NCBI GenBank assembly: GCA_964573335.1
Contig: CAZNJJ010000001.1
Location: 2,003 to 66,002, forward strand
Source: an uncultured Oscillospiraceae bacterium
Lineage (GTDB): Bacteria > Bacillota > Clostridia > Oscillospirales > Ruminococcaceae
Length of the DNA: 64,000 bases
Reading direction: 5' to 3'
This document shows positions 1-64,000 of this stretch, piece by piece. Every line of letters begins with the position of its first letter. Position 1 is the first letter of the stretch. The notes under the pieces were generated by a model that saw only the letters and a list, made by a program, of their open reading frames with translations, had not been told where the DNA came from and did no database searches. A program made the position numbers and the translations under genes.

Positions 1-19
1 TGATAGCTACCTTTTTCAA
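1..19 (-). CDS. 5' end of a gene running off the left edge (TTG-KKVAI...), product unknown
   Basis: Minus strand reads GGGGAG-7nt-TTG AAA AAG GTA GCT ATC; only 6 codons visible. Confidence 0.55.
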
Positions 20-47
20 AATAAAGCTCCCCTTTCTCTCAAATAAC

Positions 48-78
48 AAAACAAGCTGCGGATTTTTTCCGCAGCTTG
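48..78 (-). terminator. Intrinsic terminator/attenuator just upstream of the left-edge gene
   Basis: Perfect 10-bp stem caagctgcgg (52-61)/ccgcagcttg (69-78), 7-nt loop, U-rich tail on the minus strand. Confidence 0.75.
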
Positions 79-237
79 CAGTTATAGTCTGTTCATTTTG
101 CAGTTCGACAGGGATACAGTCACCTTGTCGGTGGAAAGGCGCAACAACGCGCAGTTATTTTGGCAGATGTCCCTGTGCAGCAAAAGATGTCGTTTAAGCA
201 AAAAAGCCACAGCAGTCCGCCCTCCCACAGCAATTAT
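48..237 (-). ncRNA. Candidate structured leader RNA (or 42-codon small ORF 82-210), unidentified
   Basis: Bounded by a sigma-A promoter and a terminator; alternative pairings present; no exact riboswitch consensus recognised. Confidence 0.35.
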
Positions 238-243
238 GTTATT

Positions 244-272
244 ATTTTAAACGATTCAATTTAAAAATTCAA
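244..272 (-). promoter_or_regulatory. sigma-A promoter TTGAAT-17-TAAAAT
   Basis: Plus strand attcaa 267-272 and atttta 244-249, 17-nt spacer. Confidence 0.6.
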
Positions 273-480
273 TGCTTTGCCGCCCAATAAAAAAAGATTG
301 TCTCCTCTATACACAAAGCATAATTTTTTTGCGGTTTTTTGAGCCAATTTAAACAACAAAATTTTCTATTCAAATTGAGAAAACGCAGGAATCTCCGTTC
401 AAGCCTTCAAAAACCGCTTTTCGGGTGATACTGCCCGCCTCTTTGGGAAATACTTATTCCGATAGGAATAGTGAAAACTT

Positions 481-507
481 TTAGCACTCTTTTATCGAGA
501 GTGCTAA
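481..507 (+). promoter_or_regulatory. CIRCE element (HrcA operator) upstream of clpB
   Basis: Exact TTAGCACTC-N9-GAGTGCTAA. Confidence 0.93.
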
Positions 508-611
508 AAGTTAATCGTTTGTTCACACATTTTATCAAAACAAGAGCTATAATCAAGTCGTAAAAAGAAATCAGAGCAATAAAAACACAATAAGTAAAGG
601 AGAGATTGTTT

Positions 612-3221
612 ATGAACAGCAGCAAATTCACCACCAAATCGGCAGAAGTAATAAACGCCGCGCAATCGCTCGCTTTGCAACATTCAAATACGCAAATCGA
701 GCAGGCGCATCTGCTTTACTCACTTCTCGCGCAGGAGGGCGGCTTTCTCCCGAGAGTTTTAAGCTCGGCGGGAGTGGATACAAAGTCGCTGATGACAGCG
801 ACGGAACAGCTTATAGAAAAGATGCCGAGCGTTTCCGGCCCCGGGCGCGAACCCGACAAGGTTTATATTTCGCATGATGTTGACCGCGCCCTTTCTGCCG
901 CCGAAAAATCAGCGGAACAGATGGGCGATGAGTACATCTCGGTAGAACACATTATGCTGGGGCTGATAGAACAGCCCGATTCCGCACTGAAAAGCCTTTT
1001 CAAGAGCTTTAAGGTGGATAAAAACAGTTTTCTCACAGCGCTCGCGCAGATTCGCGGAAACACCCGTGTCACCACCGACAATCCCGAATCCACCTACGAT
1101 GCCCTCAAAAAATACGGCTATGACCTGGTTGAGCGCGCCCGTCAAAATAAGCTCGACCCGGTTATCGGTCGTGACGACGAGATAAGAAACGTAATCCGCA
1201 TACTTTCACGTAAAACAAAGAACAACCCCTGCCTCATAGGCGAACCCGGTGTAGGCAAAACCGCCATAGCTGAGGGACTGGCGCAGAGAATACTCAAGGG
1301 AGATGTTCCCGAGTCGCTAAAAGACAAAACAGTGTTCTCGCTTGATATGGGCTCGCTTGTGGCGGGAGCAAAATACCGCGGCGAATTTGAAGAGCGATTG
1401 AAAGCGGTTCTAAACGAGGTAAAGGCGGCAAACGGCAGAATAATCCTGTTCATAGATGAATTGCACACGATAGTCGGTGCGGGCAAGACCGAAGGCTCAA
1501 TGGACGCCGGCAATCTGCTGAAACCTCTGCTTGCCCGCGGTGAACTGCACTGCATCGGCGCTACCACCCTCAACGAATACCGTCTCTATATTGAAAAAGA
1601 CCCCGCTCTCGAACGCCGTTTCCAGCCCGTTATGGTAAACCAGCCCTCGGTTGAGGATACAATAGCGATACTGCGTGGTCTGAAAGAGCGCTATGAGGTG
1701 TTCCACGGAGTCCGCATATCCGACCCCGCAATCATCGCGGCAGCAACACTTTCCGACCGATATATCACCGACAGATTCCTGCCCGACAAGGCTATCGACC
1801 TCATCGACGAGGCTTGTGCCATGCTCAGAACCGAAATCGACTCGATGCCCACCGAGATAGATGAGATTTCCCGAAAGATTATTCAGCACGAAATCGAGGA
1901 AGCCGCCCTCAAAAAGGAAACCGACACCGCTTCCAAGGAGCGGCTGGAGGATATTCAAAAGGAGCTTGCCCGCCTGCGCGACGAAATGAACGCCAAAAAA
2001 GCGCAGTGGGAGGAAGAAAAGAAGGCTATATCGGGCGTTCGGCAAATCAAAGAGGAAATAGAAAAGACCAACGCCCAAATCGAAACCGCCGAACGCAACT
2101 ACGACCTCAATCTCGCCGCAAAGCTCAAATACGGCACCCTCCCCGAGCTGCAAAAGAAACTCGAGACGGAAGAAGCCAAATCCGCGGCGGCAGGCGGCAC
2201 TAGCCTCCTGCGAGACCGTGTAACAGACGAGGAAATAGCCAAAATCGTCTCCCGCTGGACAGGTATTCCCATAACAAAGCTGGTTGAGGGAGAACGTGAA
2301 AAGCTGCTCGCCCTTCCCGATATACTTCATCACAGAGTAATGGGTCAGAATGAAGCGATAGAAAAGGTCAGCGAGGCTATTCTCCGTTCCCGCGCGGGAA
2401 TCTCCGACCCCGACCGTCCGATAGGCACATTCCTTTTCTTAGGTCCCACCGGTGTCGGCAAGACAGAGCTTGCCAAGGCACTTGCCGAATCGCTGTTTGA
2501 TGATGAGCGCAACATGGTGAGAATAGATATGAGCGAATATATGGAAAAGCACTCGGTATCCCGTCTTATCGGAGCGCCTCCCGGATATGTCGGCTACGAT
2601 GAGGGTGGTCAGCTCACCGAAGCGGTTCGCCGCAGACCCTATTCGGTGGTGCTGTTTGATGAAGCGGAAAAGGCTCACCCCGATGTGTTCAATATTCTGC
2701 TCCAGCTTTTCGATGACGGCAGAATAACCGATTCGCAGGGGCGGACAGTCGATTTCAAAAACACCATTGTAATAATGACCTCCAACCTCGGCTCCGATAT
2801 TCTGCTGGACTCGGTAAGTGAGAGCGGCACCGTCACCGAAGAAGCGAAAAGCGCCGTTCACGCCCTTTTGCAGCGCAGCTTCCGCCCCGAGTTTTTGAAC
2901 AGAATAGACGAAACGGTATTCTTTACACCTCTCGGCAGAAACGAGATAACCGGCATCACCGACCTGCTTATGAAGCGGCTGCAAAAGCGGCTTGAGGAGC
3001 GCAGAATAACAGTAACCCTCACCGACAGGGCAAAAGCCTATATCGCCGAAAACGGCTACGACCCCGCCTATGGTGCTCGTCCGCTGAGAAGATTTTTGCA
3101 ATCCGGAGTGGAAACCCCCGTCAGCCGTATGCTGATAGAGCAGGATATGCCGCAGGGCACCGTTATCACAGTCGATACCGGCGAAAGCGGTCTTGTTTTC
3201 AACAAAAAGCTACCCGAATAA
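612..3221 (+). CDS. clpB: ATP-dependent chaperone ClpB
   Basis: Clp N-domain, two AAA+ modules ([12 protein letters not shown]; GPTGVGKT), long coiled-coil M domain, no IGF loop; AAGGAG RBS before ATG 612. Confidence 0.97.
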
Positions 3222-3227
3222 CAATTT

Positions 3228-3259
3228 CAGCGTCCGATAGACATATCGGGCGCTGTTTT
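3228..3259 (+). terminator. Terminator after clpB
   Basis: cagcgtccgat/atcgggcgctg stem followed by TTTT. Confidence 0.75.
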
Positions 3260-3334
3260 GCTTTTATTCTCTCTTGTTTAGCGGTAAAAAGAGAGTTATA
3301 ATTATTTAAAAACCAACATTGGAGGAAGAGCAAC

Positions 3335-3754
3335 ATGAAAGACAACAACTGCGGATACTGTGTCCATGGCGAGCCGCTCGACGCATTCGGAATATACGTC
3401 TGCGAGCTTGGCGTAAGCTCTCTTGTGCTTTTTAAGGAGCAGAGCCACCTCGGTCGCTGCATCGTGGCATACAAAGACCATATCGGTGAGATAGTTGAGA
3501 TAAGCGAGGAGGAGCGCAACGCGTTTTTCGCCGATGTAAACCGCGTAGCAAAGGCGCTTCACGCCGCTTTCAAGCCCGACAAGGTAAACTACGGCGCATA
3601 CGGCGACACCGGCAGACATCTGCATTTCCACCTTGTTCCCAAATATCGTGACGGATTTGAGTGGGGCGGAACCTTTGAGATGAACCCCAAAAAGGTATTC
3701 CTCACCGATGAGCAGTATGCCGAGATAATCGAAAAGATAAAGGCAAACCTCTGA
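3335..3754 (+). CDS. HIT family nucleotide hydrolase
   Basis: HLHFHL histidine triad, N-terminal CxxC, GGAGG RBS. Confidence 0.92.
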   Translation: MKDNNCGYCVHGEPLDAFGIYVCELGVSSLVLFKEQSHLGRCIVAYKDHIGEIVEISEEERNAFFADVNRVAKALHAAFKPDKVNYGAYGDTGRHLHFHLVPKYRDGFEWGGTFEMNPKKVFLTDEQYAEIIEKIKANL

Positions 3755-3761
3755 TTTTTGC

Positions 3762-3808
3762 AAAAAACAACACCGCTGTGAAGAATTTTTCTCACGGCGG
3801 TGTTTTTT
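3762..3808. terminator. Bidirectional terminator between HIT and clpC-like gene
   Basis: aacaccgctgtga/tcacggcggtgtt stem flanked by A and T tracts. Confidence 0.8.
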
Positions 3809-3815
3809 GTATATT

Positions 3816-6110
3816 TCAAGCGGTAATCAGCTTCAACTCGTTGTTTTCCGCGGTGACGCTCACAAGCGTCGGGGGATTTTCCCCGCTTTGCAGCAGCAGC
3901 TCGGTGAGCTTGTCCTCCACCTCGCGGCGAATAACCCGTCTCACGGCGCGCGCGCCCGATTTTTCGCCAAACGACTTTTCGGCGATAAGCGCGGTTGCCT
4001 TGTCGTCATAGCCGAAGGTTATCTTTCTGTCGGAAAGAGGTGCTTTCAGCTCGTTGAGCATAAGAGCGGCGATTGCGGAAAAATCCTGCTCGGTGAGGCT
4101 GTTGAAAACAACTATCTCGTCGATTCTCGCCAAAAACTCGGGTCGGAGAAAATCGGAAAGCGCTTTCATCACCTTTTCGCGGGAAAGGTCGCTCTCGGTC
4201 TTTTCAAATCCGAGAATACCTCCTCTGATGTTGGAACCCGCGTTGGAAGTCATTACGATAACGGTATTCTCAAAGGAAACCACTCTCCCCTGAGAATCGG
4301 TTATTCTGCCCTCATCGAGAATTTGCAGCAGGATATTCAGCACATCGGGGTGAGCCTTTTCTATCTCGTCAAACAGCACCACGGAATAGGGCTTTCTCCT
4401 CACCTTTTCGGTGAGCTGACCCGCTTCGTCATATCCCACATATCCGGGCGGGGAACCTACCAGACGGGAAACGGTGTGCTTTTCCATATATTCGCTCATA
4501 TCCACACGAATCAGCGGGTCAACCGAGTCGAAAAGCTCCATCGCAAGCCGTTTTACCAGCTCGGTTTTGCCGACTCCGGTGGGACCGACAAATATAAAGG
4601 AAGCGGGGCGCTTTTTGTCGGAAAGCTGTATTCTTGTGCGGCGAACGGCATCTGCCACCAAATCAACGGCGTTATCCTGTCCGATAACCTGTTTTTTGAG
4701 CCGTTCTGCAAGGTCAGCCACCTTGGAAAACTCCGACTGCTTTATCTTAGTCGCCGGTATCCCCGTCCACAGCTCGATAACCCTCGCCAAATCGTCTACC
4801 GTGACAGTTCTGCCGAGAGCCTTAGGTTCAAGCTCCTTTATCACCGCTTCCAAACGGAGTTTTTCGCTGCGAACCTCCGCCAAGCGGGCAAAATCGGTGT
4901 CGCTCGACTGCGAAAGCTCGCTCTCCTCCTCGGAAAGCGCCTTATATTCGCGGTTTTTCTTTTCGTATTCGTACAAATCGACGTTATCCAGCGTAGAACA
5001 GGAGCAGGCTTCATCAAGCAGGTCTATCGCCTTATCGGGGAGAAATCTGTCGGTGATATACCGCTCGCTCATAGTCACCGCACGGCGGATTATATCCTCC
5101 GGCACGCTCACCTGATGAAATTCCTCATAGTAGCGCTTTATTCCCATGAGAATTTCGGCAGTCTCCTCGACAGAAGGCTCATTCACCTTTACCGGCTGGA
5201 ATCTTCTCTCGAGAGCGGCGTCCTTTTCGATATGCTTTCGGTATTCGGTAAAGGTTGTCGCGCCGATAACCTGTATCTCCCCGCGGGAAAGCGCCGGTTT
5301 AAGGATATTTGCGGCATTCATCGAGCCTTCGGCATCACCCGCTCCGATGAGGTTATGCACCTCGTCGATAAAGAGAATGACATTCCCCGCCGATTTCACG
5401 TCTTCCACAAGACCCTTTACACGGCTCTCAAACTGACCGCGAAACTGCGTTCCCGCGACAAGTGCCGTCAAATCCAGCAGATAAAGCTCCTTGTCGGCAA
5501 GGCGGGGCGGAACATCGCCAGACGCGAGCCGCTGTGCTATTCCCTCGGCTATTGCGGTTTTGCCGACACCAGGCTCACCTATCAGACAGGGATTGTTTTT
5601 CTGGCGGCGGTTGAGTATCTGCATCACGCGGTATATCTCGCTGTCTCGCCCGATGATGTTATCTATCCTGCCGTTTTTAGCCTTTTCGGTGAGATTTTCG
5701 CAGTATCCGTCGAGGAATTTCCGCTTCTTTTTGGGAGCATCGGATTTTTTCTCGCTCTTTTTGTCGCCGGTCGATTTCTGCTCCGTTATCTCTGCCGGTT
5801 CATTGCGTTTTTTCTCATCGGGAGAGGTCATTGAGGTGACAAAGTTCTGCAAAAAGCTCGGAAAAGGCATCGCGCCGCCCAGCTCAAAGCTGTCGTCATC
5901 GCCGCCGAGCATTTCGCCCATCTGCTCGGAAATGTTGTCAACGTCCTCGTCGCTCACCCCGAACTTTTCCATCATTTCGGTCACCTGAGGAATACCAAGC
6001 TCTTTAGCGCATTTGAGGCAGTAACCCTCGCTCACCTGCTTGCCATCCTCGATTTTGCTGATATAAACTATCGCCATTCGTTTTTTGCACCGACTGCAAA
6101 TCATATCCAT
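3816..6110 (-). CDS. clpC: ATP-dependent Clp protease ATP-binding subunit (ClpC/ClpE-like, N-terminal Zn ribbon)
   Basis: CSRC...CLKC N-terminus, two AAA+ modules, LGF ClpP-docking loop (GILGFEK). Confidence 0.88.
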
Positions 6111-6138
6111 CAAAGCTCACCTCTAAACTTCACTTTTG

Positions 6139-6873
6139 TCAGCGGATAATATCCGCCGTCATTTCCGCCCACGGACCTATATCATAAAAATGCTTAAAAA
6201 GCAGTGTTTCGTCTATCGCTTTTTCGCTGACGGGGCCTATCTCACCGCCCGATGCCGAAAGCATCAGCCAGAGAACCGCCGCCAAAACGAATACATATAA
6301 CATTCCCTGCACAGCTCCCATCACTCCGCCGAGAACCTCGTTTACGGTTCCGATGAGCGGCAGGTGGTTTACCCCCTTTAAAAATGCCGCAACAATGTTG
6401 ACTATCAGCATCAGCGACAAAAACAGAACAAAAAATGTCAAAACCCGCAAAAGTCCTACGGCAATAGGTTCAACTATAATCTCCTCAACGGCAGAAGCTA
6501 TATCTTCCACACTTGCGGCGGCTATCTTATCATACCATTTTTCGATATTCAAGCCGAATCCGCTTTGCAGCATTCCCGAAATGACAGACGGAAGCTCGTT
6601 TATCAGGCTGTCCATATTTCTCGAAAAGCTCGCCATGTCCCCTATGGTAACTCCGCTCATGTGGCGGGATACCACCTCACCGACCTTTTCCGATATACAG
6701 TTGTCATAAACAAAGCGGGCTATCGGAGAACTGAGGGTCAGCGATACTATCAGCGAAGCTATCGTTCCGAAAAGCATTGTGATGGTATTCAAAAAGCCCT
6801 TTCTGTATGCCGAAACGGCAAAAATAACTATTATCAGAGCGGTAATACCGTCTATTGCCCATGGCATTGTCAA
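6139..6873 (-). CDS. CvpA family membrane protein
   Basis: AYRKGFL after TM1 and NEVLGGVMGAVQG motif; multiple TM helices. Confidence 0.8.
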   Translation of the reverse strand: MTMPWAIDGITALIIVIFAVSAYRKGFLNTITMLFGTIASLIVSLTLSSPIARFVYDNCISEKVGEVVSRHMSGVTIGDMASFSRNMDSLINELPSVISGMLQSGFGLNIEKWYDKIAAASVEDIASAVEEIIVEPIAVGLLRVLTFFVLFLSLMLIVNIVAAFLKGVNHLPLIGTVNEVLGGVMGAVQGMLYVFVLAAVLWLMLSASGGEIGPVSEKAIDETLLFKHFYDIGPWAEMTADIIR

Positions 6874-6898
6874 AACCACTTCCTTTCAAAGCTGTGCT

Positions 6899-8056
6899 TC
6901 ATTTTATTGAAGTGCGATTTATCTGGTGCATTGTTGCGTAATAAAGCTGATTTTTTATCGGAACAGCCGTCAAAGCCTCCGGTGTCTCGGTGGAAGCGGC
7001 TTTTTTCATATCCGCGTCAAATCTTATCACACGTTCTCCAACAAACGCAAGAACGTTTTCTTCGTAGAGAAAAATGCTGATAACATCACGGTCGATAGTG
7101 GTTTCTCCGGTGACAGCACCGTTTTTATCTAATTTTACCACCTTCAGCTCATGATTTGAGCTGTAATCTCCTATCGCGGCGGCAATTCCGCCCTTCGGCA
7201 GAATATCAAAGGCGGCTATTCCCTCTCCCTCGCAGCAATATTCGTTTCTCAGCTTGCCCGCGTGGGAAAATGCGTATATTCCCTCGGTGGTTACGGTGTT
7301 TATGCTTCCGTCGTCAAGCAGTCTGAGTCCGAGCAGCATTTCGTCGTTTAGGGTAACAAGAAATTTTTGGCTTCCGTCCGAAAGTCCGAACACCTCCACG
7401 ACAGAATCAAGTGTTCCCTCGTCGAGCTGTATTCCGCCTACGGCAACCGAGCCGGATTCGAGATTGAGCGAGAGGGAATATATCATTCGCTCGGCGGATA
7501 CCCACCAAAACTGCCTGCTGTAATTGGAGTCGTAAACCACTACCTGCGCCTGCGCGCCCTGCGCGCCGGTGGCGACCGCAAAAGCGCCGTTTTCGGCAAT
7601 ATCGGCTGTGAATATCGGGTATTCAAAGGTGTGAGAAAAGATAACAGTGTCGCCCGAGCGTATCTTTATGTCACAGCCACCCAGCTTGTAGGTCATAAGA
7701 TACCGCCCCGCGCTGACCGCTACAATGTCATCTGCGGCAGAATGTGATTCTATCACGCGGTTGCCCGCCTTGTTGTAGACTGACAGACCGTTTTCGGTGA
7801 TAAGCACCGCGCGGCTCCCGACAGAGGAAAGCTGAACCGGACGGGAATCTATCACTATCGGATAGCCGGTCTGGTCTATCAGCATGGCAATGCTGTCCGA
7901 AAGCAGCACCCCAAATCCCTGTGAGGCTATATCCACTCTGAAAGCGTAAAGCAATATTATCAGGGCGGAAACTGTTATAACGGCAAACAGTCTTTTTACG
8001 GTTTTCAAAAAGCCGTGTTTTTTTCTTGCGGATTCAAAATCGGTGGTGTTGCCCAA
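6899..8056 (-). CDS. Membrane-anchored beta-propeller-like protein (DUF5711-like)
   Basis: Single N-terminal TM then beta-rich repeats; usual neighbour of CvpA in Clostridia (recalled, not searched). Confidence 0.6.
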   Translation of the reverse strand: MGNTTDFESARKKHGFLKTVKRLFAVITVSALIILLYAFRVDIASQGFGVLLSDSIAMLIDQTGYPIVIDSRPVQLSSVGSRAVLITENGLSVYNKAGNRVIESHSAADDIVAVSAGRYLMTYKLGGCDIKIRSGDTVIFSHTFEYPIFTADIAENGAFAVATGAQGAQAQVVVYDSNYSRQFWWVSAERMIYSLSLNLESGSVAVGGIQLDEGTLDSVVEVFGLSDGSQKFLVTLNDEMLLGLRLLDDGSINTVTTEGIYAFSHAGKLRNEYCCEGEGIAAFDILPKGGIAAAIGDYSSNHELKVVKLDKNGAVTGETTIDRDVISIFLYEENVLAFVGERVIRFDADMKKAASTETPEALTAVPIKNQLYYATMHQINRTSIK

Positions 8057-8074
8057 CAGTCTCCCCCCTTTTTC

Positions 8075-8815
8075 TCAATAGAACACTTCTTCCAGCATCA
8101 AGCCCTGCGGCGGTGCGGTGGTTCCCGCCAGGGCACGGTCGCCGGAAAGGATTATTTCGGGTATGCTGTCCGGCTCAATCGCGCCTTTTGCGATGTCGAG
8201 CAGTGTTCCCGCCATTATCCTTACCATGTTATACAAAAATCCGTCTCCGCAGACGGTAAACTCTATCATATCGGATTTTCTTACCACCGAGCAGGAATAG
8301 ATTGTTCTCACGGTATCTTCCATAACGGTTCCGCTGTTTTGAAACGCCTTGAAATCATGCGTTCCCACAAAGCTCTGCGCCTGCTGGTTCAAAAAGTCGG
8401 CGTTTATATCTCTCGGATAGGGACAGTGCAGTGAGAATCCCTCAAAAAACGGGTCGCGAATATCGCGATTGAGTATTCGATAGCAATAGCGCTTTCCCTT
8501 TGAGGAATAACGCGCGTGAAAATCCTCCTCCACCTCCCGACAGGAAAGGGCGGCTATCGTTTTCGGCAGCTTGGTGTTCAGCGCGATAACCAGCTTTTCG
8601 CAGGGAATGGCGCAAGCCGTTTTAAAGGAAACACAGTATTGCCGCGCGCTCACCCCCGAATCGGTTCTGGAACAGCCTTTCACATCGGGGCGCTGCTTTA
8701 TCACAGCCTGCAAAGCGTCCTGGAACGTCTCCATCACAGTCGGCGCGTTTTTCTGCACCTGCCAGCCGTGAAAGGCACGACCGTCAAATCGTATAGTCAC
8801 AAGAAGATTTCTCAA
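8075..8815 (-). CDS. truA: tRNA pseudouridine(38-40) synthase TruA
   Basis: FDGRAFHGWQVQ, SRTDSGV catalytic Asp, GFLYNMVRI, TAPPQGL; TTG start after AGGTG. Confidence 0.96.
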   Translation of the reverse strand: MRNLLVTIRFDGRAFHGWQVQKNAPTVMETFQDALQAVIKQRPDVKGCSRTDSGVSARQYCVSFKTACAIPCEKLVIALNTKLPKTIAALSCREVEEDFHARYSSKGKRYCYRILNRDIRDPFFEGFSLHCPYPRDINADFLNQQAQSFVGTHDFKAFQNSGTVMEDTVRTIYSCSVVRKSDMIEFTVCGDGFLYNMVRIMAGTLLDIAKGAIEPDSIPEIILSGDRALAGTTAPPQGLMLEEVFY

Positions 8816-8845
8816 AGCTCTCACCTGCCCTGTTCGGGGAAAATG

Positions 8846-8966
8846 TTGAGGGTAACTTTTGAAAAAAGTTCCCCTCAAACTCCCCTTAAAACTTTTTATT
8901 CTGCCGACTTATAGATGTGATTTTACTAAAAACACTTCAGCTTTTCTATCCGCAAAGCAGTCGGCA
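8846..8966. repeat. REP-like double-hairpin intergenic element
   Basis: ttgagggtaactttt-gaa-aaaagttcccctcaa (14/15 bp) plus tgccgact (8902-8909)/agtcggca (8959-8966). Confidence 0.5.
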
Positions 8967-9021
8967 ACACAAATTTTTTTGCCTCGCTTTAAAAAGCGGG
9001 CGTGCTTATCCCTGTTCCAGC

Positions 9022-9834
9022 TCAATAAGCGGAGGGCAGGATAAAATTCAGCGCGATTATCACCGCGAGCAGAGCCAGCGAAATCATAAGCGCCAACCGG
9101 TCTTTATTGCTGTAACTGAGCTGTTTCATTCTGGTTCTGCCCTCGCCGCCGTGATAACAGCGACATTCCATTGCGAGGGCAAGCTCATCAGCCCTGCGAA
9201 AAGAAGAAACAAATAGCGGAATCAGTATCGGAATGAGCGCTTTTGCCCTGTCAATCAGTCCGCCCGATTCCATATCCGCGCCGCGAGCCTTCTGCGCCGA
9301 CATTATCTTGTCGGTCTCCTCTATCAGAGTCGGGATAAATCTCAGGGCTATCGTCATCATCATGGCAAGCTCATGAACAGGCACACCAACCTTTTTCAGC
9401 GGGTCCAAAAGCCGCTCGATAGCGTCTGTCAGCGAAATGGGAGAGGTGGTGTAGGTCAAGAGCGATGTTCCCGCGATAAGGCAGATTATTCTCACCACCA
9501 TCAGCAGTGCCAGCATAACGCCCTCTTTGGTGACAGAGAATACCCACAGCTTGAATATCGGTGTTCCGTCCACAAAAAACATATTGAGAACTGCGGTGAA
9601 AACGATTATCGGAATAACAGGCTTTAAGCTCCTCTTTACCAGATTGAGCGAAATGCCGGAAACGAGATACCCCGCCACCGAAAATGCGGCGCAAAGCAGC
9701 AAGCCCACCAGATTTGAGGTGACAAAGAGCGCCACTATAAATATCATTGTCATGATTATCTTCATTCTCGGGTCGAGCTTGTGGACAACCGATTCTCCCG
9801 GGAAAAACTGACCTATCGTAATATCTTTAAGCAT
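9022..9834 (-). CDS. ecfT: ECF transporter transmembrane subunit EcfT
   Basis: LDPRMK, ALRFIPTL, AQKARG and AMECRCY motifs. Confidence 0.95.
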   Translation of the reverse strand: MLKDITIGQFFPGESVVHKLDPRMKIIMTMIFIVALFVTSNLVGLLLCAAFSVAGYLVSGISLNLVKRSLKPVIPIIVFTAVLNMFFVDGTPIFKLWVFSVTKEGVMLALLMVVRIICLIAGTSLLTYTTSPISLTDAIERLLDPLKKVGVPVHELAMMMTIALRFIPTLIEETDKIMSAQKARGADMESGGLIDRAKALIPILIPLFVSSFRRADELALAMECRCYHGGEGRTRMKQLSYSNKDRLALMISLALLAVIIALNFILPSAY

Positions 9835-10697
9835 CAGCGCTCACCAGCCTTTCCGAGAACACGCAGCAGCTCGCGCTTTGCCGCTTCCACCGTGAATACG
9901 TTTGCGTTTATATCGCAGCCCATCTCGCGCAGACGGGTGAATATCTTGGTTATCTGCGGAACGGCAAGTCCCATCTCGGTAAGCTCGGCAGTTTTGGCGA
10001 ACACTTCATCAACACTGCCGTAGTCAAACAGCTTGGAGTCGTTTATGACCAAAACCTTTTTGGCGTGAGCCGCCACATCTTCCATACTGTGCGACACCAG
10101 CAAAACGGTACTGCCGGTTTTCTTATGATAATCCTTTATCTGAGAAAATATCTGCTCACGTCCTCTGGGGTCAAGTCCCGCGGTGGGTTCATCGAGAATA
10201 AGCACCTTTGGGCGCATCGCCAAAACTCCCGCTATCGCAACGCGGCGCTTCTGCCCGCCGGAAAGCTCAAACGGCGATTTCTGCATAACCTCTGGCGCAA
10301 GACCTACATATTCCGCGGCGACACGCACTCTGTCGGCGATTTCTTCCGCGGAAAGTCCCATGTTTTTCGGGCCGAACGCAATATCCTTTTCAACCGTTTC
10401 CTCAAAAAGCTGATACTCGGGATATTGGAATACCAATCCCACCATAAAGCGAAATTCCCGAATTTTTTTAGGCTCTGCCCACATATCCCGCCCGTGAATA
10501 TATATCTTTCCCGAGGTGGGGCGCAAAAGCCCGTTTAAATGCTGAATAAAGGTGGATTTTCCCGAGCCTGTGTGACCGATAACGCCGACAAATTCCCCTT
10601 CCTCTATTTCGAGCGAGAAATTGTCAACCGCCGTCTTTTCAAAGGGTGTTCCCGGCGAATAAACATAGCTGAGATTTTCGGTTTTTATCGCGGTCAT
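9834..10697 (-). CDS. ecfA2: ECF transporter ATPase EcfA2
   Basis: [35 protein letters not shown]. Confidence 0.95.
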
Positions 10698-11545
10698 ACT
10701 GTCGCCCCCTTGCTTTTGAGCAGAGCAAACAGCGTCTCGACACATTCATCATCGGTGATTATGCCGTCGGGCAGGTCGATGCCGCATTTTTTCAGCTCAT
10801 AAATCATCTCTGTCGCCTGCGGAATATCAAGTCCCACCTTTTTGAGCAAAGCGGCGTGAGAGAATACGTTTTTCGGAGTATCGTCGAGCAGCACCTTGCC
10901 ATCGTCCATGACTATTACTCTGCGGCAGGCGGCAGCCTCGTCCATATAATGGGTAATCAGTATTATCGTCACACCGAGGTCATCGTTGAGCCGCTTTATC
11001 GTATCCATTACCTCGGCTCGTCCTCTCGGGTCGAGCATGGCGGTCGGCTCGTCCAAAATGATTATCTTGGGGAGCATGGCTATTATTCCGGCGATTGCAA
11101 CTCTCTGCTTTTGTCCGCCCGAGAGCTGGTGGGGAGAGTGCATACGATATTCATACATTCCCACATCTTTAAGCGCCGCGTCAACTCTCGCCCTTATCTC
11201 ACTCGGCTCAATGCCGAGGTTTTCCAGTCCGAAAGCCACATCTTCTTCCACTATGGTAGCAACTATCTGATTATCGGGATTTTGAAACACCATTCCCGCG
11301 ATGCCGCGCAATTCCAGCAGGCGCTCATCATCGGCGGTGTTTATCCCGTCGATATAGCAAACGCCGCCCTGCGGCAGCAGTATCGAATTGAGCGTTTTTG
11401 CAAAGGTGGATTTGCCCGAGCCGTTGTGACCCAGCACCGCCACCAGTTCCCCCTGCTTAACGTTTATCGAAACATCGTTCACAGCGGGTGCCGATTCGCC
11501 CGAATAGGTGTATACCAGATGCTGAGCGCTAATGATATTTTCCAT
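10694..11545 (-). CDS. ecfA1: ECF transporter ATPase EcfA1
   Basis: [33 protein letters not shown]. Confidence 0.95.
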
Positions 11546-11659
11546 ATTATACCTTCTCTACAAGTGTGGTGCTCCCCGCCCCTGCGGAAAACGAGAGCCT
11601 TTTAACAGGCAGGCTGTTCAGCTTGGAAAAATTTCCATAGCCGACGGCATTTTGCCCTA

Positions 11660-12523
11660 TTATCTCTCGCCCGACCATATTGCGGTGGAACCCTGCGGCA
11701 GAATAAGTCCGTTTGAGGAGACGGACAAACCTATCTCGGAAGCCGAACAGCTTCCGCCCCTCCTGCCTGCCGTAACAGAGAGGAGATACTGCATCACCGA
11801 GGCGGAAAGTCCGGTGGTGTAGGAATTTAACAGCAGAAAGAGCGCGTCTTCCGACAACAGCTCGCTCACCAGACAGCAAAGCTCGTAGACGCTGTCTTCC
11901 AGCTTCCATATCTCGCCGCCAGGTCCTCTGCCGTAGGATGGCGGGTCCATTATAATGCCGTCGTAGCGATTTCCGCGGCGAATTTCGCGCTCGATGAATT
12001 TTTTGCAGTCGTCAACTATCCATCGAACAGGCGCGTTTTCCAGTCCCGAGAGCTTTGCGTTATCCCTCGCCCACTGAACTATTCCCTTAGAAGCATCAAC
12101 ATGAACCACACTCGCTCCCGCCGCGGCACAGGCAAGGGTGGCGCCGCCGGTGTAGGCAAAAAGATTCAGCACCTTCACCGGTCTGCCGGCGTTTTTTATC
12201 CTGTCGGTCATATAGTCCCAGTTTACCGCCTGCTCCGGGAAAAGACCGGTGTGCTTGAAATTTGTGGGTCGAATAAGAAATCTCAAATTGCGATAGCCTA
12301 TCACCCACTCGTTTTTCTTCATCGAGCGCTGTTCCCATTCGCCGCCGCCCGATGAGGAGCGGTGATAATGAGCGTTTGCCTTTTCCCATTCAGCGCCGCG
12401 CGGGGTGTTCCAAATCACCTGCGGGTCGGGTCTTATCAAAAAAGTTTCGCCCCAGCGCTCCAGCTTTTCGCCGTTTGAAGCGTCTATCAGCTCAAAATCC
12501 TTCCAATTCTGCGAAAATCTCAT
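11660..12523 (-). CDS. Class I SAM-dependent methyltransferase (RlmI/RlmK-like)
   Basis: KHTGLFPEQ, VLNLFAYTGG, DPPSYG motifs. Confidence 0.88.
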   Translation of the reverse strand: MRFSQNWKDFELIDASNGEKLERWGETFLIRPDPQVIWNTPRGAEWEKANAHYHRSSSGGGEWEQRSMKKNEWVIGYRNLRFLIRPTNFKHTGLFPEQAVNWDYMTDRIKNAGRPVKVLNLFAYTGGATLACAAAGASVVHVDASKGIVQWARDNAKLSGLENAPVRWIVDDCKKFIEREIRRGNRYDGIIMDPPSYGRGPGGEIWKLEDSVYELCCLVSELLSEDALFLLLNSYTTGLSASVMQYLLSVTAGRRGGSCSASEIGLSVSSNGLILPQGSTAIWSGER

Positions 12524-12535
12524 TTAAAGCTCCTT

Positions 12536-13882
12536 TTATATCAAATGGGTGCTTATCGCGTCGGAAATTTCCGCCGCCGCCTTTTCTATTTCGTCCTTCG
12601 ATTCGCCCTCTACCATAACTCTGATATAAGGCTCTGTTCCCGATGCTCTCACAACCACTCTGCCGCGTCCGGAGAGCAGCTTCTGCCACTTTTCTATCTC
12701 GCCTGTCACAGAGGGGTGCTTATCGAGCGCCGCTTTCATCGAGGGTGTTGCGGTGACATTCACCATAGTCTGCGGAAAATGTCTCATCTCACCGCCCAGA
12801 CTCGACAGCGGCTTGCCCGCCGCGGCGACAGCGTTTAACAGCATCACGGCGGAAAGCTGTCCGTCGCCCGTTGTTGCGCTGTCAAGGAATATGATATGCC
12901 CCGACTGCTCGCCGCCGAGCGAAAGACCCTTTTCTCTCATTCGCTCCAAAACATATCTGTCGCCGACTCCGGTTATCTCGGTATTTCGATTTTTCTTCTT
13001 CATCAGCTCGAAAAATCCGAAATTGGTCATAGAGGTCACCACCACCGAATCGGCGTTCAGCCTGCCCTCCCGGGAAAGATAGTCGCTCATCATGGCGATA
13101 AGCACATCGCCGTCGAGAACATTTCCCTTTTCGTCTGCGGCAAGCAGTCTGTCGGCATCGCCGTCAAACGCCAAACCGAGTGTGTAGCCGCCGGCGGCGG
13201 TTTTCTCGGCGAGGCTCTCTATATGGGTGGAGCCGCAGCCGTCGTTTATATTGATTCCGTCAGGCTCACAGGCGATAAAATCGGCGCTGATGCCCAGCTT
13301 TTCAAACAGCGTTTTTGCCGTTGCCGAAGCGCTGCCGTTGGCGCAGTCCACCAGTATTCTGCCGCAGAATCCGCCCTTGTAGAGCGATGCCAGATGCTCG
13401 GTATACACCTCGCAGGCGTCCTCGGCGTGGCGAACACGCCCCAGCTCTCCGCCCTGTTTAACGTCATAGGGGCGGGTGTGGTCGAGGATTATTCCCTCGA
13501 TTTCCTCCTCTTGGCTGTCGGTGAGCTTGTAGCCCTCTCCGCCGAATATCTTTATTCCGTTGAATTGATAGGGATTGTGGCTTGCCGAGAGCATAACTCC
13601 CGCATCGGCGTTGTAATGCTCCACAAGATAAGCCACCGCAGGGGTGGGAACCACTCCCAGCATGAGCACATCGGCTCCCACCGAGCAAAGACCTGCCGCA
13701 ACCGCCGAGCAAAGCATATCCCCCGAAATTCTGGTGTCCATGCCTATCACGACAAGCGGCTTTTTGTGCGTCTGTTCTATCAGCACCATCGCCGCCGCGC
13801 GGCCTATATTGAGCGCCAGTTCGGCGGTAAGCTCTGTTCCCACAACACCTCTGGCACCGTCTGTGCCGAAAATTCTGCCCAA
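12536..13882 (-). CDS. glmM: Phosphoglucosamine mutase
   Basis: FGTDGARG, SASHNP phosphoserine, DGDADR, GGEQSGH, RASGTEP. Confidence 0.96.
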   Translation of the reverse strand: MGRIFGTDGARGVVGTELTAELALNIGRAAAMVLIEQTHKKPLVVIGMDTRISGDMLCSAVAAGLCSVGADVLMLGVVPTPAVAYLVEHYNADAGVMLSASHNPYQFNGIKIFGGEGYKLTDSQEEEIEGIILDHTRPYDVKQGGELGRVRHAEDACEVYTEHLASLYKGGFCGRILVDCANGSASATAKTLFEKLGISADFIACEPDGININDGCGSTHIESLAEKTAAGGYTLGLAFDGDADRLLAADEKGNVLDGDVLIAMMSDYLSREGRLNADSVVVTSMTNFGFFELMKKKNRNTEITGVGDRYVLERMREKGLSLGGEQSGHIIFLDSATTGDGQLSAVMLLNAVAAAGKPLSSLGGEMRHFPQTMVNVTATPSMKAALDKHPSVTGEIEKWQKLLSGRGRVVVRASGTEPYIRVMVEGESKDEIEKAAAEISDAISTHLI

Positions 13883-13918
13883 ATCAATTTCCTCCCAAAA
13901 ATCAGTAATAAGCCGCTG

Positions 13919-14974
13919 TTACAAAAGCGTTGTCTGCTCGGGCGCGTCGTTTTTTCCGGGCAGAGTCATGCCGAGATGCGCCGCTCCCAGTGCCGTTACA
14001 CAGCGTCCGCGCGGAGTGCGGGTTAAAAATCCTATCTGCATCAGATAAGGCTCGTAAACGTCCTCTATCGTCACCGCTTCTTCGCCGGTGGCGGCGGCAA
14101 GCGTTTCAAGTCCGACAGGGCCGCCGTTATAATTTGTGATGATGACCGACAACATTCTGCGGTCGATAGCGTCAAGTCCAAGCTCATCTACCTCAAGGCG
14201 GGAAAGCGCGGTATCCGCTATATCGCCTGTGATAACTCCGTCTCCTATCACCTGCGCGAAATCTCTCACCCGCTTTAAAAAGCGGTTTGCGATTCTCGGA
14301 GTGCCGCGCGAGCGCCGCGCCAGCTCATAAGCGCCCTTTTCGTCGCAGGGAATACCGAGTATCTCGGCGCTGCGGAGTATTATCAGCGAAAGTTCCTCCG
14401 GTGTGTAAAGCTCCAAGCGCATCGAAACGCCGAATCTGTCTCTCAGCGGCGCGGAAAGCTGACCCGCCCTTGTAGTTGCGCCGATGAGGGTAAAATGTGG
14501 CAGGTCAAGTCTGATAGAACGCGCCGAGGGGCCTTTTCCTATCATGATGTCAAGCTCAAAATCCTCCATAGCCGGATAGAGAACCTCTTCTATCGAGCGG
14601 TCGAGCCTGTGAATCTCGTCTATAAACAATATATCACCCTCGCCCATATTGGTGAGCAGGGCGACCAAATCTCCCTGCCGCTCCAGCGCGGGGCCGGAGG
14701 TGACTCTTATCTGAACGTCCATCTCATTGGCGATTATCTGCGCCAGAGTGGTTTTTCCCAGTCCGGGCGGGCCGTAGAAAAGAGCGTGGTCGAGTGGCTC
14801 GCCGCGCAGCTTTGCCGCCCCGAGGAATATCTTGAGATTCTCCTTTACCTTGCTCTGACCTACATATTCCTCCAGCGTTTTCGGACGGAGTGAAAGCTCC
14901 GCCTCGCTGTCTCGGACGGCGTATTCGGGGGAAACTATTCGGTTTTCAAAATCCGTTTCGTCATTTCTCAGCAC
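13919..14974 (-). CDS. ruvB: Holliday junction branch migration helicase RuvB
   Basis: [37 protein letters not shown]. Confidence 0.98.
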
Positions 14975-14993
14975 GAAAATTTCCTCCTGTCAA

Positions 14994-15596
14994 TCAAAAT
15001 TTAGCCAGCTTTTTCAAGCCGATTTTGATAAGCTCCTCCACCGAGCTGTTCTCATCACAGCCCGCCAGCGCCGCAGCAGTTTCCGACTGACCGTATCCCA
15101 ACGAGCAGAGAGCGGCTATCGCCTCGCTGATATTGCCTCTGTTGGAAACAGCCTCGCTGACCTTGGCGATTACATCGCTGTCACCTACGGCAAGCGCCCC
15201 GAGCTTATCCTTCAGCTCCAAAACTATGCGCTGTGCCGTCTTGTTGCCTATTCCCGACGTTTTGGTGAGCGCCTTTGAATCTCCCGAAACGATGGCAAGC
15301 GCCAGTCTGTCAAAGGTGAAATCGGAAAGCAAAGCCAATCCCGCCTTGGGGCCGACGCCGTTGACACCGATGAGCAGGCGGAAAGCGTCCAATTCCCGCT
15401 CGTCGGCAAAGCCGAAAAGGTCAACCGAGTCCTCGCGGACATTCATGTATGTGTAAACAAAAACCTCACTGCCGACATTAGGCAGCATGGAAAGCGTAGT
15501 CATAGAAACGGAACACCGATAGCCGACACCCGCACATTCCACAACTATCATGCCGGGCTGAGCCGCTGTCAGCTTTCCTCTGAGAGAATATATCAT
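14994..15596 (-). CDS. ruvA: Holliday junction branch migration protein RuvA
   Basis: GVGY, GVNGVGPK HhH, GIGNKTAQRIVLEL. Confidence 0.97.
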   Translation of the reverse strand: MIYSLRGKLTAAQPGMIVVECAGVGYRCSVSMTTLSMLPNVGSEVFVYTYMNVREDSVDLFGFADERELDAFRLLIGVNGVGPKAGLALLSDFTFDRLALAIVSGDSKALTKTSGIGNKTAQRIVLELKDKLGALAVGDSDVIAKVSEAVSNRGNISEAIAALCSLGYGQSETAAALAGCDENSSVEELIKIGLKKLAKF

Positions 15597-16114
15597 CTTG
15601 TCCTCCTGCTGTTATCGTTTAGCACCGCCCGCCTTATCAGCGAAACAGAAGCGCTGTGCGCGTGGCATATCGCTATCGCGAGTGCATCGGCAACGTCATC
15701 GGGCTTTGGGCGCTCACGCAGATTGAGCAGCTTTCTTGTCATCTCCATAACCTGCGCTTTTTCGGCGTTTCCGTAGCCGACTACCGATTGCTTTACCTGA
15801 CGGGGAGTGTATTCAAACGGCTCTACCCCGTATTTTGACGCTGCCAAAAGAATAACTCCCCTCGCCTGCGCCACATAAATTCCGGTGGTGACGTTGTTTG
15901 TAAAAAACAGCTCCTCTATCGCCATCTGATCGGGTTTTACCTCTTCTATCAGCGCACATATATCGTCATAGATGCTTTCCAGCCGCTTTTCAAACGGCAT
16001 TTTCGGCGGCGTTGTCACCGCTCGCATATCAAGCAGGGTGAATTTTCCGCGCTCATAGCTGACTGCTCCGCAGCCGACTATCGCGTAGCCGGGATCTATT
16101 CCCAAAACAACCAA
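15593..16114 (-). CDS. ruvC: Crossover junction endodeoxyribonuclease RuvC
   Basis: LGIDPG, IEELFF, QARGV, DDVADALAIA. Confidence 0.97.
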   Translation of the reverse strand: MVVLGIDPGYAIVGCGAVSYERGKFTLLDMRAVTTPPKMPFEKRLESIYDDICALIEEVKPDQMAIEELFFTNNVTTGIYVAQARGVILLAASKYGVEPFEYTPRQVKQSVVGYGNAEKAQVMEMTRKLLNLRERPKPDDVADALAIAICHAHSASVSLIRRAVLNDNSRRTR

Positions 16115-16291
16115 TTTGCGCCGACCGCCTCTCCTAAAGGTATATTCGATTTATTATAGCATGATAAAACGATTTCAACAAGAAGTTGACGCGGTTTCAA
16201 GCATTTTTTACAAAAAGGAAATATCTTTTATCCCTTGCCCGAAAGCCCGACTCAATATATAATATCGGTTGATGACATTTCGGAGGCCGCT

Positions 16292-16594
16292 ATGAATTTT
16301 GTATATGAAGAAAAGCTCAAAGACTACATCAAAAAGCACAATAAAAAGACGCTCGTTGTCGAATTGATAACGGTAAACAATTCCGACTTTGAGATAACCG
16401 AGCTGAGCGTTCATTTTGTTGATGAGCGTATGCGTAAAATTTTCACCGAAAAGCGCCGTTACAGGGTTTTCCCAACCGAATCGGGTGAGGTTCTCCTGCC
16501 GCCCTTTCCGCTGGAATTGGAAGAAACGGTCACCTTCGGCTTGAAGAGCTTTTTGTTTTTCAACAGCGTGACATACACCGGAATAAAGGTTTGA
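16292..16594 (+). CDS. Hypothetical 100-aa protein, possibly HesB/CC-Se-motif-like fold without cysteines
   Basis: GGAGG RBS before ATG 16292, own terminator; family resemblance by eye only. Confidence 0.6.
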   Translation: MNFVYEEKLKDYIKKHNKKTLVVELITVNNSDFEITELSVHFVDERMRKIFTEKRRYRVFPTESGEVLLPPFPLELEETVTFGLKSFLFFNSVTYTGIKV

Positions 16595-16601
16595 TATATT
16601 G

Positions 16602-16637
16602 AAAAAGGAAGCGCTTTTCGGCGCTTCCTTTTATTTT
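16602..16637. terminator. Bidirectional terminator
   Basis: aaggaagcgc/gcgcttcctt stem with A and T tracts. Confidence 0.75.
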
Positions 16638-16891
16638 CACTTTTCGTTATTCAAATCAAGTCCATCGAAAAAGTCATCATAAGAGCAGTCATATATCTTT
16701 TTCAACTCGATAATAACGCTCGCTCTTATATTCAACTCTCCCGATTCGTATTTGGCATAGGTGGTGCGCCCGATGTCACAGCCGCGCCGTTGCAATTCCG
16801 CGCACAGCTTTTCCTGTGAGATGCCTTTTTCATCACGCAGTTTTCTGAGATTTGCGCCCATGTTCCTATCACGCCGTATCTTCTGTTCCAC
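16637..16891 (-). CDS. XRE/Cro-like HTH transcriptional regulator (84 aa)
   Basis: LRKLRDEKGISQEKL...TYAKYESGE HTH pattern; GAGGTG RBS, GTG start. Confidence 0.88.
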   Translation of the reverse strand: MEQKIRRDRNMGANLRKLRDEKGISQEKLCAELQRRGCDIGRTTYAKYESGELNIRASVIIELKKIYDCSYDDFFDGLDLNNEK

Positions 16892-16924
16892 CGTCTCACC
16901 TCAAATAACATTGACCGATAATGG

Positions 16925-16953
16925 TTGCAAACATCATTATCGTATGCTATAAT
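16925..16953 (+). promoter_or_regulatory. Near-consensus sigma-A promoter TTGCAA-17-TATAAT with extended -10 TG and no evident downstream gene
   Basis: ttgcaa 16925-16930, tataat 16948-16953; TTGACC-N8-GGTCAA palindrome at 16965-16984. Confidence 0.65.
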
Positions 16954-17054
16954 GAGGAAAAATATTGACCGCTATACTGGTCAACAGCAGGCGTGTTCAG
17001 AGTTAAAAACAACTATATAAATAAAAAAAACGCGTCCCTGCCGCGCTCAAAAGT

Positions 17055-17297
17055 TTATTTTATTTCCTGCTCCAGCTCATTGAACAAATCGCTGTCGAAA
17101 AACTCCCGTATCGTTATATCCATACCGTCGCACAGCTTTTTTATTGAAACCACCCCGGGATTTTGGCTCTTTTCGTTCAGCATACTGTAAACCGTTGACG
17201 GCGACACGCCCGATAATATCGCCAGCGCGTTTATCGCTATCTGCTTTTCGCTGCACAATTCCAAAATACGCTTTGCGACAGCCTCCTTCGTATTCAA
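17055..17297 (-). CDS. XRE/Cro-like HTH transcriptional regulator (80 aa)
   Basis: INALAILSGVSPSTVYSML HTH, IKKLCDGMDITIREFF; GAGGAG RBS, TTG start. Confidence 0.88.
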   Translation of the reverse strand: MNTKEAVAKRILELCSEKQIAINALAILSGVSPSTVYSMLNEKSQNPGVVSIKKLCDGMDITIREFFDSDLFNELEQEIK

Positions 17298-17348
17298 AAA
17301 GAACACTCTCCTCACTTTATATAATCGTGATTTGAGTTTACCCAAATT

Positions 17349-17414
17349 TACGATAAATCGTATGGGATATATCGCAAAGAGTGAAAGTTTATGCTATAAT
17401 TACGATATATCCCA
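17349..17414 (+). promoter_or_regulatory. Promoter TCGCAA-17-TATAAT bracketed by 12-bp inverted repeats
   Basis: TGGGATATATCG 17363-17374 / CGATATATCCCA 17403-17414; TACGAT-AA-ATCGTA 17349-17362. Confidence 0.6.
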
Positions 17415-17432
17415 CAAATGAGGAAGTATATT

Positions 17433-17867
17433 ATGCCAAGCTGCACCTTTTTCGGACACAGAATATGCCCTTTGGAAATAAAATCCAAGCTCTACCGCGC
17501 CGTTGAGCGTTTGATAACCGAGCAGGGAGTTGACACCTTTTATGTGGGAAAAGAGGGCGGATTTGATTCTATGGCGCTCACTGTTCTCAAAGAGCTTTCC
17601 GCCGCCTATCCGCAGATAAGATATTTTATCACTCTAGCCTATATTCCGGTGAAGAAAAAGGCTGTTGACCCTGCGGACGATGCCCACACCCTCCTGCCGG
17701 ACGGCATTGAAGCTGTTCCGCGAAAGTTCGCGATAAGCTACCGCAACGACTGGATGCTCCGTCAGAGCGAATTTGCCGTGACCTATATCGAACACAGCTT
17801 CGGCGGTGCCGCTAAATTCCACCAAAAAGCGCTCAAATCCGCCAAAATCGTAATAAATCTCGCATAA
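17433..17867 (+). CDS. SLOG superfamily (YspA/DUF1273-like) protein
   Basis: CTFFGHR, FYVG..GGFD, RNDWML..S...TY...GGA pattern typical of SLOG folds. Confidence 0.65.
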   Translation: MPSCTFFGHRICPLEIKSKLYRAVERLITEQGVDTFYVGKEGGFDSMALTVLKELSAAYPQIRYFITLAYIPVKKKAVDPADDAHTLLPDGIEAVPRKFAISYRNDWMLRQSEFAVTYIEHSFGGAAKFHQKALKSAKIVINLA

Positions 17868-17872
17868 GCGAT

Positions 17873-17914
17873 AAAAAAGACTCACTCGGCTTTTTAAAAC
17901 GAGTGAGTCTTTTT
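17873..17914. terminator. Bidirectional terminator
   Basis: aaaaagactcactcg/cgagtgagtcttttt. Confidence 0.8.
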
Positions 17915-17917
17915 ATG

Positions 17918-18661
17918 TTAAAGTATGCTTTCGATAAATTCCTTTATTCTGCTGTCGGCAGGATTTTCAAATACGTCCTTTGTCGAACCCATCTGCAAAA
18001 TGTGCTTGTCGCCCATAAATATTATCTTGTCGGCGGCTTCTCTCGCAAATCCCATTTCGTGAGTGACTACTATCATAGTCATTCGCTTTGCCACCAGCTT
18101 TTTCATAACGCCGAGAACCTCGGCGGTAAGCTGGGGGTCAAGCGAGGAGGTAGGCTCGTCAAAAAGCAGAAGGTCGGGTTCCATCATCAGCGCTCTGGCG
18201 ATAGCCACACGCTGCTTCTGCCCGCCGGAAAGCGCCGAAGGGTAATTATCCGCCTTATCCAGCAAGCCGACCTCGTTCAACCGCTCCTTAGCCAATTCCA
18301 CAGCCTGCGCTTTCGGCATTTTGCGGACATTTATCGGAGCGGCGGTAAGATTGTCCAGCACCGTCATGTGCGGGAAAAGGTTAAAGCTCTGGAAAACCAT
18401 TCCCATGCGGCTGCAAGCCTCGCGCATCTGCTTGTCGGGAAGATAAACGCCGTTTTTCATCAGGTGAGTTCCCTCTATGATGATGTCGCCGCCGTCGGCA
18501 CGTTCCAGCCCGATGAGACAGCGCAGCATGGTGCTTTTTCCCGCTCCTGAGGGTCCTATCACCGCAACGGCATCGCCCTTTTCCACAGTGAAAGAAATAT
18601 CCTCCAGAACATTTACATCGCCAAAGCTCTTTTTAAGACCGTTGACCTCTAAAATACTCAT
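17918..18661 (-). CDS. Polar amino acid ABC transporter ATP-binding protein (GlnQ-like)
   Basis: [35 protein letters not shown]. Confidence 0.95.
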   Translation of the reverse strand: MSILEVNGLKKSFGDVNVLEDISFTVEKGDAVAVIGPSGAGKSTMLRCLIGLERADGGDIIIEGTHLMKNGVYLPDKQMREACSRMGMVFQSFNLFPHMTVLDNLTAAPINVRKMPKAQAVELAKERLNEVGLLDKADNYPSALSGGQKQRVAIARALMMEPDLLLFDEPTSSLDPQLTAEVLGVMKKLVAKRMTMIVVTHEMGFAREAADKIIFMGDKHILQMGSTKDVFENPADSRIKEFIESIL

Positions 18662-18676
18662 ATCGCACCTTCCTCC

Positions 18677-19330
18677 TTAAAAGCTGTATCTGCGCTCAAG
18701 ATACTCAAACAGCTTGGTGATGACAAAGGTGAATACCAGATAGAACACCGCCGCCACCGGATAGGCGGTGAAAACCGCCTGACGGTTTACGGTAGCCTTG
18801 GCGAAATAGAGTATCTCGGTGACGCCGATAGCGGTGACAAGAGCGGTATCCTTAACCAGCGTTATAGCCTCATTCGCAATCGAGGGGAGCGAAACACGCA
18901 GCATCTGCGGCAGAACTATTCTGCCGAGCGTTTGTCCCTTGGAGAATCCCAAAACTCTCGCCGCTTCATACTGCCCCTTTTCCACCGAGAGCATACCGCC
19001 GCGGAATATCTCGCAGAAATACGCCGCGTAGTTGAGCACAAACGCGAGCATCGCCGCCGAAAGACGGTCTAACACGATGATATTCTTCATTCCCGGGATA
19101 AAAGGCAAGCCGTAGTAGAAAAAGTAAAGCTGGAGCAAAAGCGGTGTTCCGCGCATTATATATACGAAAAATCCCGTAACACCGCGCAGGGCACGGCTTT
19201 TGCCCGTTCTCATAAATGTGAGCAGCAACCCGAGCGGCATGGAGCCTATAATGGTCACTAAAAACAGGCTGAGCGTGTATTTAACGCCGTCTGTCAGCAG
19301 CACAGCGATCTCTATAAAATCGTTTATCAT
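18677..19330 (-). CDS. Polar amino acid ABC transporter permease
   Basis: RGTPLLLQL, AAYFCEIFRGG, GQYEAA EAA loop, LVKDTAL. Confidence 0.95.
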   Translation of the reverse strand: MINDFIEIAVLLTDGVKYTLSLFLVTIIGSMPLGLLLTFMRTGKSRALRGVTGFFVYIMRGTPLLLQLYFFYYGLPFIPGMKNIIVLDRLSAAMLAFVLNYAAYFCEIFRGGMLSVEKGQYEAARVLGFSKGQTLGRIVLPQMLRVSLPSIANEAITLVKDTALVTAIGVTEILYFAKATVNRQAVFTAYPVAAVFYLVFTFVITKLFEYLERRYSF

Positions 19331-19375
19331 CTTTTAAACTCTCACACCGTTTCAGAAAATTTTGTTATTCGGCTG

Positions 19376-20227
19376 TTACTTGGCATTTTGGGAGATAACA
19401 TATCTGCCTACTACCGAGTCAACCACAAACACGTCGATTCTGCCTGCCTGAAGATCCATATAGGCAGAAACGTTGTCGGCATATTCCACTACCTCTTTCA
19501 CCTTTGCGCTGACAGGGTCGGCATTGAGCGCGTCAAGGGAAGAAGAACCCTTCTGCAAGCCGATAATCTTGCCCTCAAGCTGTGCCTTGGAGGTGATTCC
19601 CGAAGAAGCGGGAACAATGATTATCTGCTGATTGGCGATATAGGGCTTTGCAAAGAACATATTCTCGATTCTCTCATCGGTTATCGACATACCGTTCCAG
19701 ATGCAGTCGATTTTGCCGGAATTAAGCTCAAGCTCCTTGGAGTCCCAGTCGATAGGCTGAAATTCAACCTCAACGCCCATTCTCGAGGCAACCTCGCGGG
19801 CAAGGTCAATATCAAATCCGACTATCTCGTTCTTTTCATCACGGAAACCCATGGGAGGATAGCTGTCATCAAGTCCTACGATAAACTTGCCCTTGGATTT
19901 GATATTCTCGAGCGACTTGTCATCGGCGGGAACGGTGCTTTCCTCAAGGAAATCGGAGTCCTTAAAGAGAGCGTCGGTTCCGAACCATTTGTTGGATATT
20001 TCGGCTGCCTTGCCGTCCTTTATCATCTCGTCGAGCATCTTCTGAACCTCGAGTCCAAACGCAATATCGCCGTTTCTGAAGCCGATGCCGTATTTCTCCG
20101 CGCCGAGATCCTCACTCAGCTCAACATAGCTCTCGGTTTCAGCGGTTTCGGCGGGCTTAGAGCCGGAGCAGGCACAAAGTCCGAACACCATAACAGCGGC
20201 AACAGCCGCGCAGATAAATCTTTTCAT
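19376..20227 (-). CDS. Family-3 amino acid-binding lipoprotein, circularly permuted
   Basis: Lipobox LCAC; VGLDDSYPPMGF, GFDIDLA, IDWD, WNG, DLQAGRID motifs; the usual C-terminal YGIGFR...KWFG block precedes them. Confidence 0.9.
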   Translation of the reverse strand: MKRFICAAVAAVMVFGLCACSGSKPAETAETESYVELSEDLGAEKYGIGFRNGDIAFGLEVQKMLDEMIKDGKAAEISNKWFGTDALFKDSDFLEESTVPADDKSLENIKSKGKFIVGLDDSYPPMGFRDEKNEIVGFDIDLAREVASRMGVEVEFQPIDWDSKELELNSGKIDCIWNGMSITDERIENMFFAKPYIANQQIIIVPASSGITSKAQLEGKIIGLQKGSSSLDALNADPVSAKVKEVVEYADNVSAYMDLQAGRIDVFVVDSVVGRYVISQNAK

Positions 20228-20434
20228 AACAGATACTGTCCTTTCGGTTTTTGATTTGGTTTGATCATTATAACATTTTAGCATGGTAAAACGCTACCAT
20301 GAAAAAGTGAATCCAATCGCTCAAATTTTCAAATTATCTCATCAAATCTCGCTTTTGCTCCCGAATATGCAGCTTTTCTCTAATATGCGTTTTTGTTGAA
20401 AGCGACGAAAAAGAAATTTCATTTGATAAACCTG

Positions 20435-20463
20435 TTGCATTTTTCAAAAGAAAATAGTATAAT
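20435..20463 (+). promoter_or_regulatory. sigma-A promoter of tRNA-Val
   Basis: TTGCAT-17-TATAAT. Confidence 0.7.
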
Positions 20464-20484
20464 AGCACCTGTCGTTATCGGCAC

Positions 20485-20560
20485 GGACGATTAGCTCAGC
20501 TGGTAGAGCATTCGCTTGACGTGCGAAGGGTCAGCGGTTCGAGCCCGTTATCGTCCACCA
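20485..20560 (+). tRNA. tRNA-Val (anticodon GAC)
   Basis: 76 nt; GGACGAT/ATCGTCC acceptor stem, AGCTCAGCTGGTAGAGC D arm, TTCGC-TTGACGT-GCGAA anticodon arm, GGTTCGAGCCC T arm, encoded CCA. Confidence 0.97.
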
Positions 20561-20561
20561 T

Positions 20562-20589
20562 AAAAAGCACCCGTTTTGGGTGCTTTTTT
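20562..20589 (+). terminator. Terminator after tRNA-Val
   Basis: aaaaagcaccc/gggtgcttttt. Confidence 0.8.
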
Positions 20590-20655
20590 GTTTTGTCACC
20601 TTCTCTCCCGCTTTCATATCATGGAATATGAAAATTCAAAACGGGAGGTACAGCT

Positions 20656-21396
20656 ATGCCGAAAATCTATCTGAGTCCCTCAACGCAGGAGGGCAATCGG
20701 TATGTAACCGGCGGCTCGGAGGAATACTATATGAATCTGGTGGCAGACGCGCTCGAGCCGTATCTTGTCGCCAACGCCATTCAATTCACCCGCAACCGCC
20801 CCGATATGACGGTGACGCAGATTCAGCGGGAATCAAACGCCGGAGATTATGCCCTGCATCTCGCGCTCCACTCAAACGCCGCCCCCGAGGGACAATACGG
20901 CTCTCTGCGAGGGGTGGATATATACTACTTCCCCGGCAGCACCGCCGGCAGACGCGCCGCCGAGATAACCGCCGAGAATTTCAAGGTGATATACCCCGAC
21001 CCTAATCGGGTAACTGTGCGAACCACAACCGCGCTCGGCGAGGTTGACAGGGTGAAAGCGCCCTCACTCTTTATCGAGATTGCCTATCACGACAATATCG
21101 ACGATGCCAACTGGATAATCGAAAATATCGACCTTATCGCCAGAACGATTGCACTTTCCCTCGCGGAGTATTTCGGGCAGCCGTTCTTTGAGCCTGTCGC
21201 TCCTACCGATGCCTATGTCAGAACAAATTTCGGCAATCTCAATCTCCGCGCCCGACCCAACACCTCCTCACAGATAATCGGCAGTATTCCAAACGGCGCC
21301 GCCGTCACGGTAAACGGGCTTATTCCCGACTGGGCAAGCATCGGCTACAACCAAAAAGTGGGATTTGTAAGCAGAAAATATCTGTCGGGAGTTTAA
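20656..21396 (+). CDS. N-acetylmuramoyl-L-alanine amidase (Amidase_3-like) with C-terminal SH3b domain
   Basis: ALHSNA, LFIEIAYHDN; LNLRARPNTSS...GFVSRKYL SH3b; N-terminal motif is SPSTQ instead of DxGH. Confidence 0.82.
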   Translation: MPKIYLSPSTQEGNRYVTGGSEEYYMNLVADALEPYLVANAIQFTRNRPDMTVTQIQRESNAGDYALHLALHSNAAPEGQYGSLRGVDIYYFPGSTAGRRAAEITAENFKVIYPDPNRVTVRTTTALGEVDRVKAPSLFIEIAYHDNIDDANWIIENIDLIARTIALSLAEYFGQPFFEPVAPTDAYVRTNFGNLNLRARPNTSSQIIGSIPNGAAVTVNGLIPDWASIGYNQKVGFVSRKYLSGV

Positions 21397-21432
21397 AATA
21401 TATTCAAAATGCAAATATTTACATTATGTTCT

Positions 21433-21461
21433 TTGACATTAGCGGATATTAGCGATAGAAT
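21433..21461 (+). promoter_or_regulatory. sigma-A promoter of secA
   Basis: TTGACA-17-TAGAAT. Confidence 0.7.
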
Positions 21462-21496
21462 AATATAAATATGTTTTTAAAAACGAGGTATCACAA

Positions 21497-24223
21497 ATGG
21501 GGCTTTTTGAAAAAATCTTCGGAACCTATTCCGATAAAGAGCTGAAGCGTATTCGCCCTATCGCAGACAAGGTGCTGGCGTTGGAGGGGCAGTATCAGAG
21601 CCTTTCCGACAGCGAGCTGCGCGCGGTGACTCCCGCTTTGAAGGAGCGTCTCGCAAAAGGCGAAACGCTTGATGATATTCTTCCCGATGCGTTTGCCGCC
21701 TGCCGTGAGGCTGCGTGGCGTGTTTTGGGGCTGAAGCATTTCCCCGTTCAGATAATAGGCGGCATAGTTCTGCATCAGGGCAGAATCGCCGAAATGAGAA
21801 CCGGCGAGGGCAAAACTCTGGTAGCCACCCTCCCCTCCTATCTGAACGCGCTCACCGGAGAGGGCGTTCACATCGTAACGGTAAACGACTATCTTGCCCG
21901 CCGCGACAGCGAAATGATGGGCAAGGTGCATCGCTTTATGGGACTTACCGTCGGTCTTGCCGTTCCCGGAATGGAGCCAAAGGAAAAGCAGAAAGCTTAT
22001 GCCTGCGATATAACCTACGCCACTAACAACGAGCTGGGATTCGACTATCTGCGTGACAACATGGTGGTCTACAAGGAAAACCTTGTTCAGCGCGGTCATG
22101 CGTTCGCCATTGTTGACGAGGTGGACTCTATCCTTATCGACGAGGCGAGAACCCCTCTTATCATATCCGGTCAGGGAGATAACTCCAGCGACCTTTATGA
22201 GCGCGCCGACAAGCTGGCAAAGATGCTAAAGCGCACCAAGGTTGCGGAGCTTGACGACAAGCAGGAGCAGGAAAGCTACGAGGGCGATTATCTCGTAGAC
22301 GAAAAGGCACGCACCGCCACACTCACCCAGTCGGGAATCAAAAAAGCGGAGAGCTTTTTCAATATCGAAAACCTCAACGACCCCGAAAATCTCACCATTT
22401 CCCACCATGTCAATCAGGCGATAAAGGCAAACGGAATCATGCAGCGTGATGTTGACTACGTTGTCAAGGACGGAGAGGTCATCATCGTTGACGAGTTTAC
22501 CGGCAGACTGATGATAGGCCGCCGCTACAACGAGGGACTGCATCAGGCGATAGAGGCAAAGGAAGGGGTAAAGGTTGAGCGTGAGAGCAAAACTCTCGCT
22601 TCCATCACCTTCCAGAACTACTTCAGAATGTATAAAAAGCTATCCGGCATGACCGGCACCGCCATCACCGAGGAGCGCGAATTCCGTGAGATATACAGCC
22701 TTGACGTTGTGGCTATCCCCACCAACCGCCCCGTTATCCGCAAGGATTATGACGATGTTATCTACCGCACCGAGCAGGGCAAATTCAATGCCGTTATCGA
22801 GCAGATAATCGAGTGCCACCAAAAGGGTCAGCCTGTTCTGGTGGGAACTGTTTCCATCGACAAATCCGAGCTTCTCTCCTCAATGCTCAAGCGCAGAGGT
22901 ATTCCCCATGAGGTGCTGAACGCAAAGCACCATGAGCGTGAAGCGGCTATCGTTGCTCAGGCGGGCAAATTCGGCGCTGTGACCATCGCCACCAACATGG
23001 CGGGCCGCGGTACCGACATCATGCTCGGCGGCAATGCCGAATTTATGGCAAAGAGCGAAATGCGTAAAAATGAGATTCCCGATGAGCTTATCGAGGAGGC
23101 TACCGGTCATTCCGAAACCGATAACGAGGATATTCTCAGCGCGAGAAAGCTCTATTCAGAGCTGCTTGAAAAATACAAAGCTCAAATCGCCCCCGAGGCG
23201 GAAAAGGTCAAGGAAGCGGGCGGTCTGTTCATAATCGGAACCGAACGCCACGAGTCGAGAAGAATCGACAATCAGCTCCGCGGTCGTTCCGGCAGACAGG
23301 GCGATCCGGGCGAATCCCGCTTCTTCCTCTCACTGGAAGACGACCTCATGCGTCTCTTCGGCGGCGACAGAATAGATTCGATGATGAAGGCGCTCAACGT
23401 TGATGACAACACCCCCATCGAGGCAAAGATGCTCTCCAATGTTATCGAGTCCTCGCAGGCAAAGGTGGAAGGGCGCAACTTCTCGGCAAGAAAGAGCGTT
23501 CTCGATTTCGATGATGTTATGCGTATGCAGCGCGAGATGATTTATTCACAGCGCAAAAAGGTCATTGACGGCGAGGATATTCACGATACGATAATCCGTA
23601 TGTTTGAGGGAGTTGTTTCCGATGCCGTCGCCTCCTATATCGGCGACGAATCCGAAAAGGAAAACTGGAATCTCACCGGACTTCGCAACCACTTCCTCGG
23701 CTGGCTCACCACCGAGGAGGATCTCAACTACACCATAGGTCAGCTTGATGAAATAAGCCGTGAGGATATTACCCGTGAGCTTACTCAAAAGGCGCTGGCT
23801 CTCTATTCCGCAAAGGAAGAAGCGTGGGGCGTTCCGATAACACGCGATGTCGAGCGAATGGTGCTTTTGAGAAATGTCGATATTCACTGGATGGACCATA
23901 TCGACGCCATGGACGAACTCAGACGCGGAATCAGGCTGAGAAGCTACGGTCAACAGGATCCGGTAGTCGCCTATCGTATGGAAGGCTCGGATATGTACGA
24001 CGCTATGGTAGCCTCTATCCGTGAGGACACCGTAAAGATGCTGCTCACCGTCCGAATAAGGATAGAAGTTCCGGTAGAGCGTGAGCAGGTAGCAAAGCCC
24101 ACACAGTCGGTATCCGACGGAAGCGACCAGAAGAGCGTTCAGCGCAGCTCCAAAAAGGTCGGCAGAAATGACCCCTGCCCCTGCGGAAGCGGCAAAAAAT
24201 ATAAGCACTGCTGCGGCAGATGA
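21497..24223 (+). CDS. secA: Preprotein translocase subunit SecA
   Basis: [74 protein letters not shown]. Confidence 0.99.
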
Positions 24224-24229
24224 TTTTTA

Positions 24230-24268
24230 AGGCGAAGCGCCGTAATTTAAAGCGGCGCTTCGCTTTTT
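24230..24268 (+). terminator. Terminator after secA
   Basis: aggcgaagcgccg/cggcgcttcgctt followed by T tract. Confidence 0.8.
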
Positions 24269-24342
24269 AAGTTTTTTGCAACAGAATTGCCTTTTATCGG
24301 CACTTATGTTATAACTTCTCAAATGAAAGGATAGATATTATT

Positions 24343-24657
24343 ATGAAAAAGAAGATTATTCTCGCGGCAGTTTCCGCCGCTCTCGCACTTTCCATGGCGG
24401 TTTCCGCTTTTGCGGAATATATCCCCTGCGCTGACGGCCATGAGGCTCACAATTTCGGTGAGTGGACACTCAAAGAAAGCTTTTCCGACGGAAACACCCT
24501 TTCCGAGCGGGTGTGCGAAAGATGCGGATATGTCCAAAAGGGTTACGGCCGCACCGATGATGCGGATAATTCCCACATGGCTGTAACTATGTCGCTCGAT
24601 ATAGGTGAACCTGCCGTCGCACCCGCCTTCAACCCCTCTACCGGTGCCGAGGCATAA
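24343..24657 (+). CDS. Small secreted protein ending in NPSTGAEA
   Basis: Signal peptide (AFA cleavage), HNFGEW...CERCG module, AAAGGA RBS. Confidence 0.75.
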   Translation: MKKKIILAAVSAALALSMAVSAFAEYIPCADGHEAHNFGEWTLKESFSDGNTLSERVCERCGYVQKGYGRTDDADNSHMAVTMSLDIGEPAVAPAFNPSTGAEA

Positions 24658-24764
24658 TAATTCTTTGCGTTTTTTTACTTTTTTATTAAATTTTTTGCCA
24701 ACCGATTTACTTATTCATTGTTTTAATGTATCATAGCGCCATAGTGAAAAGGGGCGTGACCTCC

Positions 24765-25454
24765 TTGCTCTGCCTAAAGCATATAAAAAAGAATTTCGGC
24801 TCGGCGTCGGTATTAAAAGACGTGAATCTCACCGTAAAAGGCGGTGAGGTTATCTGCATCGCCGGAAAAAACGCCGCAGGAAAAACCACTCTGCTGAATA
24901 TCGCCGCAGGTATTCAAAAAGCCGACAGCGGCGAGGTGATATTCGATAAAAAGCCATCTCTGCTCACTCAGGAACCCGCTGTTCTCCCCCGACTTTCGGT
25001 TGAGGACAATCTGCGGCTTTGGTATGCCGCCGCGGATATTCCGTGGCGGGGATTTGATATGGAGCTGTGCGAATTTATGCCGCAGCTTTTTGAGCAGAGG
25101 AAAAAGCGGGCTGAAAAACTTTCCGGCGGAATGAAAAAGCGGCTCTCGATAGCCTGTTCTCTCGCCGTGAGAGCCGATATTCTGCTGTTTGACGAGCCTT
25201 TTGCCGCACTTGACCCCGAGGGCTGTCTCCTGCTTACAGGACTTATCTCAAGGCTGAAAGCCGAAAACAAAGCGATATGCTTTACCTCGCATGAGCCGCA
25301 GCATATCGCCGACACAGCCGATGAGCTGTTTCTATTGAAAAACGGATTTCTCGAGCAAGCCGCCACCTTGAATAACATTTTTGCCGAAAAGCGCCGCCAA
25401 GCGGTTTTGTCAGCACTGTTCGGCGATAACACCGGAGGAACAAACGATGAATGA
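24765..25454 (+). CDS. ABC exporter ATP-binding protein
   Basis: GKNAAGKTT, LSGGMKKR, LLFDEP, H-loop. Confidence 0.9.
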   Translation: MLCLKHIKKNFGSASVLKDVNLTVKGGEVICIAGKNAAGKTTLLNIAAGIQKADSGEVIFDKKPSLLTQEPAVLPRLSVEDNLRLWYAAADIPWRGFDMELCEFMPQLFEQRKKRAEKLSGGMKKRLSIACSLAVRADILLFDEPFAALDPEGCLLLTGLISRLKAENKAICFTSHEPQHIADTADELFLLKNGFLEQAATLNNIFAEKRRQAVLSALFGDNTGGTNDE

Positions 25455-27111
25455 AAGCAATACAAACACCGAGCTTTTGCCGACAGAGCAGCAGGAAATC
25501 ATAAATTCCGCCGCCCTTTCGGAAGAAGCGGGAGCGACCGTTACAGCTCCCTCTCCGCGCAAAAAATTCCCGACAGCCGCCGTTGTCAGCGCCGTTTTAG
25601 CCTGCGCCGCGGTGGTGGGAGGACTTTTTGCCGCAAAGAGCTTTTTCTCGCCCAAGCCGGAAAAGATAGTCCTTGAGGCGTTTGAAGCTACCGTAACACA
25701 ACAGCAAAATCTCACCGATGAGATATATGAAACTATTCCCGCGGCAGAAAGGCTGTTAAAGCCCTCCGAGGCAGCGCCTTCCGAAACCGCGTTCGACCTC
25801 ACCCTGCGTTCTGTTGAGGGAATAGACTACGCGCAGCTTGTCAGCGCAATGATAGCCGATTCGGGAATAAGCGGCACTGTCCTCACCGACCCCGACAGCG
25901 GAAGCAGTCTCGCGGATATAACAGTCGGTCTTAAAAGAAAGCCGCTGATAAATGCACAGCTCTATCTCTCGCCCGAGCTTGTCACAGCAGCCGTTCCCAC
26001 CTTTTCCGACAAGGTTATCTCCGCGGCTCCTCAAAATTTTGCCGCCGACTACAAAAACAGCATCTTCAACAAAACCGCTCCGATGAGCGATGATGAACTC
26101 GAAATGATGCAGCAGCTCATCACAGGCGAGCTTGAATACATAAAGACTCTCGGCAGCATCTCCTATCAAAAGCTGGTAGACGACATCACCGCAATAATCG
26201 CAAAACCGCTTGAAACCGCCGTTTTCGACTATGATAAAGCCAACGGCAGATATATCGTCACCCTTGACGGTGAAGCGGTAAAGAGCGCGGTATGCGAATA
26301 CTATCGCTATCTCTATATTGATTCCGATATAGCTCCCGCCATGGAAAAGCTGCTGATGCCGCTGTTTACCGCTTCACAGATGGCAAAGGAAGACTACAAT
26401 TCCACCATGGACGGTATCTTAGCCGAATTGCAAGAGAATATCCCTCCGCTTGAAACCGTTATCTCACTTGAGATAGACAATGGGCTTATCAAAACGGCAA
26501 ATATCATTGCAACTCCCACAGAACAAATCGACGGCAATTCTGTTTTCACTTCTCCCTTTACCGCCGATATTGTTTTCAATGAGAATAACAGCAGCATCAA
26601 TATGGTATTCAATATCAATAACCCCGCCGACGGCACCGAAATGAAAATGACTGTCAATGCCGATGGTCTTTTTGCCGACAATCTCTACACCCTCAACGTC
26701 AAGGTCGATGCCGAATCCGACGGCTCGATTGTGACCGTTCCGCTTGTTATCACCATAGCGGCAGAGGGAGATTACAGCATTGATTTAGGCTTTGACACCA
26801 CCGTATCCGACAGAAATGTCAAGTTGGATTTCAGCGCCGACGGCACCGCTTCTCTCGAGGAGGACTTTTTCACCGTTGAGCTTCCTTCCTCCAGAATTGA
26901 CTATGCCGTTTCCGCCGATAATTTGAATACGAGCGGCGCGCTGGTGTTCGATTATCGCCAAAGCAGCACCCCGCTCACCGAAAGAATAGCTCCTCCCAAG
27001 AATCATATTTCGATATTCTCCTTTAACGAACAGGGTCTGCAACAGCTTATCGACGAGTACAGCGCCGGAGCGCAGTCTCTCGCCGGAAAACTCATGAGCG
27101 CTTTTATGTGA
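25447..27111 (+). CDS. Membrane-anchored extracytoplasmic hypothetical protein (554 aa)
   Basis: GGAGG RBS, one N-terminal TM (AAVVSAVLACAAVVGGLFAA), acidic beta-rich C-terminal half. Confidence 0.75.
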   Translation: MNESNTNTELLPTEQQEIINSAALSEEAGATVTAPSPRKKFPTAAVVSAVLACAAVVGGLFAAKSFFSPKPEKIVLEAFEATVTQQQNLTDEIYETIPAAERLLKPSEAAPSETAFDLTLRSVEGIDYAQLVSAMIADSGISGTVLTDPDSGSSLADITVGLKRKPLINAQLYLSPELVTAAVPTFSDKVISAAPQNFAADYKNSIFNKTAPMSDDELEMMQQLITGELEYIKTLGSISYQKLVDDITAIIAKPLETAVFDYDKANGRYIVTLDGEAVKSAVCEYYRYLYIDSDIAPAMEKLLMPLFTASQMAKEDYNSTMDGILAELQENIPPLETVISLEIDNGLIKTANIIATPTEQIDGNSVFTSPFTADIVFNENNSSINMVFNINNPADGTEMKMTVNADGLFADNLYTLNVKVDAESDGSIVTVPLVITIAAEGDYSIDLGFDTTVSDRNVKLDFSADGTASLEEDFFTVELPSSRIDYAVSADNLNTSGALVFDYRQSSTPLTERIAPPKNHISIFSFNEQGLQQLIDEYSAGAQSLAGKLMSAFM

Positions 27112-27130
27112 GCGAATCAGCTTAAAACAA

Positions 27131-27167
27131 CAGCCGATGCCCCAAATCGGGCATCGGCTGAATTTTT
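27131..27167 (+). terminator. Terminator inside the ABC cluster
   Basis: 12-bp stem cagccgatgccc/gggcatcggctg then aattttt. Confidence 0.7.
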
Positions 27168-27260
27168 GTCCCCGCCGCCGTCGATGCAAACTTCTTCGGC
27201 GAATATGACTCGCCGCCGTTTTTCTCGCCCGCTTTGCAGGCAACCGAAAAACATGGCAAA

Positions 27261-27291
27261 TTATATCATATCGCTTTGCGATATGATATAA
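27261..27291. promoter_or_regulatory. Perfect 14-bp inverted repeat overlapping a TATAAT -10 box
   Basis: TTATATCATATCGC-TTT-GCGATATGATATAA; tataat at 27287-27292. Confidence 0.6.
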
Positions 27292-27337
27292 TAATCTAAT
27301 ATCCGTATCATCGGTCAGCAGCAAGGGGGAATGGGAT

Positions 27338-28471
27338 TTGCGGCTTTTCTTCAGCGCTTTTGTTATCGCTTTAAAAAAATCGGTTCTGCCGCTTGTTTCG
27401 CTGATGCTGGTTCTGACACTGGCGGGCGGTATTGTAGCGGCGGCTGTGTCCTCCTCAAACGCCGTCTTTGAGCCGATTGAAATTGCGGTAGTCAGCGGCG
27501 ACAACAGCGACATGGCTGTGTCGCTTATCGAAACGACCGTCAACAGCCGCTTCAAGTCGCTCGCCCAAATAAAGCTCTGCAAAAGCGAATCGGAAGCGCT
27601 CGGCTCTGCCGCCGTCATCACTCTGCCAAACGGATTTTGGCAAAGCCTGATGACAGGCGAAAATCTTTCGCCGAAACTCACGATAAAAGCATCTTCCCCT
27701 TTTGAATATATCTGGGTGGAAACTCTGGCAGAAAGCGCAGCCCGACTTTTGAGCCGCGCCCAAAACGCGGTGGGTGGAATTTACGCCGCCGCTCTGGCAG
27801 ATGGATTGAGCGCAAAAGAAACCGATTGGCTGATTTTTTCAGCGGATATGACCCTTTTAAACGACTATCTCACCCGAAAAGGCAGATTTGAGAGTGTTGA
27901 GGTTTCCGCAACCGGCAATATTGCCGTTTTGGAATATTATCTCTGCTCGGCGGCATCATTCGCCCTATTCTCGCTTCTCTTTTTGATATATGAACCGATA
28001 GCCGATATAAAAACGTTCAGCCGCTTTTCCGGCTGCAAAATCCGATGCTTTTTCGCCGCCGGCATATCGGCGCTGATACTGTGCTGTCTGCTCACGGCCT
28101 TTGCCGCTGTCGCTTTGAGCGGCGGCATCGCCTCCTTCTTCTCTGCCGAAATGCTCTCTGCGGCGGTTCTCTGCGCCGCTTTACTGCTTTTCGCCGTCAC
28201 ATTTCTGCCGGATATGCCCTGCTCTGCCGCTTTCTGCTTTGGATTAGCGGCGGTTCAGGCAATTTTCGGCGGCGGATTTATCCCCGAGCCGCTGTTGCCG
28301 CAGGAGCTTTCTGCGCTCTGCGGCATAATGCCGCTCTCTTTGCTCAGGCGGCTTTTTTCCGACGCGGTTTTCTCGGCGGGATTTAACTGCGGCGCTCTGC
28401 CGTTGGTATGGTGTCTCTCACTGACCGCGCTTTCCGCCGCAAAATGGCTGAGAACGGGGGAAAACAGATGA
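27338..28471 (+). CDS. ABC-2 type exporter permease
   Basis: TM1, extracytoplasmic domain, then 5 TMs; FGGGFIPEPLLP...IMP motif. Confidence 0.8.
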   Translation: MRLFFSAFVIALKKSVLPLVSLMLVLTLAGGIVAAAVSSSNAVFEPIEIAVVSGDNSDMAVSLIETTVNSRFKSLAQIKLCKSESEALGSAAVITLPNGFWQSLMTGENLSPKLTIKASSPFEYIWVETLAESAARLLSRAQNAVGGIYAAALADGLSAKETDWLIFSADMTLLNDYLTRKGRFESVEVSATGNIAVLEYYLCSAASFALFSLLFLIYEPIADIKTFSRFSGCKIRCFFAAGISALILCCLLTAFAAVALSGGIASFFSAEMLSAAVLCAALLLFAVTFLPDMPCSAAFCFGLAAVQAIFGGGFIPEPLLPQELSALCGIMPLSLLRRLFSDAVFSAGFNCGALPLVWCLSLTALSAAKWLRTGENR

Positions 28472-29487
28472 AAAACTCTTTCACGCTAATTTTTCTTTTC
28501 ATAAAGCAGCAGCTTGCGGAAAAGGTTTTTCTGCTCTGCGCCGCGATGTTTTTAACTCTTTTCTCCGCTTTTGCCCTGCTCTGCCCCGAGAGCCGACCTG
28601 TTTCGGCTCAAATCGGAGTTAGCTTTGACAGCAGCGAAAAGGAGCTTGAAACCGCTTTTTCCCCGATTTTCGATTCCCACCGACTAAGTTTCAGCTACTA
28701 CACTCCCGCCGAAATCGAAAGTATGAAGCGGGATATTATGCTCGGAAAACTGCATTGCGGCTATCTTGTTTCAACCGAATCGGATATTCCGATAACCGTG
28801 TTTGAAAACGACGGCTCTATTCTCACCCCCGCCACCGATGAAATCATTTTTTCGGCGTGGTTCACAGCCCGAATAGGCGATACAGCCCCAACGCTTTACA
28901 ACGGGCGTCATTCCGAGCTGATAGCCGAGGTAACAGAACGACAGCGCCTCACCGCAAAGCCGCTGACCGTAATTGTCGAAAGCACCCAAGCGCCTGTTCA
29001 AAACAATAACTATTCCGCAGTTTCGCCGCTGATATATGCCGTTGCCGTTTCAATGAGTATATGCTCCGCCGCTTTCTGCGCCGTTCTCACACAAAACAGC
29101 GGCAGGCAGGCGATAAAACTGCTCTGTTCTGCCGCAGGCAAAGGGCGAATAATTTTCTGCAAGGCGGTTTCGCAGGCGGCACTCTATTTTTCGCTGCTTT
29201 TAATATGCGAGGCGGTGCTTAGTCTTACCGGCGCGGCTCTCCCCTTTTCGATTGCGGCAAGGGCTGCTGCGGCGGTGGTGACGGCGGTATTCTGCGCCGC
29301 TGTCGGAGGAATTTTTTCCGCGATAACACCCTCTCGCACCCCGATTTGCATTATGATGCTCTGGTCGATAGGCTCGGTGCTTTTTTCCGGCGCTCTTATA
29401 TCGCCGGAGCTGTTCGGCAGAGCAGAATGGCTCAAGCTCATTTCCCCCGCGTGGATAGTTTTAAAACTTATGACAGCTTTAAGCTGA
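28468..29487 (+). CDS. ABC-2 type exporter permease
   Basis: Same topology; LFSGALISPELF...ISPAW; overlaps the previous stop (ATGA). Confidence 0.78.
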   Translation: MKNSFTLIFLFIKQQLAEKVFLLCAAMFLTLFSAFALLCPESRPVSAQIGVSFDSSEKELETAFSPIFDSHRLSFSYYTPAEIESMKRDIMLGKLHCGYLVSTESDIPITVFENDGSILTPATDEIIFSAWFTARIGDTAPTLYNGRHSELIAEVTERQRLTAKPLTVIVESTQAPVQNNNYSAVSPLIYAVAVSMSICSAAFCAVLTQNSGRQAIKLLCSAAGKGRIIFCKAVSQAALYFSLLLICEAVLSLTGAALPFSIAARAAAAVVTAVFCAAVGGIFSAITPSRTPICIMMLWSIGSVLFSGALISPELFGRAEWLKLISPAWIVLKLMTALS

Positions 29488-29506
29488 AAGAATATGGAGA
29501 GATAAC

Positions 29507-31573
29507 ATGAAAATACCTGAAATTCTCGCACCGGCAGGAACCATGGACGCGCTGAAAGCCGCCGTAAACTGCGGTGCCGATGCCGTTTACTTTGGCGGAA
29601 AGGCGCTAAACGCCCGCCGAAACGCTGAAAATTTTGACGAAGATGAGCTTCGTGAAGCTATAAGCTATGCTCATCTTCACGGAACAAAGCTCTTTCAGAC
29701 GCTCAATATCGTCATGTTCGACGGAGAGGAAAAACAGCTTCTTCTCACCGCCGAAACCGCCGCGAAATTAGGCGTTGACGCGGCTATCGTGCAGGATTGG
29801 GGCGTTCTTTCAATACTGAAAAGCGCCGTTCCCGAGCTGCCGCTCTACGCCTCTACCCAGATGGCGGTTCACAACCTCGAAGGGGCGAAAATCGCCGAAC
29901 AGCTCGGCTGTAAGCGAATCGTTCTCGCCCGAGAAATGACCGCCGCCGAGATAGAAAGGGTGGTAAAGGGCGTTTCGGCACAGGTTGAGGTGTTTGTTCA
30001 CGGAGCGCTCTGCATGAGCGTTTCGGGGCAGTGCTACCTCTCCTCTATGCTGGGCGGCAGGAGCGGAAACCGCGGTCTCTGCGCTCAGCCATGCCGTCTG
30101 CCATTTAACTGCGGCAGTGCAGACCACGCGCTTTCTCTCAAAGATCTTTCGCTGGTGGAAAGGGTAAAAGAGCTTTCGGCGCTCGGCGTTTCCTCACTGA
30201 AAATCGAGGGCAGAATGAAGCGCCCCGAATATGTCGCCGCCGCTGTCACCGCTCTGCGGCAGGCGCTCAACGGCGAACAGCCCGACATGAGCCGTTTGCG
30301 CTCGGTGTTCTCCCGCAGTGGCTTTACCACAGGCTATTTCGACGACAAACGTGACGGTGATATGTTCGGCATACGCCAAAAGGAAGACGTTACCGCCGCA
30401 TCGGGCGTTTTGGGCGAGCTTTCCCGCTTGGCGAACACCGATATAGGCGCTGTCGCCCTAGAGGGCGCTTTCACCGCCGAACGTGATATGCCGATTTCGC
30501 TTGCTCTGCGCGACGAGGACAAAAATTCGGTTTATGTTGAGGGGGAGATTCCGCAGATTGCCCTCAACAAGCCCACCGATGAGGAGAGAGTGCGTCAAAA
30601 TCTCGGCAAAACCGGCGGAACCGCCTTCCATTTTGAGGATTTGGATATTTCGCTTGATGACGGCTTGATGATACCCGTTTCGCAGATAAACGCCCTGCGC
30701 CGTGAAGCGCTCGACAAGCTCAGTGAGTCGCGCGAAAAATTGCGCCCCCTTGCCTTTTACGGGAAACTTCCGCCACTGCCGGAAAAGAAGTCCGATTCCC
30801 GCGGAAAACAGCTTTTGCGCGCCCGCTGCGGAGCAGAACAGCTTTCAAACGAGCTGATAAAAACCTGCGATGAATTTGTCGTTTCGTTAAACGATATTCC
30901 CGCGGCTCTCTCGATGGGCATTTCGCCCGAGCGTATTATAGCCGAAATTCCGAGAATGTTGTTTTCCGGCTCGGAAAAAGTCGCTTCTCAGCTCAAAAGC
31001 GCCGCGGCAAACGGCGTTCGCCGCGCGTGGTGCGGAAATATAGGTGCTTTAACACTCGTTCAAAACGCGAATATGGAGCCTGTCGGCGGCTGGTCACTCA
31101 ACATCACCAATCGCTATTCCCTCGCGGAAACGGGCAGGCTCGGCATTTCACAGCAGGAGCTTTCCTTTGAGCTGCCGCTCCCCCTCGCCGCCCGCCTTGC
31201 CGAAAACGGAAGCTGCGGCGCTGTGGTTTACGGCTATCTGCCGCTGATGGAATTTCGCAACTGCCCGATAAAGGCGCGCATCGGCTGTAAAGCCTGCGGC
31301 AGAAAAGCGAAGATAACCGACCGCATGGGAATAGAATTTCCCGTTCGCTGTCCGCAGGACAGGCTTTTTTCCGGCGAGAGCGAGCTTTTGAACTCAGTTC
31401 CGCTCTATCTTGCCGAGCGTGTGAAAGAATTTGCCGCGTTTGACTTTTTAACCCTCTGGTTCACCGAGGAATCCGCCGAACAGTGCAAAAAAATCGTCTC
31501 GGAATACCGTTCAAACAGACCTTCCTCCCTCCAAAGCTACACCCGCGGACTTTATTACCGAAATGTTCTTTAA
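29507..31573 (+). CDS. U32 family peptidase-like protein with DUF3656 (RlhA-like RNA hydroxylase family)
   Basis: PEILAPAG, GADAVY, EVFVHGALC.SVSGQC, NRGLCAQPCR, KIEGRMK. Confidence 0.9.
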   Translation: MKIPEILAPAGTMDALKAAVNCGADAVYFGGKALNARRNAENFDEDELREAISYAHLHGTKLFQTLNIVMFDGEEKQLLLTAETAAKLGVDAAIVQDWGVLSILKSAVPELPLYASTQMAVHNLEGAKIAEQLGCKRIVLAREMTAAEIERVVKGVSAQVEVFVHGALCMSVSGQCYLSSMLGGRSGNRGLCAQPCRLPFNCGSADHALSLKDLSLVERVKELSALGVSSLKIEGRMKRPEYVAAAVTALRQALNGEQPDMSRLRSVFSRSGFTTGYFDDKRDGDMFGIRQKEDVTAASGVLGELSRLANTDIGAVALEGAFTAERDMPISLALRDEDKNSVYVEGEIPQIALNKPTDEERVRQNLGKTGGTAFHFEDLDISLDDGLMIPVSQINALRREALDKLSESREKLRPLAFYGKLPPLPEKKSDSRGKQLLRARCGAEQLSNELIKTCDEFVVSLNDIPAALSMGISPERIIAEIPRMLFSGSEKVASQLKSAAANGVRRAWCGNIGALTLVQNANMEPVGGWSLNITNRYSLAETGRLGISQQELSFELPLPLAARLAENGSCGAVVYGYLPLMEFRNCPIKARIGCKACGRKAKITDRMGIEFPVRCPQDRLFSGESELLNSVPLYLAERVKEFAAFDFLTLWFTEESAEQCKKIVSEYRSNRPSSLQSYTRGLYYRNVL

Positions 31574-31584
31574 GGAGAATTTTT

Positions 31585-32238
31585 ATGAAGCTCGGCTACA
31601 ACACCCTCCTGTTTGACCTTGACGGAACTCTCACCGATTCCGCCGAGGGAATACTTAACTGCGTTCGATTTGCGCTCGAGCCGCTCGGCATAGTCGAAAC
31701 CGACCAAAAGCGGCTTTACAGCTTTATCGGGCCGCCACTTTTCGATTCCTTTAAGCGGCTCTACAATATGGACGATGAGCTTGCCGCGAAAACCGTGGCT
31801 CTCTACCGTGAGCGTTACAGCACGGTGGGCAAATTTGAAAATCGTGTCTATGACGGGATACCTCTGCTTCTCAAGGAGCTGAAAGCTGCGGGCTATCGTC
31901 TGATTCTCGCCACGGCAAAGCCGGAGATATTCAGCTTTTCGATAATGGAGCATTTTGGGCTTTCCCGCTATTTTGATTTCATGTTCGGCTGTGACGAGAG
32001 CAAAAACCGCATGAACAAAGCCGATGTTATACGGGATATAATTTTTGCCCTGCCCGACATCACAGGCGAAAACACCGTAATGATAGGCGACCGTGACCAT
32101 GATGTTTTCGGCGCTTTGCAAAACGGAATCGACTGCATCGGCGTTCTTTACGGCTTTGGTGACAGAGAGGAGCTTCAAACTGCCGGAGCGAAATATATAG
32201 CCGAAACTGTCGGCGAGTTGCGAAAACTGCTGCTCTGA
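31585..32238 (+). CDS. HAD-superfamily hydrolase (phosphoglycolate phosphatase/nucleotidase-like)
   Basis: DLDGTLTDS, ATAKP, MIGDRDHD. Confidence 0.92.
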   Translation: MKLGYNTLLFDLDGTLTDSAEGILNCVRFALEPLGIVETDQKRLYSFIGPPLFDSFKRLYNMDDELAAKTVALYRERYSTVGKFENRVYDGIPLLLKELKAAGYRLILATAKPEIFSFSIMEHFGLSRYFDFMFGCDESKNRMNKADVIRDIIFALPDITGENTVMIGDRDHDVFGALQNGIDCIGVLYGFGDREELQTAGAKYIAETVGELRKLLL

Positions 32239-32273
32239 CACCCCTCTCCCGCCGAATACTATTCGACAACAGC

Positions 32274-32312
32274 AAAAATCCGCTCCGTTTTTTAAAACGC
32301 AGCGGATTTTTT
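32274..32312. terminator. Bidirectional terminator
   Basis: aaaaatccgct...agcggattttt. Confidence 0.7.
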
Positions 32313-32518
32313 TACTTTTTCTTTTGCAGTTTTGTTTTGTTGCCCTTTTCGTCAACGAAATATATCTTGTCTAAGTGCGCCGTCAAGCTGCGGCGGTAGC
32401 TCTCGATATATTCCTTTCTGAGCGCCTCACGCTCGGCTATTTCATGCTCCAAAAGCTCCTCGCCCGCTTTTACCCTGCGGGCGTATTCGTTAATCTTATC
32501 TATCTTATGCTGTTCCAA
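32312..32518 (-). CDS. DUF896 (YnzC-like) protein
   Basis: KIDKINEYA...EREALRKEYIESYR...DEKGN. Confidence 0.88.
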   Translation of the reverse strand: MEQHKIDKINEYARRVKAGEELLEHEIAEREALRKEYIESYRRSLTAHLDKIYFVDEKGNKTKLQKKK

Positions 32519-32536
32519 GCTGTTTTAAAGCTCCTT

Positions 32537-33373
32537 TCAAAGCGGCTTTTGACCGCAGATACATCTGCTTATTCCCGCCATATCCTTGTTCGCGAATATA
32601 TCTATAAATCCGCTTTTACGCATTATCTCGGCTATATCATTGGCCTGACGGTAGCCGCCCTCAAAAAGCAGGCAGCCGCCATTTTTCAACAGCCTTGCGG
32701 CAGTTTCGGCTATCGAACGATAATAGTCCAAACCGTCCTCGCCGCCGAAGAGCGCCGTTTCAGGCTCATGTCTCACCTGAACCGAAAGCTCGTTCATTTC
32801 GTCAGCCGTTATGTATGGCGGATTTGACACTATCATATCCAGCTCGTTTGGCAAAACACCGCTCAAATCGCCGAAAACATCAGCCTTTATCGCCTTTACC
32901 CTATCCTGCTTCAATTCCGAGATGTTTTCGCATAGATAAGAATAAGCCTCGTCATAAAGTTCAACAGCGAAAACCTCGCAGTCCTTGCAGTTTTCGGCTA
33001 TCGCAAGCGCTATGGCACCTGTTCCCGAACACAAATCGGCTATCTTGGCATTTCTTCTGCCTTTGAGCTTAGTCAGCGCCGTTTCAACCGTTATCTCGGT
33101 ATCCGCTCTGGGAATAAGCACCCCCTCGCCGACCTTCAGCGTCAGCCCGAAGAAATCCCATTCTCCCAGAATATATTGTAGCGGATAGCCGCTTTTCAGC
33201 ATTCGAACATCGCTTTCCACCGCTTTTTTCTGCTCCTCGGAGACCGGCAGTTCCGGCTGCAAAAGGCGAACATTCTTGCCGAAATACTTGTTGAAAAGCT
33301 GATGCAGATCAAACTGTGCGTCTTCATACTGCAAATCACCTTTCAGCTCATTGAAAAAAGAAGCTATTGTCAC
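32537..33373 (-). CDS. prmC: Release factor glutamine methyltransferase PrmC
   Basis: PLQYILG, VLIPRADTE, DLCSGTG, NPPY, EPETALFGGEDGL. Confidence 0.95.
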   Translation of the reverse strand: MTIASFFNELKGDLQYEDAQFDLHQLFNKYFGKNVRLLQPELPVSEEQKKAVESDVRMLKSGYPLQYILGEWDFFGLTLKVGEGVLIPRADTEITVETALTKLKGRRNAKIADLCSGTGAIALAIAENCKDCEVFAVELYDEAYSYLCENISELKQDRVKAIKADVFGDLSGVLPNELDMIVSNPPYITADEMNELSVQVRHEPETALFGGEDGLDYYRSIAETAARLLKNGGCLLFEGGYRQANDIAEIMRKSGFIDIFANKDMAGISRCICGQKPL

Positions 33374-34302
33374 CAGTTATCCTGCTCCTTGTCCTCCGGA
33401 ATACAGGGCAGCATGGCGGCTATCGCCGCTTCTATCTCGCCCGCGTCCGGCTCATTTGTGGTAAATCTCTGCATCCAAAGTCCCGGGGCGGAGATTATCC
33501 GTGTCACCACGTTGTCATAACGCCCCGCAAGCTTGATTATCTCGTAGGTTATTCCCACCACTATCGGCAGGCAGATGAGCTTGAGCGCTATTCGAACTAT
33601 CAGCTTATCCCATGTCACCATAGAAAAAACCAACGCCGAAACTATCAGCACTATGAGAATAAAGCTGGTTCCGCACCTCGGGTGAAAGCGGGAATGGCGC
33701 TTTACGTTTTCCACAGTCAGTTCTTCTCCCGCCTCATAGCAGGCGATGGTCTTATGTTCCGCGCCGTGATACTCAAATACACGCTTTATATCCGACATTT
33801 GGCTGATTGCTATAATATACACCATGAATATAGCTATCTTTACCACCGCCTCGGTGAGAGCCAGCAGCCACCGCATCGTAATAAAGGGTCTTATCAGCGA
33901 AACCAAAAACGTAGGCAGCACCATAAATAGCAGCAGCGCCAGCAAAACGCCCAGCACCATCGCAAATCCGCTCAAAATCTTTGAGCCGCTTGCGCCCAAC
34001 AGCTTTTCGAGCTTTTTTTCAAACTCGCTCGGTTCTTCTTCAAAGCCGGCAATATCGGCAGATTTCATCAGGCATTTGTAGCTGACTGCCATGCTGTCGA
34101 TAAAATTAAAGCTGCCGCGGATAAAGGGCGCCTTTTTATACCACGGCTTTTCTCCCTTTTGGGTTTCCCACTGAGAGATGTCAAGCTCGCCGTCAGGCTT
34201 TCTCACAGCCATCGCGGTAACAAAGGGTCCTCTCATCATAACGCCCTCGATAAGCGCACTGCCGCCTATCGAGGTCTTTTTTCTCTCGTTGGTATTAGTC
34301 AA
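33370..34302 (-). CDS. DUF1385 domain protein
   Basis: IGGSALIEGVMMRG, FEYHGAEHK, HPRCGTSF. Confidence 0.92.
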   Translation of the reverse strand: MTNTNERKKTSIGGSALIEGVMMRGPFVTAMAVRKPDGELDISQWETQKGEKPWYKKAPFIRGSFNFIDSMAVSYKCLMKSADIAGFEEEPSEFEKKLEKLLGASGSKILSGFAMVLGVLLALLLFMVLPTFLVSLIRPFITMRWLLALTEAVVKIAIFMVYIIAISQMSDIKRVFEYHGAEHKTIACYEAGEELTVENVKRHSRFHPRCGTSFILIVLIVSALVFSMVTWDKLIVRIALKLICLPIVVGITYEIIKLAGRYDNVVTRIISAPGLWMQRFTTNEPDAGEIEAAIAAMLPCIPEDKEQDNW

Positions 34303-35753
34303 TGTGTTTCCTCCCCACCCTGTTCGGGCGATTTTTGATGCAGCTGCTCATAGAGCTGCGCGTTTGGTATGCGAATGGTGACAGTTGTGCCCTCTCCCAG
34401 CTTGGAATCCAGCTCCAAACTGCCCTCAAACGCGGCAACAAGCTCATCTGCCACGGCAAGACCTATTCCGGAGCCGCGGCGGGTGAGATTAGCCTTATAG
34501 AACTTCTGCTTTATCTTGGGAAGATCCTCGGCGCTTATTCCGCAGCCGGAATCCTTCACAGACACCACAAAATATCTGTCCTTTTCATAGACCGAAACAG
34601 AAACGCTTCCGCCCGCGTCGGAATATTTTATGGCGGTGTCTATAAAGTTTATGAATACCTGCCGCAGGCGGTTTTTATCCGCCATAACGACAGCCGCTTC
34701 TATCTGTTCGTCGTAGTCGAGTGTCATTTCCTCGCGGCGCGCCTTTTCGGTATACATCAGCACCGCTTCTTCCAGCTCGGCTAGCAGGTCTATCTTTTCG
34801 ATAACAAGTCTCAGCCTGCCGGATTGCATTCTCGAAAAGTCCAAAAGCTCCTCCACCATGAGTGAGAGGCGGTCAGTCTCGTTTATGATGACCTTCATTC
34901 CCTTTTGAATCGTTTCTCTGTCGCCGTCGTCCGCGTCGCGGATAGTCTCACTCCAACCCTTTATGGCGGTGAGCGGCGTTCGCAATTCGTGCGAGACAGA
35001 GGAGATGAACTCGTTTTTCATCTTTTCGGAATTGCCCAATTCCTCCGCCATGTAGTTTATCGTTTCGCAGAGGTTGCCTATCTCGTCGTCATGCTGACTT
35101 TCAAGTCTGGTGGCAAAATCGCCCTGCGCTATTTTCCTGGCGGTTTTTCCTATCTCGGTGACGGGGATAACTATCGAATTGATAAAATAAAATCCCGAAA
35201 GCACCATAAAGAATATGATGATAAGTCCGAAAATTATAGCGACTATGATTATCATAGTCACAAGCCTGTCCACGTTGGAAAGTGATGCCACCAGTCTGAC
35301 GGCGGTTATGCTCTCATCGCTGACAGGCGCTATAACGCTTATCGCAAGGATATTTTCACTGCCTATCCGCCCTTGAAAGCTGCCTATTCCATCGGGAGAA
35401 ACAAGCGCCTTTTCAAAATCCGGCATAGATATTTTATCCAAAACCGGAAAGCCGGAGGATGTGCCGGTTATTCCGCCGTAGGCATTTACTGCCATAAGCT
35501 CCATACGGTCACGGTTTTCAAAGTTTTCTATCAGCGTTCTAACCTCACGCTGATAGTTGAGAGAGGGGTCATCGGCATACTTGGCGAGCAGAGTGCTTAC
35601 GGTGTTCGCCTGAGACACAAGCGCCTGCTCCGCCGAGGAATAGTAGAACATTCTTATTCCCACGGCACAGAAAATCTCCAGCAGAATCAGAATCGTGATG
35701 ATGATTCCGAGGCTTCCCGTCAGCCAACGGGTAGTTATATTTCTGCGCGCCAC
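34299..35753 (-). CDS. HAMP-domain sensor histidine kinase (N-box Asn replaced by Thr)
   Basis: 2 TM, HAMP (DEIGNL), SHELRTPL, NFIDTAIKYS, DSGCGI, GSGIGL. Confidence 0.93.
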   Translation of the reverse strand: MARRNITTRWLTGSLGIIITILILLEIFCAVGIRMFYYSSAEQALVSQANTVSTLLAKYADDPSLNYQREVRTLIENFENRDRMELMAVNAYGGITGTSSGFPVLDKISMPDFEKALVSPDGIGSFQGRIGSENILAISVIAPVSDESITAVRLVASLSNVDRLVTMIIIVAIIFGLIIIFFMVLSGFYFINSIVIPVTEIGKTARKIAQGDFATRLESQHDDEIGNLCETINYMAEELGNSEKMKNEFISSVSHELRTPLTAIKGWSETIRDADDGDRETIQKGMKVIINETDRLSLMVEELLDFSRMQSGRLRLVIEKIDLLAELEEAVLMYTEKARREEMTLDYDEQIEAAVVMADKNRLRQVFINFIDTAIKYSDAGGSVSVSVYEKDRYFVVSVKDSGCGISAEDLPKIKQKFYKANLTRRGSGIGLAVADELVAAFEGSLELDSKLGEGTTVTIRIPNAQLYEQLHQKSPEQGGEETH

Positions 35754-35807
35754 GAAAATCATCACCTTTCTTTAAAATTCTGCGGAAAATCATCCGCTTT
35801 TCCCTTT

Positions 35808-36500
35808 TTACGGCACCCACTTGTAGCCGAATCCCCAAACGGTGGTCACATAGCGGGGACTGGAGGGTTCGTCCTCCACCTTCATTCTGAGGCGGCGGAT
35901 ATTAACGTCAACTATCTTTACATCGCCGAAATAATCCGGTCCCCAAACGGCAGTGAGTATCTGACTGCGTTCAAGGGCGGTTTCGGGGTTGTTCATAAAC
36001 AGCTCCATTATCTGAAACTCCACCTGAGTCAGATCAAGCTCCACTCCCCTTTTGGTGACGGTTCTGCTCTTGAGGTTGAGCGCAAACGGACCGGAAACTA
36101 TCTCATTGGAGGGCTTTCTCGGAGAGGACATCGACACTCTGCGGTGAATCGCGTCAACCCTTGCCAAAAGCTCGGAGGGAGAAAAGGGCTTGGTGATGTA
36201 GTCGTCCGCGCCGAGCATAAGACCGTTTACCTTGTCCATTTCCTGGCTTTTTGCGGTGAGCATGATTATTCCCAGCGAATCGGAGCGCTCGCGCAGCTTT
36301 TTGCAGACGGTAAATCCGTCCATTCCGGGCATCATAACATCAAGAATCACAACGTCAAACGGCTCGTTCGCGGTATCATAAGCGGTTATCGCGTCAAGTC
36401 CGTTTGAAACATCGGTGACGGTATAGCCGGCTCGCTTGAGATTTATCACCACAAAATCGCGGATAGCGTCCTCGTCCTCTGCGATTAAAAGATTTTTCAT
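35808..36500 (-). CDS. OmpR/PhoB family response regulator
   Basis: EDE, LDVMMPGMDG, GADDYITKPF, VDVNIRRLR.K. Confidence 0.96.
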   Translation of the reverse strand: MKNLLIAEDEDAIRDFVVINLKRAGYTVTDVSNGLDAITAYDTANEPFDVVILDVMMPGMDGFTVCKKLRERSDSLGIIMLTAKSQEMDKVNGLMLGADDYITKPFSPSELLARVDAIHRRVSMSSPRKPSNEIVSGPFALNLKSRTVTKRGVELDLTQVEFQIMELFMNNPETALERSQILTAVWGPDYFGDVKIVDVNIRRLRMKVEDEPSSPRYVTTVWGFGYKWVP

Positions 36501-36539
36501 ATTATAAGCTCCTTTCCTTTTTCGGAGTAGGCATTATTT

Positions 36540-37850
36540 TCAAAGCAGTTCAAACAGCTTTTCAGCCGTTTCGTAGCTTATCGAATATCCGGGGTATCTT
36601 CCCTCGGGAATATATATCTGATAGCTGTTTACGCCCTTTTGTGCTATCGTTTTATACTGCGACGTTTCAAATTTGTCCTGATAGTCCGAGGGGGAAACCA
36701 CCTTTATCCTCAAAAGCTCAACATCGGATTCATACAATGTGGAATTGTATATGACAAACCGCCATTCGCCGTTATCGGTCTGCCGCTTTACCGTTACGGT
36801 GTTTTTCCAGCTCTCGGGCATCTTAAAGCTGTATCCCGCGGCGTAGTTCACCGCCTGACACAAAACGCTCTGAAGCTCTCCGTTTAAAACGCTCATGTAT
36901 TCCGTTTGATATATAGCCTCGCTCTCCTGCGAGTCCTTATATCCGGGCATCAGATAGGAAACGGGAATATCTATCAGACCGTCGTTGTTTACATCGGCGC
37001 AGACCGAGGTGGGAGTTCCTCTGTCAAAGCTCTCGAATATCCCCAGTTCCTCATAGTCTATCGCCTCTATAACGGCGCGCTGTGTATCAACGGCGGCTAT
37101 CCTCGTCGTCATATCATCAGGGCCGGTATATATGTCGGCGAATATCGCGGAAAGCCCCGGGGTAAGCTTACCGAAGGTGATTTTTTCGTAGTCGGTGAGG
37201 GAAGCGGGCATATCCACCTCGCTCGTCCTCACTATTCTGCCGGAGCGGTACTTCACCAATGACATAACGGCAGGTCGGGTGAGATTTTTGGTGCAGAGCA
37301 AAAGCTCACATAGGTCATTTTCGTCTATATCCTCGATAAGAATCTCGTTGTAATCTCCCTCATAGCTGACCGAGGTGCTGCCGTCGATATAAGAATATAT
37401 CTTACAGCGTCCGCTCTCCTGCCCCGCTATCGACCAGCCGACTATTATATTGTCGCGCGTGACATCTTCAACAGAGGCAAAGTCGATAAAATCTATCTCG
37501 CCGCCCTCACCCGGCATCTGATGACGGCATTTCCATATTCCGTTATCCTGCGTCAAAACGCTCATCCAGTTTGAAGTTACTCCGTTTACCGTCAGCTCAT
37601 AGAAAACGATAGCCTCCAGCGTTCCGTCCTTATCCAAATCATCAAAAACGCAGGCGGAAAGATTTGAGCCGCGGCGGGGATATTTCAGCTTAAAGGCATC
37701 TGTTCCCACGGCAAGCTCAATCGCATCGTAGATAGCCGATTGCTCGGCGGTGAGACGGGGCGGCTTTAAAAGCTCGTTCACTCCGAATTGCAATTCACCG
37801 CTGCATGAGCAAAGCATCAGCAGCGACAGCAGCAAAGCTATTATCTTCAT
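36540..37850 (-). CDS. Lipoprotein with FG-GAP/VCBS-like DxDxDG repeats
   Basis: Lipobox LCSC; DLDKDG, DIDEND, DVNNDG motifs. Confidence 0.75.
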   Translation of the reverse strand: MKIIALLLSLLMLCSCSGELQFGVNELLKPPRLTAEQSAIYDAIELAVGTDAFKLKYPRRGSNLSACVFDDLDKDGTLEAIVFYELTVNGVTSNWMSVLTQDNGIWKCRHQMPGEGGEIDFIDFASVEDVTRDNIIVGWSIAGQESGRCKIYSYIDGSTSVSYEGDYNEILIEDIDENDLCELLLCTKNLTRPAVMSLVKYRSGRIVRTSEVDMPASLTDYEKITFGKLTPGLSAIFADIYTGPDDMTTRIAAVDTQRAVIEAIDYEELGIFESFDRGTPTSVCADVNNDGLIDIPVSYLMPGYKDSQESEAIYQTEYMSVLNGELQSVLCQAVNYAAGYSFKMPESWKNTVTVKRQTDNGEWRFVIYNSTLYESDVELLRIKVVSPSDYQDKFETSQYKTIAQKGVNSYQIYIPEGRYPGYSISYETAEKLFELL

Positions 37851-37888
37851 CGAAGTGTCCTCCCTCCCGCTAAAAGCTATACTATATT

Positions 37889-37916
37889 ATTATACCACCC
37901 CTAAAAATACTGTCAA
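37889..37916 (-). promoter_or_regulatory. sigma-A promoter of the lipoprotein-RR-HK operon
   Basis: TTGACA-16-TATAAT on the minus strand. Confidence 0.7.
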
Positions 37917-38065
37917 TCTTGCAAGGGAGTATAAAAATGAACAGTGTGTTATATTTTTTGGCGGGCAGAATAGTATCCGCCGTCACTTTATTTTATACCC
38001 GTCATGTGGTAAAGTTACATTTAAGGACTAAGCACAGCTTTCCTTTTTTTGAGAGGAGAAAAAAG

Positions 38066-39061
38066 ATGAAAAAGAATATACTTCTGCTCACCACCGGCGG
38101 AACAATAGCCTCCACCGCTTCCGACAACGGACTGCGTCCCACCGCGAGCGGCAAGGGGCTGCTGAATCTGCTCGGTCCGCTTGACTATAACATTTCCATT
38201 CGCGACCTGCTCACGCTTGATTCCTCCAATATTCAGCCGGAGGAATGGCAGCTCATAGCCAAAAGCATCTATGAGGAGCGCAGCAGCTACGACGGCATCG
38301 TAGTCACCCACGGAACCGACACGATGGCATACACCGCTTCTATGCTGAGCTTTATGCTCACGGGAATTGAGATTCCGATAGTTCTCACCGGCAGTCAGCT
38401 GCCGATATTCCACCCACTTTCCGACGCGCCCGACAATCTGCGAACCGCCTTCGCTATGGCGGCAAGCGAAACCCCCGGCGTTTTTGTGGCGTTTGACAGA
38501 AAGGTTCTGCTCGGCTGCCGCGCCGTAAAGGTGAGAACAACCGGCTTTGACGCCTTTGAAAGCGTGAATTTGCCGCCTGTCGCCACAATCAGCTCAGACG
38601 GTTTGGTTATCAATCGGGAACTGCTCGGTCCGAAATACGAAAAATGTGAGCTTAAAAGCGATGTTGACAGTCGTGTTCTGCTGATAAAGCTGATTCCCGG
38701 ACTCGACCCCAAGCTGTTTTCCCTTTTGAATCAGATAAACTGCCGCGGAGTTGTTTTAGAGGCGTTCGGCTCGGGCGGACTTGCCTTTATCCGCCGCGAT
38801 TTGGTTTCGGCACTGGAGCAGTTGGTTGAGCGGGGAATTGTCACGGTGGTTTGCAGTCAATGCCTTTACGAAAAGAGCGACATGACAACCTACGAGGTTG
38901 GGCGAAGGGCGCTGCAGAAAGGCGTTATCCCCGGCGGCGACATGACAAGCTGTGCCGCCGTGACCAAGCTGATGTGGGCGCTCGCTCAAACCGATTCCCC
39001 CGAAAAAACGGCGGCGCTTTTTAAGAAAAACACAGTCGGCGAGCTGACCGAAAACCTCTGA
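38066..39061 (+). CDS. ansA: L-asparaginase (type I-like)
   Basis: TGGTIA, THGTDT, TGSQ, GRKVRT-like segment, GDMT..AAVTKLMW. Confidence 0.93.
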   Translation: MKKNILLLTTGGTIASTASDNGLRPTASGKGLLNLLGPLDYNISIRDLLTLDSSNIQPEEWQLIAKSIYEERSSYDGIVVTHGTDTMAYTASMLSFMLTGIEIPIVLTGSQLPIFHPLSDAPDNLRTAFAMAASETPGVFVAFDRKVLLGCRAVKVRTTGFDAFESVNLPPVATISSDGLVINRELLGPKYEKCELKSDVDSRVLLIKLIPGLDPKLFSLLNQINCRGVVLEAFGSGGLAFIRRDLVSALEQLVERGIVTVVCSQCLYEKSDMTTYEVGRRALQKGVIPGGDMTSCAAVTKLMWALAQTDSPEKTAALFKKNTVGELTENL

Positions 39062-39129
39062 GCTTTCATATCTCTTGCCGAAATCCTAACCTGTTTTTCT
39101 CTCCGACTCGGGTATTTATCGAAAAAATT

Positions 39130-39160
39130 AAGGCGACAGCAAAAAGCTGTCGCCTTTTTT
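39130..39160. terminator. Terminator between ansA and livF
   Basis: aaggcgacagc/gctgtcgcctt followed by T tract. Confidence 0.8.
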
Positions 39161-39186
39161 ACGTTTAGCCTTTATCGAAAGCCGTT

Positions 39187-39885
39187 TTATCTGCCGAGAT
39201 AAGCCTTTTTGACTTCCTCGTTCACCAAAAGCGCCTTGCCCTCGCCCGACATGGTTATTCTGCCGGTTTCGAGAACGTAGGCATAATCAGCGGTGTGGAG
39301 CGCCATATTGGCATTCTGCTCGATAAGCAGAACAGTAACGCCCTGGCGGTTTATCTCCTTGATTATATCAAAGATTCCGCGAACGATTATCGGCGCAAGA
39401 CCCAAAGACGGCTCATCCATCATCAGAACCTTAGGCTTGCTCATGAGCGCACGGGCAACCGCCAGCATCTGCTGTTCGCCGCCGGAAAGGGTGCCTGCCG
39501 CCTGCCAGCTTCTCTCCTTGAGTCTGGGGAAAAGGTCGTACATCCAGTTGATGTCATCGGTGAGGTCATCATTTCGCAGATAGGCACCGATTTTGATATT
39601 CTCCAAAACGGTCATATCGGGGAAAACCCTTCTTCCCTCGGGAACAAGGGTGATTCCCTTTGAAACTATCTTCTCGGTGGAAAGACCGGTGACATTTTCG
39701 CCCAAAAACTCGATAGAGCCGCTCCTTGCCGGAACAAGACCCGCTATAGCGCGCAGAGTGGTGCTTTTTCCCGCGCCGTTAGCGCCTATCAGCGTGACTA
39801 TGCTCTTTTCGGGAACTTCAAACGAAATGCCCTTTACAGCCTCAATTCCGCCGTAGTTGACTTTAAGGTCATTTACTTTAATCAT
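39187..39885 (-). CDS. livF: Branched-chain amino acid ABC ATPase LivF
   Basis: GANGAGKST, VPEGRRVF, LSGGEQQML, DEPSLGLAP. Confidence 0.95.
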   Translation of the reverse strand: MIKVNDLKVNYGGIEAVKGISFEVPEKSIVTLIGANGAGKSTTLRAIAGLVPARSGSIEFLGENVTGLSTEKIVSKGITLVPEGRRVFPDMTVLENIKIGAYLRNDDLTDDINWMYDLFPRLKERSWQAAGTLSGGEQQMLAVARALMSKPKVLMMDEPSLGLAPIIVRGIFDIIKEINRQGVTVLLIEQNANMALHTADYAYVLETGRITMSGEGKALLVNEEVKKAYLGR

Positions 39886-40720
39886 CAGCCGAACCTCCCA
39901 AATAAGCCTGTATAACACGCTCGTTGTTCTGAATCTCCGCGGGAGTTCCCTGAGCTATCAGCTTGCCGAAGTCAAGAACATAGATGCGGTCGGAAATTCT
40001 CATAACGAGGTTCATGTGATGCTCTATCATCAAAACAGTCAGTTTGAATTCGTCCTTTATCCGCTTGATAAAGTCGGTCAGCTCGTCTGTTTCCTGCGGG
40101 TTCATGCCGGCGGCAGGCTCATCAAGCAACAGGAGCTTAGGCTCGGTGGCAAGCGCTCTCGCGATTTCGAGGTGGCGCTGCTTGCCGTAGGGCAGATTGC
40201 TTGCCTTTTCGTCCTTCAAATCGGCAAGGTCAAGCATTTCAAGCAGGGTCTGCGTTCTGCGGCGCATTTCGGCTTCCTCGGCGCGGTTGAGCCGCAGAGT
40301 CGCCGAAAAGACATTCGCCTTTGAGCGCATATGATAAGCGATAAGAACGTTGTCAAAAACGGTGAGATTCTTAAAGAGTCTTATATTCTGAAAGGTTCTC
40401 GCGATTCCCAAACGGGTTATAACATCGGGAGTTTTCACCATCACCTTTGAGAATTTGTCGGCATTTTCGACGTTGTAGAGCTTTTTCATCTTGCCCTGCG
40501 GGTGGTTGGAAACGATAACATCGCCGTTAAAGCTGATAGCGCCGTTGGTGGGGGTGTAAACGCCTGTGATAACGTTAAACGCGGTGGTTTTTCCCGCGCC
40601 GTTAGGCCCTATGAGAGCGACTATCTCGCCGCTGTTGACATCGAGCGTGAGGTCGTTTACGGCGACAACGCCGCCAAACTGCATGGTGACATTCTCAAGA
40701 TGAAGAATATTACTGCTCAT
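39878..40720 (-). CDS. livG: Branched-chain amino acid ABC ATPase LivG
   Basis: GPNGAGKTT, ARTFQNIRLF, LPYGKQR, DEPAAGMN. Confidence 0.95.
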   Translation of the reverse strand: MSSNILHLENVTMQFGGVVAVNDLTLDVNSGEIVALIGPNGAGKTTAFNVITGVYTPTNGAISFNGDVIVSNHPQGKMKKLYNVENADKFSKVMVKTPDVITRLGIARTFQNIRLFKNLTVFDNVLIAYHMRSKANVFSATLRLNRAEEAEMRRRTQTLLEMLDLADLKDEKASNLPYGKQRHLEIARALATEPKLLLLDEPAAGMNPQETDELTDFIKRIKDEFKLTVLMIEHHMNLVMRISDRIYVLDFGKLIAQGTPAEIQNNERVIQAYLGGSADD

Positions 40721-41795
40721 TTGCCGCGCCCTCCTTTACAGTCTTTTTTCTCGAAAGATTTTTGAAGAAGGCGGCAATCCCTTTCCACGAGAACTCACGG
40801 TCGCCCATTATGCCCTGGCGATAGAACAGCACCACTGCCATGATTATGACAGAGAATACCAGTTTTCTGAAGCCGGATCTGAGCAGCGGAACCTGAAATC
40901 CGCCGATAACCATTTCCGCATCAAGGAATCTCAGCCACCACTCGCTACAGGCGATAAAGAGGAAAGAGGAGATGCAGCTTCCGGTTACCGAACCGATTCC
41001 GCCGATAACAACGATAAGCAGAATCTCATAGGTCATTGCCGATTTGAAAGCGGAAGCCTGAACGGTGGTCTGATACATAGCGAGCAAAGCGCCGCTCACT
41101 CCCGCAAAGAAAGAGCTTATTACAAAAGAGAGCATCTTGTGCTTAAAGAGATTGATTCCCATAGCCTCTGCCGCTATCTCGTCCTCGCGGATAGCCTTAA
41201 AAGCACGTCCGTAGGAGGAATTTATCAGCAGAACTATCAGCGCGATACATATTCCCGAAACCGCGAAGGGAAAAATCGTGCTTGAAAAGGTCGGGAACTT
41301 TCTCAAGAGGTTGGAGCCGTTGGTGAGCGGGCCGAGCTTATCCCACTGGAATATCGCGCGGATTATCTCGGCGAAGCCCAAGGTGGCAATAGCAAGGTAG
41401 TCGCTCTTCAAACGGAGAACAGGCCAGCCGATAAAGAATGCGAATATTCCCGCCATAACGCCCGCCAAAATCAGCGCCACAACTATCGGCACGGTGAACT
41501 GCACTATGCCGCCGTCAAAATACTGATATACCTGCGGTCTTGACTCAACGGGAATGGTAAGTATTCCGTAGGTATAAGCGCCGATGAGCATAAATCCCGC
41601 CTGACCGAGCGAAAACAGTCCGGTAAAGCCGTTCAGCAGGTTCATCGAAACGGCAACCAGCGCGTAGATTGCGCCCTTTTTCAAAACGGTAAAGAGCATC
41701 GAGGTGGGAGGGAGCATCGCTTCCAGCACAAGCAATACCGCGAAAAGCAGAACGATGGCAGCAGCGGAATAGATGATGTTTTTCTTTTTATCCAT
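40710..41795 (-). CDS. livM: Branched-chain amino acid ABC permease LivM
   Basis: SLGQAGF, LRLKSDYLAIATLGFAEI, AIREDEIAA. Confidence 0.93.
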   Translation of the reverse strand: MDKKKNIIYSAAAIVLLFAVLLVLEAMLPPTSMLFTVLKKGAIYALVAVSMNLLNGFTGLFSLGQAGFMLIGAYTYGILTIPVESRPQVYQYFDGGIVQFTVPIVVALILAGVMAGIFAFFIGWPVLRLKSDYLAIATLGFAEIIRAIFQWDKLGPLTNGSNLLRKFPTFSSTIFPFAVSGICIALIVLLINSSYGRAFKAIREDEIAAEAMGINLFKHKMLSFVISSFFAGVSGALLAMYQTTVQASAFKSAMTYEILLIVVIGGIGSVTGSCISSFLFIACSEWWLRFLDAEMVIGGFQVPLLRSGFRKLVFSVIIMAVVLFYRQGIMGDREFSWKGIAAFFKNLSRKKTVKEGAANEQ

Positions 41796-41809
41796 AACAG
41801 CCACCCCTC

Positions 41810-42694
41810 TCAAACCTTATCGGTAGTCTTTTCGCCGAAGAGACCGGTAGGCTTAGCCACCAGAACAACTATCAGCAGAGCGAAAGTGAAAGCATCGGAG
41901 AATGTAGTCCAACCCATTCCCTTTATAAGGCTTTCGTAGATGCCGATGATGAACGCGCCCACAACCGCGCCGGGAATAGAGCCTATTCCGCCGAAAACCG
42001 CGGCGACAAACGCTTTCAAGCCGGGCATTGCGCCCGCCGTGGGGGTAACGCCGGTGTAGTTGGAGAAGTAGAGCAGCGAGCCTACTCCCGCAAGGAAAGA
42101 GCCGATGATAAAGGTCATGCTGATGACCGAGTTTATCTTTATTCCCATGAGACGAGCGGTTTCAAAATCCTTGGAAACGGCGCGCATCGCCATGCCGATT
42201 TTGGTGTATCTGATGAGCGCCACCAGCGCGAATACCAAAACTATCGTCAGCACGGGGGTTATCAGCGTAACACGCTTGGTGGTGGCGGTTCCGATGTTGA
42301 TAACATCGCTTATCCACGGAATCGTGGGATACTGCTTGGAAAGTCCGCCGGTTATGTAGAGAGCGAAATTCTGAATAAAATAGGAAACGCCGATAGCGGA
42401 AATCATAACAGACATTCTGGGGGCGTTTCTCAGCGGCTTATAGGCGACCTTCTCAACAAGGTAGCCGATAAGCACCGTAGCAGCCAAAACAACGGGTATT
42501 GCGATATAAAGCGGCATTACCGCAACGCAGTATATCATCAAAAGACCCGCCGCCATAAAAATATCACCGTGAGCAAAGTTTATCAGACGCAGGATACCGT
42601 AAACCATGGTGTAGCCAATGGCTATCAGCGCATACTGACCTCCGACAGAGACTCCCGCCAAAAAATAAGGCAGTGTCTGGTCGAAAAAGCTCAT
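41810..42694 (-). CDS. livH: Branched-chain amino acid ABC permease LivH
   Basis: YALIAIGYTMVYG, INFAHG, GMAMRAVS, GGIGSIPGA. Confidence 0.94.
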   Translation of the reverse strand: MSFFDQTLPYFLAGVSVGGQYALIAIGYTMVYGILRLINFAHGDIFMAAGLLMIYCVAVMPLYIAIPVVLAATVLIGYLVEKVAYKPLRNAPRMSVMISAIGVSYFIQNFALYITGGLSKQYPTIPWISDVINIGTATTKRVTLITPVLTIVLVFALVALIRYTKIGMAMRAVSKDFETARLMGIKINSVISMTFIIGSFLAGVGSLLYFSNYTGVTPTAGAMPGLKAFVAAVFGGIGSIPGAVVGAFIIGIYESLIKGMGWTTFSDAFTFALLIVVLVAKPTGLFGEKTTDKV

Positions 42695-42725
42695 ATCTTC
42701 ATCAACCTCCATATAACGAAAGGGC

Positions 42726-42750
42726 GGCGGGAACTGTACCGGTTCCCGCC
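42726..42750 (-). terminator. Stem-loop between livJ and livH
   Basis: ggcgggaac/gttcccgcc 9-bp stem. Confidence 0.55.
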
Positions 42751-42785
42751 AAGCCCGATTTGTGATGCTAAGCGCGAATTATATT

Positions 42786-43976
42786 TTACTTAACAGACTG
42801 GATAGCAACAAATTCCCACTTGCCGTCGTTTATCTTCTTGATGAACGCGGAATCACGGTTTGCGTCGCCGGTATCGTTAAAGGTGATGTTGCCGGTGATG
42901 CCGGTGTAATCCACATTCCAAAGAGCCTCGTTTACAGCCTTGGGGTCGCCGGAGCCTGCTCTCTTGATGGCATCGAGAGCGGTGAAGTAAGCGTCGTAGC
43001 CCATAGCCGAAACAGCCGCGATGGTGTCGTCACCGCCGTTGTTGGCGAGGTTGGTGGGGTCGGCCTTTATCCATTCCTTGATGCCGGAAACAAACTTGGC
43101 ACCGTTTTCCTCACTGGTTCCCTCATCAAAGAAGGTGGTAACATATATCTGAGTGTCGGTTCCCTTAGCGGTGTTGGCAACAACGTTGGAGTCCCATGTA
43201 TCGCTTGCGAGAATCGGGATATTCAAGCCCTGTGCGTTTACCTGCTCAATGATAAGAGCGGCAGCCTCGATGGAAACAGGAGCAAACATAACGTCGGCAC
43301 CGGCGTTCTTTGCGTTGGTGATGTAGGGGGTAAAGTCACTGTTGCCCTCGGGGAAGGTCTCGTAAACAACCTTGCCGCCCAGTGCCTCAAACGCCTTCTG
43401 GAAGTAGTAGCAGAGACCTACCGAGTAGTCGTCGCCGAGCTTGGCGATGCAGTAAGCGGTTTTTGCGTTAAAGCTCTGCTGTGCGAGGTTTGCGTGAACG
43501 GTTCCCTGGAAGGGATCAAGGAAGCAGATGCGGAAATAGTGGGTGTTGCCCTCGGTAACCTGCGGGTTGGTGCAGCTTACGCCGATAGCGGGAACACCGG
43601 CATTCTTGAATACGTCGGAAGCGGCGATGGAAACGCCGGAGCCGTAAGAGCCGAGAACCACCGAAACGCCCGAGCTTACCAGAGAAGCCGCGGCGGAGGG
43701 GCCTTTATCGTTGGAGGACTCGTTATCAACGATAACAAGCTCTACCTTATAATCCTTGCCGCCGAGATTAACGGTGTTGACAAGGGAGTTGGCATACTGC
43801 ATACCGAGGATCTCCTGCTTGCCGCCGGCGCCATTGTCACCGGAAGCAGGCTCATATACGCCTATCTTGATAGTGTCAGCGGAAGCCGCACCCTCCGCAG
43901 GCTTAGCAGAGCCGCCGCAGGCAGATACGCTGAGCATCATTGCGACTGCGAGTGTTAAAGCGAGCAACTTTTTCAT
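42786..43976 (-). CDS. livJ: Branched-chain amino acid ABC substrate-binding lipoprotein (LivJ/LivK family)
   Basis: Lipobox VSAC, KIGVYEPASG, GSYGSG, RICFLDPFQG. Confidence 0.9.
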   Translation of the reverse strand: MKKLLALTLAVAMMLSVSACGGSAKPAEGAASADTIKIGVYEPASGDNGAGGKQEILGMQYANSLVNTVNLGGKDYKVELVIVDNESSNDKGPSAAASLVSSGVSVVLGSYGSGVSIAASDVFKNAGVPAIGVSCTNPQVTEGNTHYFRICFLDPFQGTVHANLAQQSFNAKTAYCIAKLGDDYSVGLCYYFQKAFEALGGKVVYETFPEGNSDFTPYITNAKNAGADVMFAPVSIEAAALIIEQVNAQGLNIPILASDTWDSNVVANTAKGTDTQIYVTTFFDEGTSEENGAKFVSGIKEWIKADPTNLANNGGDDTIAAVSAMGYDAYFTALDAIKRAGSGDPKAVNEALWNVDYTGITGNITFNDTGDANRDSAFIKKINDGKWEFVAIQSVK

Positions 43977-44056
43977 ATTGGATTTCCTCCCAACTTTTAG
44001 ATGGACCGCCCGATAAAATCGGTGGTTTCTGAGGTCATTTCCCTCACTGAAATACA

Positions 44057-44085
44057 ATTATACGCCGATGCGATACACTTTTCAA
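44057..44085 (-). promoter_or_regulatory. sigma-A promoter of the liv operon
   Basis: TTGAAA-17-TATAAT. Confidence 0.65.
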
Positions 44086-44206
44086 GAAGTTTTCACCTTT
44101 TTCTGCCATTTCTACGAATCGTATATTTTGAACACGAAATCTGTTCTTCAACGGTGGATTGTTTGGTTAAAATAACGAAATTCGCCGTTTAAGAACTGTT
44201 TTTGGC

Positions 44207-45085
44207 TCAAAACACTTCATTTTCGTAAAATTTCGGCAGATTTAGGCGGGTTTTTGATAGCAATTCCTGCATATCGGGTGGCAATTCAGAGTAAAACTGC
44301 TGTTTTTTGCATGATACAGGGTGTTCGAATTTCATTTTCGAGCAATGCAGTGCCTGCCTTTTTATCAAATCTGTCCTTCCACCGTAGAATTCATCACCGA
44401 AAAGCGGGTGACCCACGGCGGAAAGATGCACCCTTATCTGATGAGTTCTGCCTGTGTGGAGAATACATTCCACCAAAGCCGCTCCCCCGCTCTGCGAGAG
44501 AACACGGTATTCGGTGAGGGCAGGGTCACCGCATTCATCTACCACGCGGCGCATATCAAAGGGGCGTATTCTCATTATCGGCAGTTCTATAAAGCCGTGA
44601 ATACGCTCAAACCTACCCTCACAGACGGCGAGATAGCGTTTTTCGGTCTTTTGCCACAGCCTGCCCGCCGCGAATCGGTGCTTCGCCGCCAACAGCAGAC
44701 CGCTTGTGTCGCGGTCGAGCCGTGTGACGGGGCGAAACACCCCCTCCATCATATTCTCCATAGTGTCGTCTATATGACTGCCGGAGCGATGGCAGGCGAG
44801 TCCCGAGGGTTTGTCGTAGAGGATTATATCCTCGTCCTCGTAGACAATCGGCACGGTAAGCTCTGTTTTGGAACGGCTGACCTCAATGTCGGGCATGGTG
44901 ACGGTGAGCTTTTCCCCCGATTTCATCACAGTGGTGGAGCGAACCCGCTCACCCGCTATCGTGATTCCGTTGTCACAGCCTTTCAGCTCGATGATAAGCC
45001 CCTTGGAAAAGCCTTTTTCCTTTAAAAGCTGTTCCACCGTCATTTCGCCGTCGGCAAAAAACTCAAACACCCTCGCTCCGCTCAT
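44207..45085 (-). CDS. RluA family pseudouridine synthase
   Basis: YEDEDIILYDKPSG, RLDRDTSG, TGRTHQIRVHL, GDEFYG, QALHC. Confidence 0.95.
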   Translation of the reverse strand: MSGARVFEFFADGEMTVEQLLKEKGFSKGLIIELKGCDNGITIAGERVRSTTVMKSGEKLTVTMPDIEVSRSKTELTVPIVYEDEDIILYDKPSGLACHRSGSHIDDTMENMMEGVFRPVTRLDRDTSGLLLAAKHRFAAGRLWQKTEKRYLAVCEGRFERIHGFIELPIMRIRPFDMRRVVDECGDPALTEYRVLSQSGGAALVECILHTGRTHQIRVHLSAVGHPLFGDEFYGGRTDLIKRQALHCSKMKFEHPVSCKKQQFYSELPPDMQELLSKTRLNLPKFYENEVF

Positions 45086-45957
45086 AGTCCGTTCTCCGCA
45101 AAGAGAAACCGCAGCTCGTCCGCAAGCTCATGCGGCAATGCTCCCCGCTTGGAATATTTTTCCGCCGCTCTCCTGCCTGCCTCGCCGTGCAGAGTAACCG
45201 CCGCTATCACCGCATCGAATCTGCCCATTCCCTGTGCCAAAAGCGATGCCGTCAATCCCGCGAGAACATCTCCGCTGCCGCCCTTGGCGAGAGCGCTGTT
45301 TCTTCCGCGATGGATAAAGGCGGTTCCGTCGGGAGAAGCAACCACAGTATCCGAGTCCTTCAGGGCGACCACACAGTCATATTCCTTTGCGAAATAGAGG
45401 GCGGCATTGGCGGGGTCGGCTTTTACCGTGTCGCTTTCGCAGCTCAACAGGCGAGCCATTTCCCCGATATGAGGCGTTATCACACTGCCGCGCAGCAGCT
45501 CGGGAGAGGTGCAGATTGTATTCAGTCCGTCGGCATCAACCACCGTCGGCAGCTTTTTTTCCGTGAGAACACGCCTTACCAGCCCGCTCGTCTGCCCGTT
45601 ATTGCCCAGTCCGCAGCCGATGAGCAGGGCGGTGGCGCTTTTTGCGCGCTCCAATATTTTTTCGGCGGCGTTTTCGGGCAGAGTGCCGCCGACATCGGCT
45701 TCAAACGGAAGAAAGGTCACCTCTGGACATACCGCCCCGACAACGGCGCACGCCTCCTTTACCGAACAGAGACAGGTTATCCCCACCCCGCTCTTTGCCG
45801 CCGCCGAACAGCACAGCGCCGCCGCGCCGGTGTAGAAAACGCTCCCCGCAACAGCGAGGAGAGTGCCGAAATTCCCCTTGTGAGAATTTTCTTCCCGCTT
45901 TGGCAAAAGCGAACACGCCTCTTTCGCCGTAATCGTCATATATTCGTATTCGGGCAT
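45082..45957 (-). CDS. nnrD: ADP-dependent NAD(P)H-hydrate dehydratase (stand-alone YjeF C domain)
   Basis: SHKGNFG, IGCGLG, VDADGLN, TPHIGEM, GGSGDVLAG. Confidence 0.93.
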   Translation of the reverse strand: MPEYEYMTITAKEACSLLPKREENSHKGNFGTLLAVAGSVFYTGAAALCCSAAAKSGVGITCLCSVKEACAVVGAVCPEVTFLPFEADVGGTLPENAAEKILERAKSATALLIGCGLGNNGQTSGLVRRVLTEKKLPTVVDADGLNTICTSPELLRGSVITPHIGEMARLLSCESDTVKADPANAALYFAKEYDCVVALKDSDTVVASPDGTAFIHRGRNSALAKGGSGDVLAGLTASLLAQGMGRFDAVIAAVTLHGEAGRRAAEKYSKRGALPHELADELRFLFAENGL

Positions 45958-46140
45958 GATATTCCCTCCTTTTGGAATACTATTATAGAGTTTTTCGCTG
46001 CAAAAGACAATCAAAGCACCGATTATACAGCGATTTGCCCTTGAATTATCGCCTGAGCGAATATATAATTTTTGTCATAAAGATCATATAAAACCGCCCA
46101 CGGCGTTTTGCCGTGTCCGATTGAAAACGGAGGTAAAAAT

Positions 46141-47331
46141 ATGCTCACACTCGACATGATAAAGGATGCCCAAGCCGCGTTAAAAGGTGTTGCCAGAGTC
46201 ACTCCCCTCAATCCTGCCGCCAATATCGGAGAAAACATATATATAAAGTGCGAAAACCTCCAGCTCACCGGCGCTTTTAAGCTGCGCGGAGCCTATAATA
46301 AAATCCGTTCTCTCTCGCCGGAGGAGAGCACCAAAGGAGTTATCGCCTGTTCTGCCGGCAATCACGCGCAGGGAATAGCATATTCCGCGACAAAGCTGGG
46401 GATTCGCTCTGTGATTTGTATGCCTGCCGGCGCTCCCATATCAAAAATTGAAGCCACCAAAAATTTCGGCGCGGAAGTGGTGCTTGTTCCCGGTGTGTAT
46501 GACGATGCCGCGGCGAAAGCGGCAGAGCTTTGCGAGCAGGAGGGCTACACCTTCGCCCACCCGTTCAACGATGAATATGTTATCGCCGGTCAGGGCACTA
46601 TCGGACTTGAAATTCTCGAGCAGCTACCTGATGTTGAGCAGATAGTGGTTCCCATCGGAGGCGGCGGTCTTATCGGCGGAATCGCCTTCGCGGTAAAGCA
46701 TCTCAAGCCTTCCTGCAAGATAATCGGCGTTCAGGCGGCGGGCGCTCCTTCGATGTATGATTCGGTGAACGAAAACCGTATAGTCGAGCTTCCAAGCGTT
46801 TCCACCATAGCGGACGGCATCGCCGTTAAAAAGCCCGGCGACCTCACCTTTGACCTCTGCCGCAGATATGTCGATGAAATAGTCACCGTGCGTGAGGACG
46901 AGATAGCCTGCGCTATTCTCGCGCTGATGGAGGGGCAGAAAAACGTAGCCGAGGGCGCGGGAGCCACCCCAATCGCGGCGGCGATGTTCGGCAGGATAAA
47001 CACCCGCAAAAAGACGGTGTGTGTGGTTTCGGGCGGCAATATAGATGTGAATATGCTTTCCCGCATAATCACCAAGGGACTTTCCAAATCCGGCAGAATA
47101 ACCCAAATATCCACCAAGGTGGTTGATAAGCCGGGAAGCCTCATCGGGCTTTTGCAGGTGGTTGCCGAAACAGGGGCGAATATCATCACCATAAGCCACA
47201 GCCGCGAGGATAAGCAGTCGGACGTTTCCGCCTGCATCGTTTCGATGGCGCTCGAAACCAGAAATCGAGATCACTGTCACGCTATCGAAAAGGCTCTGCT
47301 TGAAAAGGGCTACGAAATAATAGAAAAGTGA
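46141..47331 (+). CDS. ilvA: Threonine ammonia-lyase, short form with C-terminal ACT domain
   Basis: KCENLQLTGAFKLRGA, SAGNHAQG, PIGGGGL, SGGN, DKPGSL ACT. Confidence 0.93.
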   Translation: MLTLDMIKDAQAALKGVARVTPLNPAANIGENIYIKCENLQLTGAFKLRGAYNKIRSLSPEESTKGVIACSAGNHAQGIAYSATKLGIRSVICMPAGAPISKIEATKNFGAEVVLVPGVYDDAAAKAAELCEQEGYTFAHPFNDEYVIAGQGTIGLEILEQLPDVEQIVVPIGGGGLIGGIAFAVKHLKPSCKIIGVQAAGAPSMYDSVNENRIVELPSVSTIADGIAVKKPGDLTFDLCRRYVDEIVTVREDEIACAILALMEGQKNVAEGAGATPIAAAMFGRINTRKKTVCVVSGGNIDVNMLSRIITKGLSKSGRITQISTKVVDKPGSLIGLLQVVAETGANIITISHSREDKQSDVSACIVSMALETRNRDHCHAIEKALLEKGYEIIEK

Positions 47332-47583
47332 GTTTTTATGAGCGGCGGGAGCTTTTGCCCCGCCGTTTTTTGTCGGAACAAGCGGCGGTTTTTGCCGTCT
47401 TTGACAAAACGCGCGTTTTATATGCTGTCCTTTTTGTCGAATTTTTCCCTTTAGCCTTGTTGAGTTTTAATGATGCTTTGTATGTGCGAAAAGTGTTATA
47501 ATTTTATAGCGTTATACCGCAAGCCCGCGTTTTTGTGACGCGGGCTGCGGCTTTGGCGTAAATTGAGAGGAGGAAGATATACC

Positions 47584-48162
47584 ATGAAAGACATCGTAGA
47601 GATTCGCTGGCACGGACGCGGCGGACAGGGCGCGAAAACAGCGTCGCTGCTGCTGGCGGACGCGGCTTTCAACACAGGCAAGTATGTTCAGGGCTTTCCC
47701 GAATACGGCCCCGAGCGCATGGGCGCGCCGATAACCGCTTATAACCGCATCAGCTCCGAGCGCAGCACCGTTCATTCCAACATCTATTTCCCCGACTATG
47801 TTGTGGTTGTTGACGAAACACTCATCTCGTCGGTAGATGTCACCGCGGGACTCAAAGAGTCGGGCGCTATCGTTATAAACAGCGCCAAGTCTCCCGAGGA
47901 GCTTCGCCCGCAGCTCAAGGGCTACAAGGGCAGAGTATGTACCATAGATGCCGGAAAAATCTCGGAAGAGACTATCGGCAAGAATTTCCCCAACACACCC
48001 ATGCTCGCCGCGATAGTAAAGGTGAGCAACGTTGTCGATCCCGATGAATTCATCAAGGATATGGAGGCTTCCTTCAAGCACAAATTCGCCTCCAAGCCTC
48101 AGGTCATAGAGGGAAATATGAATGCTCTCAAGCGTTCCATGGAGGAGGTCAAGGTAGGATGA
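47584..48162 (+). CDS. porC: 2-oxoacid:ferredoxin oxidoreductase gamma subunit
   Basis: RWHGRGGQG, YGPERMGAP, PNTPML. Confidence 0.92.
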   Translation: MKDIVEIRWHGRGGQGAKTASLLLADAAFNTGKYVQGFPEYGPERMGAPITAYNRISSERSTVHSNIYFPDYVVVVDETLISSVDVTAGLKESGAIVINSAKSPEELRPQLKGYKGRVCTIDAGKISEETIGKNFPNTPMLAAIVKVSNVVDPDEFIKDMEASFKHKFASKPQVIEGNMNALKRSMEEVKVG

Positions 48163-48470
48163 GCTACTTAAAAGCCAAGGATATAAACGAAAAGACCACA
48201 TGGAAAGAGATAACCCCCGGCTGTAACATCTACGAGGGCGGCAGCTCCGAAATAGTGAACACCGGCGACTGGCGCACAATGCGCCCCATTCTCCATGAGG
48301 ATAAGTGCAAGCAGTGCCTGCTCTGCGTTCCGGTATGTCCCGATATGTCGATACCGGTCACTGCCGAGGGCAAGCGCGGCGAATTTAACTATTTCTTCTG
48401 CAAAGGCTGCGGAATATGCTCGGTAGCCTGCCCGTTCGGCGCAATAGAAATGGTAAAGGAATCCAAGTGA
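48159..48470 (+). CDS. porD: 2-oxoacid:ferredoxin oxidoreductase delta subunit (2x[4Fe-4S])
   Basis: TGDWR, CKQCLLC...CP, CKGCGIC...CP. Confidence 0.92.
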   Translation: MSYLKAKDINEKTTWKEITPGCNIYEGGSSEIVNTGDWRTMRPILHEDKCKQCLLCVPVCPDMSIPVTAEGKRGEFNYFFCKGCGICSVACPFGAIEMVKESK

Positions 48471-48483
48471 GGAGGGGAAAACA

Positions 48484-49659
48484 ATGGGAATAAGAGAAAG
48501 ACTTTCCGGCAATGAGGCGATAGCCTACGCCATGAAACAGATAAATCCCGATGTGATGGGTGCCTTCCCGATAACCCCGTCCACCGAGATACCGCAGTAT
48601 TTTTCCACATACGTTGACAACGGCGAGGTGGATACCGAGTTCATCGCCGTTGAATCGGAACACTCCGCAATGTCCACCTGCATCGGCGCGGAAGCGGCGG
48701 GCTGCCGTGCGGTAAGCGCAACATCTTCCTGCGGACTCTGCTACATGACCGAGATGCTCTATGTAGCCGCCTCCGACAGACTGCCGATAACGCTGGCGGT
48801 TTCCTGCCGCGCGCTCTCCGGCCCTATCAACATCAACAACGACCACTCCGATGCTATGGGTGTTCGTGACGCGGGCTGGCTGATGCTTTTCGCCGAGACC
48901 AATCAGGAGGCTTATGACAACTATCTTCAGGCAATGAGAATAGCCGAGGCTGTCAGCCTGCCTATCATGATTTGTCAGGACGGCTTCATCACCTCTCACG
49001 CGATAGAGAACATCGAGCTTGTGGAAACCGACAAGGTTAAGGAATTTGTAGGCGAATACAAGCCCGACGAATATCTGCTCAACAAGAATAACCCGATGGC
49101 AGTCGGCGCTTATGCCACCCCCACATATTATATGGAAGCCAAGCGCTTGCAGGCTCAGGCTATGATAGATGCAAAGGATGTCATCAAGAAGGTCGGCAGG
49201 GAATTCGGCGAGATGACCGGTCGTGAATACGGTCTTATCGAAAAATACATGATGGACGATGCCGAAAGAGCCATCGTGATAATCGGTTCCTCTGCGGGAA
49301 CCGCTAAGGAAGCTATAAACGAGCTTCGCGCAAAGGGCGAAAAGGTAGGTCTTATCAAGGTGCGTTCCTTCCGCCCCTTCCCCAAGGAGGATATAGTTGA
49401 AGCGCTCAGAAATGTAAAGGCATTCGCCGTTATGGACAAGGCAGACAGCCAGAGCGCGCTCTGCGGCCCGATGTTCGCCGATGTATCCGCCGCGCTCTAC
49501 ACCTCCGATATACACCCGCTCGGCGTAAACTTCATCTATGGTCTCGGCGGCAGAGATGTTCGCGTTGAGAGCATACAGAAGGTTTTTGCCGAATTGGATA
49601 CCATCGTAAAAACAGGCTCGGTTGGCGAGAGCTACCGCTACCTCGATGTTCGTGAATAA
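48484..49659 (+). CDS. porA: 2-oxoacid:ferredoxin oxidoreductase alpha subunit
   Basis: SGNEA, FPITPST, ESEHSA, GLGGRD. Confidence 0.93.
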   Translation: MGIRERLSGNEAIAYAMKQINPDVMGAFPITPSTEIPQYFSTYVDNGEVDTEFIAVESEHSAMSTCIGAEAAGCRAVSATSSCGLCYMTEMLYVAASDRLPITLAVSCRALSGPININNDHSDAMGVRDAGWLMLFAETNQEAYDNYLQAMRIAEAVSLPIMICQDGFITSHAIENIELVETDKVKEFVGEYKPDEYLLNKNNPMAVGAYATPTYYMEAKRLQAQAMIDAKDVIKKVGREFGEMTGREYGLIEKYMMDDAERAIVIIGSSAGTAKEAINELRAKGEKVGLIKVRSFRPFPKEDIVEALRNVKAFAVMDKADSQSALCGPMFADVSAALYTSDIHPLGVNFIYGLGGRDVRVESIQKVFAELDTIVKTGSVGESYRYLDVRE

Positions 49660-49673
49660 GGAGGGGAAGATAA

Positions 49674-50606
49674 ATGAGCTACAATCTTAAACAGGAGCTT
49701 ATGAAAGAGGAGCGTCTCGCGGGCGGCCACAGAATGTGTGCGGGCTGCGGCTCTCCGATAGCTGTTCGCACGGTTTTGCGTGCGTTGGAACCCGAGGATA
49801 AGGCTGTTGTATGTTCCGCCACCTCCTGCCTTGAGGTTTCCACCTTTATGTATCCTTACACCGCCTGGAAGGGCAGCTTTATACACAACGCCTTTGAAAA
49901 CGCAGGCGCTACCATTTCCGGCGTTGAAACGGCTTATCGCGCGATGAAAAAGCGCGGCAAGATAGATGAAAGCTACAAGTTCATCGCTTTCGGAGGTGAC
50001 GGCGGCACCTATGATATTGGATTCCAGTCGCTTTCGGGCGCTATGGAGCGCGGTCATGACATGGTTTATGTCTGCTATGACAACGAAGCTTATATGAACA
50101 CCGGTATTCAGCGCTCCTCCTCCACCCCGCATTTCGCCGATACCACCACCACCCCCGCCGGAACCGTTATCCCCGGCAAGCCCCAGCGCAAAAAGGATCT
50201 CACAAAGATAATGGTGGCGCATAACATTCCCTATGTAGCGCAGACCACCTTTATCGGCAATTTCTCGGATATATCCACCAAGGCTCACAAGGCTATCTAC
50301 ACTCCCGGAGCCGCTTTCCTCAATATCATGGCTCCCTGTCCGAGAGGCTGGAGATACCCCTCCGAAAACCTTATGCTGGTCACCAAGGCGGCTGTTGACA
50401 CCTGTGTATGGCCGCTCTATGAGGTGATTGACGGCAAATATATCCTCAACTACAAGCCCAAGAACAAGCTCCCCGTTGAGGAATACCTCAAAATGCAGGG
50501 ACGTTTTGCTCATATGTTCAAGCCCGGCAACGAGTGGATGATAGAGCAGGTTCAGCAGGAAGTAGACCGCAACTGGGAGGAACTCCTCGCAAAGTGCGGC
50601 GAATAA
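49674..50606 (+). CDS. porB: 2-oxoacid:ferredoxin oxidoreductase beta subunit (TPP-binding)
   Basis: CAGCG, GGDGG, DNEAYMNTGIQ, PCPRGW. Confidence 0.94.
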   Translation: MSYNLKQELMKEERLAGGHRMCAGCGSPIAVRTVLRALEPEDKAVVCSATSCLEVSTFMYPYTAWKGSFIHNAFENAGATISGVETAYRAMKKRGKIDESYKFIAFGGDGGTYDIGFQSLSGAMERGHDMVYVCYDNEAYMNTGIQRSSSTPHFADTTTTPAGTVIPGKPQRKKDLTKIMVAHNIPYVAQTTFIGNFSDISTKAHKAIYTPGAAFLNIMAPCPRGWRYPSENLMLVTKAAVDTCVWPLYEVIDGKYILNYKPKNKLPVEEYLKMQGRFAHMFKPGNEWMIEQVQQEVDRNWEELLAKCGE

Positions 50607-50620
50607 GCCGAAAAGCCATA

Positions 50621-50657
50621 TTCCCCCGACTTTTTTACAAGGTCGGGGGAATTTTTT
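50621..50657 (+). terminator. Terminator after the por operon
   Basis: ttcccccgac/gtcgggggaa followed by T tract. Confidence 0.8.
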
Positions 50658-50763
50658 GTGCGGGAAATTGTAAATAATCGGAAAACTATCCCCGCTCGGT
50701 ATTGCAACGTATGTTTTGCTATGCTATTATGTGCTTAATCGGAAAATCGAAAGGACAATTTCT

Positions 50764-51411
50764 ATGAAATATAAAGGTTGGTTTTTAGCTCTCGCGGCTG
50801 TTTTGGCGCTCACCCCGCTGCTGTTGACAATAGCTGTCTATTCCTCGCTGCCGAATGAGATAATCATGAACTGGGGCATAGACGGCAGCACGGAATACCG
50901 CAGCAAAGCACAGCTTTTAATCCTGTCGGCACTGCCTATCATTATCGCGCCGATAATGCTCATTTCCCCGATGATAGACCCAAAGCGCAAGAATTATCAG
51001 AGCTTTTCCGCCGCTTATCAGGGCTTTATCATTATCATGCTGCTGTTTTTGACGGAAATGACAGCCATCATCGTTATCGAGGCTCTTTTTCCGCAAAGAG
51101 TATCAATATACAAAGTCATCATGGTGTCACTGGGACTGCTGTTTGTCTTTTTCGGCAGCATCTGCCCCAAGGTTAAAACCAATTTTCGGATTGGCTTTAA
51201 AAATCCGTGGACTATATCCGACAGTGATATATGGGCAAAAACAAATCGACTTGGCGGATATATGTTTTTGGTTTCGGGAACCGTAATATGCCTTGCCCCC
51301 TTTTTTCTCGCCGAAAAAATCGGATATTTCACACTTTTAGCGACTATATTGCTCTCCTGTGTTATTCCCACTGTGATGAGTTATCTCTGGTATAAAGCAA
51401 AAAACAACTGA
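50764..51411 (+). CDS. SdpI family membrane protein (DUF1648 + SdpI)
   Basis: LPNEIIMNWGIDG, IDPKRKNY, NFRIGFKNPWT, WAKTNRLGG; promoter TTGCAA-17-TATTAT at 50702-50730. Confidence 0.85.
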   Translation: MKYKGWFLALAAVLALTPLLLTIAVYSSLPNEIIMNWGIDGSTEYRSKAQLLILSALPIIIAPIMLISPMIDPKRKNYQSFSAAYQGFIIIMLLFLTEMTAIIVIEALFPQRVSIYKVIMVSLGLLFVFFGSICPKVKTNFRIGFKNPWTISDSDIWAKTNRLGGYMFLVSGTVICLAPFFLAEKIGYFTLLATILLSCVIPTVMSYLWYKAKNN

Positions 51412-51576
51412 TTCCGCTAAAAAACAAGCTGTTCCTCCGCCGAAAAGCGGAGGAATTTGTTATTTATAAATAACTGTGCGCGGCATTTTATATGCAGAAT
51501 TACACTTTCGATAAAAGGCTGAAATATGTTATCGTATTTATGTGCAAAGCACCTAAATCATTTGGGGGTAAAACTA

Positions 51577-51858
51577 ATGGAGCAATCGCTGAAAGAGATT
51601 TTACAACGACTGGAAAGAATCGAGCAGACACAGCAAAAGCTGGTGGAGCGTCTGGAAAGCATAGAGGACTGGCAGGATACCAACGCGCGTATGGAGGAGG
51701 AATGGCGGCAGTCGGTCGGAACCGATTTTGCCATGATTTCAGCCGAGCATGACCTTTTGATGCAGGGACTTGCCGATATATCTCCCACGATAAAGAATAT
51801 GCTGGATACACGATTCAGCCCCGCCAAAAGAGTGATAGGAAAGATAGTAAAGAAGTGA
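51577..51858 (+). CDS. Hypothetical coiled-coil protein (93 aa)
   Basis: GGGGG RBS, heptad pattern LKEILQRLERIEQTQQKLVERLESIE, flanked by terminator-like hairpins. Confidence 0.65.
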   Translation: MEQSLKEILQRLERIEQTQQKLVERLESIEDWQDTNARMEEEWRQSVGTDFAMISAEHDLLMQGLADISPTIKNMLDTRFSPAKRVIGKIVKK

Positions 51859-51859
51859 A

Positions 51860-51905
51860 AAAGCGCCGAACCGCGTTGAAACAGACCGGTTCGGCGCTTA
51901 TTTTA
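51860..51905. terminator. Bidirectional terminator
   Basis: aagcgccgaaccg/cggttcggcgctt. Confidence 0.75.
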
Positions 51906-51906
51906 T

Positions 51907-52605
51907 TTACGGTATAACCGAGTCATCAAAGAACTTGCGGTATTCATCGGAATAGACTTTTCCGCCAAGTCGTCTCACACCGCCGTAAAGATGCCTTTTC
52001 AAAAGCGGCTCTATCGACTCTATATCCTTGTTGTCGATTATCTTCATCAATTCCTCATGCTCCTCGATAACATCGGGAACGTTTTTCGCCCCGACTATAT
52101 CAAGGCGGATAAATCGGCTGTAATCCGGCTGCGGCTTTACTAGGTTATTCCATATATAGAGCTTGTCGGTGGCTTTAAACCATATATGGTGCATCGAAAG
52201 GTCAACATGGAGGAAATGCGCTATATCAAAGGTTTCCAAATCGTTTCTTCCCTCTGCCGCCTTGTAGAGCATTTCCATAGCGTAGCGCACCTGTTCCACA
52301 ACAGACGGAGTGCAGGAAACTACAAAATCACGAAAAACCGCCGCCTCAACCGCCACGCGGTTGTATATAAACTGGTCGGCTATATTTATATTTATAGGGG
52401 TGACTATCGTTCCCTTGTGGGGAATTATCTTGACAAATCCGCCCTGCTCCAGCCTTTGCAGCGCGCTGCGAATAGGAGTTCTCGAAACTCCGAACCGCTT
52501 GCACAAGCTGTTTTCGCTCAATATGTCACCGGGCAGCACTTTCAGGTCAACTATTTCCTGTTCGAGCTGTGAATAGATAGTGTCGGGACATACCACACAC
52601 GGCAT
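51907..52605 (-). CDS. GntR family transcriptional regulator (FCD domain)
   Basis: PGDILSE..LC..FGVSRTPIRSAL..L wHTH; C-terminal FCD with EEH...L..HL. Confidence 0.93.
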   Translation of the reverse strand: MPCVVCPDTIYSQLEQEIVDLKVLPGDILSENSLCKRFGVSRTPIRSALQRLEQGGFVKIIPHKGTIVTPININIADQFIYNRVAVEAAVFRDFVVSCTPSVVEQVRYAMEMLYKAAEGRNDLETFDIAHFLHVDLSMHHIWFKATDKLYIWNNLVKPQPDYSRFIRLDIVGAKNVPDVIEEHEELMKIIDNKDIESIEPLLKRHLYGGVRRLGGKVYSDEYRKFFDDSVIP

Positions 52606-52692
52606 TTTTACCCCTCCTTTTAAACAACTTTTATTCAATATATGATTTTTGAGAATTTTTGTCAAGTAAAAGCGAACAGTTTGGCGCCAGAC

Positions 52693-52702
52693 ATGTATAC
52701 AA
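52693..52702. promoter_or_regulatory. Candidate GntR operator near gntR
   Basis: ATGTATACAA, 9/10 match to the box at 52916. Confidence 0.5.
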
Positions 52703-52869
52703 GTTAACAAATTTAATTGCTTTGCTTTGTGCAAAAGAATACAGAAGCGATGCAGTCATTGTATTCAAATCATAAATTCGCAACCGTTTTTTGTTAATTT
52801 TGTTGACATAATCGGAGTAATTTCGAGTAATAGTGTTAAGAAATCGTTAATATCATGTAAATATTCCTC

Positions 52870-52934
52870 TTGCAAATGTTAATTTCTTCTGCTATTATGT
52901 TGGTAAATCAAAAGGTTGTATACAAGATACAACC
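52870..52934 (+). promoter_or_regulatory. dctP promoter (TTGCAA-17-TATTAT) followed by a GntR-type operator
   Basis: TTGTATACAA palindrome 52916-52925 nested in GGTTGTAT-N5-ATACAACC 52914-52934. Confidence 0.7.
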
Positions 52935-52951
52935 AAATAGGAGGATTACAA

Positions 52952-54049
52952 ATGAAAAAGCTCATCGCACTTGTTCTCTGCCTTGCAATGACAGCGTCAC
53001 TGGCTGCCTGCGGCGGCTCTTCCGCTCCTGCGGCTTCTGCGGCTCCCGCTCCCGCTGCTCCTGCGGCACCCGCTTCTTCCGCAGCTCCCGCTGCCGATGC
53101 CGATCCCTTTGCCGGACTCGGTGACTTCACTATGGTAGTAGGTCACGCACAGCCCGAAGGCAACCCCCGTTACGTTTCCATGGAAAAGTTTGCTGCCGAC
53201 GTTGCTGAAAAGACCAACGGTCATGTAAAGATTGAAGTTTACGGCAATGGCCAGCTCGGAACCGAAAAGGAAATGCTCGAGCAGGTTGTTGCAGGAACCA
53301 CTCAGGGTATGCGCGGCGGTCAGTTCGATTTCAGCCCCCGACTTCTGATGTTCACCCTGCCCTTCCTCACCAGCACCCGTGCCGAGGTTACCGCGCTTCT
53401 CCAGAGCGACCTTGCAAAGACCATCTGCACCGAGGCTGAGGCTGCTACCGGCACCGTTATCATCAACCTCTGCGACGCAGGCGGCTATCGTCAGTTCTCC
53501 AACAACAAGCATGCCATCACCAAGCCCGAAGACCTCAAGGGTCTGAAGATGCGTACCAACGGCATGAAGACCATCGACCTCACCTTCCAGACTCTCGGTG
53601 CTACCACCACCAGCGTTCCCTATTCCGACCTTTACATGGGTCTTAAGACCGGCGTTGCCGACGGTCAGGAGAACCCCTGGGTTAACGTTCAGGGCATGAA
53701 GTTCTATGAGGTTCAGAAGTACTTCACCGAAGTTAACTACCAGTTCCATCCCGACCCCTTCTATGTAAACGCTGCATGGTGGAATGCTCTCCCCGAGGAG
53801 TATCGCAACATCATCACCGAGTGCGCTACCGCTATGGGCGACTACAACGACTACCTCATCGACCAGAACTCCGACGCTGCAAAGCAGGAGATCATCAACT
53901 CCGGCGCTGAGGTTTATGTTCCCACCGCTGAGGAGCTCAAGGCATTCCAGGAGGCTATGAAGCCTGTTTACGACAAGTGCGTAGCCGAGGGCATCTGCTC
54001 TGCCGACGAGCTTGCCAAGATGCAGGAAATCGTTGCATCCGTTAAGTAA
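52952..54049 (+). CDS. dctP: TRAP transporter substrate-binding lipoprotein DctP
   Basis: Lipobox LAAC, Ala/Pro linker, GQLG.E, LKGLKMRT (conserved Arg), DGQENP. Confidence 0.94.
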   Translation: MKKLIALVLCLAMTASLAACGGSSAPAASAAPAPAAPAAPASSAAPAADADPFAGLGDFTMVVGHAQPEGNPRYVSMEKFAADVAEKTNGHVKIEVYGNGQLGTEKEMLEQVVAGTTQGMRGGQFDFSPRLLMFTLPFLTSTRAEVTALLQSDLAKTICTEAEAATGTVIINLCDAGGYRQFSNNKHAITKPEDLKGLKMRTNGMKTIDLTFQTLGATTTSVPYSDLYMGLKTGVADGQENPWVNVQGMKFYEVQKYFTEVNYQFHPDPFYVNAAWWNALPEEYRNIITECATAMGDYNDYLIDQNSDAAKQEIINSGAEVYVPTAEELKAFQEAMKPVYDKCVAEGICSADELAKMQEIVASVK

Positions 54050-54078
54050 TCTCAAGTAATTTTACCCTTATCAACCAC

Positions 54079-54105
54079 GGGCGGTCGGGGACTACCCGAC
54101 CGCCC
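54079..54105 (+). other. Intercistronic stem-loop after dctP
   Basis: Perfect 10-bp GC stem gggcggtcgg/ccgaccgccc without a long U tract. Confidence 0.65.
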
Positions 54106-54133
54106 AACTTATAAGCAGAAAGGGCTGATTACC

Positions 54134-54655
54134 ATAGAAAGCCTCAAGAAAATAGGAAAAAAGCTGTTTGACATTTATTTTGCCATCGGAGTTATCGCCA
54201 TGGCGCTGTTAGCTTTCCTCGTAGTATTCGCAGTTATTGCGCGCTATTTCTTCTCTTACAGTTGGAAAGAACTTTCCGAGTTTAACACCACCCTGTTCGC
54301 TTTCACCACCTTCTGGGGAATGGGAGTAAACATCATCAAGGACGAACACGTAATTATAGACATAATATATGACCGTATCCGTCCCGCAATCAAGCGTTGG
54401 CTGGCTGTTTTCAACTACATTGTCGTTCTGGTGGTAGATGTAATATTCGTTCATCAGGGAATAAAGTATGTCAGCATGGCAGGAAAACAGATCAGCATGG
54501 GTATGGAAATCCCCATGATGTATATGTACGGAATCATGCCTGTTACAGGCGTTATCTGTGCGCTCTGCATCATTGTTAAAATAATAATGCTCATCACCGC
54601 GGACATCAGCACCTTTGAGCCTAAAAACAAGGTACTCACCGCGGACGACGAATAA
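54134..54655 (+). CDS. dctQ: TRAP small permease DctQ (probable non-canonical ATA start)
   Basis: ARY, W.E, HV.ID motifs, 4 TM; frame open upstream of ATG 54200 to the RBS with no ATG/GTG/TTG. Confidence 0.85.
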   Translation: MESLKKIGKKLFDIYFAIGVIAMALLAFLVVFAVIARYFFSYSWKELSEFNTTLFAFTTFWGMGVNIIKDEHVIIDIIYDRIRPAIKRWLAVFNYIVVLVVDVIFVHQGIKYVSMAGKQISMGMEIPMMYMYGIMPVTGVICALCIIVKIIMLITADISTFEPKNKVLTADDE

Positions 54656-54673
54656 CGAAAGGAGAAAAGTAAC

Positions 54674-55966
54674 ATGGCAATGCTTATTTTGTTGGTGCTG
54701 CTTATCTTCTTTGCGGCACTTGGAATACCGCTGGCTTTCGCTATCGGCGCTTCCTGCGTAACCTACATATCCGCTAACGCTCCCACCTTTATGGGAATGT
54801 TGCCTCAGCGCGTTTGGAACGGCGTTTTCAGCGAGCTGATGATAGCTATGCCCCTCTTTATGCTCGCTGGCGAATTGATGAACACCGGCGGCATCACACA
54901 GCGAATCATCGACTTTTGCAGTGAGCTGCTGCAGCCTGTTCGCGGCGGCTTGGGCGAGGTAAATATCGTGGCTTCCATGATATTCGGCGGAATCTCCGGC
55001 TCCTCCGTAGCCGACACCTCCGCTCTCGGCTCTATCCTTATTCCCGCAATGGAAAAAGAGGGCTATCCCCCCGATGCTTCGGCAGGTATCACGGTAGCCT
55101 CCTCCACCATGGGCATGATAATCCCGCCCTCCACCCCGATGATAGTTTATTCGATGATTTCGGGCGCGTCGGTAGGCGCGTTGTTCATCGCCGGCGCTGT
55201 TCCCGGAATACTCATCGGTCTGACCCAGTTGGTACTCGTTTATGTTATCAGCCACAAAAAAGGCTGGCACCCCGCCAAGCGCAAGTTTGATTCTCGCCGC
55301 TTCTTCAAGGCCATATTCTCCGGTCTGCCCGCACTCATCATGCCTCTCTTTATCATAGCCTGTGTTTCCTTTGGTATCTGCACAGCTTCCGAGAGCGCAG
55401 GTGTAGCTGTTCTTTATTCGATACTGGTAGGCTTCTTCTGCTACAAGGAGCTGACCTGGAAGGGCATCGTAGAAGCTCTCAAAAAGACTTTCATTTCTTC
55501 CTCCTCCATCATGCTGATAATCGGCTTTACCACCATCTTCACATGGGTTCTCACCATGCAGAAGGTGCCGCAGACCGTCGGCGCGTTCTTTATGAGCCTG
55601 AATATGCCCCGCTGGGCAATCGCTCTGCTCTTTGACGTGCTTATCCTCATGATAGGAACCTTTATCGACGTAAGCCCCGCGATACTGCTTCTCACCCCCA
55701 TTCTGCTGCCGGTAATGGAAAGCTACGGCTTCTCCCCGCTCCAGTTTGGCGCTATGATGATAACCGGTCTCGCTATCGGACTTGTTACTCCCCCTGTCGG
55801 AATGTGCCTCAACGCCTGCAACAAGATAAACCGTATGCCCATCATAGACATATTCAAGGGCGCTGCTCCCTATCTGACCTGCAATATCATAGTTCTTATC
55901 TCTATCAGCCTTTGGGAGCCGCTGACTATCTGGCTGCCGACAATTCTCGGATACAGTATTTTCTAA
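54674..55966 (+). CDS. dctM: TRAP large permease DctM
   Basis: AMPLFMLAGELMN.GG, GGISGSSVAD, IIPPS, TPPVG. Confidence 0.95.
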   Translation: MAMLILLVLLIFFAALGIPLAFAIGASCVTYISANAPTFMGMLPQRVWNGVFSELMIAMPLFMLAGELMNTGGITQRIIDFCSELLQPVRGGLGEVNIVASMIFGGISGSSVADTSALGSILIPAMEKEGYPPDASAGITVASSTMGMIIPPSTPMIVYSMISGASVGALFIAGAVPGILIGLTQLVLVYVISHKKGWHPAKRKFDSRRFFKAIFSGLPALIMPLFIIACVSFGICTASESAGVAVLYSILVGFFCYKELTWKGIVEALKKTFISSSSIMLIIGFTTIFTWVLTMQKVPQTVGAFFMSLNMPRWAIALLFDVLILMIGTFIDVSPAILLLTPILLPVMESYGFSPLQFGAMMITGLAIGLVTPPVGMCLNACNKINRMPIIDIFKGAAPYLTCNIIVLISISLWEPLTIWLPTILGYSIF

Positions 55967-55978
55967 GGAGTGTGTGTT

Positions 55979-56770
55979 GTGACTTTAAAAGAAAAGATGA
56001 AAAAGGGTCCTGTTTTCGGCATGGCGTGCTTCACCGGAACCACCTGCGTTATCGAAAACATTGCTATGTCCGGTCTGGACTTTATCTACCTCGACCTTGA
56101 GCATACCAACTATATGCTCGACGAGGCTTTTGAAAAGCAGATAATGGCTGCCAAGCTGCATGACATCTCGATTCTTGTGAGAATGGCTGATGACGATGAG
56201 GTAGCTATCCGCAAGGTTCTCGAATGGGGCGCTGACGGCGTTGTAATTCCCCACTGCAAGACCGCAGAGATGGCTCGCCGCTGTGTAGAAGCCGCTAAGT
56301 TCCAACCGCTCGGCAGACGCGGCGGAGAGACCAACGTTCGCGCCGCCGGATTCGGCTATCACGATTTTGACTGGAACAAGTATATCGAGCAGCAGAACCG
56401 TGATACCCTCGTTATCCCGATGGACGAGGACTTTGAGTTCACCGACAATATCGACGAGATTCTCGCTGTTGAGGGAATTGATGCCGTAAACTTCGGACCT
56501 ATCGACTACGCCGTTTCCAAGCAGCTCAAAATCGGCTACACCATGGGCGAGGAGGTCACCAAGGCTTATGACATTCTCGTTGAAAAGTGCAAGGCAAAGG
56601 GTCTCGGCGTGCTGGGTCCCGTTGTTCCTCCCACGCAGGAAAACCTCAAAAACGCCATTGCCAACGGTTACACCATGATAATCCTCGGCAACGATATGTG
56701 GCATTTCCAAAAGGCACTCAAAGAGCTGGTCAACGACAATGTTGAGCCGGTAAGAGAGTCGCTCAAATAA
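55979..56770 (+). CDS. HpcH/HpaI family class II aldolase
   Basis: DLEH, LVRM, GADGVVIPH, PLGRRG, E..NIDEILAVEGIDAVNFGPID. Confidence 0.88.
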   Translation: MTLKEKMKKGPVFGMACFTGTTCVIENIAMSGLDFIYLDLEHTNYMLDEAFEKQIMAAKLHDISILVRMADDDEVAIRKVLEWGADGVVIPHCKTAEMARRCVEAAKFQPLGRRGGETNVRAAGFGYHDFDWNKYIEQQNRDTLVIPMDEDFEFTDNIDEILAVEGIDAVNFGPIDYAVSKQLKIGYTMGEEVTKAYDILVEKCKAKGLGVLGPVVPPTQENLKNAIANGYTMIILGNDMWHFQKALKELVNDNVEPVRESLK

Positions 56771-56780
56771 CAGCCATATT

Positions 56781-56817
56781 AAAACACCGTCTCGGAAATA
56801 AACCGAGACGGTGTTTT
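56781..56817. terminator. Bidirectional terminator
   Basis: aaaacaccgtctcgg/ccgagacggtgtttt. Confidence 0.85.
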
Positions 56818-56841
56818 TGGTTTTGACCGCGTTTTTTCGCA

Positions 56842-57549
56842 TCAGGAAAGCGCCTTGGGTCTTGCGCCAGCCGCCTTTATCGCCGCCACCGCCAGAATGA
56901 GGGTGGGATCAACATACGGCAGTTCTATCTGATAGGCGGCAAATGCCGGGGGCAGCTCTGTGCAGGCGAGAACAAGGGTCTGCGCGCCATGCTCCAACAT
57001 TCTTTTTCCAACGGCGCAAAACGGCTTGATGTCCACCATTTTGCCCGCCTTTATTCCATCGTATATAACATGGGTTACGGTTTTGCGCTCGTTATCATCA
57101 GGCAAAACGAGGTCTATTCCAAATTCGCTCAGAGCTTTGCGGTAAACATCGGTTTTCAGCGTTCCGTCGGTAGCCAAAAGCCCGATTTTGCCTATATGGT
57201 GCTGTTTGAGATAGGCGGCGGTCTCCTCCACCATGCTCAGCACGGGGATATTAACCGCGCGGCAAACTCCCTCATAAAAATAATGCGCTGTGTTGCAGGG
57301 GATAATGAGCAGGTCGGATCCGGCGTTTTCAAGCGTTTTCGCGGAGCTTATCATCATCGGCAGAGAACTTTCACCGCCGCCGAGTATCGCCTCGGTTCTG
57401 TCGGGAATAGCGGGCTGATTGTCGATTATTATATGAATATGCTCCTGGTCGTTGTCGGCGCAGGTCATTCTTACTATCTTTCCGAAAATGTCAACAGTGG
57501 CAAGCGGCCCCATACCGCCCAATATGCCAATGGTTTTGTAGCTGCTCAT
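56842..57549 (-). CDS. Aspartate/glutamate racemase family protein
   Basis: IGILGGMGPLAT, IPDRT, IPCNTAH and LACTEL (both catalytic Cys). Confidence 0.92.
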   Translation of the reverse strand: MSSYKTIGILGGMGPLATVDIFGKIVRMTCADNDQEHIHIIIDNQPAIPDRTEAILGGGESSLPMMISSAKTLENAGSDLLIIPCNTAHYFYEGVCRAVNIPVLSMVEETAAYLKQHHIGKIGLLATDGTLKTDVYRKALSEFGIDLVLPDDNERKTVTHVIYDGIKAGKMVDIKPFCAVGKRMLEHGAQTLVLACTELPPAFAAYQIELPYVDPTLILAVAAIKAAGARPKALS

Positions 57550-57562
57550 AGCTGCTTCCTCC

Positions 57563-57577
57563 TATTCTCTGAAAATT
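57563..57577. promoter_or_regulatory. Possible CodY box upstream of the racemase
   Basis: TATTCTCTGAAAATT, 13/15 match to AATTTTCWGAAAATT, next to the RBS. Confidence 0.35.
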
Positions 57578-57868
57578 GTGCGCGAAATTTTCGACATCTA
57601 CATTTTAGCAAAAACAGCGCATTTCTTCAACTAATTGCACTCGTTTTTGTGAAAAGTGAACAACACTTTCTCGGATTTGCAATTTCACTGACTGAAATCG
57701 AACTTTTCCCCGTTAAATTCGGAATAAGAGTCGGCAAAATAGAGTTAAGAGCTTGCAAAATGTATTCAAATTTATTCCAATTAGTGATATAATTATTTTG
57801 AATTTTATTTTTTAACCTGAATATATCTTTTTGTGCATTATGATAAATTTTCGTTTGGAGGAAAAGCC

Positions 57869-59227
57869 ATGAAAATCATCATCGCCGGAGATGGAAAGGT
57901 AGGCTCCGCCCTCACCCGAAAGCTGTCGGGCGAGGGATACGACCTCACCGTTATAGATACCGACAAAAGCGTTTTGGAAACAAGCGTTGAAAGATACGAT
58001 GTTATCGCCATGCAGGGAAACTGCGCCGCGATGGACACACTCAAGGAGGCAGATGTTGCTTCTGCCGACCTGCTGATAGCCGCCACCGGAGCCGATGAGC
58101 TTAATCTGCTCTGCTGTATGACGGCACACGGGTTGAATCCCGCTCTGCACACGATAGCGCGGATACGCAATCCCGAATATATAGACCAGATATACGAAAT
58201 GCGTGATTTTTTCGCCCTGTCGCTTTCGGTCAATCCCGAAAAGCAGGCGGCGGCGGAAATCGAGCGCCTGCTGCGCTACCCCGGATTTTTAAAGCGCGAG
58301 TCCTTTGCGGGCGGCAGAGTTGAGATAGCGGAATTGAAGATAGAAGCCGACAGTCCGCTCTGCAACCGTTCCCTCATAGATATGAACGGAATTGTAAAAT
58401 GCCGCGTTCTGGTTTGCGCGGTACTGCGCGACGGTGTTGCGATAGCCCCCCGCGGCAGCTTTGTTCTCAAAGAGGGGGACAGAATATTCGTCACCGCTCC
58501 CACCTCCGCCCTCTCAACGCTGCTGAAAAACCTGGGAATAAGCACCCGCCGAGTCAGCCGTGTTATAATATGCGGCGGCGGCAGAATAAGCTACTATCTG
58601 GCGCAACAGCTTTTAAAGAGCAAAATCAGCGTAAAAATAGTGGATTCCGACTATAGCGCCTGTGTTCACCTCGCCTCGATGCTGCCCGAAGCCTGCATCG
58701 TGCATGGCGACGCAAGCGATCACGACCTGCTCGAAAGCGAGGGACTTGAGGATTGCGACGCACTCATCACCGCCACCGGAACCGATGAGCTTAACATGAT
58801 AGTTTCGCTCTACGGCAGTCGTGTGAGCAAATGCAGCGTGATAACCAAGCTCAGCAGAATAGCCGATTCTCACATAACAGACAATCTCTCACTGGGCAGT
58901 GTAGTCTGCCCCAAGGAGCTTTGCAGCGACACTATCGTGCAGTATGTCAGAGCGATGCACGACCAGTCCGGCGCAGCAACTGCGGTTCATACGATAGCAG
59001 ACGGTCAGGTTGAGGCGGTGGAGTTTTTCGTAGACCAAACCACCCTCAACATCGGCAAAAAGCTAAAGGAAATCAAGCTCAAAAAGGATGTTCTTATCGC
59101 CACCATAATACATGGCGCAAGGTGCGAAATCCCCTGCGGCGACTCGGTATTCTCACAGGGTGATACGCTGATAATCGTCACCGGAAAACGGAATATCCTC
59201 CGTCAGCTTAACGACATTTTTGAATAA
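57869..59227 (+). CDS. trkA: Trk potassium transporter regulatory subunit TrkA
   Basis: Two RCK_N/RCK_C pairs, GDGKVG and GGGRI nucleotide-binding loops, DELN. Confidence 0.93.
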   Translation: MKIIIAGDGKVGSALTRKLSGEGYDLTVIDTDKSVLETSVERYDVIAMQGNCAAMDTLKEADVASADLLIAATGADELNLLCCMTAHGLNPALHTIARIRNPEYIDQIYEMRDFFALSLSVNPEKQAAAEIERLLRYPGFLKRESFAGGRVEIAELKIEADSPLCNRSLIDMNGIVKCRVLVCAVLRDGVAIAPRGSFVLKEGDRIFVTAPTSALSTLLKNLGISTRRVSRVIICGGGRISYYLAQQLLKSKISVKIVDSDYSACVHLASMLPEACIVHGDASDHDLLESEGLEDCDALITATGTDELNMIVSLYGSRVSKCSVITKLSRIADSHITDNLSLGSVVCPKELCSDTIVQYVRAMHDQSGAATAVHTIADGQVEAVEFFVDQTTLNIGKKLKEIKLKKDVLIATIIHGARCEIPCGDSVFSQGDTLIIVTGKRNILRQLNDIFE

Positions 59228-59242
59228 GATGGAGGCGCTCGC

Positions 59243-60694
59243 ATGAATTTTAAAATGATGGCGCGCTTTATCGCCTTTATTCTCCTGTTGGAAGCGGTTT
59301 TCATGCTCCCCGCTCTGGCAGTCAGCATATTCTACAATGAGCCTACCGCCGTTAAGGGATTTCTCTATTCGCTGGCAATCATTATGCTGATATTCGGCGC
59401 GCTCTTTATCCCATGGCGCAAGGACGAACGTGACAAGGGTTTTTACGCCCGAGAGGGTCTGGTCTGCGTGGGAACAGGCTGGATAGCGCTTTCGCTTTTG
59501 GGCGCTCTCCCCTTTTATCTCTCGGGTGAGGTTCCGCGCTATATAGATTCGCTTTTCGAGATAGTTTCGGGATTCACCACGACAGGCGCTTCTATCCTCA
59601 CAAATGTTGAGGCTCTCTCCCACGGACTTATCTACTGGCGCAGCTTCAGCCACTGGATAGGCGGCATGGGTGTGCTTGTCTTTATGCTGGCGGTTCTGCC
59701 GCCCAGCGGCGGCTTTACGATGCACCTTCTCCGCGCCGAAAGCCCCGGCCCCAACGTCAGCAAGCTGGTGCCGCGTATGCGCCAAACCGCTACAATACTC
59801 TACCTGCTGTATATCATTCTCACCGTTATCTGTTTTGTATTTCTGCTTATCGGCAGAATGCCGCTGTTCGATGCGGTTTGCACCACCTTCGGCACGGCGG
59901 GCACAGGCGGATTCGGCATAAAAAACGACAGCATGGCAGGTTACAGCCCCTATCTGCAAAATGTCTGCACCGTTTTCATGCTGATTTTCGGTGTGAATTT
60001 CAGTCTGTATTATCTCCTGCTGGCGAAAAAGTTTCTCGATGTGTTCCGCGATGAAGAACTGCGGCTCTATCTCGGAGTTGTATTCGCCGCGATACTCTTC
60101 ATTTCCCTCGATATTCGCTCGCTTTATCCGACTCTTGAGGAAACGGTTCGCCATGCGGCGTTTCAGGTGTCGAGCATAATCACGACAACCGGCTATGCCA
60201 CCACCGATTTTGACCTCTGGCCCGGATTCTCCAAGTCGATACTGCTTTGTCTCATGCTGCTGGGCGCCTGCGCGGGAAGCACGGGCGGCGGCTTAAAGTG
60301 CATCAGACTGCTTATTCTGCTAAAGGGATTGCGGCGCAATATCCGCCGCGTTATCCGCCCTAACGATGTTCGCGTGGTGAAAAGCAACGGACAGACGATG
60401 GACGAAAAAATTGTGGAAAGCACAAACGCCTATCTTTCCGCCTATGTGATTATCCTTGTAATCAGCTTTATGCTCGTTTCGCTCGATAATTTTTCCACCA
60501 CCACAAATATTTCCGCGGTAATATCCTGCTTTAACAATATAGGTCCCGGGTTGGAGGCAGTAGGCCCCGTATGCAATTTCTCGGGATACAGCACCTTTTC
60601 CAAGCTGGTTTTGATATTCGATATGCTTGCCGGCAGACTCGAAATATTCCCGATACTGCTGCTTTTCAGCCGCGCAACATGGCGCAGAGCCTGA
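59243..60694 (+). CDS. trkH: Trk potassium uptake membrane subunit TrkH
   Basis: FEIVSGFTTTGA, WIGGMG, TAGTGGF, TTTGY, GSTGGG, NNIGPG, GRLE. Confidence 0.95.
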   Translation: MNFKMMARFIAFILLLEAVFMLPALAVSIFYNEPTAVKGFLYSLAIIMLIFGALFIPWRKDERDKGFYAREGLVCVGTGWIALSLLGALPFYLSGEVPRYIDSLFEIVSGFTTTGASILTNVEALSHGLIYWRSFSHWIGGMGVLVFMLAVLPPSGGFTMHLLRAESPGPNVSKLVPRMRQTATILYLLYIILTVICFVFLLIGRMPLFDAVCTTFGTAGTGGFGIKNDSMAGYSPYLQNVCTVFMLIFGVNFSLYYLLLAKKFLDVFRDEELRLYLGVVFAAILFISLDIRSLYPTLEETVRHAAFQVSSIITTTGYATTDFDLWPGFSKSILLCLMLLGACAGSTGGGLKCIRLLILLKGLRRNIRRVIRPNDVRVVKSNGQTMDEKIVESTNAYLSAYVIILVISFMLVSLDNFSTTTNISAVISCFNNIGPGLEAVGPVCNFSGYSTFSKLVLIFDMLAGRLEIFPILLLFSRATWRRA

Positions 60695-60696
60695 AC

Positions 60697-60734
60697 AAAA
60701 AGCTCCCCGATTTTAAAAATCGAGGAGCTTTTTA
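60697..60734. terminator. Bidirectional terminator
   Basis: aaaagctccccga/tcgaggagctttt. Confidence 0.7.
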
Positions 60735-60739
60735 TCTTA

Positions 60740-62068
60740 TCAATAGTGATATATCTTCTGCTTGGTTATCAGGAATATAAGCGAAACCAAAACCGCCATC
60801 GCCTCGGCGACCACCACCGAAATCCAAATTCCGTTTATACCCCATATCAGCGGAAGAAGCATTACGGCGGAGGTTTGGAAAACCAGTGTTCGCAAAAAGG
60901 AGATTATCGCGGAGGTAACACCGTCGTTTAAGGCGGTGAAAAAGCCGGAGCCGAATATCGCGAATCCCATAAACAGAAACGCGAAGGAATAAACCCGAAA
61001 TCCGTTGCAGGTCATGGCGAGCAGCTCGGCATCATAGCCGACAAACAGCTTGGAAAGCGGCATCGCCATAAACCACGCCAGCAGCATCATTGCAACCGCA
61101 AAACAAGCTATTACAATTCCGCTTTTCCTCAGCAGACCTTTCAGCGCCTTGTGATTTGCCGCGCCGAAGTTGTAGCTTATCACCGGCGCCACACCTATCG
61201 AATAGCCGATAAATGCCGCCGAAAAGGCAAAGCTGACATACATTATCGTGCCGTAGGCGGCAACACCGTTTTCTCCGGCGTATTTCAATAGCTGAATGTT
61301 ATACAGCATACCGACAAGCGACATCGAAATGTTGCTCAAAAGCTCGGAGGAGCCGTTTATACAGGTTTTTACCAGCGCGTGAATATCCATATCGGTTTTG
61401 ACAAGCCGCAGGAGACTGCCGTTCTCTCGGGCGAAATAGAACAGCGGAACTATTCCGCCGACTATCTGGCTCATCGCGGTAGCCACCGCCGCGCCTGCCA
61501 CTCCCAGCGGGAACACCGCCACCAAAAGTGCGTCCAGCACCATATTGGTTACGCCGGAGGAAACGGTGGTCAAAAGTCCGAGCTTGGGTTTTTCCGCGGC
61601 GATAAAAAAGCTCTGAAATTCAAGCTGCAAAATATAGGCAGGCAGCGCTATCAGATTTATGATTCCGTAGAGAACACAGTCCTCCAGCATATCGCCGTGA
61701 GCGCCCAAAGCCTGCGCGAGCGGACGGATATACACTATGCTCACCGCCGCTATTACAACGCCCAGCACCGCCGAGGTGTAAACGAAAAGCGAAAAATTTC
61801 GATTGGCGCGCTCAACATTTCCCTCACCGATATTTTTGGCGACCCATGCACTTCCGCCTGTTCCGAACATGAATCCCACCGCGCCTACCATCATCAGAAA
61901 CGGCATGATGAAATTCACCGCCGCAAACGGCGTTTTGCCTACAAAATTCGAGATAAAAAAGCCGTCTACAACGCCGTATATCGATGTGAAAAGCATCATC
62001 ACCACCGACGGAAGGGTAAAACGCAGCAATGTTCTGAAATTAAAATGATCCGAAAGCCTTATTTCCAT
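60740..62068 (-). CDS. MATE family efflux transporter
   Basis: YGVVDGFFISNFVG, NMVLD.L, GVAGAAVAT, about 12 TM. Confidence 0.93.
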   Translation of the reverse strand: MEIRLSDHFNFRTLLRFTLPSVVMMLFTSIYGVVDGFFISNFVGKTPFAAVNFIMPFLMMVGAVGFMFGTGGSAWVAKNIGEGNVERANRNFSLFVYTSAVLGVVIAAVSIVYIRPLAQALGAHGDMLEDCVLYGIINLIALPAYILQLEFQSFFIAAEKPKLGLLTTVSSGVTNMVLDALLVAVFPLGVAGAAVATAMSQIVGGIVPLFYFARENGSLLRLVKTDMDIHALVKTCINGSSELLSNISMSLVGMLYNIQLLKYAGENGVAAYGTIMYVSFAFSAAFIGYSIGVAPVISYNFGAANHKALKGLLRKSGIVIACFAVAMMLLAWFMAMPLSKLFVGYDAELLAMTCNGFRVYSFAFLFMGFAIFGSGFFTALNDGVTSAIISFLRTLVFQTSAVMLLPLIWGINGIWISVVVAEAMAVLVSLIFLITKQKIYHY

Positions 62069-63373
62069 TTACAGCTCCTGTAATTTTTGATTTTTAAGCA
62101 GAAGGTCGATATAGCAGGCGGCGGCAAATTCGCGCGGGAGCAGATTGGAGAGTATCTTCACCGCCTCAGGATGCCCACCGCTCTGCAAAAGCTGTGTCAC
62201 CGCCGAGGACATCTTTTTAGGCTCGAGCGATTGCAGCACCGCCGAGAGCAGTTTTTTCACGTCCTCCCGCTGAATCTTTTCGGGAAGCACCAATCTCGGC
62301 TGACTGCGATAATTTTTCAGCAATTCGCCGTTAAACTCATCAAAACTGTATTCTTTTTCGGGAGAAAGCCCGTAAACCACGCCGCATATCTCCGCAACCC
62401 GACAAAGCATTTCGGGAGCGTTTCGTTTCCAGTCGGCTCTGCTGAGAAAATCAATCGCTATATCCTTTTCCACCGCTTTTATCGTTTTCGCAACAGGGCG
62501 GCGCAGAATATCGGATATGCTCCGCTCAAACTGCTCTATTCCGATTTTAAGCGCGGAACGGTTTTTCTCCTGTTCTCCCAACGAAAAGGTATAATAACAG
62601 CCTTTCAGCCTGCCGAACGCCTTCAGCGTGTCAAAATAGCCGAGCAAACGGTTTCTCGCGAAAACGTTTTTGTCAAAATCAAAAACCGCACCCAAGTCCC
62701 AATAGGAATTTATCCGCGTTATCGGGATATTTTTGGCGTTTTTCGGCTCCTTGACGAAGCCTACACCGTCCAAATCAACCGCGACTATCTCAGTAGCGCC
62801 GTGTTCTATCGCCATATTTATCGGAACATTGTCATAATAGCCGCCGTCGATATATTTCACCCCATTCATCTCATAGGGTGAAAATACAGGGAAACAGGCG
62901 GAGGACGCCATAAGACAGTCGTGCAGCTTTCCTATCGGAATATCCGCCTTCATCGGCATATAGGGGCGCATTGTCGGCAGCTCGGTGGCTACAAGTCCGA
63001 AATCGTTTTTGCCGTTTCTCACCTTTTGCTCGTCAATGTTAGCTTTAATAAGCTGTTCCAGCCGAGATGTGTCGAGACTGCCCTCAAGCAATCCGTCATT
63101 CACGGCAAATTTCAGCATACCCAGCACGCTGTTTATCGAGCGAACCTCGCTCTGCCGCTCCTCACCGAACAGCTTTTCATATTCGATGGTGTTCCACAGC
63201 CTGTCGGCTATATCGAAAGAATCCTGCGTCATCAGTGCGCCGTTGAGCGCGCCGATAGAGGTTCCGACGATAATATCAAATTCCATGCCCAGCTCACGAA
63301 AGGCTTTCCACGCTCCCATCTGATAGGAGCCTTTTGCCCCGCCTCCGCCGAGAACAAGCGCCCTTTTTGCCAT
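62069..63373 (-). CDS. Patatin-like phospholipase
   Basis: GGGAKG, GTSIG nucleophile elbow, DGG; extra C-terminal helical region. Confidence 0.92.
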   Translation of the reverse strand: MAKRALVLGGGGAKGSYQMGAWKAFRELGMEFDIIVGTSIGALNGALMTQDSFDIADRLWNTIEYEKLFGEERQSEVRSINSVLGMLKFAVNDGLLEGSLDTSRLEQLIKANIDEQKVRNGKNDFGLVATELPTMRPYMPMKADIPIGKLHDCLMASSACFPVFSPYEMNGVKYIDGGYYDNVPINMAIEHGATEIVAVDLDGVGFVKEPKNAKNIPITRINSYWDLGAVFDFDKNVFARNRLLGYFDTLKAFGRLKGCYYTFSLGEQEKNRSALKIGIEQFERSISDILRRPVAKTIKAVEKDIAIDFLSRADWKRNAPEMLCRVAEICGVVYGLSPEKEYSFDEFNGELLKNYRSQPRLVLPEKIQREDVKKLLSAVLQSLEPKKMSSAVTQLLQSGGHPEAVKILSNLLPREFAAACYIDLLLKNQKLQEL

Positions 63374-63394
63374 GAAACACCATTCCCTTCAAAC

Positions 63395-64000
63395 TCAAAC
63401 TCCCATATAATAAGCAAGATTTGCGTTATTGTCAAGAATCCCCTCGATAAGCGGCTTTTTGCAGGTCATTATGGTGGAAATTCCGGGACCGTGACCCATT
63501 ATCGTGCAGTCGGAATGAACCACAACGCCTATAGAAACCGCTCCGGTGAGATAACCTCTTCCGTAGCCGGTATCGCAGTTTTGCAGCAGAACTATGTCGC
63601 CGTAGCGGAGCTTATCCAGCTTGTTTTTCTCTATTTCGCCCCAATCGGCGGTCATCAAATCAAAATCGCCTGTATGACCGCTTCCCATTCCCTGACCTGC
63701 GCCCATAAGGTGAGAGGGGATTATTCCCGCAACAGGAACGGCTATCCTGCCGTCACGCTCGATGATTCCCAGCTTATCAAGCAGGGCGGGGTCAATTCCG
63801 GTCAGCATTATCTCGGGGTAGTCGATGAGCGACAGCCCCTGACCGTAGGATTTTATCAGTATTCTGTCCTCGGGGAGCATATTTTCCATATCTTCATCGG
63901 AGAACCAAAGCAGAGTATGCTCTATTCCGCCGTGAAAGCCGGTGACAAATCCCTTTGCGCCCTTTGCCTCGCCCGAAACTACCTTTGCCTCATTTCCGAT
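63395..64000 (-). CDS. DUF4438-like protein, partial (5' end lies beyond the window)
   Basis: Frame stays open to 64000 (IGNEAKVVSGEAKGAKGFVTGFHGGIEH...); GDFDLMT, GHGPG motifs. Confidence 0.75.
   Translation of the reverse strand: MGNEAKVVSGEAKGAKGFVTGFHGGIEHTLLWFSDEDMENMLPEDRILIKSYGQGLSLIDYPEIMLTGIDPALLDKLGIIERDGRIAVPVAGIIPSHLMGAGQGMGSGHTGDFDLMTADWGEIEKNKLDKLRYGDIVLLQNCDTGYGRGYLTGAVSIGVVVHSDCTIMGHGPGISTIMTCKKPLIEGILDNNANLAYYMGV

Follow-up and report, generated by a model that had tools for sequence, protein, structure and literature searches.

Evidence for an exact circular permutation in a predicted amino-acid-binding lipoprotein of gut Clostridia

In a canonical solute-binding protein (SBP), lobe 1 is formed from two separate segments of the chain, which crosses twice between the lobes. 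The order of parts can be described as lobe 1a - hinge 1 - lobe 2 - hinge 2 - lobe 1b. The window (the whole 64,000-nt stretch of DNA analysed here, from an uncultured Oscillospiraceae bacterium) carries a gene for a family-3 SBP in which this order appears to be changed. The proposed chain starts with the anchor, the tether and hinge strand 2, goes on through lobe 1b and the connector into lobe 1a and hinge 1, and ends with lobe 2. This raises the question of whether the gene encodes a rotated yet working receptor of an ABC importer, or whether the order is the product of a faulty assembly, the debris of a longer gene, or the mark of a protein that works in a different way. The gene, its upstream signals and its neighbours are found at the following positions.

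20267..20275, minus strand: extended -10-like promoter element TGTTATAAT upstream of the SBP gene, read by eye
20239..20245, minus strand: ribosome-binding site GAAAGGA, 11 nt ahead of ATG 20227
19376..20227, minus strand: open reading frame of the SBP (ATG at 20227, stop at 19376-19378, 283 aa)
20168..20227, minus strand: lipoprotein signal peptide, residues 1-20, a hydrophobic N-terminus with the lipobox L-C-A-C and Cys20
18677..19330, minus strand: ABC permease for polar amino acids, a single gene of 217 aa with full-length matches to TcyL, GlnP and HisM-type models
17918..18661, minus strand: ABC ATPase of 247 aa, GlnQ/TcyN/EhuA-like, with full-length NCBIfam matches

Homologs share the start methionine (MK...) with the window SBP at ATG 20227. 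An alternative in-frame ATG further upstream, at 20284, is overlapped by the -10-like element TGTTATAAT and is therefore improbable as a start, and we infer that translation begins at 20227. The -10-like element has no matching -35 hexamer and was absent from the consensus-scan list, and the promoter and terminator scan of the minus strand gave no convincing match. As to expression, one RNA run contained a trace only (6% of sampled words). The protein is a predicted lipoprotein, with a signal peptide that ends in a lipobox and a cysteine (Cys20) that does not vary among 60 close and 23 distant members of the family; the cysteine at position -2 of the lipobox is unusual. The SBP gene adjoins a matching permease and ATPase, as is found for receptors of PAAT-type importers, and the permease presumably acts as a homodimer. 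At two related loci (L002 and L004) the permease also follows the permuted SBP gene and the position of the ATPase is likewise kept. Moreover, in all three operons the permuted SBP is the sole binding-protein gene. The original prediction had placed the reading frame, the block of residues 34-83 (nt 20128-19979), the linker TDALFKDSDFLEESTVPADD (residues 84-103) and the C-terminus (...RYVISQNAK, 45 nt from the stop to the permease ATG at 19330) correctly. It had also called the permease and ATPase intact, with which their family matches over the full length agree.

The order of the two sequence blocks was examined against family profiles and solved proteins. The whole protein matches SBP_bac_3 (PF00497) with 133.6 bits (cutoff 26.4), and residues 116-228 correspond to the start of this Pfam profile. 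For the N-terminal block taken by itself, the match covers the last 35 profile positions (98-132 of 132; E = 4.8e-5). A split was also found against PDB sequences, where residues 112-280 align to residues 20-192 of 3HV1 and residues 41-86 to its residues 206-251 (E = 3.6e-47 for the window SBP against 3HV1). The pattern was the same for 4OHN and 4ZV1, the small block having conditional E-values of 6e-9 to 1e-6. The two blocks are therefore non-overlapping and stand in reversed order. In a de-permutation test, residues 101-283 and then 31-90 were joined artificially and searched against PDB sequences. The rearranged protein aligned as one stretch to 3HV1 20-251 with no gap at the junction, and each score improved (3HV1, 164 to 179 bits; 4OHN, 153 to 166; 4ZV1, 141 to 154). 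De-permutation yields exactly one domain, consisting of one core block and one C-terminal block. The gapless junction therefore indicates an exact permutation, with zero segments missing or doubled. Judged by these alignments, the window SBP is a family-3 SBP (cluster F, type II) whose chain has undergone an exact circular permutation. It is a homolog with a rotated chain and not a canonical cluster F member, as it lacks the canonical topology in which both termini lie in lobe 1 and the chain makes two crossovers. It also differs from tandem multi-domain proteins, which have at least two complete binding domains per chain. Two further claims had been made from the sequence at the outset, namely that residues 34-83 are the SBP_bac_3 C-terminus and that no segment was lost or duplicated. 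The former was upheld by Pfam, PDB sequences and de-permutation alike, and the latter by the collinearity of the de-permuted chain with solved SBPs.

Residues 33-90 of the window SBP form the canonical C-terminal block and residues 101-283 the canonical N-terminal three quarters. Following the signal peptide, the chain is laid out as follows.

20132..20167, minus strand: flexible tether SGSKPAETAETE, residues 21-32, from the lipid anchor to hinge strand 2 (pLDDT ~58)
20075..20131, minus strand: hinge strand 2 (SYVELSED), continuous with the lobe-1 beta-strand EKYGIGFR, residues 33-51; when de-permuted, gapless against 3HV1 193-216
19979..20074, minus strand: two canonical C-terminal lobe-1 helices up to KWFG, residues 52-83 (modelled helices 55-71 and 73-82)
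19928..19978, minus strand: connector, residues 84-100, the canonical C-tail TDALFKD plus ~10 extra residues SDFLEESTVP
19646..19927, minus strand: leader helix DDKSLENIKSKG of the canonical mature N-terminus, followed by the N-terminal portion of lobe 1, residues 101-194, with D120, W161 and GMSITDER containing R186
19610..19645, minus strand: hinge crossover 1 on a long beta-strand, residues 195-206 (DSSP E195-206), aligning to the first crossover of LAO and 3HV1
19379..19609, minus strand: lobe 2 as the C-terminal domain, residues 207-283, ending VVDSVVGRYVISQNAK; holds S228 and D270 and stops just past the last helix

In canonical SBPs, hinge strand 2 and the EKYGIGFR-type strand come after lobe 2. 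The tether ranges from ~6 to ~40 residues among homologs and has six or seven in several of them, while W81, F82, D71 and G72 are invariant among 60 homologs. The site of the cut was located by comparison with P0134, a canonical close relative that reads ...GRHYLTQKPGEYRILEDNFGTEKYSIGFR... in this region. The window SBP ends ...GRYVISQNAK and, after the anchor and the 12-residue tether, starts ...ESYVELSEDLGAEKYGIGFR. The cut therefore lies in a 3-4-residue loop that leads from the last lobe-2 helix to hinge strand 2. At the join, KWFG-TDALFKD-SDFLEESTVP-ADDKSLENIKSKGKFIVGLDD, the canonical C-tail is followed by ~10 extra residues and by the canonical mature N-leader; for comparison, P0134 begins with GDDSLAKIKERGKFVVGLDD and ends with KWFGEDIFAR. 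The alignment with 4OHN reaches residue 90, and canonical N-termini align from residue 101. The length of the connector is variable in distant permuted family members.

A structural model, which the original prediction had called for, was obtained by running AlphaFold2 on the monomer with 60 homologs. The fold is confident (mean pLDDT 90.9, pTM 0.81), with the connector at pLDDT 90-98 and low values limited to the signal peptide, modelled as a helix, and the tether. The canonical type II secondary-structure elements are all found, and their modelled order is that of a type II SBP read from another starting point. DSSP assigned hinge strand 2 and the following lobe-1 strand to a single long strand (E34-50, pLDDT 93-96). 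The two alpha/beta lobes of the type II fold are seen in the AlphaFold2 model and in its Foldseek matches to the PDB, which reached a probability of 1.0 for 3HV1, 4OHN (histidine-bound), 6DET (arginine-bound) and T. maritima ArgBP, aligned over 168-187 columns. The matches at this probability were canonical cluster F proteins only and covered 168-190 columns in all; the alignment was confined to the core because the method is order-dependent. A family-profile search of PDB sequences revealed zero chains in permuted order, and there seems to be no solved structure with the topology of the window SBP.

Because the cut falls in the loop between the lobe-2 helix and hinge strand 2, the model predicts two contiguous lobes (lobe 1, residues 33-197; lobe 2, residues ~202-283) that the chain would cross between only once. 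Hinge strand 2 is predicted to be a free N-terminal strand that bears the lipid tether and is joined only to lobe 1 and the tether. Both hinge strands had been expected to be present, which holds for the sequence, but hinge strand 2 has been severed covalently from lobe 2. With a tether of only six or seven residues in several homologs, the anchor point near the hinge is probably kept close to the membrane, and this may bear on docking. It is plausible that such a hinge-side lipid anchor would alter the geometry toward the permease.

A chimeric or rearranged contig, or an error of gene calling, could also produce a gene in which the parts have changed places. The window is apparently of metagenomic origin, given near-identical DNA in gut metagenomes (at least 20 runs, seven studies), and an unrelated 1410-nt contig, present in runs X1 and X2, has two neighbouring stretches of 20-22 nt in common with the gene region. 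However, contigs from four independent gut metagenome runs cross every junction, including one 3042-nt contig that spans 18600-20511 gap-free. The order is also the same in relatives: KWFG comes before YPPM in 120 of the best 120 database homologs (58-99% identity, many independent contigs), and these proteins stop at ...GRYxxxxN, within a few residues of the window SBP C-terminus. A filter-free search over 1.8 billion cluster representatives revealed at least 22 further full-length clusters at 50% identity in permuted order, and the arrangement is kept down to ~40% identity. Moreover, the permuted gene followed by permease and ATPase was found in two cultured isolates, Yanshouia hominis BX1 and Anaerolentibacter hominis CSJ-1, in one of which it lies on a 1.98 Mb contig. 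With independent contigs, homologs and isolates in agreement, misassembly was rejected as far as the data allow, and an artefact of this kind would be most surprising. The original prediction had named misassembly in advance as fatal to its claim and had proposed looking for the same order in relatives; the independent assemblies all show the permuted order, as do the 120 best homologs, the clusters (at least 22) and the two isolates.

Among reference genomes, the permuted form was found in Clostridia only (Oscillospiraceae, Butyricicoccaceae, Christensenellales and one Lachnospiraceae isolate). The permease and ATPase genes are kept at each locus examined. The window gene is one member of a large family in gut Clostridia and not a one-off, and this permuted SBP family is apparently undescribed so far.

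Tandem two-domain intermediates, which had been suggested as something to search for, were found among the relatives. One of these, P0124, is a 515-aa lipoprotein with two complete domains (53% identity), encoded in an SBP-permease-ATPase operon (L030). Other tandem relatives are fused to a permease (P0128) or are very large, with as many as nine domain cores. Residues 31-282 of the window SBP match residues 222-456 of P0124 contiguously, with 48% identity and one 20-residue gap at the linker, and this part of P0124 comprises the end of the first domain, the linker and most of the second domain. Such a contiguous match to the inner part of a tandem protein is as a model of duplication and trimming predicts. 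In this model, a canonical SBP gene would have been duplicated head to tail, after which the leading copy would have lost its lobe 1a-lobe 2 part and the trailing copy its lobe 1b part. The connector consists of a canonical C-tail and a canonical N-leader, as in relatives such as P0134. The two domains of P0124 are closely alike, so that it looks like a recent internal duplication and therefore illustrates the route and is not the ancestor. Some canonical relatives (50-58% identity) are as near to the window SBP as distant permuted members are (40-55%). Tandem duplication with both ends trimmed, as the original prediction had it, is the most likely origin, supported circumstantially by the tandem proteins, the P0124 alignment and the make-up of the connector.

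The same tandem and multi-domain relatives, together with the equivalence of the window SBP to the inner part of P0124, could equally be expected if the gene were a decaying, nonfunctional remnant of a two-domain SBP, with another SBP serving the transporter. This is difficult to reconcile with the state of the gene, in which the reading frame, signal peptide, lipobox, ribosome-binding site and promoter-like element are intact, or with the confident predicted fold. There is also no other binding-protein gene in the operon in the window, L002 or L004. Moreover, the arrangement is conserved to ~40% identity with the ligand-binding residues invariant; C20, W161, R186, S228 and D270 are all unchanged in the alignment of distant permuted clusters. 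Strains differ by 14 SNPs in the gene, 11 of them at third codon positions, and the three amino-acid changes are E30K and T31A, both in the tether, and D40N. The excess of third-position SNPs and the conserved arrangement therefore constitute a signature of purifying selection, and by this sequence criterion the permuted SBP gene is under such selection. A pseudogene remnant was rejected on these grounds and is very improbable.

Further analysis of the relatives revealed a second permutation type (type B, represented by P0137, P0271-P0276 and P0228), which is cut at the other lobe-2 boundary. These proteins begin with a signal peptide and lobe 2, continue through hinge 2, lobe 1b and the connector to lobe 1a, and stop after hinge strand 1. 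Type B genes are found on NCBI MAG contigs of up to 121 kb in an SBP-permease-ATPase-type operon, and a seven-sequence AlphaFold prediction reached moderate confidence (pLDDT 76). In type A, to which the window SBP belongs, and type B, both cuts are at a lobe-2 boundary and both leave the lobes contiguous, and the connectors of the two types have little identity. Together with the tandem relatives, the second type supports an origin by duplication and trimming. A broader reading, to which we give slightly worse than even odds, is that gut Clostridia hold a large undescribed class of natural single-crossover flytraps. These would have arisen from tandem genes at least twice by cuts at either lobe-2 boundary, and would have contiguous lobe modules and a tether on a free hinge strand.

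The binding site was compared with that of LAO. R186 and D270 occupy alignment positions equivalent to LAO residues (window residues 117-273 aligned to LAO 8-164). We take these to be Arg77 and Asp161 of LAO-BP, which bind the alpha-carboxylate and the alpha-ammonium group, respectively. Both residues are invariant in 60 close and 23 distant members, and the aromatic pair, Tyr-or-Phe123 and Trp161, is conserved. The protein is thus predicted to close on an amino acid through Arg186 (carboxylate), Asp270 (ammonium), and Trp161 with Tyr/Phe123, and the amino acid would then be delivered to the permease dimer. The best NCBIfam matches for the SBP are Lys/Arg/Orn and cystine binding proteins, all below cutoffs, and the permease is nearest to a cystine permease. 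Among the nearest solved structures, the ligand is histidine in 4OHN and arginine in 6DET, AncQR and ArgBP. An Rfam search over 17000-22000 revealed no T-box or riboswitch that would name the substrate and returned tRNA only. The ligand is probably a basic or otherwise polar amino acid; the assignment is kept this general because the NCBIfam matches are below cutoff and the leader RNA gives no hint.

Considering the sequence and the model, it is about 85% probable that the window gene encodes the lipid-anchored receptor of a three-gene polar-amino-acid ABC importer and that this receptor is a functional, natural cluster F permutant. A functional permutant might also work in a different mode, either as a domain-swapped dimer, with a second chain as the partner of the free hinge strand or of lobe 2, or as a sensor or adhesin. 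A single covalent crossover could ease the exchange of lobes between chains, and T. maritima ArgBP, a structural neighbour, has a C-terminal helix that is studied for its role in conformational transitions (PMC9402392). Nevertheless, the model, in which the monomer alone was predicted, is compact and confident with the hinge strand included, and the operon with permease and ATPase is conserved. In addition, an engineered permutant of the same topology fits one-site binding (PMC5087393). A different mode is therefore considered unlikely, though it is less improbable than decay of the gene. The importer receptor remains the preferred reading, and it can be compared with several known systems.

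The canonical cluster F SBPs (3HV1 from S. thermophilus, 4OHN from S. pneumoniae, LAO-BP/ArgT, HisJ, GlnH and ArtJ) have the same two-lobe fold (Foldseek 1.0) and 43-50% identity to the window SBP over the 170-residue core. They share with it DxxYPPxxF, GxSITxER, GSS, an Asp near the end of lobe 2, YGIGFR and KWFG, as well as the operon partners. Unlike these proteins, the window SBP has a chain that opens with hinge strand 2 and closes with lobe 2, and its old termini are fused. It has one crossover instead of two, and the lipid anchor is carried by a hinge strand and not by the first lobe-1 strand. Tandem SBDs (GlnPQ-type fusions such as PDB 6H30 and P0128, and lipoproteins like P0124) belong to the same domain family but contain two or more complete domains, whereas the window SBP has one domain's worth, rotated. 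P0124 has the same operon type, and in its terms the window SBP corresponds to the end of domain 1, the linker and the start of domain 2.

A close counterpart is found among engineered proteins. The construct cpLAO-BP lacks one interdomain linker, and (GGS)4 connects its old termini (Steffen et al., 2016; PMC5087393). On its own, cpLAO-BP has a Kd for lysine of 1.5 uM, compared with 3 uM for native LAO-BP (PMC5087393). Two further constructs, FLIP-cpArgT194 and FLIP-cpHisJ194, appear in PMC7503967 and stem from Okada et al. (2009) as cited there and in PMC5087393. As far as these descriptions go, the engineered permutants of ArgT, LAO-BP and HisJ are of the same class and topology as the window SBP, with the new termini on different lobes. 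However, they are laboratory FRET-sensor constructs with (GGS)4, whereas the window SBP is natural and has a structured connector of native tails, a predicted lipid anchor and a transporter operon. As these engineered constructs show, the cluster F fold can work with a single crossover. The precedent, together with the widespread family, makes the window SBP somewhat less surprising and its function more credible.

Among natural proteins, TpMglB-2 (Tp0684) of Treponema pallidum is a circularly permuted, lipid-tethered SBP classified as 'Type Ic / Cluster Bc' (PMC4990184). The protein is capable of both ligand binding and conformational change, and its homologs are mostly tethered proteins of treponemes and Gram-positives (PMC4990184). 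TpMglB-2 is a type I, cluster B, sugar-binding protein, whereas the window SBP is type II, cluster F and unrelated in sequence. In TpMglB-2, three lobe-1 strands have moved to the C-terminus and a fourth crossover has been gained, whereas the window SBP loses one. The window SBP thus falls outside 'Type Ic / Cluster Bc', and TpMglB-2 is an analogue in principle only. In a literature search whose coverage left out most subscription journals, natural permutants of SBP_bac_3 or cluster F were not found, and TpMglB-2 was the sole natural circularly permuted SBP retrieved. Natural circular permutation of SBPs appears to be rare in the literature.

In the amino-acid-binding class, the permutation drops one of the two hinge connections and has yet been kept and diversified across gut Clostridia. 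The share of the second covalent hinge in affinity, closing dynamics and docking is now directly testable. If the permutation is adaptive, through opening and closing kinetics or docking on a homodimeric permease, these proteins would be a natural experiment on the need for two hinge strands. Moreover, canonical, tandem and two types of permuted protein coexist among the relatives, which documents the textbook route of permutation. The layout of the natural proteins is one at which sensor engineers arrived independently and, if the reading is true, these proteins would offer ready-made sensor scaffolds with termini on different lobes. Annotation pipelines that are sensitive to domain order give permuted SBPs no label beyond 'substrate-binding domain-containing' and may treat them as truncated; in public annotation, the members of this family are called merely 'transporter substrate-binding domain-containing protein'.

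Within the binding-protein clade of the window protein, a second natural circular permutation was found, represented by the database proteins P0272, P0137, P0271-P0276, and P0228. In these proteins the signal peptide is followed by lobe 2, hinge 2, the C-terminal block, a connector, and finally the N-terminal lobe-1 block, and the chain ends directly after hinge strand 1 (...NNQVIVVKP). Their genes lie in operons of binding protein, permease, and ATPase on MAG contigs of at most 121 kb. The AlphaFold model of this second type reached a pLDDT of 76, from an alignment of 7 sequences only. Two of its loci are as follows.

4001-4807 of locus L081: second-type permuted binding protein
4001-4807 of locus L082: second-type permuted binding protein

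A tandem arrangement was also found among the relatives of the window protein.

3887-5434 of locus L030: tandem binding lipoprotein P0124, 515 aa

P0124 contains two complete and very similar binding domains in tandem, and its gene is followed by permease and ATPase genes. The inner part of this protein is matched contiguously by the window protein.

In a further group of giant proteins, seven to nine family-3 binding-domain cores follow one another along the chain; these are P0121 (2001 aa), P0157 (2009 aa), P0185 (2414 aa), and P0203 (2993 aa). Known GlnPQ-type transporters have two or three tandem binding domains, whereas the giant proteins have far more.

In the permuted family itself, the lobe-1 motif DxxYPPMGF is lost in some distant members (P0144, P0164, and P0165), where the alignment of distant clusters, A4, contains, for example, VGGDISTRPM-F. 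Loss of this motif suggests that ligand or function has changed somewhere inside the permuted family.

A single unrelated contig, present in two gut metagenome runs (X1 and X2) and measuring 1410 nt in the latter, contained two adjacent 20-22 nt matches to window positions 19692-19711 and 20237-20258, and this pair was scored as a 525-nt skip. The flanks of the contig showed no match when compared with the window, and it is probably a piece of another locus or organism.

The following features surround the transporter operon.

17055-17345, minus strand: 96-aa helix-turn-helix protein, just downstream of the operon
17418-17867, plus strand: 149-aa ORF, just downstream of the operon
20485-20560, plus strand: tRNA-Val (anticodon GAC), in the gap separating the binding-protein gene from the next one
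20562-20588: terminator-like hairpin after tRNA-Val, a 12-bp stem and then a T run
20656-21396, plus strand: 246-aa protein
21497-24223: secA, next after the 246-aa protein gene

The C-terminal 50-80 residues of the 246-aa protein weakly resemble the SH3-type cell-wall-binding regions found in EntFM and EntA-like proteins. These NCBIfam matches (E = 7e-7 to 2e-5) fall far below the cutoffs; judged by this resemblance, the protein may be a cell-wall hydrolase. The 149-aa ORF had no match in NCBIfam, and the 96-aa protein is weakly similar to SlrR in the same database. Metagenome contig depth at tRNA-Val was 5-15 times the flanking depth, which is what a sequence common to many organisms would be expected to show.
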